Shown piece after piece: positions 1 to 44,474 of a stretch of 44,474 bases of DNA. The notes under the pieces were generated by a model. The model was not told where the DNA came from. It did no database searches and was given only the letters and a program-made list of their open reading frames with translations. The DNA is from a virus. Numbering within the stretch: position 1 is the first letter of the stretch; the number at the start of each line of letters is the position of its first letter. The position numbers and the translations under genes were made by a program. The stretch lies in IMG/VR virus record IMGVR_UViG_3300045988_095785, positions 1 through 44,474 of that record; one strand, 5' to 3'.

Positions 1-99
1 AAGTAGCTTCCACAGAGATAAAAATAGGAGCGAAGATTGGTATACCCGGTCTGGTGCAAGCAGCTATAGAATACACATCAAAACGGTGTGAAAAAAAAG
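1..99. repeat. 99-nt terminal sequence identical to 44376..44474 (circular-assembly overlap)
   Basis: Direct comparison: window positions 1-99 (aagtagcttccacag...gtgtgaaaaaaaag) equal the last 99 nt. Confidence 0.95.
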
Positions 100-512
100 C
101 GGAAAACCACAATACCGGAGACTGTGGAGCATCCAGCAATACCGGATACCGTGGAGCATCCAGCAATACCGGAGACTGTGGAGCATCCAGCAATACCGGA
201 GACTGGGGAGCATCCAGCAATACCGGATACCGTGGAGCATCCAGCAATACCGGAAACTGTGGAGCATCTTTCAGCACAGGAGAAGAAAGTACAAGTTATG
301 CAGGATGCGAAAATTCTGTAGCCGCAGCTCTGGGATTAAATGCAAAAGCTAAAGGAGTCAAAGGCGCCTATATAATATGTGCCGAATTTGAAACGGACAA
401 TGATGGGAATTACAGGATCAAAGGAATACAGCTCCACCAGGTAGACGGAGAGAAGATAAAAGAAGAAACATATTATCAGCTTATTGATGGTGTAATGACC
501 GAAGTTGATTAA
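3..512 (+). CDS. C-terminal part of the wrap-around gene (continues 44159..44375); nonapeptide-repeat protein, DUF7666-like
   Basis: The reading frame is open from the window edge and is the same frame as ORF 44159.. once the 99-nt overlap is removed. The joined product is about 242 aa. It carries G-A-S-S-N-T-G-x-x repeats. Confidence 0.8.
   Translation, partial: VASTEIKIGAKIGIPGLVQAAIEYTSKRCEKKAENHNTGDCGASSNTGYRGASSNTGDCGASSNTGDWGASSNTGYRGASSNTGNCGASFSTGEESTSYAGCENSVAAALGLNAKAKGVKGAYIICAEFETDNDGNYRIKGIQLHQVDGEKIKEETYYQLIDGVMTEVD
111..270 (+). repeat. In-frame tandem 27-bp coding repeat (about 5.5 copies) GGAGCATCCAGCAATACCGGAnACnGn
   Basis: Copies start at 126, 153, 180, 207 and 234, with a degenerate copy at 261. 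They encode GASSNTG(D/Y)(C/R/W). Confidence 0.9.
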
Positions 513-529
513 AGATACAGGAGGGCATA

Positions 530-685
530 ATGGAGAAGAGAGAAATTGTCCTAAAGGGCTTTCGGGCTATGAAAGAAATTTGTGAACAGGATCAGAGCAA
601 ATGTGCAAAGTGTCCGGTACAGGACATATGCATGGAGATAAAAGCGGAAATGGTTCCCTCTGAGATGGAACTGCCGCTGGAATAG
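530..685 (+). CDS. small hypothetical protein (51 aa, CxxC)
   Basis: ATG 530 follows AGGAGG at 519-524; stop TAG 683-685. Below the ORF-track size cutoff. Confidence 0.45.
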   Translation: MEKREIVLKGFRAMKEICEQDQSKCAKCPVQDICMEIKAEMVPSEMELPLE

Positions 686-694
686 GAGAGTGAC

Positions 695-976
695 ATGGTA
701 CACCTGATTGAAAACTATTATGCAATTACCAACAATATGGGATTTACCCTTGCCGTCGATAAAGGAAAGACGGACAAGGAAGGAAATAAAATCTATGACA
801 CCATAGGATACTGTGGGAGCTTCGAGGAGACAATTTCTCTCCTTAGACGTAAAGTTGTAGACCAACGTCTGCAAAATGGATCATACGAGCTGTCAGAGGC
901 TCTGGAGATAATCCAGGCGACAGCAGAAGAGATAAAAGAGGCGATTGAGTGTAAAGGAGGCCGTTATGACATATAG
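695..976 (+). CDS. hypothetical phage protein (93 aa)
   Basis: ORF track. AGGAG lies 6 nt upstream of the ATG. Confidence 0.6.
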   Translation: MVHLIENYYAITNNMGFTLAVDKGKTDKEGNKIYDTIGYCGSFEETISLLRRKVVDQRLQNGSYELSEALEIIQATAEEIKEAIECKGGRYDI

Positions 977-1616
977 GGAAAAATTACAGAAAGAACATCC
1001 AGGATGCATTAATGAATATAGCCTTGGTGGATGTGATGGGTGTCCTTATGAATATGAATATGAAAAAAAGAAAGAGGAAATATGCGAAGTAAGTGACGAG
1101 AAATGCAGAAAATGCTGGGACAGAGAGATCCCAGGAACGGAGGAAAAGAAGCCGTTGGATGCAGCGAGCGTAACCCTTATTGCAGAAACATATGGGCTTG
1201 AAAAACAGCTCATTAAGCTGATCGAAGAGTGTGGAGAGTTGGTAACAGCGGCAGCAAAATATGACCCGCAGTATCACTATACGATTGAGCATATAGCAGA
1301 AGAGGCCGGAGATGTACGCATTATGATCATGCAGATAGAACACCTTCTGGGGATACAGGATGCTGTTGAGGATAGTATGAAACGGAAGATTGATCGTCAG
1401 ATTGGCCGGATGAAAGAAGCTGATCTCCTGAAGCAAGGCCAAACGTTGCTTGACAGGTATCTGGAGTCAGAGCGGATCCGGATCGTGCAAGAGCTATGTC
1501 CGGATGATGTGCCGTGGTTGGTGCGCGAAATGGGAGAAAGGTGGAGAGTAAATGAATGTTGCCAAGATGGATGTGAAAAGTGCTGGGGACTTCCGTTGAA
1601 GCCGGAGGAGGTATAG
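966..1616 (+). CDS. MazG-like nucleotide pyrophosphohydrolase domain protein with Cys-rich flanks
   Basis: ATG 966 follows AAGGAGG (ORF track begins at 945). Motifs EECGELVTAA and EEAGDVRIM match the MazG-type E-x2-E / E-x2-D pattern. CxKCW motifs occur at both ends. Confidence 0.65.
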   Translation: MTYREKLQKEHPGCINEYSLGGCDGCPYEYEYEKKKEEICEVSDEKCRKCWDREIPGTEEKKPLDAASVTLIAETYGLEKQLIKLIEECGELVTAAAKYDPQYHYTIEHIAEEAGDVRIMIMQIEHLLGIQDAVEDSMKRKIDRQIGRMKEADLLKQGQTLLDRYLESERIRIVQELCPDDVPWLVREMGERWRVNECCQDGCEKCWGLPLKPEEV

Positions 1617-1618
1617 GC

Positions 1619-2101
1619 ATGGAAAGATTAACTGAAAAGATATCAAACGGCACGAGGCCAAAGACGCTTAGAGGTCTTATAAGATGGTTTGTTACACATA
1701 ATGGTATACGCAAAGATGTAATCATTGGAGAGTATAACAAGCTCTATGACAGGCTTGTAGAGTACGAGGACCTGGGTATAACACCGGAGCAGGTGAGGCA
1801 GATGGATGCAGAGTTTACCAGAGCCAGTAAGGAGCTGGCAGACTATAAAAAGTCAGTGGACCAGGGAAGGCTATTACATCTGCCATGCAAAGCAGGGGAT
1901 ACAGTGTATCTGGAAGCCGAATATGAGAATGAAATAACGGAAGGCCGAGTAACAGAAATATCAGTCCTCCCGGATGGTGTTTGTATTTACATAGAGCGGG
2001 AAATCGGCTCAGGTTGCAGTGAGGGGTACGGAGTTAATGATTTTGGATACGATGTTTTCATGAAACGGGAAGACGCGGAAAAGGCTATTAAGGAGGCATA
2101 A
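1619..2101 (+). CDS. hypothetical phage protein (160 aa)
   Basis: ATG 1619 follows GGAGGAGG. In frame with track ORF 1580..2101. Confidence 0.6.
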   Translation: MERLTEKISNGTRPKTLRGLIRWFVTHNGIRKDVIIGEYNKLYDRLVEYEDLGITPEQVRQMDAEFTRASKELADYKKSVDQGRLLHLPCKAGDTVYLEAEYENEITEGRVTEISVLPDGVCIYIEREIGSGCSEGYGVNDFGYDVFMKREDAEKAIKEA

Positions 2102-2103
2102 CC

Positions 2104-2397
2104 ATGAATGAAAAAGAGGCATTGCAAAACATAAGAAATCTGACAAAACATCTGGACAATAGTGATGATCGCTTGGTGGATACATTTAGACTGGCGATTA
2201 TCGCACTGAATAAGCAGACGCCGAAAAAACCAGATTATGAGGGCGACGGATATGACCGCAAAGGAAATATGATATATGATACATGGGTTTGCCCGAATTG
2301 CGGAGAAGAATATGAGGTTGACTATGACGATTATAAATACTGCCCGAATTGCGGACAAAGATTAGATTGGGAGGAAAACCATGCAGAAAGTTGTTAG
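2104..2397 (+). CDS. zinc-ribbon protein (CPNCG...CPNCG)
   Basis: ORF track; AAGGAGG RBS; two CPNCG motifs. Confidence 0.6.
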   Translation: MNEKEALQNIRNLTKHLDNSDDRLVDTFRLAIIALNKQTPKKPDYEGDGYDRKGNMIYDTWVCPNCGEEYEVDYDDYKYCPNCGQRLDWEENHAESC

Positions 2398-2542
2398 AAC
2401 CGTACCAACCAGAAAAGGATACTGGTATGATGAAGAGAAAATGAAATATCTGTCAGAGTTACTAAAAAATGGATGGAAAGTGGTCATGTGCAACAGGATA
2501 GGAGAAGACCTTGAATACATAGTGGAGAAGGAAGAGCCATGA
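2381..2542 (+). CDS. small hypothetical protein (53 aa)
   Basis: ATG 2381 follows GGGAGGAAA. The stop overlaps the next start (ATGA at 2539-2542). Confidence 0.45.
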   Translation: MQKVVRTVPTRKGYWYDEEKMKYLSELLKNGWKVVMCNRIGEDLEYIVEKEEP

Positions 2543-2745
2543 ACAATCAGAAAGCATTGGATGACAAAATTAGCTATGGGGTATTTTGGAAACGAAGTGG
2601 CAATGAAGAATGGACTCTATTTGCAGGGTGGCTGCCGTTCAGCAACGCCCGGAACATATACACTGGACTGGCCTTAAACCCCAGTTGCAAGGGAAGGAGA
2701 ATTGTAGAGAGGGTCGAAACATTTGAGGTTTACCAAGAGGGATAA
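2539..2745 (+). CDS. hypothetical protein (68 aa)
   Basis: ORF track; translationally coupled to the upstream ORF. Confidence 0.5.
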   Translation: MNNQKALDDKISYGVFWKRSGNEEWTLFAGWLPFSNARNIYTGLALNPSCKGRRIVERVETFEVYQEG

Positions 2746-2781
2746 AATCCGAGAAAAGAGCCATTGCAGGGAGGAGCAGCC

Positions 2782-2907
2782 ATGAAATATATTTACAGTG
2801 CCGGGCGTGTACAGATCAATGCGTCCGGGAAACAGGGGAATATGAATAAGTTCCTGTACGCAGGGACGAATAGGAAAGGCAAATCAAAAGGAAAGAGGGG
2901 AAAATAG
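2782..2907 (+). CDS. small basic hypothetical protein (41 aa)
   Basis: ATG follows GGGAGGAG. The stop abuts the next ATG. Confidence 0.3.
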   Translation: MKYIYSAGRVQINASGKQGNMNKFLYAGTNRKGKSKGKRGK

Positions 2908-3030
2908 ATGGGGTGGATTATTAGTGTACTTATACTTATTGGATATTGTGGCGCTACAAATGCCCCGGTGGGATTTTTGATAGCGGCGGGGCTGTTTGCA
3001 ATCGCTGGGGCAATAGGGTGCCATAAATAA
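2908..3030 (+). CDS. small hydrophobic (membrane) peptide (40 aa)
   Basis: ATG 2908 follows the preceding stop directly. The sequence is hydrophobic throughout. Confidence 0.3.
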   Translation: MGWIISVLILIGYCGATNAPVGFLIAAGLFAIAGAIGCHK

Positions 3031-3050
3031 TGCAAGTGATTAAAAATTAA

Positions 3051-3097
3051 GAAAGGAGCCGGCCTCGCGCGAAAAGGTATACCGGGCTTCTGAAATC
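3051..3097 (+). promoter_or_regulatory. conserved 5' leader, copy 1 (GAAAGGAGCC...GGTATACCGGGCTTCTGAAA)
   Basis: Near-duplicate of 3541-3591. AGGAGCC can pair with GGCTTCT. No SD lies next to ATG 3098. Confidence 0.5.
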
Positions 3098-3532
3098 ATG
3101 GAAATAAGACCAATAACATTTAGACAGGCAAGTGATTACATAAACCAATATCACCGGCACCATAGAGCGACGGTGGGATGTAAGTTTTGTGTGGGCCTGT
3201 ACGACAACGACAAATTAATAGGCTGTGCTGTATGCGGCCGGCCAGTAAGCAGATATTTGGATGATGGTATAACATGTGAGATTAACCGTCTGTGCACGGA
3301 CGGTACATATAATGCTTGCAGTATGCTGTATGGAGCCTGCTGCCGTGTGGCAAAAGCTATGGGGTACAAAGTGATAATCACTTACATACTGCAAACGGAG
3401 CCCGGGACCAGTCTTAAAGCCAGCAATTTCATCCGTGATGGAGAGGCCGGCGGAGAAATATGGACTGGCAACAGGCGCAGAGATAATGGAGTGCCAAGGG
3501 AAAAGAAAATCCGGTGGCATAAGAATTTGTAG
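3098..3532 (+). CDS. GNAT-fold acyltransferase-like protein, Mom / XF1762-like family (putative DNA-modification enzyme)
   Basis: ORF track. Pattern YHRHH...G-x-KF-x-GL...GRPVSR-x-LDDG...E-I-N-R-L-C-T-D-G-x-x-N-A-C-S-M-LY resembles this family. Assigned from memory. Confidence 0.6.
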   Translation: MEIRPITFRQASDYINQYHRHHRATVGCKFCVGLYDNDKLIGCAVCGRPVSRYLDDGITCEINRLCTDGTYNACSMLYGACCRVAKAMGYKVIITYILQTEPGTSLKASNFIRDGEAGGEIWTGNRRRDNGVPREKKIRWHKNL

Positions 3533-3540
3533 ATTAAGCA

Positions 3541-3591
3541 GAAAGGAGCCAGCCTCCTGCAGGGGTAAGGGTATACCGGGCTTCTGAAAAA
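3541..3591 (+). promoter_or_regulatory. conserved 5' leader, copy 2
   Basis: Shares GAAAGGAGCC(A/G)GCCTC and GGTATACCGGGCTTCTGAAA with copy 1. It sits directly before ATG 3592. Confidence 0.5.
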
Positions 3592-4074
3592 ATGGAAAAA
3601 AGAATTTTAGATGCATGTTGTGGAAGTAAGATGTTTTGGTTTGACAAGGATAATAAAGATGTGCTTTTCATGGATTGCAGGGAATTGGAGGATACCCTTT
3701 GCGATGGGAGAAGGCTCAATATTAAGCCTGATATTGTTGCAGATTTCCGTTGTATGCCATTTAAAGATAATTCATTTTATATGGTTGTATTTGATCCACC
3801 ACATTTGCTGCGTGTCGGAGAAACATCGTATATGTGTAAAAAGTATGGAAAGCTGTCAGGTGATTGGAAGAATGATATACTGAATGGCTTTACAGAGTGC
3901 ATGAGAGTGTTGAAACCAAATGGCACATTAGTTTTTAAGTGGAATGAAGAACAGATTAAATTGAGTGAAGTATTATCAATCATTCCATTTAAACCTCTTT
4001 TTGGAAATCGACGTTCAAAAACACATTGGATTTGTTTTATGAAAAATAATGATTTTCCGGAGATGATGCCATGA
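3592..4074 (+). CDS. SAM-dependent methyltransferase, probable DNA N6-A/N4-C MTase (motif I LDACCGS, motif IV FDPPH)
   Basis: ORF track. Motif I precedes DPPH. Confidence 0.7.
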   Translation: MEKRILDACCGSKMFWFDKDNKDVLFMDCRELEDTLCDGRRLNIKPDIVADFRCMPFKDNSFYMVVFDPPHLLRVGETSYMCKKYGKLSGDWKNDILNGFTECMRVLKPNGTLVFKWNEEQIKLSEVLSIIPFKPLFGNRRSKTHWICFMKNNDFPEMMP

Positions 4075-4496
4075 ATGGCCAACTTACCATATCGGACTAC
4101 CTGCATGCCAGGGACAATGTACGTTTTAAGCATTGCAGCCAGTGTGTCTGCCAGAACTGTCTATACTGGTGGTCAGGTCGATGCCCATTTGGTGGCTGCT
4201 ATGATGACAACCGGGCAAAGATAGACCCATACGATAAAGCTCACCCAGATAAGCCGCCACGGACTGCCTGGAGCAACTGGGATAAGCCGGGTGAGCAGGC
4301 GAACTGGTGTAGAGGCGGGATATTTTATCCGGTCCATTACTGCCCAGGGTTTACAAAATATAAAGGCTGCCAGGTAAAGGAGTGCCTAAAGTGCAATGTG
4401 GCAGTGTATCAGGACGGGTACATAGCATGTAGTCTGGTGGATACTCTGGGGTGCACGGAGTGCTATAAGGAGTTTTGCAAGAGTATGGAGGATTAA
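4071..4496 (+). CDS. cysteine-rich hypothetical protein (141 aa, many Cys)
   Basis: ORF track. ATGA overlap with the MTase stop. Confidence 0.6.
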   Translation: MNGQLTISDYLHARDNVRFKHCSQCVCQNCLYWWSGRCPFGGCYDDNRAKIDPYDKAHPDKPPRTAWSNWDKPGEQANWCRGGIFYPVHYCPGFTKYKGCQVKECLKCNVAVYQDGYIACSLVDTLGCTECYKEFCKSMED

Positions 4497-4500
4497 CAAG

Positions 4501-4698
4501 ATGAGGATGTGTAGTGTATGCCACACTCCAAAAGAGGAAACAGAGTTCCGGCTGATGAAAAAGCGGAACCGCCGGAACAGCTACTGTAAAGACTGCGAAC
4601 GGTGGTACATGCGGAATTATATGAGGGCATACCGGGAGATAAAGTTAAATGCTGACCTATCGGCAATACGGGGCAAGGACGAACGAGGGACCTTGTAA
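4501..4698 (+). CDS. small zinc-finger protein (C-x2-C-x21-C-x2-C), basic
   Basis: ORF track. GGAGGA lies 8 nt upstream. Confidence 0.55.
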   Translation: MRMCSVCHTPKEETEFRLMKKRNRRNSYCKDCERWYMRNYMRAYREIKLNADLSAIRGKDERGTL

Positions 4699-4880
4699 AA
4701 AAATCTCTGGAGCAAAAACCAGATAGGCAATAAAAAAGAGGGTGAGCAGATAACGCGCCGGAACGCAACGGGAGTGCCGCGCCATATGCGGATGCCAGTC
4801 GGGGGCATTGATTGGGCTGTATGCCAAAGCTGGGAGCCAGTACCGACAATTAAATTTAGAGGTGACAATGGAGGTACACC

Positions 4881-4994
4881 ATGAAAAAAATAATTAAAGA
4901 ATACATAAAGGAATCAGTGGCATATTTAAATGTCGGTATATGGATAGGAGTTGGCGTAGCGCTTGGGATGTTGGCAGCGCTTACGATTTTATGA
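4881..4994 (+). CDS. small membrane peptide (37 aa)
   Basis: ATG follows GGAGGT. C-terminal hydrophobic helix. Confidence 0.4.
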   Translation: MKKIIKEYIKESVAYLNVGIWIGVGVALGMLAALTIL

Positions 4995-5004
4995 AAGGCG
5001 AATC

Positions 5005-5199
5005 ATGAAGTGTAAGAAATGCGGCGGCAAAACGCAGGTAACGGACAGTGAGGAAACCCCAGGTGGGCATATGGTCATGCGAAGGAGGCAGTGCACAGCC
5101 TGCGGATATCGGTTTAAGACCACAGAAACATTTTGGGAGGACGTAAAGACACGAAAAAATGACAGTTTTGGAATACATGGAGAGGAGAAAAATAGATGA
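5005..5199 (+). CDS. NrdR-like zinc-ribbon-only protein
   Basis: MKCKKCGG-x-TQVTDS...RRRQCTACGYRFKTTE resembles the NrdR N-terminal zinc ribbon. There is no ATP-cone. Confidence 0.55.
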   Translation: MKCKKCGGKTQVTDSEETPGGHMVMRRRQCTACGYRFKTTETFWEDVKTRKNDSFGIHGEEKNR

Positions 5200-5483
5200 T
5201 AAGAAACGGATCAGGCTGCCCGGACCCTACATACGAGCAAGCATTGCCCGCGATCAGGCGGGAGGAAAACATAAGGGCGAGGGAAAAGCGGTACGGGGTA
5301 CGCCGGGGAGAGGTTGTACATATCATTATAGATATTAAGGACGAGGGACGGAGGGCCGTAAAGGTAAGCCGCCGGATGCAGGTTGTCAATCTGTATGAGC
5401 ATCACATTCTCCTCCGGCATAAAACAGGAGCCTGTGAGAGTTATCCGTATCAAGAGTTTATGCAGATGTGGGACAGGAGGTGA
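5196..5483 (+). CDS. hypothetical protein (95 aa)
   Basis: ORF track. ATGA overlap with the upstream stop. Confidence 0.55.
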   Translation: MIRNGSGCPDPTYEQALPAIRREENIRAREKRYGVRRGEVVHIIIDIKDEGRRAVKVSRRMQVVNLYEHHILLRHKTGACESYPYQEFMQMWDRR

Positions 5484-5488
5484 TGCCA

Positions 5489-5761
5489 ATGCATGTAATG
5501 AAATGCGATAGATGCGGTAATTATTTTGACTGTAATCAATTAAGACTTAGAATAGGCAATTGCAGCAGCGAATCGTTCGGGCACATAAGTGTAAGAGGAG
5601 TGAATAATCACTGCTGTAACTATGATCTGTGTGATGATTGTGTTGTTGACTTCTTCCGTTGGGTTAATGATCCGGGCAAGTTGATGGGAGGTGAATCCGC
5701 CAATGGACAAAAAGAAACTGGAAAGGTACAAGCCATTGAAAAGGGAGCTACTGATGATTGA
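5489..5761 (+). CDS. Cys-rich hypothetical protein
   Basis: In frame with track ORF 5468. AGGAGG lies 8 nt before ATG 5489. The start is uncertain (5483 or 5489). Confidence 0.5.
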   Translation: MHVMKCDRCGNYFDCNQLRLRIGNCSSESFGHISVRGVNNHCCNYDLCDDCVVDFFRWVNDPGKLMGGESANGQKETGKVQAIEKGATDD

Positions 5762-6131
5762 CAAGCAAATAAGCAAACTGGAGGAACGCCGGGAAGCGCT
5801 GCCTGTAGTTATGGGCAAGGTGCAGTCATCAGATCATAATTTCCCGTTTACAGAGCGGCGTGTCAGTGTGGAAATGTACGAGCCTAAGGATGCGGATAAG
5901 ATTAAGCGGGAAATTGCCAGGAAACAGGCCAGAAAAAGGCAAATAAAAGCTGAAATGGAGGAAGTAGAAGAGTTTATTGGCAGTATGCCAGAAGGAGAAG
6001 AGCGACAGGTATTTGAGCTGTATTATCTGGAAGGAATGCGACAGAGAGAGGTTGCGGACATCATAGGATTAGAACAGAGTAGCATATCAAAAAGAATTTC
6101 AACTTTTCTTCAACTTTCATACAATTCATAA
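5703..6131 (+). CDS. sigma-70 region-4-like HTH protein, putative late-gene activator (ArpU/RinA-type position)
   Basis: C-terminus ERQVFELYYLEGMRQREVADIIGLEQSSISKRI is a region-4 HTH. GGAGGTG RBS. Confidence 0.65.
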   Translation: MDKKKLERYKPLKRELLMIDKQISKLEERREALPVVMGKVQSSDHNFPFTERRVSVEMYEPKDADKIKREIARKQARKRQIKAEMEEVEEFIGSMPEGEERQVFELYYLEGMRQREVADIIGLEQSSISKRISTFLQLSYNS

Positions 6132-6138
6132 AAATATA

Positions 6139-6147
6139 TGCTATAAT
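6139..6147 (+). promoter_or_regulatory. extended -10 promoter element TGCTATAAT
   Basis: Exact TGnTATAAT lies 8 nt after the stop of the activator gene. Confidence 0.5.
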
Positions 6148-6154
6148 TAAAATA

Positions 6155-6833
6155 GAACGAGTAGAACATAAATATCCTCCGTTTGAAAGTGCGGCTGCGG
6201 GGTGTCACAGCTCCGCGGCTGAATCGCCGGTACCGCATAGGTACGTCAGGCACTGCGCAGTAAGGCGTATTGGCAGCATGGTTCCGTAAAGGAGTAGATT
6301 AACGTCGAGTATTCCAGGACTGCCGAGAGAAGACATAGCCTAAAGGGCATTTGGGTAGGGGCAATGAAAGGAACTTATGGTTGCCAGAGCAGTACGGGGT
6401 GGGTTGCGTGACTGCTATATCTTGTATAATTTTATGAGCGAGGCGATCCCGCCGCTGGGGGAACCGATTAACTACAACCTCTCCGCTGATATGATGGCAT
6501 GTTATATCAGCGAAAGCCGTGACAACCGGTAAAGAACATGGAAGACGTCCCTGGGTGGAGTTGTGAGGGGGTTCTGATACCAAAGCGGAAAAACATATTT
6601 CTGCACAGCTTGAAGTCCTGCAATGCTATAAAGCTGTAAAAAACTTTATCCGTAATAGATGAGACTGGCCGGTGATTGCAGTAGTCCGGCAATTACGGGT
6701 AGTGCTCTGGAAGTGCAAGCAGTTTATAGAGAGAACAAGATTCCCTGGTGTCCGGGGTAAGTTAGCAGTGCATATACTTTAAGCTGCTATGTCCCAGGTC
6801 TGGGATAACAGCACCGTTACGGCGGTGCAATGT
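6155..6833 (+). ncRNA. large structured non-coding RNA candidate (ROOL/GOLLD-like context), probably co-transcribed with tRNA-Asn
   Basis: About 680 nt with no plausible ORF; GC is higher than in the flanks. Many local helices are visible: GCTGATAT/ATATCAGC, ACAGCTT/AAGCTGT, GGCAA/TTGCC, GCACCG/CGGTGC, TAGCAG/CTGCTA, CCCAG/CTGGG, GTACC/GGTAC. Confidence 0.55.
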
Positions 6834-6906
6834 TGGGGATTAGCTCAGTCGGTAGAGCATGCGGCTGTTAACCGCAGTGTCGTTGGTTCAAATCCAACAT
6901 TCCCAG
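6834..6906 (+). tRNA. tRNA-Asn(GUU): tRNA-Asn (anticodon GUU)
   Basis: Folded by hand as a cloverleaf. Acceptor TGGGGAT/ATTCCCA; D arm GCTC-AGTCGGTA-GAGC; anticodon arm TGCGG-CTGTTAA-CCGCA; T arm GTTGG-TTCAAAT-CCAAC. Confidence 0.9.
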
Positions 6907-7050
6907 TAAGCTTATCTGTCGCCGGATCACCGGAGAGGCAGGGTGTATGGCAGTGTACGGAGCTCCATATGCTACAAGAGCCCCCGGGATTATCCCCCGG
7001 GGTAAGCAATCGCCTTTTGGCGTATACCGCCCCCAAAATACATTTAGACA

Positions 7051-7080
7051 ATACCCCGTGGAAATACGGGGTATTTTGTT
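7051..7080 (+). terminator. rho-independent terminator
   Basis: ATACCCCGT / ACGGGGTAT 9-bp stem followed by TTTTGTT. Confidence 0.8.
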
Positions 7081-7135
7081 GCAATTTTATCAAACCTAGT
7101 ATAAAATGAAAGAAAATATATTTAGGGAAAGTAAA

Positions 7136-8287
7136 ATGGAAAATGACGAATTGCTACTAAATAAAAATGTAATAAAAACTAATTCTAAGAATATAATTAT
7201 TAAAAATGGTCATGCTATATTTCAAAATAAAGATAAAGAATTTAATGGCAATTCCATTAAAAAATTATTAGCATATGTAAATACTTTAAAAGAAAAATAT
7301 GCAAATGTTAGAATGCCTATTATTATAAATTTAGGTGATATAGTATTTACTGATAAGTTAACATATATTTTTCTTGAAATAATATGCAATATATTAATAA
7401 AAAGTTATGGACATAGGGTTACAGTGATTTTCAAGTGTGAACATAATATTTTTATAGAAGGAATTGCGTCTTCTCCATTATTGTTATTAAACAACAGCGA
7501 TAAAGACAACATGAAGAAATATACGGATAAGTTCTGTGATGATCTATATAAAAATCATTATAGAAGGGTAATGAGAAAGAGTTCAAATAATGTAGAGTTA
7601 TCAAGAAGAATGGATGATATTTCTTATTTTTTAAAGTATTCTGGTGTTGGAGAAGAGTGTATTGATGAAATATCGGAAGTTATTGTTGAACTAATAGGAA
7701 ATGCTTGGGAGCATGCAGCGTCTGAATGTCTGGTAGATTTGGATGTTACGAATTCTTATTTTAAACAAGAAAATAGTAGTGCGTTTTTGGGTATAAATAT
7801 TGCAGTGATTAATTTTTCTGAAAAACTGTTAGGAGATGGCATTAAAAGAAAGATAACAAATCAAGATATAAATTTATTTGAAAGATATGTGTTAGTAAAA
7901 GAAGCCTATGAAAAACATAAGTCTTTTATGAATTCAGTGTATCAAGATGCTGATTTTTTTAACATTGCTGCTTTTCAACACAAAATATCAGGAAGAAATA
8001 AAAAGGTATCTACAGGAGGTACTGGACTTACAAAGTTAATATCTTCTCTTGAAAAGCGTTCAGATGCTCATAAGTGCTACTTAATTACTGGGAACAGAGC
8101 ATTGTGGTTTTTCCATCAATATCTTGAGTACAATAAAGAAGGATGGATTGGGTTTAATGAGAGTAATGACTTTTTTAGTCAGGCCCCTTCGGGTATAGTA
8201 ACAGGGAGTAATTCTATATTTTTGCCTGGTACTGCGTATAATTTGAATTTTGTTATGAAAAGGAGAGAAGAAAAGTGGATAATATAA
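7136..8287 (+). CDS. GHKL (Bergerat-fold) ATPase / kinase-like protein with an unknown N-terminal domain
   Basis: Track ORF 7106..8287; ATG 7136 is preferred because 7106 abuts the -10 element. N-box EVIVELIGNAWEHA and G2-like STGGTGLTKL are present. Very AT-rich. Confidence 0.7.
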   Translation: MENDELLLNKNVIKTNSKNIIIKNGHAIFQNKDKEFNGNSIKKLLAYVNTLKEKYANVRMPIIINLGDIVFTDKLTYIFLEIICNILIKSYGHRVTVIFKCEHNIFIEGIASSPLLLLNNSDKDNMKKYTDKFCDDLYKNHYRRVMRKSSNNVELSRRMDDISYFLKYSGVGEECIDEISEVIVELIGNAWEHAASECLVDLDVTNSYFKQENSSAFLGINIAVINFSEKLLGDGIKRKITNQDINLFERYVLVKEAYEKHKSFMNSVYQDADFFNIAAFQHKISGRNKKVSTGGTGLTKLISSLEKRSDAHKCYLITGNRALWFFHQYLEYNKEGWIGFNESNDFFSQAPSGIVTGSNSIFLPGTAYNLNFVMKRREEKWII

Positions 8288-8559
8288 TTAAGCTAAAATT
8301 TGAAAAATCATTGGAAGGCTTAGCAGGGTATGAATTTGGAATGGAAACATACAAAAATCAGGTTGAAAATAGAATTAATTTTGACCAAAAAATAACAATC
8401 GTATTTCCAGATAATATTCAAAGAATTGCCTCTTCTTTTATACAGGGTTTTTTTGAAAATATTGTACAACACATTGGGGTGTCAGGAGTTGAAAAGAATA
8501 TTGAAATTATTTCAACTAAGGAAGAACTGAAAAAAATAATAATTAGTAATTTATTATGA
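8275..8559 (+). CDS. STAS-like (DUF4325-type) small protein
   Basis: GTG start follows AAAGGAGAG and overlaps the upstream gene by 13 nt. The motif FPDNIQRIASSFIQGFFENI resembles DUF4325 (from memory). Confidence 0.6.
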   Translation: MDNIIKLKFEKSLEGLAGYEFGMETYKNQVENRINFDQKITIVFPDNIQRIASSFIQGFFENIVQHIGVSGVEKNIEIISTKEELKKIIISNLL

Positions 8560-8568
8560 GGTATTACG

Positions 8569-9045
8569 ATGTGGAGTGATTTTTTATCAATTGTGGCTAT
8601 TATTATTTCAATTGTCGTTGCGATTGTTGAATACATTAAAGAGGTACGATTAAGTCGTATAAATTTAGAATCAGAATATTATAAAGATATTTATAAAAAT
8701 CATTTAGTATATGAAATACCAACTGCTAGGAAATATATAAAATTTGATTTATATAATAAACTTATAGATGCAGATAAACTTATCAATGAATTGCAAAAAT
8801 TAAGGCAAGACTCTTTATATTTTCAGTATAATAATCCAGAATTTTATAAGCAATTAAAAGAGACTATCCAAAATCTAGAGGATTACTTAGTCACGAATAC
8901 AGGTAAAGAGTTTATTGGCGAAGAGCAGACTATAGTGTATAATACAATAAAAGACAATATTAATGAAATTTATAGAATAATATCTAATGGTTATCTAGGA
9001 AAGAAAAATATTAGATTTAAAAAGTTAAAAATAAAATTTGAATAA
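8569..9045 (+). CDS. membrane-anchored coiled-coil protein (N-terminal TM helix), unknown function
   Basis: ORF track. FLSIVAIIISIVVAIVEYI is a hydrophobic helix. GAGGT RBS. Confidence 0.6.
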   Translation: MWSDFLSIVAIIISIVVAIVEYIKEVRLSRINLESEYYKDIYKNHLVYEIPTARKYIKFDLYNKLIDADKLINELQKLRQDSLYFQYNNPEFYKQLKETIQNLEDYLVTNTGKEFIGEEQTIVYNTIKDNINEIYRIISNGYLGKKNIRFKKLKIKFE

Positions 9046-9077
9046 ATATTACATATTTCATTTTAGGTATTACATCG

Positions 9078-9113
9078 AGCGTCTGGTCAGATAACTGGCT
9101 GGGCGCTTTTGTT
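9078..9113 (+). terminator. rho-independent terminator of the low-GC cassette
   Basis: AGCGTCTGGTCAG-ATAA-CTGGCTGGGCGCT stem (with G-U pairs) followed by TTTTGTT. Confidence 0.7.
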
Positions 9114-9115
9114 AT

Positions 9116-9187
9116 GGGTATATAGCTCAGAGGGAGAGCGGCGGCCTTATAAGGCGTGTGCCGCCGGTTCGATCCCGGCTATGCCTA
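9116..9187 (+). tRNA. tRNA-Ile(UAU)?: tRNA-like gene, anticodon loop CTTATAA (UAU, Ile) with an imperfect anticodon stem
   Basis: Acceptor GGGTATA/TATGCCT (two G-U pairs); D arm GCTC-AGAGGGA-GAGC; T arm GCCGG-TTCGATC-CCGGC. The anticodon stem GCGGC/GGCGT has one G-G mismatch. Confidence 0.6.
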
Positions 9188-9212
9188 TTAAGCGTATGGG
9201 ATAATCCTCCAT

Positions 9213-9241
9213 TTGACATAATAAAACATATGTTCTATAAT
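9213..9241 (+). promoter_or_regulatory. consensus sigmaA promoter TTGACA-17-TATAAT
   Basis: TTGACA 9213-9218, TATAAT 9236-9241, 17-nt spacer. Confidence 0.8.
9224..9235 (+). promoter_or_regulatory. SOS (Cheo) box-like site AAACATATGTTC in the promoter spacer
   Basis: 11 of 12 match to GAAC-N4-GTTC. The core AACATATGTTC equals the Bacillus-type consensus core. Confidence 0.65.
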
Positions 9242-9250
9242 GATTAAAAA

Positions 9251-9262
9251 GAACACATGTTT
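9251..9262 (+). promoter_or_regulatory. SOS box-like site GAACACATGTTT just downstream of the -10
   Basis: 11 of 12 match to GAAC-N4-GTTC. Confidence 0.6.
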
Positions 9263-9274
9263 GGAGATGATAAA

Positions 9275-9508
9275 ATGAAAACCGGACCAACAAGGCGGCA
9301 GATGGACGTGTATAACTTCATTGTTGCTTATATAACAAAAAATATGTATTCCCCGTCTGTGAGGGACATATGTAAGGCAATAGGGATTAATTCAACGTCA
9401 GCGGTGTGGGTTCATCTGGAGGCACTAAAACGTTGGGGACTGATTGATTATAAGCCAGCACAGACGAGGAGCATAGTATTAAAGGGTTATAAACTGGTAA
9501 AAGAGTAA
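9275..9508 (+). CDS. LexA N-terminal DNA-binding-domain-only protein (winged HTH, no S24 peptidase domain)
   Basis: TRRQMDVYNFIVAYITKNMYSPSVRDICKAIGINSTSAVWVHLEALKRWGLI parallels the LexA N-terminus (RQ..L.FI...G.PPSVREI...G..S.S.V..HL..LE.KG.I). The ORF stops after about 77 aa. Confidence 0.75.
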   Translation: MKTGPTRRQMDVYNFIVAYITKNMYSPSVRDICKAIGINSTSAVWVHLEALKRWGLIDYKPAQTRSIVLKGYKLVKE

Positions 9509-9533
9509 GAGGCACTTCGGTGTCTCTTTTTGT
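9508..9533 (+). terminator. rho-independent terminator
   Basis: AGAGGCAC-TTCG-GTGTCTCT followed by TTTTTGT. Confidence 0.75.
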
Positions 9534-9546
9534 ATACAGAAAAGAG

Positions 9547-10023
9547 GTGAGCCTTACGGCTAAAGGAAAATATGAATACTGGTTGACGCCGGAAGGCTTG
9601 CTTTTGCTGGAAGGATGGGCCAGAGATGGTCTGATAGATGAACAAATAGCTGAGAACATGGGTATAGTACCTTCTACTCTGTATCGGTGGAAAAATGAAC
9701 ACGAGGAGATTTCGGAGGCCCTAAAAAAGGGGAAAGAGGTAGTGGACCGGCAGGTAGAGAATGCTTTACTTAAACGGGCATTGGGATATTCTTATGAAGA
9801 AGTAACTAAAGAGATATGCGAAAATCCAGAAACGGGTAATCTGGAAATGAAAATAACCAAGAAGGTAAAAAAAGAAGTGGTACCAGATACAACGGCACAA
9901 ATCTTCTGGTTGAAGAACCGCAGGCCGGATAAGTGGAGAGATAAGCATGAGGTAAATGGTAATTCAGGTGAGAAAGCTGTAGAAAAGTACATAAGAGCTA
10001 TAGAGGAGGATATGAGGAAGTGA
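9547..10023 (+). CDS. terS: terminase small subunit
   Basis: Motifs KYEYWLTPEGLLLLEGWARDGL and PDTTAQIFWLKNRRPDKWRDK. GTG 9547 is chosen because track start 9520 lies inside the terminator hairpin; the start is uncertain. Confidence 0.8.
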   Translation: MSLTAKGKYEYWLTPEGLLLLEGWARDGLIDEQIAENMGIVPSTLYRWKNEHEEISEALKKGKEVVDRQVENALLKRALGYSYEEVTKEICENPETGNLEMKITKKVKKEVVPDTTAQIFWLKNRRPDKWRDKHEVNGNSGEKAVEKYIRAIEEDMRK

Positions 10024-11225
10024 GTATAAATCAGCTCTACAGTCCGAAGCAACAATCCGTCCTTAAATTTGCCATGAACAATGATTATTTCATGCTTATC
10101 AATCACGGAGCGAAGCGTTCTGGTAAAACCGTTCTGGACAATGATCTATTTCTCTATGAGCTGTTGCGGGTGAGACGGATAGCAGAATCCCTGGGAGTTG
10201 CCTTACCACAATATATCCTTGCTGGTTCCGATTTAGGAGCTATCAACAGGAATATCCTGAATGAGCTGACAAATAAGTACGGGTTGGAATTTCAATTTGA
10301 CAGGTTCAATAGATTCAAATTATTTGGAGTGCAGGTGTGCTGCTTCGGACACAGCAAAATAAATGATTTGACTAGGATTCGTGGTATGACTGCCTATGGC
10401 GCTTATATCAATGAGGCCACAGTATCAAACCAGGAGGTTTTCAATGAGATTAAATCCAGATGCTCAGGAGACGGTGCCCGTCTGATAATAGATACAAATC
10501 CCGACAGCCCCTCACACTGGCTGAAAAAGGATTATATAGACAATGCGGACGGATTTACAATACATGCGGAACAGTGGAAGCTCACAGATAATACATTCAC
10601 GACAGAGAGGTACAGACGCAGTATCATGGAAACTACACCATCCGGTATGTTTTATGACAGGGACATCAACGGGGCATGGGTAGCGGCGGCCGGTATTATA
10701 TATCCGGATTTTGACCGTAATGTGCACTATATATCAAAAGAACGGGTGCCGCAGATAGTAAGGCATTGGGTTGGGGTAGACTTTGGATGGGAGCACCCAG
10801 GATGTTTCTTGTTGTTTGGCGAGGGAACGGATGGAAACATCTATATACTAAAAGAGTGGACAGCCAAATATCGTTCCATTGATGATTGGATAAAGATAGG
10901 CCAGGAATTGACGGATAAATATGGATACATAAACTTTTATTGTGATTCTGCCCGACCTGATCTAATTTATGAGATGAGGAAAGAGGGACTGAGGGCTATA
11001 AAAGCAATAAAGGATGTGATCGCAGGGATTGCAGAGGTGGCGACGTTGTTTAAGACACGTCGTCTTTTTGCTGTTCGGGAAGAGGTGGAAGAGTTTGACA
11101 ACGAGATTGACACCTATGCATGGAAAGAGGGAGAAGAAGCTCCGGTAAAAGAAATGGATGACGTGATGGATGCTATGAGATACGGCATATACAGTGATAA
11201 AAAATATGGAGAAAGGGGTGAGTGA
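10020..11225 (+). CDS. terL: terminase large subunit
   Basis: Walker A GAKRSGKT; size and position; GTGA overlap with terS. Confidence 0.9.
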   Translation: MSINQLYSPKQQSVLKFAMNNDYFMLINHGAKRSGKTVLDNDLFLYELLRVRRIAESLGVALPQYILAGSDLGAINRNILNELTNKYGLEFQFDRFNRFKLFGVQVCCFGHSKINDLTRIRGMTAYGAYINEATVSNQEVFNEIKSRCSGDGARLIIDTNPDSPSHWLKKDYIDNADGFTIHAEQWKLTDNTFTTERYRRSIMETTPSGMFYDRDINGAWVAAAGIIYPDFDRNVHYISKERVPQIVRHWVGVDFGWEHPGCFLLFGEGTDGNIYILKEWTAKYRSIDDWIKIGQELTDKYGYINFYCDSARPDLIYEMRKEGLRAIKAIKDVIAGIAEVATLFKTRRLFAVREEVEEFDNEIDTYAWKEGEEAPVKEMDDVMDAMRYGIYSDKKYGERGE

Positions 11226-11226
11226 T

Positions 11227-12693
11227 ATGGGGTTTATGGATTTACCAATTTTCATATTAAATGAATTATCTTCTGGGCCATACGGACCGTATGTAACGCA
11301 ACGGTTAGCCGAGATACAGAAATGGTATGAAATATATGAGGAAGGCGCTGAATTCAATATTGAAGATGTGGGAGAAGACAGTGAGGAAAAGAAGTTCAGT
11401 CCTACAGAGCTGAGATCAAAGAAAATTAAGCGCCTTATCAATAAGCAGGCTGAATTTATGGTAGGTAAACCGCCGGATATAAAAGTGACATGCCCAGATG
11501 AAGAAAAGACAGATGACGGAAAACCAAATGAAACGGCGATGCAGGAATATCTGAAAGAGGTATTAAAGAAATGCCTGTGGTCTGGAAAATTGTTAAAGGG
11601 GGCTAAAGATTGTTTTATTGGGGGCAAGGTTGCAATCAAGGTAAATGTTGCACCTGATAAACTGGGAATCATGTTTGTGCCTGCTGATGGATTCCTGTAT
11701 GAGACTGAGCCTGATGATATAGACGTAATCAGCAAAGTAATCCTATTTTACTGTGTGACTCCTGATGATGAGGATAAAACACGGCAGCGATGGTGGAGGC
11801 AACGCTATCGCATGGAGAATGGTAAGTGTTATGTAGCCGAAAGCCTTCATGACGGATACGGAGAGCTGATAGAAGGATATAAGATTGAGGACCGTGACAC
11901 TGGCCTGGACAGAATCCCAGTATATGTGATTGTTAATGACGGGGTATCGGGAGATATGGATGGAGATTCCGACGTGGAAATGATCCAGGATGAGGACTCA
12001 TGGTACAGTAAGATGCGTTCTGCTAACCTGGATACCGTAAGAAAAACCATGAATGCAATTACATGGGTAAGTGGAGCAAAACCAGAGGCCATTAAGAAAC
12101 TGGTGAATGAGCCGGGTGTTGTATGGGACCTGCAGGCAGACCCCGTTCTCGATGGGAAAACACCAACGACGGGAACTATAGAGAATAGCTTTAACTATGG
12201 AGATACCTATAAAGATACACTGGCGAACATCAACGAGAATATGCATGACAGCCTGGGAATCCCAGATTTAAGCCTTGAAAAGACACAGGGGTTAATGACA
12301 TCTGGCAAGGGATTAAAGATGCTCTATTGGCCTCTTATATGCCGTTGTGAGGCAAAATGGATGGCATGGAAACCGGCACTTGAATGGCTGGCTGAATTAC
12401 TGTTGTATGCTGCCGAAGTGTTCCCTGGACTTAAAACCATATATGGAGATTTTCAGCAGGCGGAACACATCATTACTATTGAAAACCAGTATCCGTTACC
12501 AGAAGACGAGGCGGAAGAACGGGCACTTGACCTGCAGGAAGTAGGCACAGGACGGTCCATCAAATCATACCTGAAAGAATGGGGCGGGCCGGATCACAAA
12601 GGAATGACCGATGAAGATGCTGATTCAGAAATTGAGCAAATGGTGAAAGAAAAGAGGATGCTGGAAGAAAGCTTCCCCGGAGGGGTGATGTAA
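11227..12693 (+). CDS. portal protein
   Basis: About 488 aa directly after terL. ATG 11227 follows AAGGGGTGAG. Confidence 0.85.
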   Translation: MGFMDLPIFILNELSSGPYGPYVTQRLAEIQKWYEIYEEGAEFNIEDVGEDSEEKKFSPTELRSKKIKRLINKQAEFMVGKPPDIKVTCPDEEKTDDGKPNETAMQEYLKEVLKKCLWSGKLLKGAKDCFIGGKVAIKVNVAPDKLGIMFVPADGFLYETEPDDIDVISKVILFYCVTPDDEDKTRQRWWRQRYRMENGKCYVAESLHDGYGELIEGYKIEDRDTGLDRIPVYVIVNDGVSGDMDGDSDVEMIQDEDSWYSKMRSANLDTVRKTMNAITWVSGAKPEAIKKLVNEPGVVWDLQADPVLDGKTPTTGTIENSFNYGDTYKDTLANINENMHDSLGIPDLSLEKTQGLMTSGKGLKMLYWPLICRCEAKWMAWKPALEWLAELLLYAAEVFPGLKTIYGDFQQAEHIITIENQYPLPEDEAEERALDLQEVGTGRSIKSYLKEWGGPDHKGMTDEDADSEIEQMVKEKRMLEESFPGGVM

Positions 12694-13608
12694 TTGCCAT
12701 ACGGACATATACGGCAATACCTGGAACTGGCAGAAGAATCACAGCGTAAGCGGATAGAGATAACAGAGAGCCAGCGGCGGCAGATAGCGAAGTTATACAG
12801 CGATATCGCAAAGGAGTTCGGGCATGAGCTTCATAAGCATGATAAAACGACCTTGACTTACAGATGGATGAAGGACTATGCAAAAGCCCTCAAAGACCGA
12901 AGCAAAGAGTTATACAACGAATTGCAAGGTCTTGTAAAGAAAGGAATACTGGATACTGCAGAGGCCGTAACGCAGTCAGAGGTGGCGTTCTGGTCATCCT
13001 TGGATAAGAGCGTGTCAGAACGTTTTAAGGACGTTTTTTCCACGATACCGCAGGAATGTGCAGATGAGCTTATGAGCGGCGGCATATACAAGGACTTTAC
13101 TGGATTGTCAGAGCGGCTATGGAACTATAAGAAGCAATTTGACACAGATATAGGATACATTATCCAGAGGGGGATAATTGAACAGAAGTCCGCCCTGGAA
13201 TTATCGCGTGATCTGGAAATGTATTTGAAACCAGAGGCCAGAAAGCCCTGGGAATGGAAAAAAGTGTATCCAAAAAGTAAAGAAGTCGTAGATTACTGCG
13301 CACAGCGGCTCTCCCGTACATCAATCACTCATGCCTATCAGATGGCATTCGTGAGGAGTACGGAAGATAATCCATTCATTGTAAAATACCAGTGGCATAG
13401 CTCAAATAATGCGAAAAGGACATGTGACTTGTGTAGAGAGCGTGATGGCAAAACCTTTGAAAAATACAATGTTCCGTTGGACCACCCAAATGGGATGTGT
13501 ATTATTACGGCAGTGATTACGAAATCATATGATGAAATCGCAGACGAGCTGACAGCCTGGGCAAAAGGCGCGAACAATCCGGCGCTTGATAAGTGGTTGG
13601 GAAAATGA
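12694..13608 (+). CDS. head morphogenesis protein (SPP1 gp7 / Mu F-like)
   Basis: The C-terminal CDLCRERDGKTF...PLDHPNGMC motif is typical of the family. Position after the portal gene. Confidence 0.8.
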   Translation: MPYGHIRQYLELAEESQRKRIEITESQRRQIAKLYSDIAKEFGHELHKHDKTTLTYRWMKDYAKALKDRSKELYNELQGLVKKGILDTAEAVTQSEVAFWSSLDKSVSERFKDVFSTIPQECADELMSGGIYKDFTGLSERLWNYKKQFDTDIGYIIQRGIIEQKSALELSRDLEMYLKPEARKPWEWKKVYPKSKEVVDYCAQRLSRTSITHAYQMAFVRSTEDNPFIVKYQWHSSNNAKRTCDLCRERDGKTFEKYNVPLDHPNGMCIITAVITKSYDEIADELTAWAKGANNPALDKWLGK

Positions 13609-13619
13609 CGGAGGGAATT

Positions 13620-13823
13620 ATGTGGATTGATGATAATTATAAAGAAGAACTTGACTGGATGGCAGAAAAGTTGAAAAGCTACATTGAAAATCTTTTAAAG
13701 GTACCTGTGACCATGATGAACGTAGAACAAAGTGCCAGTATTCCTGCGCTTTTCCAGACGCTAGAGCACTTATGTGAAAATGGTGCATGTACAAATAAAG
13801 CGGAATGTGAGCGAAGGAGGTGA
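13620..13823 (+). CDS. hypothetical protein (67 aa)
   Basis: ATG follows GGAGGG. In frame with track ORF 13593. Confidence 0.45.
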   Translation: MWIDDNYKEELDWMAEKLKSYIENLLKVPVTMMNVEQSASIPALFQTLEHLCENGACTNKAECERRR

Positions 13824-13840
13824 TCCTGCATCTCCCGTTG

Positions 13841-13866
13841 GACCCTGGGGCATGGGTCTTTTTTCT
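13841..13866 (+). terminator. hairpin + T-run inside the head operon
   Basis: GACCC-TGGGGCAT-GGGTC followed by TTTTTT. Confidence 0.55.
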
Positions 13867-13958
13867 GTAAAAAAATAGACCGGTCCGAAGTCGTTAAACT
13901 ACGGGACGGCAGAGGTAGCGGAACCTCGTTAAACACGTGTAGCCGGGAAAGGAGATAT

Positions 13959-14543
13959 ATGGACAGGAAATTTTTAGAGGGCCTGGGCCTTGAAAAAGAC
14001 GTCATTGACAAGGTGCTTGACCAGAACGGGGCGGAGATTACAACTCTTAAAACACAGCTCACCACAAAGGATACAGAAATTAAGACGTTGAGAGCCGACC
14101 TTATCACAGCCAACAACAGAGTGGGAGAACTTGAAAAGGTAAATGTGGAAGACTTGGAGCGGCAGCTTACAGAGGAGCGGGAGGGCAGAGCGAAGGATAA
14201 GAAAGAATTTGAACTGCGTGCCTTGCTGTCAAAGGAAGGATGTACAGACACAGACTATCTGCTGTATAAGCTGGGAGACGGCGTAGAGTTTGATGACAAG
14301 GGTAAAGTAAAAGACCCTGAGAACTTTGTGAAATCCGTAAAAGAACAGTATGCTGGTCAGTTCCAGGAAGTGCAGCCTGGAGGGACAGGCAATCCTTCTA
14401 ATTTTCCGCGGAAGCGTACTGAAGTTACTCCGCCGGAGAAGAACCCCTACACAGAAAAGGGATGGAACCTCACAGAACAGATGATGATGGAGGTTAACGA
14501 TCCTGAAAAAGCAAAGAGATTAAAGGCAGAAGCAAATGTTTAA
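13959..14543 (+). CDS. scaffolding protein
   Basis: Coiled-coil, charged, about 194 aa, immediately before the capsid gene. Confidence 0.75.
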   Translation: MDRKFLEGLGLEKDVIDKVLDQNGAEITTLKTQLTTKDTEIKTLRADLITANNRVGELEKVNVEDLERQLTEEREGRAKDKKEFELRALLSKEGCTDTDYLLYKLGDGVEFDDKGKVKDPENFVKSVKEQYAGQFQEVQPGGTGNPSNFPRKRTEVTPPEKNPYTEKGWNLTEQMMMEVNDPEKAKRLKAEANV

Positions 14544-14560
14544 TAAGGAGGAAATAAAAC

Positions 14561-15568
14561 ATGGCAATTACAACTATTGCAGATATGCAGATTGTGCCTA
14601 GTAAATTCGCACAGTATATCATCGACAGAACTACTGAAAAATCCAAATTGGTGAGAAGCGGGATTGTAACATCTGACCCCACGGTATCACAGGTAATCAG
14701 CGGAACCCCTAAAGGTGGTAATCTTATTACAATGCCTTATTACAATCCGCTGACCGGAGAAGACGAGGTGTTTGGAGAAGAGGAAATCGGGGTTGATAAG
14801 GTTACAACAGATAACGAGGTTGCTACATTGCTTATCCGTCAGAAAGCATGGGGCGATACAGATTTGTCTACAGTGTTTGGCGGCAGTGACCCGATGAGCG
14901 CCATTCTTGATTTAAGCGCTGACTGGTGGAACACGAGAGAACAGGCAATCATGTTATCTATCCTTAAAGGTATCCTTGACCCATCTAAAGGGGCATTAAA
15001 AGCGCATGTGCTGGATGTATCAGCGGCGGCGGGAACTGATTGCATCATCGGAGTGCACAACACCCTGGATGCAAAGCAGCTTATGGGTGACGCATTTGAT
15101 AAGCTGGGTATGGTTTTTATGCACTCTGCGACATATACACAGCTCCAGAAACAGCAGCAAATTGAAACAGAATACGATGCTACATTGCAGATCAAGATTG
15201 ACTATTACCTTGGATATCAGGTAATTGTGGATGATGGTATGCCATATGACAGCTCAACCAAAACTTACATGACATACTTCCTTGGCAAAGGCGTGTTTGC
15301 AAGAAATGATGGTATGCCGATGGGACTGATTGGCGTAGAGACAGACAGAAACAAGAGGAAAGCTGAGAATGTACTGATTAACCGTCGTGCACTGGTGATG
15401 CATCCGCTTGGAGTATCCTGGAATCCGGCTGCCGTACCATCCAATGGAAAGAAATATGCGAACAATGCCGATCTGGAGAAGCCTGCAAACTGGATCTTGA
15501 AGAAACAGCTTAAGAACATCCCGATTGTAGCGCTGAAACATAAAATTGAGGCAAATCCGACCGCATAA
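14561..15568 (+). CDS. major capsid protein
   Basis: 335 aa; strong RBS AAGGAGG; position after the scaffold gene. Confidence 0.8.
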   Translation: MAITTIADMQIVPSKFAQYIIDRTTEKSKLVRSGIVTSDPTVSQVISGTPKGGNLITMPYYNPLTGEDEVFGEEEIGVDKVTTDNEVATLLIRQKAWGDTDLSTVFGGSDPMSAILDLSADWWNTREQAIMLSILKGILDPSKGALKAHVLDVSAAAGTDCIIGVHNTLDAKQLMGDAFDKLGMVFMHSATYTQLQKQQQIETEYDATLQIKIDYYLGYQVIVDDGMPYDSSTKTYMTYFLGKGVFARNDGMPMGLIGVETDRNKRKAENVLINRRALVMHPLGVSWNPAAVPSNGKKYANNADLEKPANWILKKQLKNIPIVALKHKIEANPTA

Positions 15569-15581
15569 GGAGGGGGATAAC

Positions 15582-15836
15582 ATGGATGCTGTAGAAAAGT
15601 TGCGTGTGATCCTGCGGGAAAAGGATGTACCGTTTTTTACTGATGATGAACTGATTATGCAGTTAGAACGTGCCGGGAATGACATTGATATTGCGGCGTA
15701 CCATTGCCTTATTATTAAGGCAGAAGAATGCTCCTTGAATGTGTCTGGATTGTCTATAGCAGATTCACATACATACTGGCTTCGGCTTGCATCCATGTAC
15801 CGCCCGAACTGTACTACCATAAGAAAAGGCGGGTGA
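15582..15836 (+). CDS. putative head-tail connector protein
   Basis: Position and size. ATG follows AAGGAGGGGG. Confidence 0.5.
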   Translation: MDAVEKLRVILREKDVPFFTDDELIMQLERAGNDIDIAAYHCLIIKAEECSLNVSGLSIADSHTYWLRLASMYRPNCTTIRKGG

Positions 15837-15840
15837 TAGG

Positions 15841-16188
15841 ATGGCATTTGAGCTTCAGATGCATCAAATATGCAGGGTGCTGGAACGGCATGGACAGCAA
15901 TGTTCTTTTTCCCGCGAAGTTGAAAACAAATTCCATGAAAAGGCATGGGAGGAAGGATGGCTGAAATGCCGTGGCATTTTCCATGAGGCGAACGGGTTTC
16001 TGAATGTTTCGCTTGTCGAGGCCGGTAAGGTGAGGACACAAAAAGAACCGAAGCTACTGATACGGTTTACAAAAGATGTCCATAAAAACGATAAAGTCAC
16101 GGTTGGAGATAGTGCATACAAAGTGATAGGCATAGATGATTTGGGAAACCTGCATCTATGCCTTGATTTGTCCCTGGAGGCGGTCTGA
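15841..16188 (+). CDS. putative head closure / head-tail adaptor
   Basis: Position in the head-tail joining block. Confidence 0.5.
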   Translation: MAFELQMHQICRVLERHGQQCSFSREVENKFHEKAWEEGWLKCRGIFHEANGFLNVSLVEAGKVRTQKEPKLLIRFTKDVHKNDKVTVGDSAYKVIGIDDLGNLHLCLDLSLEAV

Positions 16189-16529
16189 TGTTTGACTTTG
16201 ATGAAATGTACAGAGAGCTTGGGAGAATTCCACAGAGGGCGGAGAAAGCGCTTGTAGCATATGGTAAGACCGTTGCGGCAGACCTGCAGAGAAAAGCGCA
16301 GGAGGAGAGACCCTGGACAGACAGGACAGCTCATGCCCGGCAGCGGATGAAAGGATACTGCAAAGTAACGGATACCGGCATACGGATATACCTTGCACAT
16401 GGAGTTAATTACGGTGCGCAGCTGGAATTCGGACACGAGGAAAAATATGCCATCATATATCCTACGCTTAAGAAAGAGGCACCGGCGGTCATTAAGAGCT
16501 GCTGGAAAATGATAGGGGGCATGAAATGA
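16188..16529 (+). CDS. HK97 gp10-like tail-completion family protein
   Basis: Pattern RPWTDRTAHARQ...GVNYGAQLEFG resembles the gp10 family. Gene order supports it. Confidence 0.6.
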   Translation: MFDFDEMYRELGRIPQRAEKALVAYGKTVAADLQRKAQEERPWTDRTAHARQRMKGYCKVTDTGIRIYLAHGVNYGAQLEFGHEEKYAIIYPTLKKEAPAVIKSCWKMIGGMK

Positions 16530-16879
16530 CCTGGGAAGAGATTTTTCTGCATTTGACAGGCGGAGGGTTCGACGTCTACTCGATGGGACAGCATGAAGGG
16601 AAATGCACAGATCCTTATATCGTACTCAAAAGCGAGGGGAGCCGATTAGAATACAGCGTAGAAGGACAGCGGTACAAACTGCTGTTGTATTATCCTGCGG
16701 CGAGATATAGCCAGTTTGCTGGATATATAGATGCGGTACAAGGCTGTATGAACAGTTTGTATCCTCACGTAAAATTGGTGGATGACCAGCAGCCGCATTA
16801 CCTGGATGACGATGTGGAGGCATATACAGCAGGTCTGTATTATCAGTCCCCACGGGTGAGCAAAGTAAATAGATTATAA
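16526..16879 (+). CDS. putative tail terminator / completion protein
   Basis: Gene order; ATGA overlap. Confidence 0.5.
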   Translation: MTWEEIFLHLTGGGFDVYSMGQHEGKCTDPYIVLKSEGSRLEYSVEGQRYKLLLYYPAARYSQFAGYIDAVQGCMNSLYPHVKLVDDQQPHYLDDDVEAYTAGLYYQSPRVSKVNRL

Positions 16880-16893
16880 AGGAGAGATAAGAT

Positions 16894-17463
16894 ATGGCAG
16901 GAGCAACGCCGAAAAGAGGAACAGAAAAGGCTACGATTGATTGTTGTATGATCGTAGTTACAACAAAAGAGACCACCCCGAAATGCATTGCAATCACATC
17001 CGGCACAAAGCTGGGGGTAGAACCGCAGCTTGAAACTACGGATGCAGTAAAATGCATGATTAAAGGAGTATTAAAAGCGCAGAAACCCGAGAAAAAGACA
17101 TTGACAGGGCATACGCTTACACTTACAGATAATCTGACCATCCTGGAACTTATTGAGATTTTACAGGGTGGTACGATCACAAAGGATGAACAGCAGAAGA
17201 TTACGGGGTATACGCCGCCGGTATCTGGTGAAGATTATACACCGGTAGAATTTACACTTGATGCATATTCCGCACAGATGTCCGGATCTGCGATCACAGG
17301 ATATGAGAAAACATCTTATCCGGGATGTACCGGACAGCCGGCGGGTCTGAACTCCGAAGATGATGTGTTCCGGGCAACAGAATATACCATCAATTCCAGC
17401 CCGGCGAATGGGGAACCGCCGTATACAATCGAATACGTGGACAAACTGCCGACAATCTCATAA
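16894..17463 (+). CDS. major tail protein
   Basis: 189 aa; strong RBS; immediately before the chaperone pair and tape measure gene. Confidence 0.7.
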   Translation: MAGATPKRGTEKATIDCCMIVVTTKETTPKCIAITSGTKLGVEPQLETTDAVKCMIKGVLKAQKPEKKTLTGHTLTLTDNLTILELIEILQGGTITKDEQQKITGYTPPVSGEDYTPVEFTLDAYSAQMSGSAITGYEKTSYPGCTGQPAGLNSEDDVFRATEYTINSSPANGEPPYTIEYVDKLPTIS

Positions 17464-17472
17464 GGAGGATAT

Positions 17473-17907
17473 ATGGCAACGAAAATTGAAGAGATAAAAA
17501 AGATAGCGGGAGGCTCCGAAGTGGAGCTTCCCGGTTTTACGTCAGAGTCAGAACCGCTTGTTGTTGTGCTCAAAAGGCCGTCTATCATGCAGCTTGCACA
17601 GAAGGGAGATATTCCGAACCCGTTGCTGGGCGTGGCATCTGAGCTGTTTAAAAATGGCGTTAACAAGGCAATGGATAACGGAGAGAGAATGAAAGAGTTG
17701 GGCGAAGTCCTGACCATCGTAGCAGAAGCGTCTATGGTGGAACCGAGCTACAGCGAACTGGAGGAAGCCGGTATCAACCTTACAGACCAGCAGCTCCTCT
17801 ACATATACAATTACACACAGACGGGGGTAGATTCCCTCAAAGTGTTTCGTAAAATCGAAAAATCTAAACAGGATACTAAACCTGTCGGGAAGAAGAAAGC
17901 CCAGTGA
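17473..17907 (+). CDS. tail assembly chaperone
   Basis: Acidic 144-aa protein between the major tail and tape measure genes. Confidence 0.7.
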   Translation: MATKIEEIKKIAGGSEVELPGFTSESEPLVVVLKRPSIMQLAQKGDIPNPLLGVASELFKNGVNKAMDNGERMKELGEVLTIVAEASMVEPSYSELEEAGINLTDQQLLYIYNYTQTGVDSLKVFRKIEKSKQDTKPVGKKKAQ

Positions 17908-17911
17908 GATA

Positions 17912-18055
17912 ATGGGCATAGACGATGAATATACAGCCTTCTGTTTTGACGAGGCTTGTAACTATATTTTAAACCGTATACGGGATGGAGAAACACCGGT
18001 ATATGAGGTAGAGACAAACAGCATGAGTGATTTCTACGCAAGGTTAGGAGTGTGA
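17912..18055 (+). CDS. small ORF in the tail-chaperone extension position (47 aa), +1 frame relative to 17473..17907
   Basis: ATG 17912. This frame is open from 17831 and fills the gap before the tape measure gene. Confidence 0.45.
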   Translation: MGIDDEYTAFCFDEACNYILNRIRDGETPVYEVETNSMSDFYARLGV

Positions 18056-18059
18056 TGGT

Positions 18060-21000
18060 ATGGAAGATTTTGGTGTAGCAAAAGGTTATATAGAGCTTGA
18101 TATATCGAACATGAAATCTTCGGTATCCAGCGCACAGAAAGAACTGGAGAAGATCGAGCGCAGCGGGAAACTGGCCCAGTCAGAATTTGATAAGCTGGAG
18201 GCGGTCAGTAAAGGGACCGGATCTGCTTTTGAGGAGGCCGCAAACCGGGCAAATATCCTGTCAAGATACATCTCTACGGCAAAGGATAAGACCACTGTAT
18301 ATAAAAAGGAGATAGATGGATTAAACACCATTATCAAGCAATCTGGGGAAGAACAGGCAAAGTTAAAGACCAAGATTGAGAACACGTCCAGCCAGTATGA
18401 AAAGTCAAAAGAAAAGCTCAACAGCATTTCTGATGCGTATAAAGCTGCACAGAAGGAGATAAAGACTGTTACTGATGAATACAAGGCTGCGCAGAAGGAA
18501 ATAAAGGCTGTCACTGATGAATACGGGAAGAACAGTGACGAGGCCAAAGAAGTAGCAGAAAAGCATAAAGAAGTAGCAGATAAGTATAAAGAAGTAGCAG
18601 AAAAGCATAAAGAAATCATCAGCTCATACGAGAAAGCCGCTGATGCGACAGACAAATACCGCAATGAGCTTGAACAGCTAAAATCCGAACATAACGCTCT
18701 GGATATGGAAATAGATGAGTCCAAGGAGGCAATCATAGACTTCCAAACCAAGGTAAACGAAACGGAGACATCTATATCAAATATGGCGGTACAGCTTGCA
18801 GAGGCAAAGAGCACAGCGGTGATATTCGGGCGGGAGATGCAGGACGCAGGAGACAAGATACAGGCCGCCGGTGATAAGATAAACTCCATAGGCAGTAAGC
18901 TGACCGTCGGAGTGACTACTCCCCTTGTGGGAGCTGGTGGGGCTGCTGTCAATTTCGCTCTTCAGGCAGGCGACAGCCTTGCTAAAGTATCCACTATCGC
19001 TGACGAGACAGTTTTGAGCATGGATCAGATAAGCGCGGGTGCAATGGAAGTCTCCAATGATACGGGAGTTGCTTTTGCAGACTTTAATGAGGCATTATAT
19101 CAGACTATTTCTGCCACAGGAGATACGGCAAATGCAATAGGGTATACAGAGATTGCGGCAAAGGCTGCAAAAGGCGGGTTTACGGACACTGCGACTGCGG
19201 TTGACGGACTGACCACGATCATGAACAGTTATGGTCTTTCTGGTGTGGATAATATGCAGAAAGTCTCTGATATGATGCTGATGACGCAGAACTATGGTAA
19301 GACAACATTCGGCGAATTAGCGTCCAGCATGGGGCAGGTCATTCCTATTACCTCACAGCTTGATATGAGCATAGAAGAGGTAATGTCTATCATGGCAACT
19401 CTTACTAAAAACGGTATCGGGACCAGTGAGGCGGTGACCGGACTAAAGGCGGCCCTGTCAAATATTATCAGCCCATCCACGGAGGCGGCAAAGGCGGCGG
19501 ACCTTTTGGGGCTTGATTTCTCTGCATCAGCTTTGCAATCTAAAGGGATGACAGGCGTAATGGAGGATGTAAAGGCAGCACTGCAGCAAGCATCCCCAGA
19601 ATTTGCGGAACTGTCTGAAAAAGTAGCAGTAAATAAATTAAGGCTGGCAGAACTGGAAGAGCAGGGAGAAAAAAGTTCTGACGAATACAAGAATCTCAAA
19701 AAAGAGACAAAAGGCATGGAGCAGAGCATGGAAACGCTCGCGCAGGCTGCGGATAGTCCAATCGGCGGATTTGCTACATTGTTCGGCTCTGTAGAGGGAC
19801 TTAACTCTATGATGGTCCTTACTTCTGACACAGGTGCAAAGGATATGCAGGGCGCTATGGATGCTATGAAGGGTAGCGCCGGTGCCACAGAAGAAGCATT
19901 CGATAAAATGAATAATTCCGATATGGGGAAAATCAAAAAGGAACTGAATAAGTTAAAAAACACCGGTATAGAGGTAGGTAATAAGCTTCTGCCTATGGTG
20001 ACAAAGGCTGTCGGATTTGTCGGCGATCTGGCTGAGAAGTTTAGCAAACTTTCCCCGAAAGAACAGGAGGCAATCTTAAAAGCGGCTGGCTTTGCCGCAG
20101 CCCTTGGCCCAGTTTTAAAAGTGACCGGTACAGCAACAACGGGAATCGGGAAAATGACTTCTGGCGTCGGCTCCCTGCTTGAATCATTTGGTAAATCAAA
20201 AGCGAAAGCGGATGTGCTGAAAAATGGTATGGAGGCAGTAGAAAAAGGAGCGCTGAATGCAAATTCATCCGTTGGAGGTTTTTCTGGGATACTGTCAAAA
20301 TTGGGATCTCCTTTGGGAGTGGCGGCGCTTGCTACGACTGCCATTGTGGGAGTGGGTACTGCTTTTGCGATCGCCAATGAAAAGGCTAAAAAGGCTAATC
20401 TGGAAGAACACTTCGGAACCGTAAAGCTGTCTGCTGAAGAGGTGGAAGACGTTGCAAAGAGGCTGACCACTAATGACTGGACTATGCGTCTGGATGCAGA
20501 GATAGAGGCCCGGCAGAAGCTCGAAGAGTTTGAGAGTAGTATTCAGACCGCTGTTGATGATATGAATAAGGCAGAGTGGAAAGTATCTGTAGGTATGGAA
20601 CTCACAGAGGAGGAACGCGAGAACTATAAATCATCTGTGAACAACTATGTGACCAGTGTACAGGATTACATAGAACAGCAGCATTACACTGCAAACCTTG
20701 CCATAGACGCCGTATTTGAGCCTGGAACCACATCAAACGATAATTTCAAGCAATTCTCTGATGATTTTTATAACGGCCTTTACAGCGATTTACAGGCTCT
20801 TGGGGAGAAACTGGCTGACCAGGTTAATAATGCCTGGGAAGATAATGTGATGACTGATGAAGAGATGAACGCTATCAGTCGTACCAGGGAGGAGATACAA
20901 AAAGAGCTTGATAAGATCGCGAAAGCTGAGTATCAGCTTAAATTAGAAAACATTCAGGCAAGTGCCAATACAGGAACCGGACTGACGGCGGAAAGCTTTG

Positions 21001-22832
21001 AAGCTATGCAAAAACAGCTTTCTAAAGAGATAGACAATAGAAAAAAGGATATAGAACAAAGTAAGGTAGATTTACTTCTCCCATATCAGGTGCAATTGAA
21101 TGAAGGGGAGATATCACTTCAAGAGTTTTCAGAAAAGAAACGAGAAGTTGAGCAACAAGTAAATAATGAATTCGGAGAGTTGATTGTCGATGCTGTCAAT
21201 GTCGAAATCGGAACAATTAAATCAAATTACTCTGAAGAATTAGGTAAGGCTACAAATGATTTTAAAAAGGAATTTGAAGCGTCATTCAATGATAAATTAG
21301 AAACTGTGCAATACACAGGGAATTGGGCCGGACTGTTCGACGGTATGGAAAATGAATTTAGAAGAGGCTTTGACGAGCTTGACAATAGTACAAAGAGCAA
21401 TATCAGTACAATGCTTGAAAATATGGAGCCGCAAACGGAACAATTAACTGCTATAGCTGATAAATACTTAAATGCTGGTAAAGCAGTGCCTGATTCTATA
21501 TCACAAGGCTTGCTGGATGTATATCAACTGGAAGTAATGGCGGGGAATACTGACCATTTATATGAGCTATTAGGGGCACAGATGAGTAATTCACCTGAAT
21601 TTCTGAATGTTATATCTGAAGCTGAAAGAAATGGAACATTTATACCGGAAAACATTAAAAATGGTATTTCATTATCATCTGGGCAGGTATATGATGAACA
21701 AATCAATACTTGGAGATTGCTACAGCAAGCTACAGAAGATTCTATACCAACAATTGAAACCTTGATGGCACAATGTGGGATATCCTCATCAAATCATTTG
21801 ATAAATTCCTTGATTGTAAAATCTCCAGAAGTTTATGATAGAACACTCGAATTATTATCTCAAATGGGAAATGGAACATCGCTCAAAAATAGTGAGATCC
21901 AGGAATTGATGCAAGCATTTGGAATAAATGCGTCAGATTCACTTTTGAATACGCTTGCAAACAAAGCACCTTCTGTACAAGGGAAAGCCATTGACTTATT
22001 GTCTGAAATAAAAAATGCTGATAAAGCTAAGCGGCCAGAAATTTTGGCACAATTGATGGGACTTGGGGTTGCGGTGGATGATAGCATAGGAAAAGGTTTA
22101 TATGATAATTTGAAGGTGGTAAAAGGCAAATCAGAAGACACTATTGATGTCATCAATACCTCTACAGATAAAAAAGTGGGAGAGATTACACCTCAATTTG
22201 TTGCGAGATTAAAAGCATTAGGAGTATCAGGTATCGAAGGAATGGAAGAGGTTGTGAAAGAATCTGACCTGGAGGCGCCAGATATGCAAGAGCCTGACTG
22301 GACATATGCAGCCAGTCAAGGATGGGATGGTATGCAAAACTTTTTTGATAGAAACCCTCTAACTGCGACTATGAATCTCTATACAAATAGTATAGGCAGT
22401 ATAGGCGGTCATGCGAATGGAGGATTTGTAGAAAAAGAGCAGCTCTCATGGCTTGCAGAAGGCAATCGACCGGAAGTTGTTATTCCTTTAGATACTAATA
22501 AAAGAGCGACAGCAATGAGTCTTTACGAGCAGACAGGGGTACTGCTGGGAATAGATGCATTAGAATCGGCAAGAAGGAATGAAATTATGAATGATATCTC
22601 AAAGGCAATCACGGCACAAAAAGAAAATGTAAGTGTAAACGTAAACATACCAGAGATTGACTTTAAAAGACTTGCTAAAGATATAGCTAAAGAAATTGAT
22701 TCGTCATTAAGGAGAAACCCGATTTCTCCAGTATTTGAAGTTAAAGATGGAGATGTTTACGATGTAAATTATGAGAAAATTGCCAGAAAAACTGCTCCCA
22801 CGATTTCAAGAATTATATCAAAAAAACTTTAA
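18060..22832 (+). CDS. tape measure protein (1590 aa)
   Basis: Size, coiled-coil repeats and hydrophobic central segment; position. Confidence 0.9.
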   Translation: MEDFGVAKGYIELDISNMKSSVSSAQKELEKIERSGKLAQSEFDKLEAVSKGTGSAFEEAANRANILSRYISTAKDKTTVYKKEIDGLNTIIKQSGEEQAKLKTKIENTSSQYEKSKEKLNSISDAYKAAQKEIKTVTDEYKAAQKEIKAVTDEYGKNSDEAKEVAEKHKEVADKYKEVAEKHKEIISSYEKAADATDKYRNELEQLKSEHNALDMEIDESKEAIIDFQTKVNETETSISNMAVQLAEAKSTAVIFGREMQDAGDKIQAAGDKINSIGSKLTVGVTTPLVGAGGAAVNFALQAGDSLAKVSTIADETVLSMDQISAGAMEVSNDTGVAFADFNEALYQTISATGDTANAIGYTEIAAKAAKGGFTDTATAVDGLTTIMNSYGLSGVDNMQKVSDMMLMTQNYGKTTFGELASSMGQVIPITSQLDMSIEEVMSIMATLTKNGIGTSEAVTGLKAALSNIISPSTEAAKAADLLGLDFSASALQSKGMTGVMEDVKAALQQASPEFAELSEKVAVNKLRLAELEEQGEKSSDEYKNLKKETKGMEQSMETLAQAADSPIGGFATLFGSVEGLNSMMVLTSDTGAKDMQGAMDAMKGSAGATEEAFDKMNNSDMGKIKKELNKLKNTGIEVGNKLLPMVTKAVGFVGDLAEKFSKLSPKEQEAILKAAGFAAALGPVLKVTGTATTGIGKMTSGVGSLLESFGKSKAKADVLKNGMEAVEKGALNANSSVGGFSGILSKLGSPLGVAALATTAIVGVGTAFAIANEKAKKANLEEHFGTVKLSAEEVEDVAKRLTTNDWTMRLDAEIEARQKLEEFESSIQTAVDDMNKAEWKVSVGMELTEEERENYKSSVNNYVTSVQDYIEQQHYTANLAIDAVFEPGTTSNDNFKQFSDDFYNGLYSDLQALGEKLADQVNNAWEDNVMTDEEMNAISRTREEIQKELDKIAKAEYQLKLENIQASANTGTGLTAESFEAMQKQLSKEIDNRKKDIEQSKVDLLLPYQVQLNEGEISLQEFSEKKREVEQQVNNEFGELIVDAVNVEIGTIKSNYSEELGKATNDFKKEFEASFNDKLETVQYTGNWAGLFDGMENEFRRGFDELDNSTKSNISTMLENMEPQTEQLTAIADKYLNAGKAVPDSISQGLLDVYQLEVMAGNTDHLYELLGAQMSNSPEFLNVISEAERNGTFIPENIKNGISLSSGQVYDEQINTWRLLQQATEDSIPTIETLMAQCGISSSNHLINSLIVKSPEVYDRTLELLSQMGNGTSLKNSEIQELMQAFGINASDSLLNTLANKAPSVQGKAIDLLSEIKNADKAKRPEILAQLMGLGVAVDDSIGKGLYDNLKVVKGKSEDTIDVINTSTDKKVGEITPQFVARLKALGVSGIEGMEEVVKESDLEAPDMQEPDWTYAASQGWDGMQNFFDRNPLTATMNLYTNSIGSIGGHANGGFVEKEQLSWLAEGNRPEVVIPLDTNKRATAMSLYEQTGVLLGIDALESARRNEIMNDISKAITAQKENVSVNVNIPEIDFKRLAKDIAKEIDSSLRRNPISPVFEVKDGDVYDVNYEKIARKTAPTISRIISKKL

Positions 22833-22879
22833 AAATTAATCCATGTGCGATATAATGGGCGCATGGGAGGTATAATTTT

Positions 22880-23269
22880 ATGAAAAAATGTCCAGAATGC
22901 GGAGAGATGAATGGTGATAATAATAAGTATTGCTATAAATGTAATACTTTTCTTGCTTCGGTTAGTAAGCAGAAAACTTATTGCCCAAAATGTAATCAGG
23001 TATATTATGATGAGATGATAGAAGTGTGCCCGAGTTGCGGGGGACATCTACAAGAATACAATGACGAAAGATTCGCTGATACCAGCGGATATGGCAATCA
23101 TAGTGGAATATGGATGTATGTCCTTGCAGTATTAATACCTATAGTCGGTTTTGTATTGGGATTTATTTATTTGGCCCGAAGGGATGATGATATCGGTAAA
23201 AGACTCCTTATAACATCCGTTGCCTCATTATTTATATGGGCGTTTGTTTGGCTGATGTTAGTATTTTAG
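22880..23269 (+). CDS. zinc-ribbon + two-TM membrane protein (moron)
   Basis: CPECG...CYKC...CPKC...CPSCG followed by hydrophobic helices. AT-rich, with its own TATAAT (22851-22856) and its own terminator. Confidence 0.65.
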   Translation: MKKCPECGEMNGDNNKYCYKCNTFLASVSKQKTYCPKCNQVYYDEMIEVCPSCGGHLQEYNDERFADTSGYGNHSGIWMYVLAVLIPIVGFVLGFIYLARRDDDIGKRLLITSVASLFIWAFVWLMLVF

Positions 23270-23308
23270 AATATATGTAAAATGTGAATAAAATTAATGA
23301 ACCGTGGA

Positions 23309-23341
23309 CCCCGCTTGAAAAATCAGGCGGGGTATTATTAT
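23309..23341 (+). terminator. hairpin CCCCGC/GCGGGG + U-rich tail after the moron
   Basis: Stem 23309-23314 / 23327-23332 followed by TATTATTAT. Confidence 0.5.
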
Positions 23342-23362
23342 GCCCGAAAGAAGGTGGTGCAA

Positions 23363-24082
23363 TTGATTGCTTTTAACAATAATAACGACAAGCGGATAGG
23401 CGACGAGTGCTATATAGATGGCGTAGACGTATATCGTGAGTATGCGGCGGACCTGAAGGAGTTTTATATGCTACCCGGTGCCATCACTCTTGATTATACA
23501 GAGAATACTGGAGTGAGTGCATTTAATGTATATAGCAGTGCTTTGGATGGTAAAGGTGCGGTAATGGTGTTCTATGTCTGTGGAAACTCAGAAGAAGATC
23601 TGCAGGAAAACATTTCAAATCTGCTGGTAGCCTGTAGGAAATGTGTCATACAGACAACAGCAAGCCGATTTGAATACCCTGCGATCTTGACAGAATACAG
23701 TGACGATGATACAGGCGTGGAATATTACCACCTGGTAACGATGAATTTTATTGTAATCAAAAGGCTGCCGCTTGTCACACATGAGTTAACGGGGAATGGA
23801 TCTGTAAAGAATTTGGGGAATGTGGAAAGCGGGATGCGGATGGAGATCACGCCAACAACGGCAACTTCATCTTTTAAGATAAATGGGATAACCGTAAAAA
23901 ATTTAAAGGCAAAGGAGACGTTTATTATTGATGGAATCGAAGGGAAAGTCACCGCCGGTGGCATAAACCGCTTTTTGGATACGGATATTATAGATTTTCC
24001 GAAAATAAGACCGGGTATGAATGAAATCGTTATGTCGGCAAATATGCCGGTTAAGGTTTCATTTTACCCGGTTTTTATGTGA
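23363..24082 (+). CDS. distal tail protein (Dit)
   Basis: Position after the tape measure gene. TTG 23363 follows AAGGTGG; track start 23297 lies upstream of the hairpin. The start is uncertain. Confidence 0.7.
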   Translation: MIAFNNNNDKRIGDECYIDGVDVYREYAADLKEFYMLPGAITLDYTENTGVSAFNVYSSALDGKGAVMVFYVCGNSEEDLQENISNLLVACRKCVIQTTASRFEYPAILTEYSDDDTGVEYYHLVTMNFIVIKRLPLVTHELTGNGSVKNLGNVESGMRMEITPTTATSSFKINGITVKNLKAKETFIIDGIEGKVTAGGINRFLDTDIIDFPKIRPGMNEIVMSANMPVKVSFYPVFM

Positions 24083-24092
24083 GGCGAATACC

Positions 24093-27000
24093 ATGCTTAA
24101 AATATATGATGCAAGTGACAATAGTATATTGTATCCGCTCAACCTGCAAGGGAATGCATGGAGCATATGCCATAAGTATGACGGCAGGGATGTACTGACA
24201 TTTGAACTCTCACCGGAACATGAATCGTACAAACATATCGCTGAAGAGGTCCGCATCACGGATGGGAATAACATCTATGCTGTAAAAAATGTGGATGAGC
24301 ATGGCGGTATGGTAGTTGTGGACTGCGACATAGACCTGGATGCATGGAGAGAACGATTCTGGAAGGAATACCGAAAGACGAATGCATTACTCATAGAGGT
24401 TCTGGATGATATCAAGCCGACAGGGTGGACGATACTGGGCGCAGGCGTATTTACAAAGCGTGACACAGTGGAGGCATCCGAGGAAACTCCAATGGAATGC
24501 GTGGTATCCCTGGATATATTGACAAGGGCCTGTGAGATATATGGAGCAGTCGTTAATTATGATGTCCCTGGTAAAAAGCTATATGTGATAAACCCGGAAT
24601 CTTATACAGATAGTGGCGAGTATTTTACCGACGAATTAAACCTGCGGAGCCTGGGGTTTACCGGGAACAGTGCTGATTTCGCCACAAGGCTGTATGCATA
24701 TGGCAAGAAGGACGATGAAGGGATTCCCCTTACTTTTGCCGGAATCAATGGCGGGAAAGAGTATGTAGAGGATAAGACATACAGTAACCGCACGATATCT
24801 ATAGGATGGAGTGATGAAAGGTATACAGTAGCATCCAGTCTTCTGCAGGCGGCAAAGGAGAAACTTAAAACCCTCGCATATCCGGTGCGCTCTTACGAAT
24901 GTGATGTAAGAAACTTTAACGCTGATATGTGGCTGTATAAAATGGTCACATTGATTGACCGGCGGCGCAGAGTGCACATAAAGCACCGTGTGGTGGAATA
25001 CCGTGAATATCCGAAACGGCATGATCTGGATGTTGTTACGATATCAGCCGCGGCTCCACGGATAGAAAGCACCATCAAGCAGGTAAAAGAAGAGATCAAG
25101 TCTCAGGGCCAGCAACAGAAGAATTTCATGGACGCGGCGATAGACCGTGCTACTAAATCTATAACAGGTGCCAAAGGAGGGAATGTCCGCCTGAACTATG
25201 ACGCAGATCATAACCCATATGAGTTTTTGGTTATGGATACTAAAGATGTAAATACCGCAAAAAATATGTGGCGGTTTAATCTTGGCGGTCTGGGGCACTC
25301 AAAGAATGGGTATAACGGTCCGTATGAGCTTGCGTTAACTTCGGATGGGCAAATAAATGCCAGCCTTATAACGGTGGGAGAACTGAATGGAGCAATCATC
25401 AAGGCAGGCAGCATACAGTCAGAAACATTGTCATCAGAATATAGGCGCGCTGTTGAAAAATATAGCGAGAATAAAGCAACCGAAGCGCTGAATAACTCAA
25501 AGAAATATACAGACGGAAAATTGGTACTGTATTCCACTACAGAAGAGGTACGGACCGCCATTATACAATCTGCCGATGACATCAAGTTAGAGGCAGAACA
25601 GAAGTATACAACTACAATGTATGTCACGCAAGTGGTGGATGAGGCAAAGACTGCCGCAATCCAAGCCGGGAAGACGGCAGCTAACGCGGCAGAATCAAAT
25701 GCAAATAAATCCACAGACGAAAAACTGAAGTTGTATTCCACGACGGAAGAAATGAGATCCGCTATCAATGTGAGCGCGCAGGGTATTGAGTTGGCAGCGG
25801 CAAAAACATATGCAACTTTTGCTTATGCGGAAACAGTAGCAGACAATGCAAAAAAAGAAGCTGTGAAGGAAGGACAGAGTGCGGCGGATACGGCAGAGAA
25901 AAATGCTACAGAAGCAGGTCAGAACGCGGCAGCACAGGCTCTTGTAGATGCTAAAGCGGCGATATCTCTTGCTTCGGATGAAATCACATCCAGCGTAAAG
26001 CGGCTGGAACAGGATACCAAACATAATTACGTCGTTAATGGTGATTTTTCAGATGGCTTAAACGAATGGACGGTATCGGATGAGACAGCAATAACCCTTG
26101 TAACGGATGATGTATTGGGGAAATGTGTGAGGTTTTCAGGTACTCCGACAACGGCTTATATACGGCAGTATTGGACGAACGTAAAAGCAGGTAAATTTAA
26201 AGTCAGGTTCAAGGCCGCTGCCGAACCGGGTAGTACAGCAAAAGCAAGAGTCCGGTGTAGTTTTAATTATACATCAAAGTACACACCTATAGGAGGAATC
26301 CCTCCAGGAGAGTGGAAAGAATTTGAACTTGAATATGATGTGACAACAGATGGAAACCGCTATTTTTACATTTATGATAATGTGAGCGGCGTACCAGTAT
26401 ATGTCAAAGATGTAGAGCTGTTAGGAAACTATGAAAGTTATAATGAAGCACAATTGACCATCCTGAGCAATAGCATTGAGAGTAAGGTCGCACAAAATGA
26501 ATTTGCGAGCTATGTAACGCAATATTATGACAAGGTGATAACGGCCTTTAATAACAGCAGTAAATATGTTCAGATCAGTGCCGGTGAGATTGCTATATAC
26601 GATGGAGCCGTGAATAGTAGTAAAAAGCGTTCTGCTTTTGATGAAAGCGGCAATCATTTTTGGAGGGATGGGTATTATGTAGGGAAAATTGGTACGAATC
26701 AATGGGCAAAGAATTCAGCCCATAAAGGGCTTGTTATTGACCTGGAATATCAAGGCAAATACATGGCGCTTGCTTATCGTACGTCATCATCAGCTACGAC
26801 ATATACGACAATGCTATGTTTCAGCCAGGCAAATAGTATTTTTGATGAAAAAGGTTTGCATTTAGGGGCTGACCTTTACAGTGAGGGATACGACGTCAAT
26901 CTGGGCAGTTCTGGATGTATGACGAGCTGGAACGGTGCCATAGGCGCTCAGACGGGGTCCTTTATTGTTTGCAATACTGGTAGCAGTACAAGTTATTTTC

Positions 27001-27545
27001 GGGCAGAGCCGGACCGCACATATGTGCAAAAACTTGATGTAAATGCAGGAGGTGTGAACGTTTATAACGGCACGGGAGTGGATTTTTACACAGACCTGAA
27101 TATGCACGGATATGACATTTACAACCAGTCAGACGAGCGTATAAAGGCCAATATCGCAGACCCAGAAGTGGATGCACTGGAAAAGCTTTTGCAAATAAAT
27201 GTAAAACAGTTTGACTGGAGAACAGATGGTACCCACGTTCCGATGGGTGTGATCGCACAGCAGGTCATGCAAGTTATCCCAGAGGCAGTAACAAAGCAGG
27301 AGAATGGTTTGTACGCTGTCAGCTTTATGAAATTTGTAGCATATTTAATCCGTTCCGTACAACAGCTATACGAAATGATTAATCCGGTGAATGCCATATC
27401 ACTATTGGAAAATACGGGAGTGAAAACGGTTTACACTGATGAACAAATTGAAGAGGCTGTTAAACTTGCAATGGACCCGAAACCAAAAGAGTTAGATTTC
27501 GAGAAGCCAGAACCACTAGAAATGACTATAGATATGGAGGTATAA
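24093..27545 (+). CDS. tail-associated protein (Tal / prophage-tail N-domain) with coiled-coil repeats and a C-terminal S74-type intramolecular chaperone domain
   Basis: N-terminus MLKIYD...LTFELS is typical of minor structural/tail proteins. The C-terminal SDERIKANI...FDWR...GVIAQQV resembles the chaperone-of-endosialidase domain. Confidence 0.8.
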   Translation: MLKIYDASDNSILYPLNLQGNAWSICHKYDGRDVLTFELSPEHESYKHIAEEVRITDGNNIYAVKNVDEHGGMVVVDCDIDLDAWRERFWKEYRKTNALLIEVLDDIKPTGWTILGAGVFTKRDTVEASEETPMECVVSLDILTRACEIYGAVVNYDVPGKKLYVINPESYTDSGEYFTDELNLRSLGFTGNSADFATRLYAYGKKDDEGIPLTFAGINGGKEYVEDKTYSNRTISIGWSDERYTVASSLLQAAKEKLKTLAYPVRSYECDVRNFNADMWLYKMVTLIDRRRRVHIKHRVVEYREYPKRHDLDVVTISAAAPRIESTIKQVKEEIKSQGQQQKNFMDAAIDRATKSITGAKGGNVRLNYDADHNPYEFLVMDTKDVNTAKNMWRFNLGGLGHSKNGYNGPYELALTSDGQINASLITVGELNGAIIKAGSIQSETLSSEYRRAVEKYSENKATEALNNSKKYTDGKLVLYSTTEEVRTAIIQSADDIKLEAEQKYTTTMYVTQVVDEAKTAAIQAGKTAANAAESNANKSTDEKLKLYSTTEEMRSAINVSAQGIELAAAKTYATFAYAETVADNAKKEAVKEGQSAADTAEKNATEAGQNAAAQALVDAKAAISLASDEITSSVKRLEQDTKHNYVVNGDFSDGLNEWTVSDETAITLVTDDVLGKCVRFSGTPTTAYIRQYWTNVKAGKFKVRFKAAAEPGSTAKARVRCSFNYTSKYTPIGGIPPGEWKEFELEYDVTTDGNRYFYIYDNVSGVPVYVKDVELLGNYESYNEAQLTILSNSIESKVAQNEFASYVTQYYDKVITAFNNSSKYVQISAGEIAIYDGAVNSSKKRSAFDESGNHFWRDGYYVGKIGTNQWAKNSAHKGLVIDLEYQGKYMALAYRTSSSATTYTTMLCFSQANSIFDEKGLHLGADLYSEGYDVNLGSSGCMTSWNGAIGAQTGSFIVCNTGSSTSYFRAEPDRTYVQKLDVNAGGVNVYNGTGVDFYTDLNMHGYDIYNQSDERIKANIADPEVDALEKLLQINVKQFDWRTDGTHVPMGVIAQQVMQVIPEAVTKQENGLYAVSFMKFVAYLIRSVQQLYEMINPVNAISLLENTGVKTVYTDEQIEEAVKLAMDPKPKELDFEKPEPLEMTIDMEV

Positions 27546-27546
27546 A

Positions 27547-27837
27547 ATGAAGAAAAAAGAAGCTCCTGAAATGAGAAAAGTACAGATTTCGACGCCTGTA
27601 GCAATCAGCAGGGCCGAAGCTGAAATCGGTGACGCCGTTATGGGAGTTGCCCGAAAGTATGGACTTACGAGCACATGGCTGGACTGTGCACTGGCGAATG
27701 TGGTTGTAAAAGTGAAAGAAATGAGGGCTTCCGAATATGCTGCGGAGTTGACGAGAATGACAATTGAAATGGATGCGATCCAGAGAGAGGCAGCCGAAAA
27801 AGAAGGTGATGAAAATGAGCGAACTGAAGATAATTAA
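27547..27837 (+). CDS. hypothetical tail-module protein (96 aa)
   Basis: ORF track; GGAGGT RBS. Confidence 0.5.
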   Translation: MKKKEAPEMRKVQISTPVAISRAEAEIGDAVMGVARKYGLTSTWLDCALANVVVKVKEMRASEYAAELTRMTIEMDAIQREAAEKEGDENERTEDN

Positions 27838-29476
27838 GGATGATATCGTACTTGATTTTTACAGCAGTGGCACGGAAGTGGTCTATGCAAAACAGGGAGA
27901 TACAGGCCGCGTCCTGAAGATCGCATTGAGGGAGGCAGGGAAGGAATACCAGATACCTGCCGGAGTTACCGCAAGAATTGCCTGCGGTACTTTTTGGAAC
28001 GAATGTACCATTCAGGATAATAAAGTGCTGGCTCCTTTGTCATCCGATATGTTGTACAGCGGCAGGCAGCCTTGTCAGATAGAGCTTATGATGGGGGATG
28101 CAAGAGTATCAACAGCAAATTTCATCCTTTATACTGAAGCATCAGCCAGGGATGATAACGCTATTATGGGATCTAATAAATACGGTGTGCTTGATGGTCT
28201 TATTGACAAGGCATTTAATGATGCGGAACAGACCGGAAAAGATGCGGAGCAGACGGCGGCTGACAGGAAAGCTACAGGAGAGGACAGGGGGGCGGTCGCA
28301 GCGGACAGAAAGGCAGTTGAAAAAATCAATAATGATTTCACCCTCACCGCACAGCAGGCCGTAACTGACGTAAACAATGCCGGCCAGACTCAGACACAGC
28401 GAGTCAATGAGGCCGGAGACACCCAGGTATCCCGCATCCAGGCGGAGGGCACCACCCAGGTAAAAAATGTCCAGACAGCCGCGGCAGAGATAACCGCAGA
28501 CCGCACTCAGATACATACTAACCGGGATAACACCGCACAGCTCCAGCGTACCACGGCAAGCGCAATCATACGGGAGGCGGCGGGGAGCTTTCTTACCCTG
28601 GAGGATGCGGCGGAGGGCAAAGGATACCGCAAGCTGGATGTGCAGGGGATGACGGTGCAGGATGGGGTTCCGGAGCCGGAAGCAGAAGCGCCGCTGAAAA
28701 ATGTAGGGGTACTGAACCCGAAGACCGGTAAGTATGAGGTGAAGGTGACATCGTGTAAAAACAACCTGCTTGATATGACCGGAGCAAAAGGCGGTACCGC
28801 TGCGGGAATAACTACAGTCGTAAACCCAGATGGTACATTAACCAGTAATGGCACTGGTACAGGTGCGCCAGTCGCTGTATGGTTGTTAGGCAAGTATACA
28901 GCAGATATTACAGGCGATAATGTATTAATGGTGCTCCAAGCCGGTAAAACATACTATATATCAGATGTAGTATTGTTTATGGGCACAGAATATCCGGCAC
29001 AATACAAATTTTTTGTTGACCCGGAAAAATATCCCGAAGGTTTTAAGGTCACAGGCGTACGCCATGCTCAAATAGATTCCGGAACGGTGCTGACAAATAA
29101 AGTCTATTATCCCCGTGTAATACTGGGAGACAAAGACACCGGCTGGGAACCCTACAAAGGCCGCACAGCCACCGTAACCTCAGACCGTCCGCTTACACAG
29201 TGGGACAAGCTTACATGCAGGGATGGCGTGTGGGGATGCTTATACGACATAGGCAAAGACACAGAGACATGGACGCCTCTCACAGACCAGGAGCAATCCG
29301 CCATGAACGCCCTGTGCAGTTATGCCGGTACCACCCACATCTGGACAGATGACCCGCTACAGCCTGTTATCTCCCTGGAGTACACCGTGGACACAGAGAC
29401 ATACATCCGGGAGACATTAGGAGGGTTAAGGCTCTCTATAAATCCCAATGATATGGGACTGGACATTAATTATTAA
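27815..29476 (+). CDS. BppU-like baseplate upper protein / fibre
   Basis: N-terminus IVLDFYSSGTEVVYAKQGDTGRVLKI resembles the BppU N-domain. Central A/Q/T-rich coiled coil. Confidence 0.65.
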   Translation: MSELKIIKDDIVLDFYSSGTEVVYAKQGDTGRVLKIALREAGKEYQIPAGVTARIACGTFWNECTIQDNKVLAPLSSDMLYSGRQPCQIELMMGDARVSTANFILYTEASARDDNAIMGSNKYGVLDGLIDKAFNDAEQTGKDAEQTAADRKATGEDRGAVAADRKAVEKINNDFTLTAQQAVTDVNNAGQTQTQRVNEAGDTQVSRIQAEGTTQVKNVQTAAAEITADRTQIHTNRDNTAQLQRTTASAIIREAAGSFLTLEDAAEGKGYRKLDVQGMTVQDGVPEPEAEAPLKNVGVLNPKTGKYEVKVTSCKNNLLDMTGAKGGTAAGITTVVNPDGTLTSNGTGTGAPVAVWLLGKYTADITGDNVLMVLQAGKTYYISDVVLFMGTEYPAQYKFFVDPEKYPEGFKVTGVRHAQIDSGTVLTNKVYYPRVILGDKDTGWEPYKGRTATVTSDRPLTQWDKLTCRDGVWGCLYDIGKDTETWTPLTDQEQSAMNALCSYAGTTHIWTDDPLQPVISLEYTVDTETYIRETLGGLRLSINPNDMGLDINY

Positions 29477-29492
29477 GAAGGAGGTAGATACT

Positions 29493-30635
29493 ATGAGTAC
29501 AATTAACATTCCCCGCGAATCGACCATGCAGGAGATAGCTCAGGCGCTCAATCTCATTGCTATATCGGTCACGGGGCAGACACCGGAAATAAGTACGTGG
29601 GCATCTGTACAGCGCATAGTTCGGAGTGGATTTGGGAAAAAAGCATTTCCTGTCGGGTCGCAATTGAGGGTGCAGCATGAAACATACGGAGAGATAATCT
29701 GGGATGTAGTAGCCCACGATTATGACAAGGACCCAAATGGTAGGATGGAACACAGTATGACTCTACTGAGCCATGATTGTGTCATCAACTCAATCCAGTT
29801 TGATAATACAGAGGCACTTTATAAAGCAGAAACAACGATGGCGGCAGGAACCTATCATTTTACGCTACTGGCAGGATACGATACCAGTTATGGAGGTGGT
29901 AAGACGCTACAGTTTACGCTTACAAAAGCCGTGCCTGCGGGCGGGGTGGTTATGTTTCCGTGGTCGTATAATACGCAGTCAACAGCCACAAAGATAAGTA
30001 CATATGAGACGCAAGTAAGCACTACAGCTCTGGAGACGGTGACGGTCACAGAGGGCACCGGGGGAACGGATCTAGGAACCGCAGACGGAAAAGGAGCACT
30101 CAACCACACGCACCGCATCCGGTACGGTTCCAGTAACTGGAAGGAGTCAGCACTGAGACAGATGCTGAACAGCGATAAGGCAGTAGGAACATTTTGGACA
30201 CCGCAGACAAAATATGATAGGCCGCCAACGTGGAACGCTTCAATAGCTGGATTTATGGCTGGACTGCCGGCAGACTTCCTGGAAGTGGTTGGAATCTGTT
30301 CGCACATAACGAAGTCCAACGGCATCCACGAGGAGGCGGATGAGTTGAACAGTTCCTATGAAACACAGGACAGATTCTGGCTGGCATCATACTCAGAGGT
30401 GTTCGGAGGCATGGAGAACAATGTGGCAGACGGAACACAGTACCCATATTACAGCGGAGCACTGGCCGCTGACAGAATCAAATACAATAGCAGCGGAGCT
30501 GCTAGGTTCTGGTGGTTGCGGTCTCCGAACCCCTGGGTCACTTACTCTGTGCGCCTTGTGCGCCCTGACGGTTCTGTGGGCAGCGACTATGCGCACAGTT
30601 CCCTCGGTGCGGCGGTGGCTTGTGCAATCTACTAA
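29493..30635 (+). CDS. putative receptor-binding protein (C-terminal WWLRSP-type, DUF6273-like)
   Basis: AAGGAGG RBS. The FWWLRSPNPW...VRLVRPDG motif was recognised from memory. Confidence 0.6.
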   Translation: MSTINIPRESTMQEIAQALNLIAISVTGQTPEISTWASVQRIVRSGFGKKAFPVGSQLRVQHETYGEIIWDVVAHDYDKDPNGRMEHSMTLLSHDCVINSIQFDNTEALYKAETTMAAGTYHFTLLAGYDTSYGGGKTLQFTLTKAVPAGGVVMFPWSYNTQSTATKISTYETQVSTTALETVTVTEGTGGTDLGTADGKGALNHTHRIRYGSSNWKESALRQMLNSDKAVGTFWTPQTKYDRPPTWNASIAGFMAGLPADFLEVVGICSHITKSNGIHEEADELNSSYETQDRFWLASYSEVFGGMENNVADGTQYPYYSGALAADRIKYNSSGAARFWWLRSPNPWVTYSVRLVRPDGSVGSDYAHSSLGAAVACAIY

Positions 30636-30662
30636 TTATCAAAATAAGATAGGAGGAAAGAT

Positions 30663-31124
30663 ATGGGAATAATGGTGACAGAAAGTGAAAGATTGGCGAA
30701 AATGCAGAAATTATATGAAACCACAAAGGCAGAGCAGTCCGATGTACAACAGACAGCTTATGAAACAGCAGTTAGCGAAAAAGATGTGGAAGCGGCGGCG
30801 GAAACAGCAAGGAAAATCAGAGACAAAATGTTGGCAGAGAGCGACAAAGAAGTTGTGCTTGACAGACTGGGCTTACAGGTGCCAGCCGGAAAGACATTTA
30901 CTGTATGGTTAGATTTTTTAACCACACTGGGGCAAGCCTTAAATGGTGAATGGACGCGATACCGGGAGGCATTAAGAGATATACCAGAGCAGGATGGCTT
31001 CCCATTTGAGATTAAGTGGCCTGTCAAACCAAGCAAAACCCTAGTGCTGGAACCGGTTGAACCAGAGCCTACCCCAGACCCAGTAGACCCGCCGGTTGCC
31101 CCGCCGGTTGACCCGGTAGAGTAA
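30663..31124 (+). CDS. tail-fibre assembly/chaperone-like protein with a Pro-rich tail
   Basis: Position after the RBP. Motif RDIPEQDGFPFEIKWPVKP. Confidence 0.5.
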   Translation: MGIMVTESERLAKMQKLYETTKAEQSDVQQTAYETAVSEKDVEAAAETARKIRDKMLAESDKEVVLDRLGLQVPAGKTFTVWLDFLTTLGQALNGEWTRYREALRDIPEQDGFPFEIKWPVKPSKTLVLEPVEPEPTPDPVDPPVAPPVDPVE

Positions 31125-31147
31125 CCGCATATGGCAGAGATAAGAGC

Positions 31148-31171
31148 AGGACCGGAGACGGTCTTATTTTT
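31148..31171 (+). terminator. rho-independent terminator ending the structural operon
   Basis: AGGACCG-GAGA-CGGTCTT followed by ATTTTTAT. Confidence 0.7.
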
Positions 31172-31207
31172 ATATCATAAAGCAGCTTGGTAGGCGGGAA
31201 GGAGAGC

Positions 31208-31552
31208 ATGTTGCACGAAATAATCGCATATATCGACAACAACTGGGTTGTCTGGCTGTTTGCTGCGATTACGGCAATCATAGGCGCAGGATACAGGAAT
31301 TTGGCGAAAAAGCAGAAAGAGGAATCAGAAAAGAATAAGGCGATAAGCAGCGGTATGGAAGCCCTGCTTAGAGATAGGATCATACAGGCATACAACCATT
31401 ACAAAGAAAGAGGCAACTGTCCTATTTATGCAAAGGAGAATGTACGCCGCATGTATGAGGCTTACCATACGCTGGGAGGGAACGATGTCGCCACGAAGTT
31501 AAAAGATGAATTATTGAACATGCCAACAGATTCAGACGAAAAGGAGATTTGA
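31208..31552 (+). CDS. membrane protein of the lysis cassette (holin-associated)
   Basis: N-terminal TM helix. GGAAGGAG RBS. Position before the holin gene. Confidence 0.55.
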   Translation: MLHEIIAYIDNNWVVWLFAAITAIIGAGYRNLAKKQKEESEKNKAISSGMEALLRDRIIQAYNHYKERGNCPIYAKENVRRMYEAYHTLGGNDVATKLKDELLNMPTDSDEKEI

Positions 31553-31554
31553 TT

Positions 31555-31842
31555 ATGGATTTAGGATTTATACAGGATTATTATATTCCGGTAGTATTAG
31601 TGGCCTGCCTGGTAGTAGGTTATTGCATTAAACATATCACATGGCTTGATAAGGTCAGTAACCAGTACATACCCTCTATTTTAGCTGTTCTTGGCGCTAT
31701 CCTAGGATGTGTGGCAAATGGTACCATAACGCTGGAGACAGTGGTGTATGGCGCTTTTACAGGACTTGCAAGTACAGGACTACATCAGGCTTTTACAAAA
31801 CTGATTAATAGAGATGGTAAAAAAGAAACAGAGGGCGAGTGA
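31555..31842 (+). CDS. holin
   Basis: Two to three TM helices and a charged C-terminus. ATG 31555 lies 8 nt after AAGGAG. Confidence 0.7.
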   Translation: MDLGFIQDYYIPVVLVACLVVGYCIKHITWLDKVSNQYIPSILAVLGAILGCVANGTITLETVVYGAFTGLASTGLHQAFTKLINRDGKKETEGE

Positions 31843-31855
31843 TCGCTCTCTTTTT
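31830..31855 (+). terminator. hairpin + T5 placed exactly over the holin stop codon
   Basis: AGAGGGCGA-GTGA-TCGCTCTCT followed by TTTT. The stop codon TGA sits in the loop. Confidence 0.5.
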
Positions 31856-31888
31856 GCGCCGGCGCAATGCCGGGGGAAGGACACAACT

Positions 31889-32938
31889 ATGAAGACATTA
31901 AAGATTATTGATGTATCAGAACACAACGGGAGAATTAACTGGGAGCAGGCCAAAAACCATATTGACGGAGCGATTATCCGGTGTGGATACGGTATGGACC
32001 AGACTGATCAGGATGATAAATACTGGAAACGCAATGCAGACGAGTGCACGAGACTTGGTATTCCATTCGGGGTGTATTTGTACTCTTATGCTGACACAGA
32101 CGCAAAGAGCCGTAGTGAGGCCGCACATGTGCTCCGGTGTATTAAGGGATACAAACTGTCATATCCCGTATACTATGATCTGGAGGAAGAAAAGGAAGGA
32201 ACCCGCAGGCAGGCTGTAAGAGGGGCGAAAATCTTTGCTGATATTGTGGAGGCGGCAGGTTACACCGTGGGCATCTACGCCAACGAGAATTGGTACAAGA
32301 CCATCATCGGCAGCGCTCTGGACAAATATACTAAGTGGGTGGCTAAGTACAGCTCTAAGGCTCCGAATGTGCCTGACGTGGACATCTGGCAGTACAGCAG
32401 CTCTGGAAGCGTGCCAGGACTGACCGGTAATGGAGGCAGAGTTGATGTCAACCATTGTTACCGAGATTTTGTGTCAGAGATTACAGGTGGATGCGCTCCG
32501 ACGTCAAAGCCTGACACCGCCAAACCTGCACCCGGATACAGCCCGATCAGGAGAGACGGACAGATACATCTTAATAACTTTACGAGTGTTGGGATTGATG
32601 TAGATGGTGAAGACGGGCCTGAGACAAGGCGGGGAGCTGTTATGGTACTGCAGACAGGTCTTAACATGGATTACCGCGCTGGCCTGGATGTAGACGGTAT
32701 CTGGGGACCTGCGACAGAACGGGCGCTGGGCAGCCACTATGTATGCAAGGGAGAGTGTCAGTACATGGTGACGGCACTGGAGATCCTGCTTATGCTCAAA
32801 GGCTACAACCCTCAGGGCGTAGAGTGTCCTGGCAGCTTCGGCACTGGCCTGGAGGCAGCCGTGCGGCAGTACCAGCGTGACCACGGGCTTACTGTGGATG
32901 GTATCGCAGGATATAAGACATTTAAGAGCTTGCTGTAA
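31889..32938 (+). CDS. endolysin: GH25 muramidase + two peptidoglycan-binding (PG_binding_1-like) repeats
   Basis: N-terminus IIDVSEHNGRINW...GAIIRCGYG...GVYLYSY is GH25-like. C-terminal LDVDGIWGPAT and LTVDGIAGYKT motifs. Confidence 0.85.
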   Translation: MKTLKIIDVSEHNGRINWEQAKNHIDGAIIRCGYGMDQTDQDDKYWKRNADECTRLGIPFGVYLYSYADTDAKSRSEAAHVLRCIKGYKLSYPVYYDLEEEKEGTRRQAVRGAKIFADIVEAAGYTVGIYANENWYKTIIGSALDKYTKWVAKYSSKAPNVPDVDIWQYSSSGSVPGLTGNGGRVDVNHCYRDFVSEITGGCAPTSKPDTAKPAPGYSPIRRDGQIHLNNFTSVGIDVDGEDGPETRRGAVMVLQTGLNMDYRAGLDVDGIWGPATERALGSHYVCKGECQYMVTALEILLMLKGYNPQGVECPGSFGTGLEAAVRQYQRDHGLTVDGIAGYKTFKSLL

Positions 32939-33129
32939 TCCGGCTCGACGTCGAGTTTCTGACATAATAATAGCCCCGGTGATGAGCCGGGGCAAACAAA
33001 AGGGAGCCAGCTACAGCCGGTCCCCAGATTCGTGTTTTACACAGTTAATGTGTACGCAAGCATCATATCATATAAAGCATTTGTTTACAAGTTTAAATAA
33101 CAAACAAATCCATGTTTTTCCCTTATAGT

Positions 33130-33225
33130 AAAAAAACCGCCAAATGGCGGCCCCGCGTCCGACGACATTACATGTCGCTTAAACGTTAATTCGGTTGAGC
33201 GGGTATACAGCATATTTCTATCTGC
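33130..33225 (-). ncRNA. candidate small RNA (about 96 nt)
   Basis: Minus-strand promoter TTGACA-17-TATTAT with an extended TG (33232-33260). Terminator CCGCC-ATTT-GGCGG + T7 (33130-33150). No RBS or credible ORF. Confidence 0.3.
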
Positions 33226-33231
33226 AAGTAT

Positions 33232-33260
33232 ATAATAGCAGTTTTTGAAGCGGTTGTCAA
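33232..33260 (-). promoter_or_regulatory. promoter TTGACA-17-(TG)cTATTAT
   Basis: Read on the reverse complement. Confidence 0.5.
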
Positions 33261-33368
33261 TATACTGACAATTAATTGACAATATTTTGACAGCCAAAAA
33301 CAGATATTATTTTACACAATATGCAGAAAATGGCCGACAAGTCCGGCAAGATGTGTTATACTGATAAA

Positions 33369-33451
33369 ACAGGAGCACTACTGTAACTATCAACGCACAG
33401 AGGGCAACTGTAAAACGCTGTAAGGCTCCGGGTCTCCCGCCGGGGCCTTTT
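33369..33451 (+). ncRNA. candidate small RNA (about 83 nt) ending in hairpin repeat A
   Basis: Extended -10 TGTTATACT at 33354-33362; -35 CCGACA. Terminator AAGGCTCCGG/CCGGGGCCTT + TTTT at 33422-33451. Three CTGTAA motifs; no ORF. Confidence 0.3.
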
Positions 33452-33559
33452 ATAATTAAAAAAAATTGGTTATACTTCAATAATACAGTATTGTAGTATC
33501 ATTTAATCAAAATATGCATAAAATAATCATGAAATGCTGATGAAATATTTTAAAAATGA

Positions 33560-33587
33560 TTGATTTTTAACAAATCCGTAGTATACT
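33560..33587 (+). promoter_or_regulatory. promoter TTGATT-16-TATACT for the antitoxin/toxin pair
   Basis: Lies in the AT-rich region 95 nt upstream of ATG 33683. Confidence 0.5.
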
Positions 33588-33682
33588 AAAGGTGAACAAA
33601 GTAATGATAAGTAACGTTAAATGGAAGTGGATAACAATTTGTTTATTTATCATACAATTATGTATACGGGAGGGAAAAAGCT

Positions 33683-34120
33683 ATGGCGAATGTATTTGAT
33701 GTTGCAAAATATGTTTTAAAAAGACTTGGACCCATTACTACCATGAAACTTGAAAAAGAAGTGTATTATTGCCAAGCGTGGTCATTGGGATGGGATGAAA
33801 AGCCATTATTTCATGAAGACTTTCAAGCGTGGGCTAACGGACCTGTTTGCCCGGAACTTTTTCATAAGCATAAAGGCAAGTTTGTAATTGATGAAACGTT
33901 GTTTGATGATATCCCAGATTGTGTGTTTACTATGGATGAGATAGAAACAATGGACGCAGTTTTGGACTATTATGGAGATAAAGAGCCGCAATGGTTGAGT
34001 GAGCTTACGCATAAGGAAGCACCTTGGAAATCAGCTAGGGTTGGAGTACGAGCTGGGCAGGCATGTAGTAATGTAATTAGCAAAGAAAGTATGATGCAAT
34101 ATTACGGAGGCTTGCAATAA
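33683..34120 (+). CDS. Panacea/SocA-type (DUF4065) antitoxin-domain protein
   Basis: FDVAKYVLKRLGPITTMKLEKEVYYCQAWSLGWDEKPLFHEDFQAWANGPVCPELF is the characteristic DUF4065 pattern. Confidence 0.75.
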   Translation: MANVFDVAKYVLKRLGPITTMKLEKEVYYCQAWSLGWDEKPLFHEDFQAWANGPVCPELFHKHKGKFVIDETLFDDIPDCVFTMDEIETMDAVLDYYGDKEPQWLSELTHKEAPWKSARVGVRAGQACSNVISKESMMQYYGGLQ

Positions 34121-34572
34121 TGGGTAAGAAAAAGATAGTTAAGCAAGCGGAAAGTGCAAAGAGTTCTAAAATGCCTAAAGTTGTTGAAAACCCAGAGGGA
34201 TACTTAAAAAAGCATCCTATCTGGGCTTTTCAACGTTGTGATGTTAATCATGAAAAATGGTCAATAAAGAACTGCAAGAACTTTAATGAAGAAATATTAG
34301 ATAAGTTAATCTCCTTTGAAGGACAGACATGGGCAGAAATACAATCTGCGTCGGGTGGACGGAGGAATGGTACGAATAGCCATTTTGAAGATATAGCTAT
34401 TCTTTGTAAGGACGCCCAGAGACGAATTGAAGAATTACATTTAGATATTGACCAGGTTTTTTCGTTGAGATTAACAGCGACATTGCGAATTTATGGTATT
34501 CTGGAAAATGGTGTTTTTAATGTATTATGGTACGATCCTAATCATGAGATTTGTCCTGCTGTTAAAAGATAA
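34120..34572 (+). CDS. unknown protein translationally coupled to the Panacea antitoxin (candidate toxin)
   Basis: TAATG overlap. The C-terminal FSLRLTATLRIYGILENGVFNVLWYDPNHEICP is loosely reminiscent of RelE/ParE-type beta-strands. No confident family. Confidence 0.55.
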   Translation: MGKKKIVKQAESAKSSKMPKVVENPEGYLKKHPIWAFQRCDVNHEKWSIKNCKNFNEEILDKLISFEGQTWAEIQSASGGRRNGTNSHFEDIAILCKDAQRRIEELHLDIDQVFSLRLTATLRIYGILENGVFNVLWYDPNHEICPAVKR

Positions 34573-34591
34573 AATACATAAAAAGCTGTAA

Positions 34592-34614
34592 GGCCCCGGT
34601 TCTTCGCCGGGGCC
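34592..34614. terminator. hairpin repeat B (GGCCCCGG/CCGGGGCC) between convergent genes
   Basis: 8-bp GC stem. A U-run follows on the minus strand only. Confidence 0.6.
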
Positions 34615-34623
34615 GTCAATAGT

Positions 34624-34917
34624 TTAAATCTTTTTATACTGCAATTTGATATGATGAGAATTGCCGTCATTGTCTATAACATCAAAGTAAGGATGTTCGT
34701 TACCAGTGAGGACTTCATTTGGTTCATAATTCCAACCCCACGGAGCCATGAGCATGATATCTCCTGCATTTGTCTCAAACATTTCCCAATTTTCAGGTAT
34801 TTCTATTTCTACCTTGTCACTGCATGTAGCAGTGGCATGAGGAGCATTTGCCGTCCAAACCTGTTTTTTCTCTGCGGAGAGTACCCCGTAATTTATATAT
34901 CCTGTAAATTTTTTCAT
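34624..34917 (-). CDS. hypothetical protein (97 aa)
   Basis: ORF track; GGGGGA RBS. Confidence 0.55.
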   Translation of the reverse strand: MKKFTGYINYGVLSAEKKQVWTANAPHATATCSDKVEIEIPENWEMFETNAGDIMLMAPWGWNYEPNEVLTGNEHPYFDVIDNDGNSHHIKLQYKKI

Positions 34918-35007
34918 CTTTGTATCCCCCTTGTATTTTATAATTTAATTTGTTATAATCTACTTGCTGGGGGAGCGGTGGCAAGCCCGCCCTCCTCTGG
35001 TATCTGT

Positions 35008-35256
35008 TTAAGCTATTTTCTTTTTTAATTCTTCCACTTCTTTTTGCAAGTCTTTAATCATCTGCAAAAGCAAGCTTGTGTTTTCATTTTCAAGTTTGTT
35101 GATTCTGTAATACTGTTTGAGTTCATCCATGTTTGATTCCAGCCTATTCATTTTGTCTGTAAGCCTCAATTGAACATTGTCAAGTTCGTTTAGAATCATG
35201 TTTGTTTGTGAATTAAGTAAATCAGCAATTGATTTTAAATCTTTTTCATCTAACAT
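35008..35256 (-). CDS. coiled-coil hypothetical protein (82 aa)
   Basis: ORF track; GGAGG RBS. Confidence 0.55.
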   Translation of the reverse strand: MLDEKDLKSIADLLNSQTNMILNELDNVQLRLTDKMNRLESNMDELKQYYRINKLENENTSLLLQMIKDLQKEVEELKKKIA

Positions 35257-35312
35257 TTTTAAACCTCCATATTTGATTTGTTAAAGATGCTTGCCCTTCT
35301 TTAACTATATTT

Positions 35313-35341
35313 ATTATATCATTATTGGTAACCAATGTCAA
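35313..35341 (-). promoter_or_regulatory. promoter TTGACA-17-TATAAT with palindrome ATTGGTAACCAAT in the spacer
   Basis: Reverse complement of 35313-35341. The palindrome is at 35324-35336. Confidence 0.7.
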
Positions 35342-35523
35342 TGTTCTTCTATCTTTTTTTCTATAATAATTTTCCCGTTTATCATAGAAACGGTTACCTT
35401 TCTATCTTCTTGTGTTACCCCTAGTTCCTTGACCATATCTGCCGGAAGGCTTATTTTATAATTAACAGAAGCCTTTCCTGCAGTTCCGCCTGCTTTGGCT
35501 ATAATTATATTCCTATCAACCAT
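35338..35523 (-). CDS. AbrB/MazE/SpoVT-type DNA-binding protein (61 aa)
   Basis: MVDRNIIIAKAGGTAGKASVNYKISLPADMVKELGV is a swapped-hairpin-type motif. ATG 35523 follows AAGAGGAG. Confidence 0.65.
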   Translation of the reverse strand: MVDRNIIIAKAGGTAGKASVNYKISLPADMVKELGVTQEDRKVTVSMINGKIIIEKKIEEH

Positions 35524-35557
35524 TACTACATCTCCTCTTATCATATTTGATATATAC

Positions 35558-35586
35558 ATTATAATACGATTGGGAACCAATATCAA
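35558..35586 (-). promoter_or_regulatory. promoter TTGATA-17-TATAAT with palindrome ATTGGGAACCAAT in the spacer
   Basis: Reverse complement of 35558-35586. The palindrome is at 35569-35581. Confidence 0.7.
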
Positions 35587-35750
35587 GAAAATATTACTGG
35601 AGCATGACATATACTTATACGCAGAACGGCCGACACCATTACAGTGCCGACCGCCTGCGACGAAAAAGAATATTCATACTTTTGGTTGCAAATAAATGAT
35701 ACAACATAATTGGGATTAGAGCAATAGATAATTGTGGACAGTTTTCGACA

Positions 35751-35939
35751 TTACGCCAACATATGTCGTTTGTATCTATATCCTATGGGGCGTTCTTCTG
35801 GATATGCCTTGTAATATAGGTACAGGGCATACTGTACGGATACGCTGCCGTGTGCGGGTAACTCAGGGTTCTTCTTCAATGCCGCACTATATAATAAGTA
35901 GGCATCGTGATTTTCAAATACAAGATTATTGTTTTTCAT
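35751..35939 (-). CDS. small hypothetical protein (62 aa) under an SOS-box promoter
   Basis: ATG 35939 follows GAAGGTGG. In frame with track ORF 35751..36020. Confidence 0.55.
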   Translation of the reverse strand: MKNNNLVFENHDAYLLYSAALKKNPELPAHGSVSVQYALYLYYKAYPEERPIGYRYKRHMLA

Positions 35940-35965
35940 GCGTGCCACCTTCTTTCTAATATAAC

Positions 35966-35977
35966 GAACAAATGTTC
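35966..35977. promoter_or_regulatory. perfect SOS (Cheo) box GAACAAATGTTC
   Basis: GAAC-N4-GTTC, 14 nt downstream of the minus-strand -10. Confidence 0.7.
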
Positions 35978-35991
35978 TCTTACATACTTCG

Positions 35992-36020
35992 ATTATACGA
36001 ATGTATGTTCGATTTGTCAA
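35992..36020 (-). promoter_or_regulatory. consensus promoter TTGACA-17-TATAAT with SOS-like box GAACATACATTC (35999-36010) in the spacer
   Basis: Reverse complement reads TTGACAAATCGAACATACATTCGTATAAT. Confidence 0.75.
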
Positions 36021-36030
36021 TAATAAAAAA

Positions 36031-36050
36031 CTGGCAGTTTTTGCTGCCAG
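36031..36050 (-). terminator. hairpin CTGGCAG/CTGCCAG with a T-run on the minus strand
   Basis: The reverse complement is followed by TTTTTTATTATT. Confidence 0.6.
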
Positions 36051-36126
36051 CTTTAAATATTTTGCTTTTATTCATGTGCAAAATTGGTCATTAATTCTGA
36101 TTAGTGATTATTCACAATGATTTGTT

Positions 36127-36149
36127 GGCAACACGTTGGTAACAAATCA
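36127..36149 (+). repeat. direct repeat copy 1, GGCAACACGTTGGTAACAAATCA
   Basis: 22 of 23 identical to 36312-36334. Contains TTGG(C/T)AAC motifs at 11-bp spacing. Confidence 0.8.
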
Positions 36150-36226
36150 CCTATTCACCCTGCTAATATAAGGGGTGATTACTTATCCAGAGTATAAGTA
36201 AAATGTAGTGCGATAGTATAAGATAA

Positions 36227-36257
36227 AGCCTGGAAAGCGATATTTCCGGGCTTTTTT
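36227..36257 (+). terminator. strong plus-strand terminator in the int-proximal non-coding region
   Basis: AGCCTGGAAA/TTTCCGGGCT stem followed by TTTTTT. Confidence 0.65.
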
Positions 36258-36311
36258 CTTTTGTGCAATATCACTAAGAGATACTTAAAAATAGTCAATT
36301 GGTATCAAATT

Positions 36312-36334
36312 GGTAACACGTTGGTAACAAATCA
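36312..36334 (+). repeat. direct repeat copy 2, GGTAACACGTTGGTAACAAATCA (within three tandem TTGGTA(A/T)C units 36299-36331)
   Basis: See copy 1. It overlaps the integrase stop. Confidence 0.8.
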
Positions 36335-37375
36335 TTTGATTTTATTTACCTCATGGAGCATGTCTTGTATGGTTATATGTGTATACACCTTTTGTGTGAT
36401 ACTACTGGGAGAGTGCCCTACAATCTTCTTTAAGCACAGGTCATCAAGTTTGTATCTATGGGCCAGTGTGACAAATGTATGCCTTGTATCATGGAAACGG
36501 TGGTTAGCCTTCAGACAATCATTTAATCGTTTTAGATTTCTGTTCACGAAATTATTATATAAAACTACGTTTCCATTGGAATTAACTATTAAATTTTCTT
36601 TGTTAAAATCGTAGAAGTATTTGACAAAATCATAAATTTTATCATGTATAGGTACATAGCGTACGCTTGTATTGTTTTTGGCAAGTTCTTTTGGCACATA
36701 TATATATCGTTCTTCAAGGTTACAGTTCTCATGCGTGTTTTTCAAAAGCTCATTTACCCTCATACCTGTGTATATAAGGATTAGAAGTATTTTTGCGTCC
36801 CAGTTATCTGAAATTCCCCACAGGGCATCTATTTGTTCATCTGTGAATATTTCACGTTCAATCACCGGTTCCGAATATTCAATGTTTATAAATTCGGAAT
36901 AATCTTTGCTGACCAAATTGTTCTGTAAGGCATACTGAAAAACTGTATGCATAACGGTTTTTATATTCTTTTTAGTAGAACTTCCAAATGGGCAGTTATT
37001 AATAACCTCTGTAAGCATATTAGTCGTAATGTCTCTTACTTTTATATCATTTATCATTTTACAATGTTTTAGCGCAGCTTCACGTACGGTTATTGAAGAC
37101 TCAGATAAATTTTTATAATTATTCTTTTTCCATAGATCGTAAACTTCTTTGAATGTTATATTGTTTTTGTCAATACTAAATGGATTCATATTATATTCTG
37201 CCAGAGCATTAAGGGCTTCCTTTTTGCTTACGTAGTATCCCAGGACTGCGCGTGTTGGCTTGTATCCTTTTATCTGTTCATCATATACTGGATCTCCGCT
37301 TATACGTGCTACATATGGTTTTCTGCGATTCCCGCTTAATTTTGTAACACTTCCATATCCATTTGGTAACTTCAC
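36332..37375 (-). CDS. int: tyrosine integrase
   Basis: C-terminal HDTRHTF...GHSPSSITQKVYTH (R-H-R-Y catalytic pattern); AAGGAGGG RBS. Confidence 0.9.
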   Translation of the reverse strand: MKLPNGYGSVTKLSGNRRKPYVARISGDPVYDEQIKGYKPTRAVLGYYVSKKEALNALAEYNMNPFSIDKNNITFKEVYDLWKKNNYKNLSESSITVREAALKHCKMINDIKVRDITTNMLTEVINNCPFGSSTKKNIKTVMHTVFQYALQNNLVSKDYSEFINIEYSEPVIEREIFTDEQIDALWGISDNWDAKILLILIYTGMRVNELLKNTHENCNLEERYIYVPKELAKNNTSVRYVPIHDKIYDFVKYFYDFNKENLIVNSNGNVVLYNNFVNRNLKRLNDCLKANHRFHDTRHTFVTLAHRYKLDDLCLKKIVGHSPSSITQKVYTHITIQDMLHEVNKIK

Positions 37376-37400
37376 ATGTATCCCTCCTTAAAAATGAGTA

Positions 37401-37431
37401 TAAAAAAGACAGATGGTCTCTTGCCACCTGT
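37401..37431 (-). terminator. hairpin GACAG/CTGTC + T6 on the minus strand, between immA and int
   Basis: The reverse complement shows the stem followed by TTTTTTAT. Confidence 0.5.
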
Positions 37432-37468
37432 CACCGAAGATGATACAATATAAATGCTAGATTTTGTA

Positions 37469-38197
37469 TCATCTCTTCGGAGATATAAACCGTTCTGGGT
37501 TGCCGCCCAGGGCGGTTTTTTCTTTTGTTGTAGTTTGCTTCATACCGTGCATATTTATTTTACCAGTATTTAGAGAACGTATATATTTCCCTTTCTTTTC
37601 CTGTTCTGAAACCGATACGAATTCAAGATCGCTCAAAGATCCGCTCACAATATATTGAAATATTTCATATTTTAAATTATCTAATCTATGACCTATAACA
37701 GTTATAGGAACATTAAACTTTGGAGCGATGTCAGCTTTGAATCGTTCTATTTCATTTTGTGGAGTAGTAAAGTCAATTGCATTCCTCACTATTGGTAAAA
37801 AACTGTAACTAGGTATTAAAAATTCAGCGGCTCCTTCATTGGCCTGCCATTCTAAATATGGGTCCTGGTTTGCTGTAGGTCCATCAAAGCAGTTAAATGT
37901 TTTGCGGTTAAGATGTCTATGTAAATTCAAGTGAAGAGTTTCATGCCCGCAATCAAAATTTTGCTCAGAGTAGGAGCGTTTGGAATTCAACAGAATTATA
38001 TCACAGTTGGATTCATCTCCTACAACTGACATCCCCCTCAGTCCTTTGGTCTTAAATGGAATGATTTCTATGTTTACTTTCATTCTTGTCAAATCTGATA
38101 TTAAATCAATCCCATAACCAAATTTGTCATAACCAAGACATTCTTTCAAACGCCATACCTTTCTATATAAGGTGGCTTTGGTAAGACTTGGTCCCAT
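37469..38197 (-). CDS. immA: ImmA/IrrE-family zinc metallopeptidase
   Basis: HETLH (HExxH) motif. Position immediately downstream of the XRE repressor gene. Confidence 0.8.
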   Translation of the reverse strand: MGPSLTKATLYRKVWRLKECLGYDKFGYGIDLISDLTRMKVNIEIIPFKTKGLRGMSVVGDESNCDIILLNSKRSYSEQNFDCGHETLHLNLHRHLNRKTFNCFDGPTANQDPYLEWQANEGAAEFLIPSYSFLPIVRNAIDFTTPQNEIERFKADIAPKFNVPITVIGHRLDNLKYEIFQYIVSGSLSDLEFVSVSEQEKKGKYIRSLNTGKINMHGMKQTTTKEKTALGGNPERFISPKR

Positions 38198-38200
38198 GTT

Positions 38201-38539
38201 TTATTTTTTGTCTCCTCTTAATCGTTTGATGGTTTCAAGCGCAAGACGGATATCGTCTGGATCAATACCGCTGTCTTGCGCCTCTTTTGCATAGGATAGA
38301 TAAACCCCTTTTATATCACTATAAGGATTTTTGTGTTCTTCAGCTACTTCTTTTCCTGTTGTGAGGTAATCTAAAGAAACCCCAAAGTAATCAGCAATTT
38401 TCTTTAAAGTGGCTGTCTTAGGTGTTATTTTCCCCATTTTCCAATCAGACAAAGATGATTGGGAAATACCTGTTGCTTTACTTACTTTATACGGAGTTAC
38501 TCCGTGTATTTGTAGTAACTGTTCAAATATCTCATACAT
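38201..38539 (-). CDS. XRE-family HTH repressor (CI/ImmR-like)
   Basis: ATG 38539 follows AAAGGTGA. HTH: YKVSKATGISQSSLSDWKMGK. Confidence 0.85.
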   Translation of the reverse strand: MYEIFEQLLQIHGVTPYKVSKATGISQSSLSDWKMGKITPKTATLKKIADYFGVSLDYLTTGKEVAEEHKNPYSDIKGVYLSYAKEAQDSGIDPDDIRLALETIKRLRGDKK

Positions 38540-38595
38540 AACCTGTTCACCTTTCACAAAAATGACAAATACTAAGAAAACACGGAATAAAGCCC

Positions 38596-38624
38596 TTGAC
38601 CTATCCGTGAAAACGTAGTATAGT
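38596..38624 (+). promoter_or_regulatory. early rightward promoter TTGACC-17-TATAGT
   Basis: Located in the divergent repressor/cro intergenic region. Confidence 0.65.
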
Positions 38625-38628
38625 ATGA

Positions 38629-38664
38629 GCATACAAAGTATTTACTTAGTAAATGCATGTATGC
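38629..38664. promoter_or_regulatory. 36-bp imperfect palindrome (GCATAC..ATTTACT-T-AGTAAAT..GTATGC), probable repressor operator
   Basis: It overlaps the predicted transcription start of the rightward promoter. Confidence 0.6.
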
Positions 38665-38754
38665 TACGTTAATATAAATGCTTCGCTTGATAAACAAAGT
38701 ATATCATGTTTCCGTAGTAAATTCAATAGTAAAAGGAAAGGTGGTGTAATTTTT

Positions 38755-38943
38755 TTGTACGAAAAATACGAGAGATTACTTATTGAAAGAAATCTCACTT
38801 CTTACAAGGTATCACAGGATACAGGTATAGCCCAATCATCTTTATCTGATTGGAAAAGAGGAATTAGTAACCCTAAAGTTGATAAGTTGAAAATTCTAGC
38901 CAAATATTTTGATATTCCAGTTGATTACTTCCTTGATGAATAG
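38755..38943 (+). CDS. Cro-like XRE-family HTH protein (62 aa)
   Basis: TTG 38755 lies 7 nt after AAAGGTGGTG. HTH: YKVSQDTGIAQSSLSDWKRG. Confidence 0.7.
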   Translation: MYEKYERLLIERNLTSYKVSQDTGIAQSSLSDWKRGISNPKVDKLKILAKYFDIPVDYFLDE

Positions 38944-38950
38944 TATAGCA

Positions 38951-38962
38951 GAACTTATGTTC
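38951..38962. promoter_or_regulatory. perfect SOS (Cheo) box GAACTTATGTTC
   Basis: GAAC-N4-GTTC, 30 nt upstream of TATAAT at 38993-38998. Confidence 0.55.
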
Positions 38963-39084
38963 GTTTTCAAATGGAAAATTTACCATTGTTTGTATAATGA
39001 AACAATTGTATATCAACAGATTACAAACAATCTAAAAACTAGAGTGATTGCTCTGTAAAACATGGCAAATTATAGGAGGTAAGT

Positions 39085-39375
39085 ATGGAAAACGATGCAA
39101 AAGAAGAGAACAGCCTTGCCGACAGAGTGGCCCGAAAGATTTTATCAAGTGTATATCCTCAATTTGGCACAGGTAGTGTTCCGACAAAGGTAGCAGCACA
39201 GGTTTTTGGAAAATCAGAAACATGGGTGAGAGAAGGAATAAAGAATAAGCTTTTGCCTATTGGGGTTGTGACGGAGACAGAACAGAGAACTAACGTGTAT
39301 ATATCACCTAAATTGCTTTGGGAATTTACAGGATATGCATGGAAAGGAGAGAAGGAAGCATATGGAAGAAATTAA
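39085..39375 (+). CDS. hypothetical early protein (96 aa)
   Basis: ORF track; AGGAGGT RBS. Confidence 0.6.
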   Translation: MENDAKEENSLADRVARKILSSVYPQFGTGSVPTKVAAQVFGKSETWVREGIKNKLLPIGVVTETEQRTNVYISPKLLWEFTGYAWKGEKEAYGRN

Positions 39376-40180
39376 AATTCAAGGTACAGAACTACGAATT
39401 AAAGAATATGACGGAAAAAGAGTCGTTACCTTCAAGGATATTGATACAGTACACCAGCGCCCGCTGGGAACCGCAAGCAGGAACTTCAATCAGAACCTTG
39501 TCCGATTTTTAGAAGGAAAGGATTTCTATAATGTCAAATTAACGGACAACGAAATTCGTAGAGCGTTCGGTGTAGGGCTTACACAAGGAAATGTTAAGGT
39601 TCTTACAGAAACGGGATATTTGATGCTGGTAAAGTCCTTTACAGATGATTTGGCCTGGGAGGTCCAGAGGGATTTGGTCAATACATATTTTAAGGCCAGA
39701 ACAAAAGAATATCATCAGACGGTCACAGTGACAGAAACACAGAAGTCGGCACAGGAAAATCCTGAAATCCTTATACGGGCAGTTGAAGCGCTGTCTGGAT
39801 GCCAGGAAGGTAACAGGCCATATGTATTAAACATCCTGCGGCACATCATACCGGATATTGACCAATTCCCGACAGAAGAAAAAAAGACAAAGGTCAAGGT
39901 TGAAACTAAGGCCGAAATCAAGGAACCGAAGACAGTGAAAAAGAAAAACGAATTCTGGCGGCAGGGTGTTGATATCGACGTAGATAAGATGCTGCTTACA
40001 GCCGCGGAGCAGGGGATATCCATTACAGAACTGGCGAAGCGATCACAGGTCACAGTAACTACCATGACAAGCTGGATAGCCGGTAAGCACAGGCCAGTGC
40101 AAGAAAATCGGACAAGCGTATGTGTAGCGCTGGGGAAAGATGAAAATTATCTTACTCCGCGGGGAAGAGGTGGGAGATGA
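39362..40180 (+). CDS. ORF6N-domain (antirepressor/KilA-related) protein with a C-terminal HTH
   Basis: RVVTFKDIDTVHQRPLGTASRNF...GYLMLVKSFTDDLAW is an ORF6N-like pattern. Confidence 0.65.
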   Translation: MEEIKIQGTELRIKEYDGKRVVTFKDIDTVHQRPLGTASRNFNQNLVRFLEGKDFYNVKLTDNEIRRAFGVGLTQGNVKVLTETGYLMLVKSFTDDLAWEVQRDLVNTYFKARTKEYHQTVTVTETQKSAQENPEILIRAVEALSGCQEGNRPYVLNILRHIIPDIDQFPTEEKKTKVKVETKAEIKEPKTVKKKNEFWRQGVDIDVDKMLLTAAEQGISITELAKRSQVTVTTMTSWIAGKHRPVQENRTSVCVALGKDENYLTPRGRGGR

Positions 40181-40323
40181 AAAACGCAACCATAGCCGCG
40201 CTGATCGTACTGGTTACATATGGAGTAGACCCATACGCAGTATTGCTGTATGCGGTGACAGTATTCTGCTTATATGCAGTGGAATACTGGGTAAAAGAAG
40301 TTAGGAGGGAGGAAAAAAATTGA
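40177..40323 (+). CDS. small membrane protein (48 aa)
   Basis: ATGA overlap with the upstream gene; hydrophobic. Confidence 0.4.
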   Translation: MKNATIAALIVLVTYGVDPYAVLLYAVTVFCLYAVEYWVKEVRREEKN

Positions 40324-40517
40324 ACATAGAAGACCATAAGATTTACGCTGCATTCCGGTTAATGGAGCAGTGCAGAGTCAACGATGATATCCATAGGCGT
40401 ATCCTTGGCACCGGCATAGAGCTGTGCCTGGAAACCCTGGGAATTAATCTAAACAAAAAAGCCCCTGGAGCCGGCAAGCAATCAGGGACTAAAGAAAACC
40501 AATCATCCTCATTATAG
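40320..40517 (+). CDS. hypothetical protein (65 aa)
   Basis: TTG start follows AGGAGGGAGG. Confidence 0.45.
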   Translation: MNIEDHKIYAAFRLMEQCRVNDDIHRRILGTGIELCLETLGINLNKKAPGAGKQSGTKENQSSSL

Positions 40518-40539
40518 AGGATGCTAGGAGGAAATGTCA

Positions 40540-40725
40540 ATGGATGGGAAAGATATTTTACAAAAATACAGACCGGTTATCCATGAGATGATGCGGGATG
40601 TTGCGGAAAACCCCATACCGTATATAACAGTAACAGTGTGCCCGGATTACTGCATAGCCCTTTCAGGCGGTGCAGAATTGTCTATTGTGAATGGCAACGA
40701 GAGGATAGAGGAGGTCAAAAGGTAA
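40540..40725 (+). CDS. hypothetical protein (61 aa)
   Basis: AGGAGG lies 8 nt upstream. 40534 is an alternative start. Confidence 0.5.
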   Translation: MDGKDILQKYRPVIHEMMRDVAENPIPYITVTVCPDYCIALSGGAELSIVNGNERIEEVKR

Positions 40726-40898
40726 TGTATTACGAAGGTATCGGCCCTGAGCAGGGCACAGTTGTAAATGATGAAGACGCTTATGCATATGCGCTTGAAC
40801 GGTGTTTGTCCGGTACGGAAGAGGATAAACAGGAGTTCAGAGAGATGCTGGTGGAATGGTTTTATTCCGGTAACTGGATAAACAATGGAAAATGTTAG
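40725..40898 (+). CDS. hypothetical protein (57 aa)
   Basis: TAATG overlap; GGAGGT RBS. Confidence 0.45.
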   Translation: MYYEGIGPEQGTVVNDEDAYAYALERCLSGTEEDKQEFREMLVEWFYSGNWINNGKC

Positions 40899-40907
40899 GA
40901 GAATATT

Positions 40908-41549
40908 ATGGAAGAGATGGTTTTACAGGAACAGAAACATGAGGTGGCAAATCCTTTTGCAGATACAGTCAGTTTTAGAAAACTTTTTGATATTGGTAAG
41001 ATGTTCGCATCATCTGCCCTTGTACCCCAGACTTATCAGAATAGGCCGATGGACTGCACCATAGCCGTAGATATGGCAAACCGGATGGGAGTTAGTCCCA
41101 TGATGGTGATGCAGAATTTGTATGTTGTCAAAGGCAAACCGCAGTGGAGTGGACAGGCGTGCATGAGCATGATCAGAGGCAGTGGAGAATTTAAAAATGT
41201 ACGCCCGGTATATACGGGGACAAAGGGAGAAGACTCCTGGGGGTGTTATATCCAGGCAGAGTACCGAGACACAGGTGAGATTGTAAAGGGGACTGAGGTC
41301 ACAATCGGTATGGCAAAAGCAGAAGACTGGTATAACAAAAACGGAAGCAAATGGAAGACCATACCAGAGCAAATGCTTGCATACAGGGCAGCCGCATTTT
41401 TCGCACGTGTTTACATCCCTAACGCTTTAATGGGGGTATATGTTGAGGGAGAAGCGGAAGATATATCCAAGGAAGAGCGTGATAGGACAGATAACCCTTT
41501 TGACATACCAACGGATGTTATGGAAGAAGCGGAGGAAGTGTTTAAATGA
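40908..41549 (+). CDS. recT: RecT-family single-strand annealing protein
   Basis: FASSALVPQTYQNRP...NLYVVKGKPQWSGQ pattern. Paired with the nuclease gene. Confidence 0.75.
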   Translation: MEEMVLQEQKHEVANPFADTVSFRKLFDIGKMFASSALVPQTYQNRPMDCTIAVDMANRMGVSPMMVMQNLYVVKGKPQWSGQACMSMIRGSGEFKNVRPVYTGTKGEDSWGCYIQAEYRDTGEIVKGTEVTIGMAKAEDWYNKNGSKWKTIPEQMLAYRAAAFFARVYIPNALMGVYVEGEAEDISKEERDRTDNPFDIPTDVMEEAEEVFK

Positions 41550-42343
41550 AGCTTACAGCAGAGAATTATTACAGTGCTGAAGCCAACCGGGAATACATAT
41601 CTGTAAGCCAGTACAAGGACTTCTGCGGGACGCTCGGTAAGCCAGCGTGCGAGGAAATGGCCCTGGCGAAGATGAACGGAGAGTGGGAAGAGGAAAAGAC
41701 AATACCTCTCCTGGTTGGCTCCTATGTAGATTCATATTTTGAAGGTACTTTGGAACAGTTCAAGACAGAAAACCCAGAACTGTTTACAAAGAAGAAAACA
41801 CTCAGGAGTGAATACAGGAAAGCGGACGATATTATAGACCGAATCGAAAGGGACCGCTTATTTATGCGATATATGAGTGGAGAGAAGCAAAGGATATTCA
41901 CAGCGGATCTGTTCGGAGCAAAGTGGAAGGCCAAACTTGACAGCTATATCCCCGGGAAATGCATTGTTGATCTGAAAGTAATGCAGTCATTAAGAAAGGC
42001 CCATTACACTCATGACTTTGGAATGATGGATTTTGTTAGATACTGGGGGTATGACATCCAGGCTGCGGTGTATCAGGAAATCGTATATGTCAATACCGGT
42101 GAGCGGCTGCCGTTTTACATAGCAGCTGCATCGAAGGAAAAAGAGACCGATATAGAGATCATCCAGGTGCCGCAGGAGTGGATAAACGAGAGGATAGTAG
42201 AGGTTAAGAGCAATACGGATAAAATATTGATGCTTAAAATCGGAGAGATTGACCCAATACGGTGTGATGTTTGTGATTACTGTAAGCATACAAAAGTGCT
42301 TACGGCTCCGATATGGCCCGATGAATTGTTGGGAGAGGTGTAA
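41546..42343 (+). CDS. PD-(D/E)XK-type exonuclease partner of RecT, with C-terminal Cys cluster
   Basis: ATGA overlap with recT. Motifs D-L-K and CDVCDYC. Confidence 0.65.
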   Translation: MKLTAENYYSAEANREYISVSQYKDFCGTLGKPACEEMALAKMNGEWEEEKTIPLLVGSYVDSYFEGTLEQFKTENPELFTKKKTLRSEYRKADDIIDRIERDRLFMRYMSGEKQRIFTADLFGAKWKAKLDSYIPGKCIVDLKVMQSLRKAHYTHDFGMMDFVRYWGYDIQAAVYQEIVYVNTGERLPFYIAAASKEKETDIEIIQVPQEWINERIVEVKSNTDKILMLKIGEIDPIRCDVCDYCKHTKVLTAPIWPDELLGEV

Positions 42344-42652
42344 ATGGATTCTATACTGACAAAATACACAGATTTTTGTGCTTTCTGCGGCAGGCCCACA
42401 ACAGAAACACATCACTTATTGATAGGCCCGGCCCGAAAGAGAGCTGACCAAGATGGACTTACTCTTCCGGTATGCAGCAATTGCCATACAATGGCAGAGC
42501 CGCTTATGAGCCTGCATAAAAATCCAATGGCGATGAAGCTGTGTAAGATGCTGGGACAGATGGCCTATGAGAAAAGAGCAGTTGCAGATGGATACACAGA
42601 AGACGAAGCACGGGAGAAATTCCGACAAAGATACAGAGAATGTTACTTGTAA
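42344..42652 (+). CDS. HNH-like small nuclease-motif protein
   Basis: CAFCG...THHLL...LPVCSNCH. Confidence 0.5.
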   Translation: MDSILTKYTDFCAFCGRPTTETHHLLIGPARKRADQDGLTLPVCSNCHTMAEPLMSLHKNPMAMKLCKMLGQMAYEKRAVADGYTEDEAREKFRQRYRECYL

Positions 42653-42727
42653 TGGATACGCGTTAAGCGGTTCATACTATATATCACGCCACTTTCCCCG
42701 GTTTCGGCCGGGGAGAAGGGAGGGCAA

Positions 42728-43144
42728 ATGACGAGAGAAGAAATACAGAAAACGGCAGAATCCTATTTTGTAAGGATAGGAGACGGTCATAAAAACGGAA
42801 TACATAGACCTGATATCAAACAGCCTGAAATGGACCGAGTAGACAGAGCGCTGCGCAGGATGATAAACCGTGAGAACAAAAACGGAGATTGCATCATCTG
42901 CGGTGATACCGGATACTACCGTCCGATACCTTCAGATCCAGTGGATGCGCTGGAATATAAGGCATACCGGAAAATGGATGATTCCAGGGCACATGACTTG
43001 ATTGTAAAAGGCCACCTTATGGATATGGCCTTTGAGAACAGGAGGAAGGAGGGAGCACATGCAGTACAGATTCGTGATCAAAGGGAAGCTGCCGGGGTTG
43101 AACGATTACCTGAAGGCAGAGAGGAGCTTTCACCGTGGGCATAG
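42728..43144 (+). CDS. hypothetical protein (138 aa), 3' end overlaps rusA
   Basis: ORF track; GGGAGGG RBS. The 86-nt overlap makes the true end uncertain. Confidence 0.5.
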   Translation: MTREEIQKTAESYFVRIGDGHKNGIHRPDIKQPEMDRVDRALRRMINRENKNGDCIICGDTGYYRPIPSDPVDALEYKAYRKMDDSRAHDLIVKGHLMDMAFENRRKEGAHAVQIRDQREAAGVERLPEGREELSPWA

Positions 43145-43472
43145 TTGCGGCAACGATATGAAGCAGGAATATCAAATGCTCGTCTCAAACGCCATTAGAG
43201 CCAGTTTAAAGCGCCAGGCGATAAAATCCCCCATCACTATCCATTACTCCTTCTACGAGCCAAATAGACGGCGTGACCTGGATAATATAGCTGCCGTGGC
43301 CCACAAGTTCATCCAGGACGCCCTGGTGAAATGCAGGGTGATAGAAAATGACGGATGGCAGTACATAAAGGGCTTTTCGGATGAGTTCCACGTGGACAAG
43401 CATAACCCTAGAATCGAAGTGACATTGATTGAGGCAGGTGATAAGGATGGAAGGGTGGATAAAGCTACATAG
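43059..43472 (+). CDS. rusA: RusA-family Holliday junction resolvase
   Basis: KGKLPGLNDY...RRRDLDNIAAVAHKFIQDALV...ENDGW pattern. AGGAAGGAGGG RBS. Confidence 0.8.
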   Translation: MQYRFVIKGKLPGLNDYLKAERSFHRGHSCGNDMKQEYQMLVSNAIRASLKRQAIKSPITIHYSFYEPNRRRDLDNIAAVAHKFIQDALVKCRVIENDGWQYIKGFSDEFHVDKHNPRIEVTLIEAGDKDGRVDKAT

Positions 43473-44172
43473 GAAAACGCTTGATAATCCTATTGTCTGC
43501 AAAGATGCTGATCATCTGGCGGTATGGGTATATCTCCTCCTGAAAGCCTCGCATGGGACATGTCCGGTGATGTTTAAGGGAGAGAAAATAATGCTTCAGC
43601 CTGGGCAGTTGATAACCGGCAGGCTTAAAATTGCCGCTGATTTATCTGTGAACGAAAGTAAGGTGAAGAGAATCTTAAACGCGTTCAAAACTGACCAGCA
43701 GATTGACCAGCAAGCAAGTAATAAAAACAGCCTGATTACAATACTTAACTGGGAATCTTATCAGAAAAGTGACCAGCAGACTGACCAACAAATGACCAGC
43801 GAACGACCAGCAAGTGACCAGCAAGTGACCACAAACAAGAATGAAAAGAATGAAAAGAATGAAAAGAATAAAACATTCAGCCCGCCTACGGCAGATGAGG
43901 TGACAGCATACTGCCGGGAAATGGGATACAAAGTCAACCCGGATGCGTTTGTTGACTTTTATGATTCCAAAGGCTGGATGGTTGGTAAAAACAAAATGAA
44001 AGACTGGAAAGCGGCTGTTAGGAATTGGAACCGTAGCCAGCGGCAGGAATCGACCGCCAAAGGGAAAGCGACGAAGTTCAGCAATTTCCAGGGACGCAAA
44101 TATGATGTTGATAGTTTAGAGAGCCAGTTATTACAGGTTGGCACAGGGAGGATAAAACATGAAAGCATATAA
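43447..44172 (+). CDS. replisome organizer / DnaD-like replication initiation protein
   Basis: N-terminal winged-helix-like WIKLHRK...; central DQQ repeats; C-terminal FVDFYDSKGWMVGKNKMKDWKAAVRNW. Confidence 0.7.
   Translation: MEGWIKLHRKTLDNPIVCKDADHLAVWVYLLLKASHGTCPVMFKGEKIMLQPGQLITGRLKIAADLSVNESKVKRILNAFKTDQQIDQQASNKNSLITILNWESYQKSDQQTDQQMTSERPASDQQVTTNKNEKNEKNEKNKTFSPPTADEVTAYCREMGYKVNPDAFVDFYDSKGWMVGKNKMKDWKAAVRNWNRSQRQESTAKGKATKFSNFQGRKYDVDSLESQLLQVGTGRIKHESI
43691..43833 (+). repeat. eight iteron-like (T/C)GACCA(G/A/C)C(A) repeats inside the replisome organizer gene (candidate ori)
   Basis: Copies begin near 43692, 43704, 43770, 43782, 43793, 43804, 43815 and 43826. Confidence 0.75.
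43837..43870 (+). repeat. tandem 9-bp repeat AAGAATGAA, about 3.7 copies
   Basis: Encodes NEKNEKNEKNK. AT-rich and directly after the iterons. Confidence 0.85.
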
Positions 44173-44474
44173 AGGATTTAAAAATGACATGACGTGTAGA
44201 GGTTTCCGGTACGAAGAAGGAAAAGAGTACCACGAAGAACGCGCAGAATGCTGCGATACAGGATTCCATGCTTGTGAATATCCACTTGACTGCTTTAGGT
44301 ATTATGCGCCTGCAGATAGCGTATACCATGAGGTCGAACAGACAGGAGACATTGATAAATCTGAAGGTGACAGCAAAGTAGCTTCCACAGAGATAAAAAT
44401 AGGAGCGAAGATTGGTATACCCGGTCTGGTGCAAGCAGCTATAGAATACACATCAAAACGGTGTGAAAAAAAAG
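44159..44474 (+). CDS. N-terminal part of the wrap-around gene (DUF7666-like N-terminus MKAYKGF..MTCRGF.YEEGKEY)
   Basis: ATG 44159. Open to the window end and continues in frame at position 100 of the window after the 99-nt overlap. Confidence 0.8.
   Translation, partial: MKAYKGFKNDMTCRGFRYEEGKEYHEERAECCDTGFHACEYPLDCFRYYAPADSVYHEVEQTGDIDKSEGDSKVASTEIKIGAKIGIPGLVQAAIEYTSKRCEKK
44376..44474. repeat. 99-nt terminal sequence identical to 1..99
   Basis: Direct comparison. Confidence 0.95.

What the first reader, a model, noticed from the sequence alone, without database searches (positions are those of the whole stretch)
6139..7080. About 700-nt ORF-free, helix-dense RNA locus fused to tRNA-Asn: candidate giant ornate ncRNA (ROOL/GOLLD-like)
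Seen in sequence:
- An extended -10 (TGCTATAAT, 6139-6147) lies just after the late-activator gene.
- About 680 nt follow with no credible ORF; only short antisense or overlapping ORFs exist there.
- GC is clearly above that of the neighbours.
- There are many short complementary arms: CTGCGGGG/CTCCGCGG, GTACC/GGTAC, GGCAA/TTGCC, GGCG/CGCC, GCTGATAT/ATATCAGC, ACAGCTT/AAGCTGT, TAGCAG/CTGCTA, CCCAG/CTGGG, GCACCG/CGGTGC.
- A palindrome ACTGCGCAGT could mediate intermolecular pairing.
- tRNA-Asn (6834-6906) abuts the region.
- About 140 nt more of hairpins follow (CCCCGGG/CCCGGGG, GGCG/CGCC) before the only terminator, at 7051-7080.

Established knowledge: the large ROOL and GOLLD RNAs occur in Firmicutes prophages, typically adjacent to or even containing tRNAs. 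They were recently shown to form RNA-only multimeric cages. Their function is unknown.

Inference: this locus is a member or relative of those classes, or a new large phage RNA. It would be transcribed as one unit with the tRNA.
Basis: partly seen in the sequence, partly recalled or inferred. Interest (0 to 1): 0.75.

Follow-up and report, generated by a model that had tools for sequence, protein, structure and literature searches.

The report
Modular phage RNA array carrying tRNA
A 0.9-kb protein-free stretch of a Blautia phage is transcribed as a string of independently folding, conserved RNA domains with a tRNA embedded in it; it is not ROOL or GOLLD, but it is a previously uncurated phage RNA locus of the same general kind.

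Summary
Window 6139-7080 has a conserved extended -10 promoter, no credible ORF, GC 0.50 (window mean 0.43), tRNA-Asn at 6834-6906 and one terminator at 7050-7081.

About 40 related loci were found, all in Blautia-type phages or prophages. They show compensatory and G.U-containing helices on the + strand, so this is real structured RNA.

It is not ROOL or GOLLD. Rfam gives no hit at E<=10 in the window, or at E<=1 in eight relatives.

It also does not look like one giant fold. It is a mosaic of self-contained domains: P1/P2, M2, M3, M4, M5, P3-P5, a tRNA slot, and a four-way junction M7. Each is absent in some relatives, and the array spans 135-763 nt (P1 to M7).

The slot is empty in about a third of loci. 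Otherwise it holds true tRNAs or tRNA-like RNAs with 3-6-nt 'anticodon' loops.

The array always follows a sigma-region-4-like regulator gene and ends in one of three interchangeable terminators before the packaging genes. One relative keeps only the promoter, a CCUCC leader and a terminator.

Best reading: a lambda-6S-like leader unit that has acquired RNA and tRNA cargo. What the cargo does is unknown.

The parts
5691..6131 (+). Gene for a sigma-70 region-4-like regulator directly upstream of the array (context, not part of the RNA).
   Evidence: It matches Pfam Sigma70_r4_2 and PHROG 36. A region-4-like regulator gene precedes the array in every locus read.
6139..6147 (+). Extended -10 promoter TGCTATAAT. 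The inferred transcription start is near 6154.
   Evidence: The sequence is. The motif is conserved in relatives, including L066 (regulator 56% identical), which lacks the array. Other relatives have TTGACA-17-TATAAT instead.
6173..6180 (+). Conserved leader motif UAUCCUCC. The CCUCC core is at 6176-6180.
   Evidence: CCUCC is kept in 15 of the 16 aligned sequences (one reads CCUAC) and across the extended set apart from L008/L054 (CCUAC) and the L049/L064/L072 type (CCUCU). L066 also retains CCCUCC.
6192..6221 (+). P1 hairpin, 12 base pairs (6192-6203 with 6210-6221).
   Evidence: One pair swaps GC to CG in 4 sequences. Four G.U pairs never vary, which places the RNA on the + strand. Further variants appear.
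6227..6252 (+). P2 two-tier hairpin. The inner stem is 6231-6235 with 6241-6245.
   Evidence: Relatives carry different hairpins, or a roughly 45-nt longer hairpin, at the same place.
6253..6340 (+). Module M2, a multi-hairpin domain that contains the non-conserved palindrome ACTGCGCAGT.
   Evidence: It is present in about a third of the loci, independently of M3 and M4.
6345..6420 (+). Module M3, two hairpins (GGCAA 6360-6364 with TTGCC 6381-6385; AGCAGT 6388-6393 with ACTGCT 6411-6416).
   Evidence: It occurs alone directly after the promoter in L023/25/26/27 and L039. The second hairpin changes AGCAGU/ACUGCU to AGUAGU/ACUACU.
6423..6430 (+). A second -10-like TGTATAAT at the M3/M4 boundary. 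It may be an internal promoter that travels with M4.
   Evidence: It is a direct repeat of the main promoter motif (D2). A -10-like element travels with M4 in L034, L071, L072 and L077.
6452..6588 (+). Module M4, a closed multi-stem domain. The closing stem is CCGCU 6452-6456 with AGCGG 6584-6588; the swappable hairpin is 6485-6511.
   Evidence: 46 pairs are predicted, 5 of them with changes on both sides. The variable hairpin is replaced or expanded in relatives. M4 is also found in loci that lack M7.
6598..6760 (+). Module M5, with hairpins 6605-6611/6631-6637 and 6650-6656/6692-6698 among others.
   Evidence: It is present or absent as a block. Its copies are nearly identical, so covariation is uninformative.
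6763..6809 (+). P3 (6763-6768 with 6784-6789) and P4 (6790-6796 with 6801-6807), with the conserved flanks UUUAAxCUGC-AU and AA. P4 with its UUAAACYGYAU flank is the only RNA element found in every complete locus.
   Evidence: The P4 closing pair runs A-U (23), G.U (3), G-C (1). P3 changes CAG/CUG to CGG/CCG, but some recombinants break one pair. P4 occurs only once in the window.
6811..6828 (+). P5, a 7-bp hairpin capped by a UNCG-type loop (UACG here, UUCG in relatives).
   Evidence: It is conserved, with U.G changing to C-G. A different hairpin replaces it when the slot holds the alternative tRNA-like cassette.
6834..6906 (+). tRNA-Asn (GUU) in the cassette slot. No CCA is encoded.
   Evidence: ARAGORN and Rfam agree, with 68.4 bits. 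In relatives the slot is empty, or holds Phe, Pro or tRNA-like elements.
6910..7007 (+). Module M7, a closed four-way junction. The closing stem is GCUUA 6910-6914 with UAAGC 7003-7007, enclosing arms P6, P7 and P8.
   Evidence: 97.8% of cells are paired, against 38-50% for slid controls. Four pairs change on both sides, including 13 A-U versus 11 G-C in P8. The domain is precisely deleted in L072 and absent in L071, L073 and L028.
7011..7022 (+). Small hairpin CGCC-UUUU-GGCG, followed by the conserved tail CCCCAAUACAUUU.
   Evidence: It is conserved in the 'type a' 3' ends.
7050..7081 (+). Intrinsic terminator, type a.
   Evidence: The arms are 7050-7059 and 7066-7075, 100% complementary, followed by a T-run. 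Relatives use three interchangeable terminator types at this position.

Best explanation
The locus is one transcription unit of a temperate Blautia siphophage. It lies between the gene for a sigma-region-4-like regulator and the packaging genes.

**Shown by sequence**
- A promoter with a strong (extended) -10 sits at 6139-6147.
- The unit carries a string of independently folding RNA domains with tRNA-Asn between them.
- A strong intrinsic terminator sits at 7050-7081.

**Inferred**
- Transcription starts near 6154.
- Most transcripts stop at the terminator and give an abundant RNA of about 0.9 kb.
- RNase P and RNase Z then cut out the tRNA. This leaves a 5' piece (leader to P5) and a 3' piece (the M7 four-way junction plus the terminator hairpins).

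**Evolutionary reading**
- The basic unit is a short leader of promoter, CCUCC motif and terminator, comparable to the lambda PR'-6S RNA-tR' arrangement.
- This leader serves as an expression platform. Phages insert, delete and swap RNA cassettes in it by recombination at short repeated junction motifs.
- The cassettes include true tRNAs, tRNA-like RNAs that cannot decode, and novel domains such as M4 and M7.

**Function**
- The domains most likely act in trans as stable RNAs, for example as protein-binding or decoy RNAs.
- Their target is unknown.
For: **Unit boundaries**
- The promoter is conserved and only one terminator lies in the region.

**It is RNA, on the + strand**
- Compensatory changes and G.U pairs are seen in P1, P4, P5, M4 and M7.
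- Whole hairpins are swapped at fixed positions.

**It is modular**
- Module-by-locus tables show every combination. Array length from P1 to M7 ranges from 135 to 763 nt.
- M7, P5 and the tRNA are absent in L071-L073.
- P1 is absent in L023-type loci.
- M4 and M7 are each closed by their own stem.
- The deletion endpoints of L007 coincide with the repeat CTGCTAT(A/G)TC.

**The tRNA slot**
- The distance from P4 to M7 is either 44 nt or 109-139 nt.
- Slot contents vary: Asn, Phe, Pro, or tRNA-like elements with a 9-bp acceptor, a normal T arm and a 3-6-nt 'anticodon' loop.

**The leader platform**
- L066 (regulator 56% identical) keeps the promoter, a CCCUCC leader and a terminator, but no array.
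- In L067, L009 and L073, terS starts 25-75 nt after the terminator. The scan found no promoter in that interval in L067.

**Selection and exchange**
- RNA modules are 91-100% identical in phages whose adjacent regulator is only 63-67% identical.
Against: - There are no expression or processing data. The transcript ends and the RNase P/Z cuts are inferred.
- The family is narrow and its members are closely related, so covariation is modest: 4 of 32 pairs in M7 and 1 of 12 in P1.
- One covarying pair in P8 falls on third-codon positions of an antisense reading frame.
- 'Universal' elements were partly ascertained through the search patterns used to find the loci.
- In this window the packaging genes have their own consensus promoter at 9213-9241. 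The link between the leader and late-gene expression is therefore not general.
- A -10-like TGTATAAT at 6423-6430 could mean two transcripts rather than one.
- Several 12-14-nt complementarities between modules exist. A higher-order fold of the long form cannot be ruled out.
Confidence: 0.55

Rival explanations
1. The locus is a single giant ornate RNA that works like GOLLD or ROOL. On this reading the whole 0.7-0.9 kb transcript folds as one particle, possibly a multimer or cage, with the tRNA tethered in a linker.
For: - The genomic habit is the same as described for GOLLD and ROOL: phage-borne, next to or containing tRNAs, with a variable 5' part and a more constant 3' domain (PMC5737381, PMC12286853).
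- The tRNA sits in a single-stranded linker before the best-conserved domain, M7.
- Three complementarities of 12-14 nt link different modules.
- Self-complementary loops such as GGAGCUCC occur in P7.
Against: - Neither Rfam model matches at E<=10 in the window or at E<=1 in 8 relatives.
- Every domain, including M7, is dispensable in some relative, and modules occur in all combinations.
- Consensus folding finds only local helices.
- The candidate long-range pairings and pseudoknots showed no covariation. M2 changes in Montmirail without any change in M5. The P4 flank against the P8 loop has two incompatible variants.
- The palindrome ACTGCGCAGT is not conserved.
Confidence: 0.15
2. The locus is a cis-acting leader that controls read-through into the late (packaging) genes. 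The structured RNA, for example P3-P4 or M7, would modify RNA polymerase or set termination efficiency, in the manner of HK022 put RNA or lambda Q/qut. The tRNAs would be passengers.
For: - The array always lies between a promoter next to a regulator gene and an intrinsic terminator upstream of terS.
- In L067, L009 and L073, terS follows the terminator within 25-75 nt. The scan found no promoter in that interval in L067.
- Terminators of three types are interchangeable behind the same RNA. This argues against simple alternative pairing but fits a processive mechanism.
- In the window a second terminator lies further along the path, at 9077-9108.
Against: - L066 has the promoter and the terminator without the array, so any read-through control does not need the array.
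- M7, the element nearest the terminator, is absent in several loci.
- In the window a consensus promoter at 9213-9241 can drive the packaging genes independently.
- No similarity to any curated antitermination RNA was found.
Confidence: 0.15
3. The conserved sequences act as DNA, or are not functional RNA at all. Possibilities are a packaging (cos/pac) or protein-binding site centred on the P4 palindrome TCCCAGGTCTGGGA, or decayed gene or tRNA remnants.
For: - P4 is a near-perfect palindrome found in every locus, upstream of terS.
- Contig L022 begins with Illumina adapter sequence fused directly to the first base of P4. That could mark a physical DNA end.
- Antisense ORFs of 55-123 aa can be drawn across M7.
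Against: - P1, M7, P4 and P5 contain G.U pairs that would be A.C or G.T mismatches in DNA or on the other strand.
- P4 shows the RNA-type series A-U, G.U, G-C.
- Antisense ORFs shift frame between the window and L007, and they run through the tRNA.
- In L072 and L077 an HNH nuclease gene lies between the array and the packaging genes. In HK97-type cos phages (from general knowledge) the cos site lies after the HNH gene, which would place it outside the array.
- No module scores as a tRNA remnant at E<=10.
Confidence: 0.05

Closest known systems
GOLLD RNA (Rfam RF01998)
   Same: It is phage or prophage borne, several hundred nucleotides long and free of ORFs. It lies next to tRNAs, and a tRNA sometimes sits in a linker inside the RNA. 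It has a variable 5' part and a better-conserved 3' domain (PMC12286853).
   Different: The covariance model gives no match. The 3' domain here is a 98-nt four-way junction, which is itself dispensable, not a large conserved multi-pseudoknot domain. The smallest arrays span only about 135 nt from P1 to M7. The distribution is restricted to Blautia-type phages.
ROOL RNA (Rfam RF03087)
   Same: It occurs in Firmicutes phages and prophages, often near tRNAs, and its function is unknown (PMC5737381).
   Different: The covariance model gives no match. [quoted passage not shown] Here no global architecture is conserved and all domains are optional.
Lambda late leader (PR' promoter, 6S RNA, tR' terminator, next to gene Q); comparison from general knowledge
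   Same: A promoter with strong sigma-A/sigma-70-type elements (extended -10, or full TTGACA-17-TATAAT in relatives) lies right after a regulator gene, followed by a leader RNA ending at an intrinsic terminator ahead of the late or packaging genes. L066 has just this minimal form.
   Different: The leader here has grown to as much as 0.9 kb of conserved structured RNA plus a tRNA. The adjacent regulator is sigma-region-4-like, not Q-like. Antitermination has not been shown.
Stable RNAs of the phage T4 tRNA operon (species 1 and 2, rnaC/rnaD); comparison from general knowledge
   Same: These are small structured RNAs of unknown function, co-transcribed with phage tRNAs and released by tRNA-processing enzymes.
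   Different: No sequence relationship was tested or is expected. The array here is combinatorial and lies before the packaging genes of a temperate Firmicutes phage.
Candidate structured RNAs of Blautia phages in Fremin et al. 2023 (DNAVirus_6425 and DNAVirus_6426, PMC10690425)
   Same: They are reported in Caudovirales infecting Blautia, are 64 and 81 nt long, and are highly expressed in human gut small-RNA data. They could correspond to single modules of this array.
   Different: Identity could not be checked, because the sequences are not held. They were described as separate short motifs, not as a modular array.

Membership tests
ROOL (RF03087) | A match to the Rfam covariance model at or near the gathering score. 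| tested here: not met
   No ROOL hit in the whole window at the gathering threshold. None in 5900-7300 at E<=10, and none in 8 related loci at E<=1.
ROOL (RF03087) | [quoted passage not shown] | tested here: not met
   Only local hairpins and two closed domains (M4, M7) are supported. Array size ranges from 135 to 763 nt and every domain is optional.
ROOL / GOLLD | Phage or prophage location near tRNA genes. | tested here: met
   The locus lies in a Blautia phage between the regulator gene and terS, with tRNA-Asn inside it and tRNA-Ile 2 kb downstream.
GOLLD (RF01998) | A match to the Rfam covariance model. | tested here: not met
   No GOLLD hit.
GOLLD (RF01998) | A universally conserved 3' region with a less conserved 5' region (PMC12286853). 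| tested here: not met
   M7 is the best-conserved domain in most loci. However, it is precisely deleted in L072 and absent in L071, L073, L028 and L077.
GOLLD (RF01998) | A tRNA sometimes embedded in the linker between domains. | tested here: met
   A defined slot between P4/P5 and M7 is either empty (44 nt) or holds one tRNA or tRNA-like element (109-139 nt). This is a resemblance only and does not establish membership.
tRNA (RF00005), for 6834-6906 | A covariance-model score above the gathering score, with a cloverleaf and an anticodon. | tested here: met
   The score is 68.4 bits against a gathering score of 29. ARAGORN calls tRNA-Asn with anticodon GUU.
Lambda-6S-like late leader (a functional analogy, not a sequence family) | A promoter directly after the regulator gene, a non-coding leader, and an intrinsic terminator before the late genes. 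| tested here: met
   Searches show this arrangement. The minimal form is seen in L066.
Lambda-6S-like late leader (a functional analogy, not a sequence family) | Regulator-dependent read-through of the terminator. | not testable with these tools
   This needs reporter assays or Term-seq.

The most novel reading that the evidence does not exclude
This would be a new class of phage RNA system: a combinatorial cassette array of independently folding RNA domains. It includes at least two new RNA families, the M7 four-way junction and the M4 domain. The array is punctuated by tRNAs or non-decoding tRNA-like elements that act as processing signals. It is expressed from the leader upstream of the packaging genes. 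Its released domains would act in trans, for example as decoys or binders in phage-host or phage-phage conflict, or as self-assembling particles.
Probability: 0.35. Interest if true: 0.75.

Novelty: new variant of a known kind. Interest (0 to 1): 0.55.

Why it matters
Large structured RNAs carried by phages next to tRNAs, such as GOLLD and ROOL, are among the least understood bacterial RNAs.

This locus shows the same genomic habit in gut Blautia phages, but in a form that nature has already dissected. Domains are present or absent in all combinations. The tRNA slot may be empty, or hold true tRNAs or non-decoding tRNA mimics.

That makes it a tractable system for two questions: what such RNAs do, and whether the tRNA matters as a tRNA or as a processing or shape signal.

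It also provides candidate new RNA families (M7, M4) for curation. It further suggests that the leader upstream of the packaging genes of temperate Firmicutes phages is a hotspot for RNA cargo as well as for protein-coding accessory genes.

Tried and rejected
1. **ROOL, GOLLD or any Rfam family.** There were no hits apart from tRNA.
2. **Modules as degraded tRNAs.** No tRNA-model hits at E<=10 outside 6834-6906.
3. **Coding.**
   - Short ORFs and antisense ORFs are inconsistent between relatives.
   - The antisense frame over M7 (LTPGDNPGG) makes the P8 covarying pair synonymous, so that pair alone is weak evidence.
   - The same frame shifts in P6 between the window and L007.
4. **Long-range helices.** I2, I3 and I4 were examined. 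The modules they join occur without each other, and M2 changes in Montmirail without any change in M5.
5. **A pseudoknot between the P4 3' flank GGAUAA and the P8 loop UUAUCC.** Three variants are wobble-compatible and two are incompatible, with no compensation.
6. **Pairing of the 5' CCUCC with GGAGAGG in M7.** No covariation: L008 has CCUAC with an unchanged M7.
7. **A riboswitch-type switch between M7 and the terminator.** Three unrelated terminators follow the same M7.
8. **P4 as a DNA palindrome or cos site.** G.U intermediates argue for RNA.
9. **P3 as a strictly conserved helix.** Some recombinants carry an A.C mismatch. P3 is therefore less secure than P4.
10. **The ACTGCGCAGT palindrome as a dimerisation element.** It is not conserved.
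11. **PADLOC and Pfam on the downstream AT-rich island.** No significant hits.
12. **Literature.** No description of this locus was found, and the supplement of PMC10690425 is not held.
Full report
**1. The observation**

Window 6132-7105 lies between two features. Upstream is a gene for a 146-aa sigma-70 region-4-like regulator (5691-6131; Pfam Sigma70_r4_2, PHROG 36). Downstream is an AT-rich three-gene island.

- The extended -10 TGCTATAAT is at 6139-6147.
- tRNA-Asn(GUU) is at 6834-6906, with 68.4 bits.
- A perfect 10-bp hairpin followed by a T-run lies at 7050-7081.
- The + strand has no ORF of 60 aa or more from 6132 to 6788.
- GC is 0.50, against 0.456 upstream, 0.266 downstream and 0.429 for the window.
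- Single-sequence folding is only about 2-3 SD better than shuffles, on either strand. Helix counting alone would therefore not be convincing.

**2. Known families**

Rfam 15 finds only the two tRNAs and a DUF3800-I RNA elsewhere in the window.

- With permissive filters at E<=10 on 5900-7300, there is no ROOL, GOLLD or other meaningful match.
- Eight related loci searched at E<=1 again give only tRNAs.

**3. Relatives**

- In 50,697 phage records, only Blautia phage Montmirail shares more than the tRNA. It keeps the promoter, the 5' part and the 3' part, has a longer hairpin at P2, and lacks 6327-6597.
- Pattern scans of IMG/VR, GTDB genomes and metagenomes, plus look-ups anchored on the regulator protein, gave about 40 distinct loci.
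- The named hosts are Blautia. Three prophages of B. producta DSM 2950 carry the locus, as does Montmirail of B. coccoides, plus one Clostridiales MAG.
- The family is therefore real but narrow.

**4. Anatomy: a mosaic**

Aligning the window against all loci shows blocks that are each present or absent:
- promoter, then P1/P2 (6165-6252)
- M2 (6253-6340)
- M3 (6345-6420)
- M4 (6425-6597; the closed domain itself spans 6452-6588)
- M5 (6598-6760)
- P3-P4-P5 (6763-6828)
- a tRNA slot
- M7 (6910-7007)
- a tail and a terminator

All combinations occur:
- M3 alone occurs in L023 and L038.
- M4 alone occurs in L008.
- M2 with M5 occurs in Montmirail and L068.
- No internal module occurs in L030, L035 and L060.

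The distance from P1 to M7 runs from 135 to 763 nt.

A scan with an M4 pattern brought in loci where M7 is missing:
- In L072 it is excised precisely.
- L071, L075 and L077 lack it.
- In L073 and L022 the terminator follows P4 directly.

P1 is missing in L023-type loci. Only the promoter, the hairpin P4 with its flank UUAAACYGYAU, and a terminator are found everywhere. That statement is partly shaped by the search patterns used.

Deletion endpoints coincide with short repeats. L007 jumps from 6419 to 6788, at the repeat CTGCTAT(A/G)TC. This points to recombination at junction motifs.

**5. Evidence for RNA structure on the + strand**

- **P1:** 12 bp, one GC-to-CG swap in 4 sequences, and four G.U pairs that never vary.
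- **P4:** the closing pair is A-U in 23 sequences, G.U in 3 and G-C in 1.
- **P5:** a UNCG-capped hairpin, with U.G changing to C-G.
- **M7:** it folds as a closed four-way junction.
  - A 5-bp closing stem GCUUA/UAAGC encloses three arms.
  - 97.8% of cells are paired, against 38-50% when partners are slid.
  - Four pairs change on both sides.
  - The covariation score is above all 500 shuffles.
- **M4:** closed by CCGCU/AGCGG, with 46 predicted pairs. One hairpin is replaced outright or expanded in relatives.
- **P2:** a different hairpin occupies the same position in different phages.

Caveats:
- The sequences are close relatives, so compensatory events are few.
- The best covarying pair of M7 falls on synonymous positions of an antisense frame. 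That frame is not kept across P6 between the window and L007, and in the window the corresponding antisense ORF runs through the tRNA.
- P3 is broken by an A.C mismatch in some recombinants.

**6. The tRNA slot**

The distance from P4 to M7 is either 44 nt or 109-139 nt. About a third of the loci have nothing in the slot.

The rest hold one of the following:
- tRNA-Asn(GUU), tRNA-Phe(GAA) or tRNA-Pro(UGG).
- 86-88-nt elements that ARAGORN calls tRNA-Arg(GCG) or tRNA-Ala(GGC). The one scanned with Rfam (L009) scores 39.5 bits as tRNA.
- tRNA-like elements with a 9-bp acceptor stem, a normal T arm and an 'anticodon' loop of only 3-6 nt. These cannot decode.

The alternative cassette brings its own upstream hairpin in place of P5. 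What is kept in the slot is therefore the tRNA shape, not decoding. That fits a role as a processing signal (RNase P/Z) or as a mimic.

**7. Context and model**

In every locus read, the array directly follows a region-4-like regulator gene. The promoter is either an extended -10 or a full TTGACA-17-TATAAT. The array ends in one of three unrelated, interchangeable terminators.

- In L067, L009 and L073, terS starts 25-75 nt after the terminator. The scan found no promoter in that interval in L067.
- L066, whose regulator is 56% identical, keeps the promoter, a roughly 60-nt leader with CCCUCC and a terminator, but no array.
- In phages whose regulator is only 63-67% identical, the RNA modules are 91-100% identical. 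This indicates selection and lateral exchange.

I therefore read the unit as a leader of the lambda PR'-6S-tR' type that has been colonised by RNA cargo. In this window the packaging genes also have their own consensus promoter with two LexA-box-like palindromes (9213-9260). They are separated from the array by an inserted AT-rich island and a second terminator. Here the array is probably an autonomous unit.

**8. What is not supported**

- No conserved long-range helix or pseudoknot links the modules.
- The palindrome ACTGCGCAGT is not conserved.
- No alternative pairing couples M7 to the terminator.
- A DNA-level role for the P4 palindrome is unlikely given the G.U intermediates.
- One contig (L022) starts with adapter sequence fused to the first base of P4, which remains unexplained.

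**9. Comparison and verdict**

The locus shares its genomic habit with GOLLD and ROOL: it is phage-borne, associated with tRNA, carries a tRNA in a linker, and has a variable 5' part. It fails both covariance models and lacks any conserved global architecture, so it is not a member of either.

It may overlap short candidate RNAs catalogued in Blautia phages and reported as highly expressed (PMC10690425). This could not be checked.

I rate it a new variant of a known kind: a modular phage RNA and tRNA cassette array. The function of the domains is unknown. My best guess is trans-acting stable RNAs released by tRNA processing.

Noticed in passing
window 33126-33232 (- strand): A strong match to DUF3800-I RNA (RF02969): 96.2 bits against a gathering score of 44.2. 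It lies in the gap after the endolysin-like gene 31814-32938. No obvious DUF3800 gene was seen next to it among the ORFs listed.
   Followed up: partly
window 7106-9045: An AT-rich island (GC 0.27) with three ORFs of 393, 94 and 158 aa. None has a significant Pfam or PADLOC hit. It is inserted between the array's terminator (7050-7081) and a second terminator of the type that follows M7 directly in relatives (9077-9108). In L068-L070 the same position holds a TIR-domain gene.
   Followed up: partly
window 9115-9188: tRNA-Ile with anticodon UAU (reads AUA). In many relatives it directly follows the array's terminator. Together with tRNA-Asn, it matches the Ile- and Asn-rich composition visible in the island ORF translations; codon usage was not computed.
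   Followed up: no
window 9213-9260: A perfect TTGACA-17-TATAAT promoter overlapped and followed by two LexA(Cheo)-box-like palindromes, AACATATGTTC and GAACACATGTTT. It lies just upstream of an 83-aa protein that is a LexA DNA-binding domain only (9257-9508) and of terS. The same arrangement is seen in L030.
   Followed up: partly
L002, L003, L010, L019, L032, L051 (slot after P4); L009, L036, L046, L050, L057; L028, L071, L074, L077: These are tRNA-like cassettes that cannot decode. They have a 9-bp acceptor stem, a canonical T arm, and 'anticodon' loops of 3-6 nt or an extended anticodon arm. Two that were scanned with Rfam (L032, L009) still score 39-45 bits as tRNA.
   Followed up: partly
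L022 1-49: The contig begins with 31 nt of Illumina adapter fused directly to the first base of the P4 hairpin (GTCCCAGGTCTGGGATAA), followed by a terminator and terS. This could be a chimera, a physical DNA end or an RNA end. It remains unexplained.
   Followed up: no
window 6417-6431: The sequence ATATCTTGTATAATT at the M3/M4 boundary repeats the main promoter motif ATATATGCTATAATT (6134-6148). A -10-like element travels with M4 in other phages, so M4 may bring its own promoter.
   Followed up: partly
L039, L040, L042 (NZ_CP039126.1): A single Blautia producta DSM 2950 chromosome carries three different versions of the array at three places, presumably in three prophages.
   Followed up: no

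What the first reader, a model, noticed from the sequence alone, without database searches (positions are those of the whole stretch)
9213..9508. Phage-encoded LexA lacking the autocleavage/dimerisation domain, expressed from a promoter carrying two SOS boxes
Seen in sequence:
- The 77-aa product aligns by eye with the LexA N-terminal winged HTH (RRQ..VYNFI....Y.PSVRDI...IG..S.S.V..HLE.L...GLI). It ends where the hinge and S24 peptidase domain would start.
- Its promoter is a perfect TTGACA-17-TATAAT.
- AAACATATGTTC sits in the promoter spacer.
- GAACACATGTTT lies 9 nt after the -10.
- A strong terminator follows at 9508-9533, so the gene is a monocistronic unit just upstream of terS.

Established knowledge: Gram-positive LexA binds GAAC-N4-GTTC (Cheo box). 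RecA-stimulated self-cleavage needs the C-terminal domain.

Inference: transcription of this gene should be derepressed by host SOS. The product could then be a non-cleavable competitor or replacement for LexA at SOS boxes. That would re-silence the host SOS regulon, time the phage genes carrying the same boxes (35966-36010, 38951), or auto-repress.
Basis: partly seen in the sequence, partly recalled or inferred. Interest (0 to 1): 0.65.

Follow-up and report, generated by a model that had tools for sequence, protein, structure and literature searches.

The report
SOS-controlled stand-alone LexA DNA-binding domain
A temperate phage of the gut bacterium Blautia carries a small, self-contained gene cassette that is switched on by DNA damage. 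The cassette makes a copy of the host's SOS repressor LexA that has only the DNA-binding half, so it cannot be destroyed the way LexA is and may close the damage response again.

Summary
**Observation:** confirmed in every detail.
- ORF 9275-9508 encodes a 77-aa protein that is only the LexA winged-helix domain. Support: Pfam LexA_DNA_bind E=5e-18, an AF2 model with pLDDT 90, and LexA as the top 11 PDB fold hits.
- It has no hinge, no Ala-Gly cleavage site and no S24 domain.
- It lies between a perfect TTGACA-17-TATAAT promoter with two GAAC-N4-GTTC-type boxes and a terminator that overlaps its stop codon.

**Comparative evidence**
- The cassette (9203-9531) recurs in Blautia/Lachnospiraceae phages whose flanking genes differ.
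- Both hexamers and the box half-sites are invariant or nearly so, while the neighbouring bases vary.
- The coding sequence has dN/dS of 0.03-0.12.
- In Clostridia genomes the same promoter design drives Y-family polymerases, recA and LysM-domain (possibly YneA-like) genes, so host LexA control is very likely.
- The position just upstream of terS is a cargo hot spot. The terminator before terS is general in this phage group.

**Function**
- Function is untested.
- Best reading (~0.45): an uncleavable LexA surrogate that gives delayed re-repression of LexA-box promoters. These would be its own, two others in the phage, and possibly the host SOS regulon.
- The only characterised relative, GIL01 gp6, is instead an activator with changed specificity. 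It is 26% identical, and no gp6-type site is present here.

**Verdict:** a new variant of a known kind, of moderate interest.

The parts
9203..9531 (+). The whole cassette (promoter to end of terminator). This is the unit shared among mosaic relatives whose flanks differ.
   Evidence: blastn block boundaries against 12 related loci; different upstream genes and terS/terL types
9213..9241 (+). Sigma-A consensus promoter, TTGACA-17-TATAAT (12/12)
   Evidence: both hexamers invariant in 11 distinct cassette versions
9224..9235 (.). LexA-type operator 1 (AAACATATGTTC). It fills the spacer and abuts the -10.
   Evidence: across relatives the sequence is RAAC-N4-GTTC with a variable centre (ATAT, ACAT, ATAC, GTAT)
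9251..9262 (.). LexA-type operator 2 (GAACACATGTTT), at about +3 to +14 of the transcript, directly before the RBS
   Evidence: across relatives the sequence is GAAC-N4-GTTT/C (one version has GAAT) with a variable centre
9275..9508 (+). lexN: a 77-aa stand-alone LexA winged-helix DNA-binding domain (recognition helix about residues 41-53; C-terminal GYKLVKE tail)
   Evidence: dN/dS 0.03-0.12
9507..9533 (+). Intrinsic terminator overlapping the stop codon (AAGAGGCAC-UUCG-GUGUCUCUU plus a U run). The terS RBS follows within about 15 nt.
   Evidence: compensatory stem changes in relatives
35992..36020 (-). Second perfect TTGACA-17-TATAAT promoter of similar design. It drives a 62-aa gene (35939..35751).
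   Evidence: the design is conserved in 10 IMG/VR phages
35999..36010 (.). LexA-type operator in the spacer of the second promoter (GAACATACATTC on the minus strand)
35966..35977 (.). LexA-type operator 14 nt downstream of the -10 of the second promoter (perfect GAACAAATGTTC)
38951..38962 (.). Perfect LexA-type operator (GAACTTATGTTC) just after the cro-like gene. It lies 14 nt downstream of a leftward promoter-like site: TTGTTT 39005..39000, then 17 nt, then TGgTAAATT 38985..38977.
   Evidence: In 11 of the 13 closest relatives listed (L275-L287; L281 differs from L277 by one deleted base in the box), plus L290, a box follows the cro-like stop. In the four read on the minus strand (L275, L276, L277, L280) it lies downstream of TTGACA-17-TACAAT/TATAGT.

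Best explanation
Window 9203-9531 is a self-contained, DNA-damage-inducible cargo cassette of a temperate Blautia (Lachnospiraceae) phage.

**Proposed mechanism**
- In the lysogen, host LexA occupies two operators and keeps a very strong consensus promoter shut. One operator fills the -35/-10 spacer and the other lies at about +3 to +14.
- When RecA* makes LexA cleave itself, the promoter fires. A short monocistronic mRNA yields a 77-aa protein, here called LexN.
- LexN is only the LexA winged-helix domain. With no hinge, cleavage site or S24 domain, RecA* cannot inactivate it.
- The most likely action is that LexN, at the high concentration this promoter allows, re-occupies GAAC-N4-GTTC operators as a DNA-assisted dimer. 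It would then act as an uncleavable LexA surrogate.
- That would first limit its own synthesis.
- It would also close the phage's other LexA-box promoters: the 36-kb accessory operon and the leftward promoter behind cro.
- It could also re-silence the host SOS regulon and other SOS-inducible elements in the cell. The open-ended SOS signal would become a pulse.

**Shown**
- Domain identity and truncation.
- Promoter, operators and terminator.
- Conservation of these elements, autonomy of the cassette, and purifying selection on the gene.
- Use of the same promoter design by canonical SOS genes.

**Inferred**
- Repression by host LexA.
- Binding of LexN to the same boxes.
- That the effect of that binding is repression.
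For: **Domain**
- Searches identify the protein as a LexA N-terminal domain and nothing more.

**Operators are functional and LexA-type**
- The half-sites and both hexamers are fixed in 11 distinct cassette versions. The 5 nt before box 1, the 8-9 nt before box 2 and the box centres vary.
- A 42%-identical homologue (L048) has the same design. L016 and L022 keep the spacer box.
- The pattern TTGACA-N5-RAAC-N4-GTTC-TATAAT gives more than 120 hits in GTDB genomes, mostly Clostridia and Chloroflexi.
- Of 95 first downstream ORFs, 19 are Y-family polymerases, 1 is RecA and 3 are LysM-domain proteins (one of them, in Listeria, looks YneA-like).

**LexN may share LexA's specificity**
- The helix STSAVWVHL resembles Clostridiales and Listeria LexA STSTVHG(H/Y)L.
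- The short subfamily keeps the motif STSSVxxHL.

**A lone N-terminal domain can repress**
- LexA N-terminal fragments keep binding SOS boxes and repressing unless they are degraded by ClpXP (PMC10584840).
- Natural fusions of two LexA_DNA_bind domains are common, which points to a dimeric working unit.

**Autoregulatory logic**
- The conserved unit is exactly promoter, gene and terminator. The regulator therefore always travels with these boxes and with nothing else.

**Cargo character**
- The slot before terS holds unrelated accessory genes in 47 related phages.

**The gene is functional**
- dN/dS is 0.03-0.12 with dS up to more than 1.
Against: - There are no binding or expression data.
- Three helix positions differ from host-type LexA (T to A, H to W, G to V), and one of them varies among alleles (V, K or F) without any change in the boxes. 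The boxes may therefore serve host LexA only.
- The second promoter design occurs in phages not seen to carry a close LexN, so the boxes do not need LexN.
- The only characterised truncated phage LexA, gp6, is an activator with altered specificity.
- A large clade of LexN-like genes has no Cheo box upstream.
- The LexA sequence of Blautia itself was not obtained.
- A lone domain may bind too weakly in vivo.
Confidence: 0.45

Rival explanations
1. gp6-like activator. LexN is made after SOS induction and then switches on phage genes (late, or the early operon) by binding at or near a promoter and recruiting RNA polymerase, as GIL01 gp6 does at P3.
For: - gp6 is the one characterised truncated phage LexA. 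It activates the late promoter, which also carries tandem LexA boxes.
- LexN-like genes lie at the early/late junction. Of 52 IMG/VR loci with a large ORF within 2.5 kb downstream, about 38 have a large terminase there (25 hit Terminase_6N; the two alternative C-terminal families sum to 38).
Against: - LexN is only 26% identical to gp6, and the critical K38 is not conserved.
- No gp6-type palindrome is present: 1 hit with 2 mismatches inside a gene, against 1.3 expected.
- Nothing conserved travels with the cassette except its own boxes, which sit in repressing positions (spacer and +3 to +14).
- There is no room for a promoter between the terminator and the terS RBS.
- The phage has its own sigma-r4/ECF-like regulator at 5691-6131.
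- The pre-terS slot is a general cargo site.
Confidence: 0.2
2. SOS-induced regulator with its own, diverged specificity. The boxes only make the gene LexA-controlled, and LexN binds some other host or phage sequence that has not been identified.
For: - The helix differs from LexA at 3 of 9 positions and varies between alleles while the boxes stay the same.
- L016 has a very different helix (SVSPILGHL) but still a Cheo box.
- The box-less clade L017-L045 carries a different palindrome (GGTATATATTACC) upstream.
Against: - No second conserved motif was found in or beside the cassette.
- The STS..V..HL core of the helix is retained across the short subfamily.
Confidence: 0.2
3. Gate to the late operon. 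P(9213) is an SOS-gated entry point for terS/terL transcription. Read-through of the terminator would be modulated by translation of lexN, whose stop codon lies in the stem, or by LexN loaded at the promoter in a Q-like manner.
For: - terS starts about 45 nt after lexN with no promoter in between.
- The stop codon overlaps the 5' arm of the hairpin in several clades.
- Operator 1 lies between the -35 and the -10.
- From my own knowledge: the lambda Q-binding element also lies between the -35 and the -10, and SaPI packaging operons are LexA-controlled.
Against: - A terminator directly before the terS leader is found whatever gene precedes it. Only 3 of 47 such phages have LexN there.
- The hairpin is stable, with a U tract.
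- LexA-fold proteins are not known antiterminators.
Confidence: 0.08
4. Decaying remnant of a captured lexA gene, with chance promoter-like and box-like sequences.
For: - Box-like 12-mers are not enriched window-wide.
Against: - dN/dS is 0.03-0.12 at dS up to more than 1.
- There are 20 protein clusters at 80-96% identity, all 77-83 aa.
- The library holds 4422 relatives, many of them 68-100 aa.
- Promoter, boxes and terminator are conserved, with compensatory stem changes.
Confidence: 0.02

Closest known systems
GIL01 (Betatectivirus) gp6, the truncated LexA homologue that activates late promoter P3 (Fornelos et al. 2018, PMC6182141)
   Same: [quoted passage not shown]
- It is made after LexA inactivation.
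- The phage also uses host LexA boxes in tandem at its own promoters.
- The gene lies at the end of the early region, before the late genes.
   Different: - It is only 26% identical to LexN.
- Its recognition helix is diverged (SHKTAHRYL, with the critical K38), whereas LexN keeps a LexA-like helix.
- gp6 is in the early operon, not in a cassette with its own two-box promoter and terminator.
- Its target palindrome GaCACAnnTGTGaC is absent here.
- It comes from a tectivirus of Bacillus rather than a tailed phage of Lachnospiraceae.
- gp6 activates; for LexN the sign of regulation is unknown, and the operator positions suggest repression.
Host LexA (TIGR00498) and its post-cleavage N-terminal fragment
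   Same: - The fold is the same and the recognition helix is similar.
- The free N-terminal fragment keeps binding SOS boxes and repressing until ClpXP removes it (PMC10584840).
   Different: - LexN has no S24 domain, no Ala-Gly site and no dimerisation domain.
- LexN ends in GYKLVKE. From my own knowledge, the ClpX-recognised end is exposed by cleavage of LexA, and LexN does not end that way.
- LexN has a conserved C-terminal 'GYKxVK' tail that is absent from the full-length LexAs aligned here.
LexA-controlled accessory or antirepressor modules of temperate phages (coliphage 186 Tum, Gifsy antirepressors, CTXphi rstA promoter; from my own knowledge)
   Same: - A phage gene sits behind a host LexA operator, so the phage reads the host SOS state directly.
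   Different: [quoted passage not shown]
Annotated but uncharacterised 'LexA DNA-binding domain proteins' of phages (Bacillus phage 11143, vB_BtS_BMBtp15, mycobacteriophages Cosmo and Wildcat gp13)
   Same: - They are short phage proteins with only PF01726, at 41-43% identity to LexN.
   Different: - Their genomic contexts differ: in the Bacillus phages the gene lies beside a recombinase or in the lysis-lysogeny region.
- No function or regulation has been reported in the library searched.

Membership tests
LexA repressor (TIGR00498 / PF01726+PF00717) | N-terminal winged-helix LexA_DNA_bind domain | tested here: met
   PF01726 E=5.3e-18. All 9 PDB sequence hits are LexA. Foldseek top 11 hits are LexA, with TMq up to 0.85.
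LexA repressor (TIGR00498 / PF01726+PF00717) | C-terminal S24 peptidase/dimerisation domain with an Ala-Gly cleavage site and a Ser-Lys dyad | tested here: not met
   The protein ends at residue 77, before the VAAG region in alignment A4. There is no PF00717 hit. The TIGR00498 score is 60.8 against a cut-off of 110.95, and only model positions 5-69 are matched.
LexA repressor (TIGR00498 / PF01726+PF00717) | Binds the SOS (Cheo) box GAAC-N4-GTTC | not testable with these tools
   Only indirect evidence: the helix STSAVWVHL against LexA STSTVHG(H/Y)L.
Truncated phage LexA homologues of the gp6 type | [quoted passage not shown] | tested here: met
   phage context with terS/terL, portal, integrase and ImmR/ImmA
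Truncated phage LexA homologues of the gp6 type | Orthology with gp6, including the DNA-contacting Lys38 | tested here: not met
   26% identity over 58 residues. The K38 column holds S/T in LexN.
Truncated phage LexA homologues of the gp6 type | Binding palindrome GaCACAnnTGTGaC overlapping the -35 of a late promoter | tested here: not met
   One 2-mismatch hit inside a gene at 14855, against 1.3 expected by chance.
Truncated phage LexA homologues of the gp6 type | Activates late transcription | not testable with these tools
   Needs reporter or in vitro transcription assays.
LexA-regulated (SOS) promoters of Firmicutes | Cheo-type box overlapping the core promoter | tested here: met
   Boxes at 9224-9235 (in the spacer) and 9251-9262 (at about +3 to +14). 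Conserved in relatives.
LexA-regulated (SOS) promoters of Firmicutes | The same design is used by canonical SOS genes in related hosts | tested here: met
   GTDB scan: more than 120 hits. Of 95 downstream ORFs, 19 are IMS polymerases, 1 is RecA, 3 are LysM proteins and 3 are radical SAM proteins. lexA itself lies beside such promoters in Listeria and in a Clostridiales MAG.
LexA-regulated (SOS) promoters of Firmicutes | Derepressed by DNA damage, or repressed by the LexA of this host (Blautia) | not testable with these tools
   The Blautia LexA sequence was not retrieved. No expression data.
Phage moron / cargo cassette | Own promoter and own terminator, in a slot whose content varies among related phages | tested here: met
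   Cassette boundaries. The slot holds methylases, membrane proteins, radical SAM proteins and others in 47 phages.

The most novel reading that the evidence does not exclude
LexN is a phage-made, RecA-proof stand-in for LexA.
- It is produced only once host LexA has been destroyed.
- It re-occupies SOS operators and so closes the SOS window from inside the cell.
- It would limit its own synthesis and shut off the phage's SOS-triggered accessory and anti-cro promoters once they have done their job.
- It would also silence host recA/dinB-type genes.
- It would also silence rival SOS-inducible prophages. At least one sequenced genome carries two lexN-bearing prophage contigs (L010 and L013).
- No phage protein is known, in the literature searched here, to replace LexA at its own operators.
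Probability: 0.35. Interest if true: 0.7.

Novelty: new variant of a known kind. Interest (0 to 1): 0.5.

Why it matters
- Phages are known to read the host SOS state (cleavable CI, or antirepressors behind LexA boxes). In one case, GIL01, a phage borrows a LexA fragment as an activator.
- A tailed-phage cassette would be a different way of manipulating the SOS network. In it, LexA represses a gene for an uncleavable LexA DNA-binding domain, giving a built-in delayed negative feedback.
- That feedback could turn SOS into a pulse, protect the phage's timetable, and suppress competing prophages or SOS-dependent host functions.
- The family is large: 4422 relatives in the 1.84-billion-protein library, many of them 68-100 aa, and 201 loci in IMG/VR. 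It is common in gut Lachnospiraceae phages.
- Any function found would therefore bear on prophage induction in the gut microbiome, including induction by DNA-damaging drugs.
- The hypothesis is directly testable with one small protein and five operators.

Tried and rejected
1. **Host (Blautia) LexA.** I tried to obtain its sequence to compare recognition helices.
   - Only Listeria and one Clostridiales-MAG LexA were recovered, indirectly.
2. **'LexN is tied to terS/late transcription because it is always next to terS.'** Weakened.
   - Phages sharing the terS leader have a terminator and unrelated cargo genes in that slot. Only 3 of 47 have LexN there.
3. **gp6-type operator.** Not present.
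4. **Global enrichment of Cheo boxes in the phage.** None: 12 observed against 12.0 expected. Only the placement is informative.
5. **A rightward gene regulated by the 38951 box.** Rejected.
   - The four distant relatives of ORF 39085 have different upstream DNA.
   - The box is conserved with the cro-like gene and belongs to a leftward promoter.
6. **Known RNA family in or near the cassette.** Rfam finds only the two tRNAs and an unrelated DUF3800-I RNA.
7. **Literature on tailed-phage truncated LexA proteins.** Nothing beyond gp6 in the library searched.
8. **Dimer or DNA-complex structure prediction.** Not possible with the tools. The C-terminal GYKLVKE tail is modelled as coil with lower confidence (pLDDT about 72), so a dimerisation role remains a guess.
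Full report
**What is there**

- A 12/12 sigma-A promoter, TTGACA(9213-9218)-17-TATAAT(9236-9241), is the best promoter match in the region.
- AAACATATGTTC (9224-9235) fills the 3' part of the spacer and abuts the -10.
- GAACACATGTTT (9251-9262) begins 9 nt after the -10 and is followed directly by GGAG and then ATG 9275.
- The ORF 9275-9508 encodes MKTGPTRRQMDVYNFIVAYITKNMYSPSVRDICKAIGINSTSAVWVHLEALKRWGLIDYKPAQTRSIVLKGYKLVKE.
- A hairpin (9-bp stem, UUCG loop, 9507-9528) with a U run overlaps the stop codon.
- The terS RBS (AGAGGTGA) follows about 15 nt later, then terS and terL.
- tRNA-Ile(tat) lies just upstream at 9115-9188, preceded by another terminator-like hairpin at 9077-9108.

**Identity of the protein**
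- Pfam gives LexA_DNA_bind with E=5.3e-18 over 60 of the 65 profile positions, and no other significant domain.
- NCBIfam lexA is matched only over model positions 5-69 of 203 and falls below the cut-off.
- By sequence, all 9 PDB hits are LexA.
- An AlphaFold2 model built on 22 short homologues has pLDDT 89.9 and three helices plus a wing. Its 11 best PDB fold matches are all LexA, with TMq up to 0.85.
- Aligned with full-length LexAs, the protein stops before the VAAG cleavage region and lacks the whole S24 domain.
- The truncation is not decay.
  - Twenty protein clusters at 80-96% identity are all 77-83 aa.
  - Pairwise dN/dS among 11 alleles is 0.03-0.12, with dS up to more than 1.
- I call the protein LexN for short.

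**Host and element**
- One close homologue is named from Blautia caccae.
- The window is a temperate siphovirus-like genome.
- Lysogeny genes: an integrase, an ImmR-like HTH repressor (38201-38632, minus strand), an ImmA/IrrE M78 protease (37469-38197, minus strand) and a cro-like gene.
- Other regions: recombination and replication genes, a sigma-r4/ECF-like regulator (5691-6131), and a long late operon.

**The cassette is a unit**
- blastn against a dozen relatives shows that the shared block runs from 9203/9209 to 9530, that is from just upstream of the -35 to the end of the terminator.
- The flanks differ. Upstream there is a tRNA or various small genes. Downstream there are at least three unrelated terS types and several terL types.
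- Eleven distinct versions of the promoter region keep both hexamers.
- They also keep RAAC...GTTC (box 1) and GAAC...GTTT/C (box 2; one version has GAAT).
- The 5 nt before box 1, the 8-9 nt before box 2 and the 4-nt box centres vary freely.
- The terminator stem shows compensatory changes.
- A 42%-identical homologue (L048) has the same layout: box abutting the -10, and a second box 9 nt after it. L016 and L022 keep the spacer box.

**Are the boxes host LexA operators?**
- I could not retrieve the Blautia LexA.
- The design itself is diagnostic. TTGACA-N5-RAAC-N4-GTTC-TATAAT has about one chance match expected in the 596-Gb GTDB collection (my own estimate).
- Of the 95 first downstream ORFs, 19 are Y-family polymerases. 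Others are RecA, LysM-domain proteins (one of them, in Listeria, looks YneA-like) and radical-SAM proteins.
- lexA itself lies beside such promoters in Listeria and in a Clostridiales MAG.
- This is a standard SOS promoter class, so repression of P(9213) by host LexA and derepression by DNA damage is a strong inference.

**Other LexA-box promoters in the phage**
- The boxes at 35966 and 35999 lie in a second perfect TTGACA-17-TATAAT promoter on the minus strand (36020..35992). One is in the spacer and one is 14 nt after the -10.
- This promoter drives a 62-aa gene followed by an AbrB-like gene and others.
- Ten IMG/VR phages keep this design in front of the homologous gene.
- Their contigs are not among those with close LexN homologues, so these boxes do not depend on LexN.
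- The perfect box at 38951 follows the cro-like stop codon.
- In 11 of the 13 closest relatives listed (L275-L287), and in L290, a box sits at that place. L281 differs from L277 only by one deleted base in the box.
- In the four relatives I read on the minus strand (L275, L276, L277, L280), the box lies downstream of TTGACA-17-TACAAT/TATAGT on that strand. This is a leftward, SOS-type promoter antisense to cro.
- The window has the same geometry with weaker hexamers.
- Window-wide, boxes are not enriched (12 against 12.0 expected). Only their placement matters.

**Why next to terS?**
- Among 80 IMG/VR loci with LexN-like genes, 52 have a large ORF within 2.5 kb downstream, and about 38 of those are large terminases. 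This first suggested a late-gene role.
- However, 47 phages sharing the terS leader AACGATTGAGAGGTGGTG mostly have a hairpin-plus-T-run terminator 15-25 nt before the terS RBS, whatever gene lies upstream.
- Those upstream genes include methylases, membrane proteins, a radical-SAM protein and a dCTP-deaminase-like protein. Only three are LexN-like.
- The slot is therefore a cargo hot spot at the early/late junction, and the terminator before terS is a property of the phage group.
- In the window the same region also holds two tRNAs and three AT-rich orphan genes.
- LexN is best seen as a moron-like cassette with its own promoter and terminator.

**How it most likely works**
- The steps shown by the data are the ones set out in the sections above.
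- Inferred step 1: host LexA shuts P(9213), and DNA damage opens it.
- Inferred step 2: LexN then binds Cheo-type boxes.
  - Its recognition helix (STSAVWVHL) keeps six of nine residues of the Clostridiales/Listeria LexA helix STSTVHG(H/Y)L.
  - The short subfamily keeps STSSVxxHL.
  - Free LexA N-terminal fragments retain operator binding and repression until proteolysed (PMC10584840).
  - Natural tandem fusions of two such domains are common among relatives.
  - The only operators that always accompany the gene are its own.
- Inferred step 3: binding at the spacer and at +3 to +14 represses.
- Together these steps give a RecA-proof LexA surrogate and delayed negative feedback. The feedback would act on the cassette itself, on the other phage LexA-box promoters, and possibly on the host SOS regulon and rival SOS-inducible elements.
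- I put this at about 0.45.

**Rivals**
- A gp6-like activator (0.2).
  - The precedent is real, but LexN is 26% identical to gp6 and lacks K38.
  - No gp6 site is present.
  - Nothing else conserved travels with the cassette.
- A diverged specificity for an unknown target, with the boxes serving host LexA only (0.2).
  - This is supported by helix variation without box variation.
  - It is also supported by a box-less clade that carries a different upstream palindrome.
- A gate or antitermination link to the late operon (0.08).
- A remnant or chance feature (0.02), which the conservation data contradict.

**Comparison and novelty**
- LexN fails membership of LexA proper, because the S24/cleavage domain was tested and is absent.
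- It fails orthology with gp6.
- It belongs to the broad, mostly uncharacterised set of stand-alone LexA_DNA_bind proteins. That set has 4422 relatives at E<1e-3, with most of the best 150 being 68-100 aa or tandem duplicates. Some are annotated in phages but not studied.
- Literature searches found no characterised tailed-phage example.
- The new element is the circuit: a LexA-repressed consensus promoter driving an uncleavable LexA DNA-binding domain, packaged as a mobile cassette.
- I rate it a new variant of a known kind, with interest 0.5. It is real, conserved and testable, but its function is inferred only.

Noticed in passing
window 38951-39005 (minus strand); L275-L290: The LexA box after the cro-like gene belongs to a leftward SOS-type promoter antisense to cro. 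In relatives it reads TTGACA-17-TACAAT-12..15 nt-CGAAC..GTTCG; the window version is weaker. It would send damage-induced transcription back towards immR/immA/int. This could be how an ImmR/ImmA-type switch senses SOS.
   Followed up: partly
window 35992-36020 (minus strand) and genes 35939..34624 (minus strand): A second perfect consensus promoter with two LexA boxes drives a 62-aa orphan gene. An AbrB/MazE-like gene, a coiled-coil gene and a 97-aa gene follow downstream. The promoter design is conserved in 10 IMG/VR phages. The function of this SOS-induced accessory operon is unknown.
   Followed up: partly
window 35313-35341 and 35558-35586 (minus strand); about 36130-36148 and 36316-36334: Two more consensus-grade promoters carry a different palindrome (TTGGTTACCAA / TTGGTTCCCAA) in the spacer, probably the operator of another regulator such as the AbrB-like protein. 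The sequence 'acacgttggtaacaaatca' is repeated twice, at about 36130 and at about 36316 (overlapping the 3' end of the integrase gene).
   Followed up: no
window 33126-33232 (minus strand): Rfam DUF3800-I RNA (RF02969, 96 bits against a gathering score of 44) lies immediately downstream of a near-consensus promoter at 33260..33232.
   Followed up: no
window 9507-9560; L228-L274: Across 47 related phages, most have a terminator 15-25 nt upstream of the terS RBS, with no room for a promoter. Late transcription must therefore read through terminators, which hints at an unrecognised antitermination mechanism in this Lachnospiraceae phage group. A sigma-r4/ECF-like gene lies at 5691-6131.
   Followed up: partly
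window 9547-9560: terS has no canonical start at the right distance from its RBS AGAGGTGA. ACG 9556 aligns with the ATG of a relative (L006) that has the same leader, so terS may use a non-canonical start (or GTG 9547).
   Followed up: no
window 7106-9045: Three AT-rich cargo genes (393, 94 and 158 aa) lie between conserved blocks and have no significant Pfam or PADLOC match. In relatives the slot holds other cargo such as TIR_2 plus DUF7352. They may be an unknown defence or accessory module.
   Followed up: partly
P0022-P0070 (library hits); L017-L045: Many relatives are natural tandem fusions of two or three LexA_DNA_bind domains. A large phage clade of 88-92-aa LexN-like proteins (helix STSSVAVHM) has no Cheo box upstream. 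Instead it has a conserved hairpin (cccggcacc...ggtgtccgggg) and a palindrome GGTATATATTACC.
   Followed up: partly
L010 and L013 (IMG genome 2841770359): Two different prophage contigs of one sequenced genome each carry a lexN cassette (96% and 90% identity), and a third contig (L102) carries the 62-aa SOS operon. This is polylysogeny with several copies of the same SOS-linked modules.
   Followed up: no
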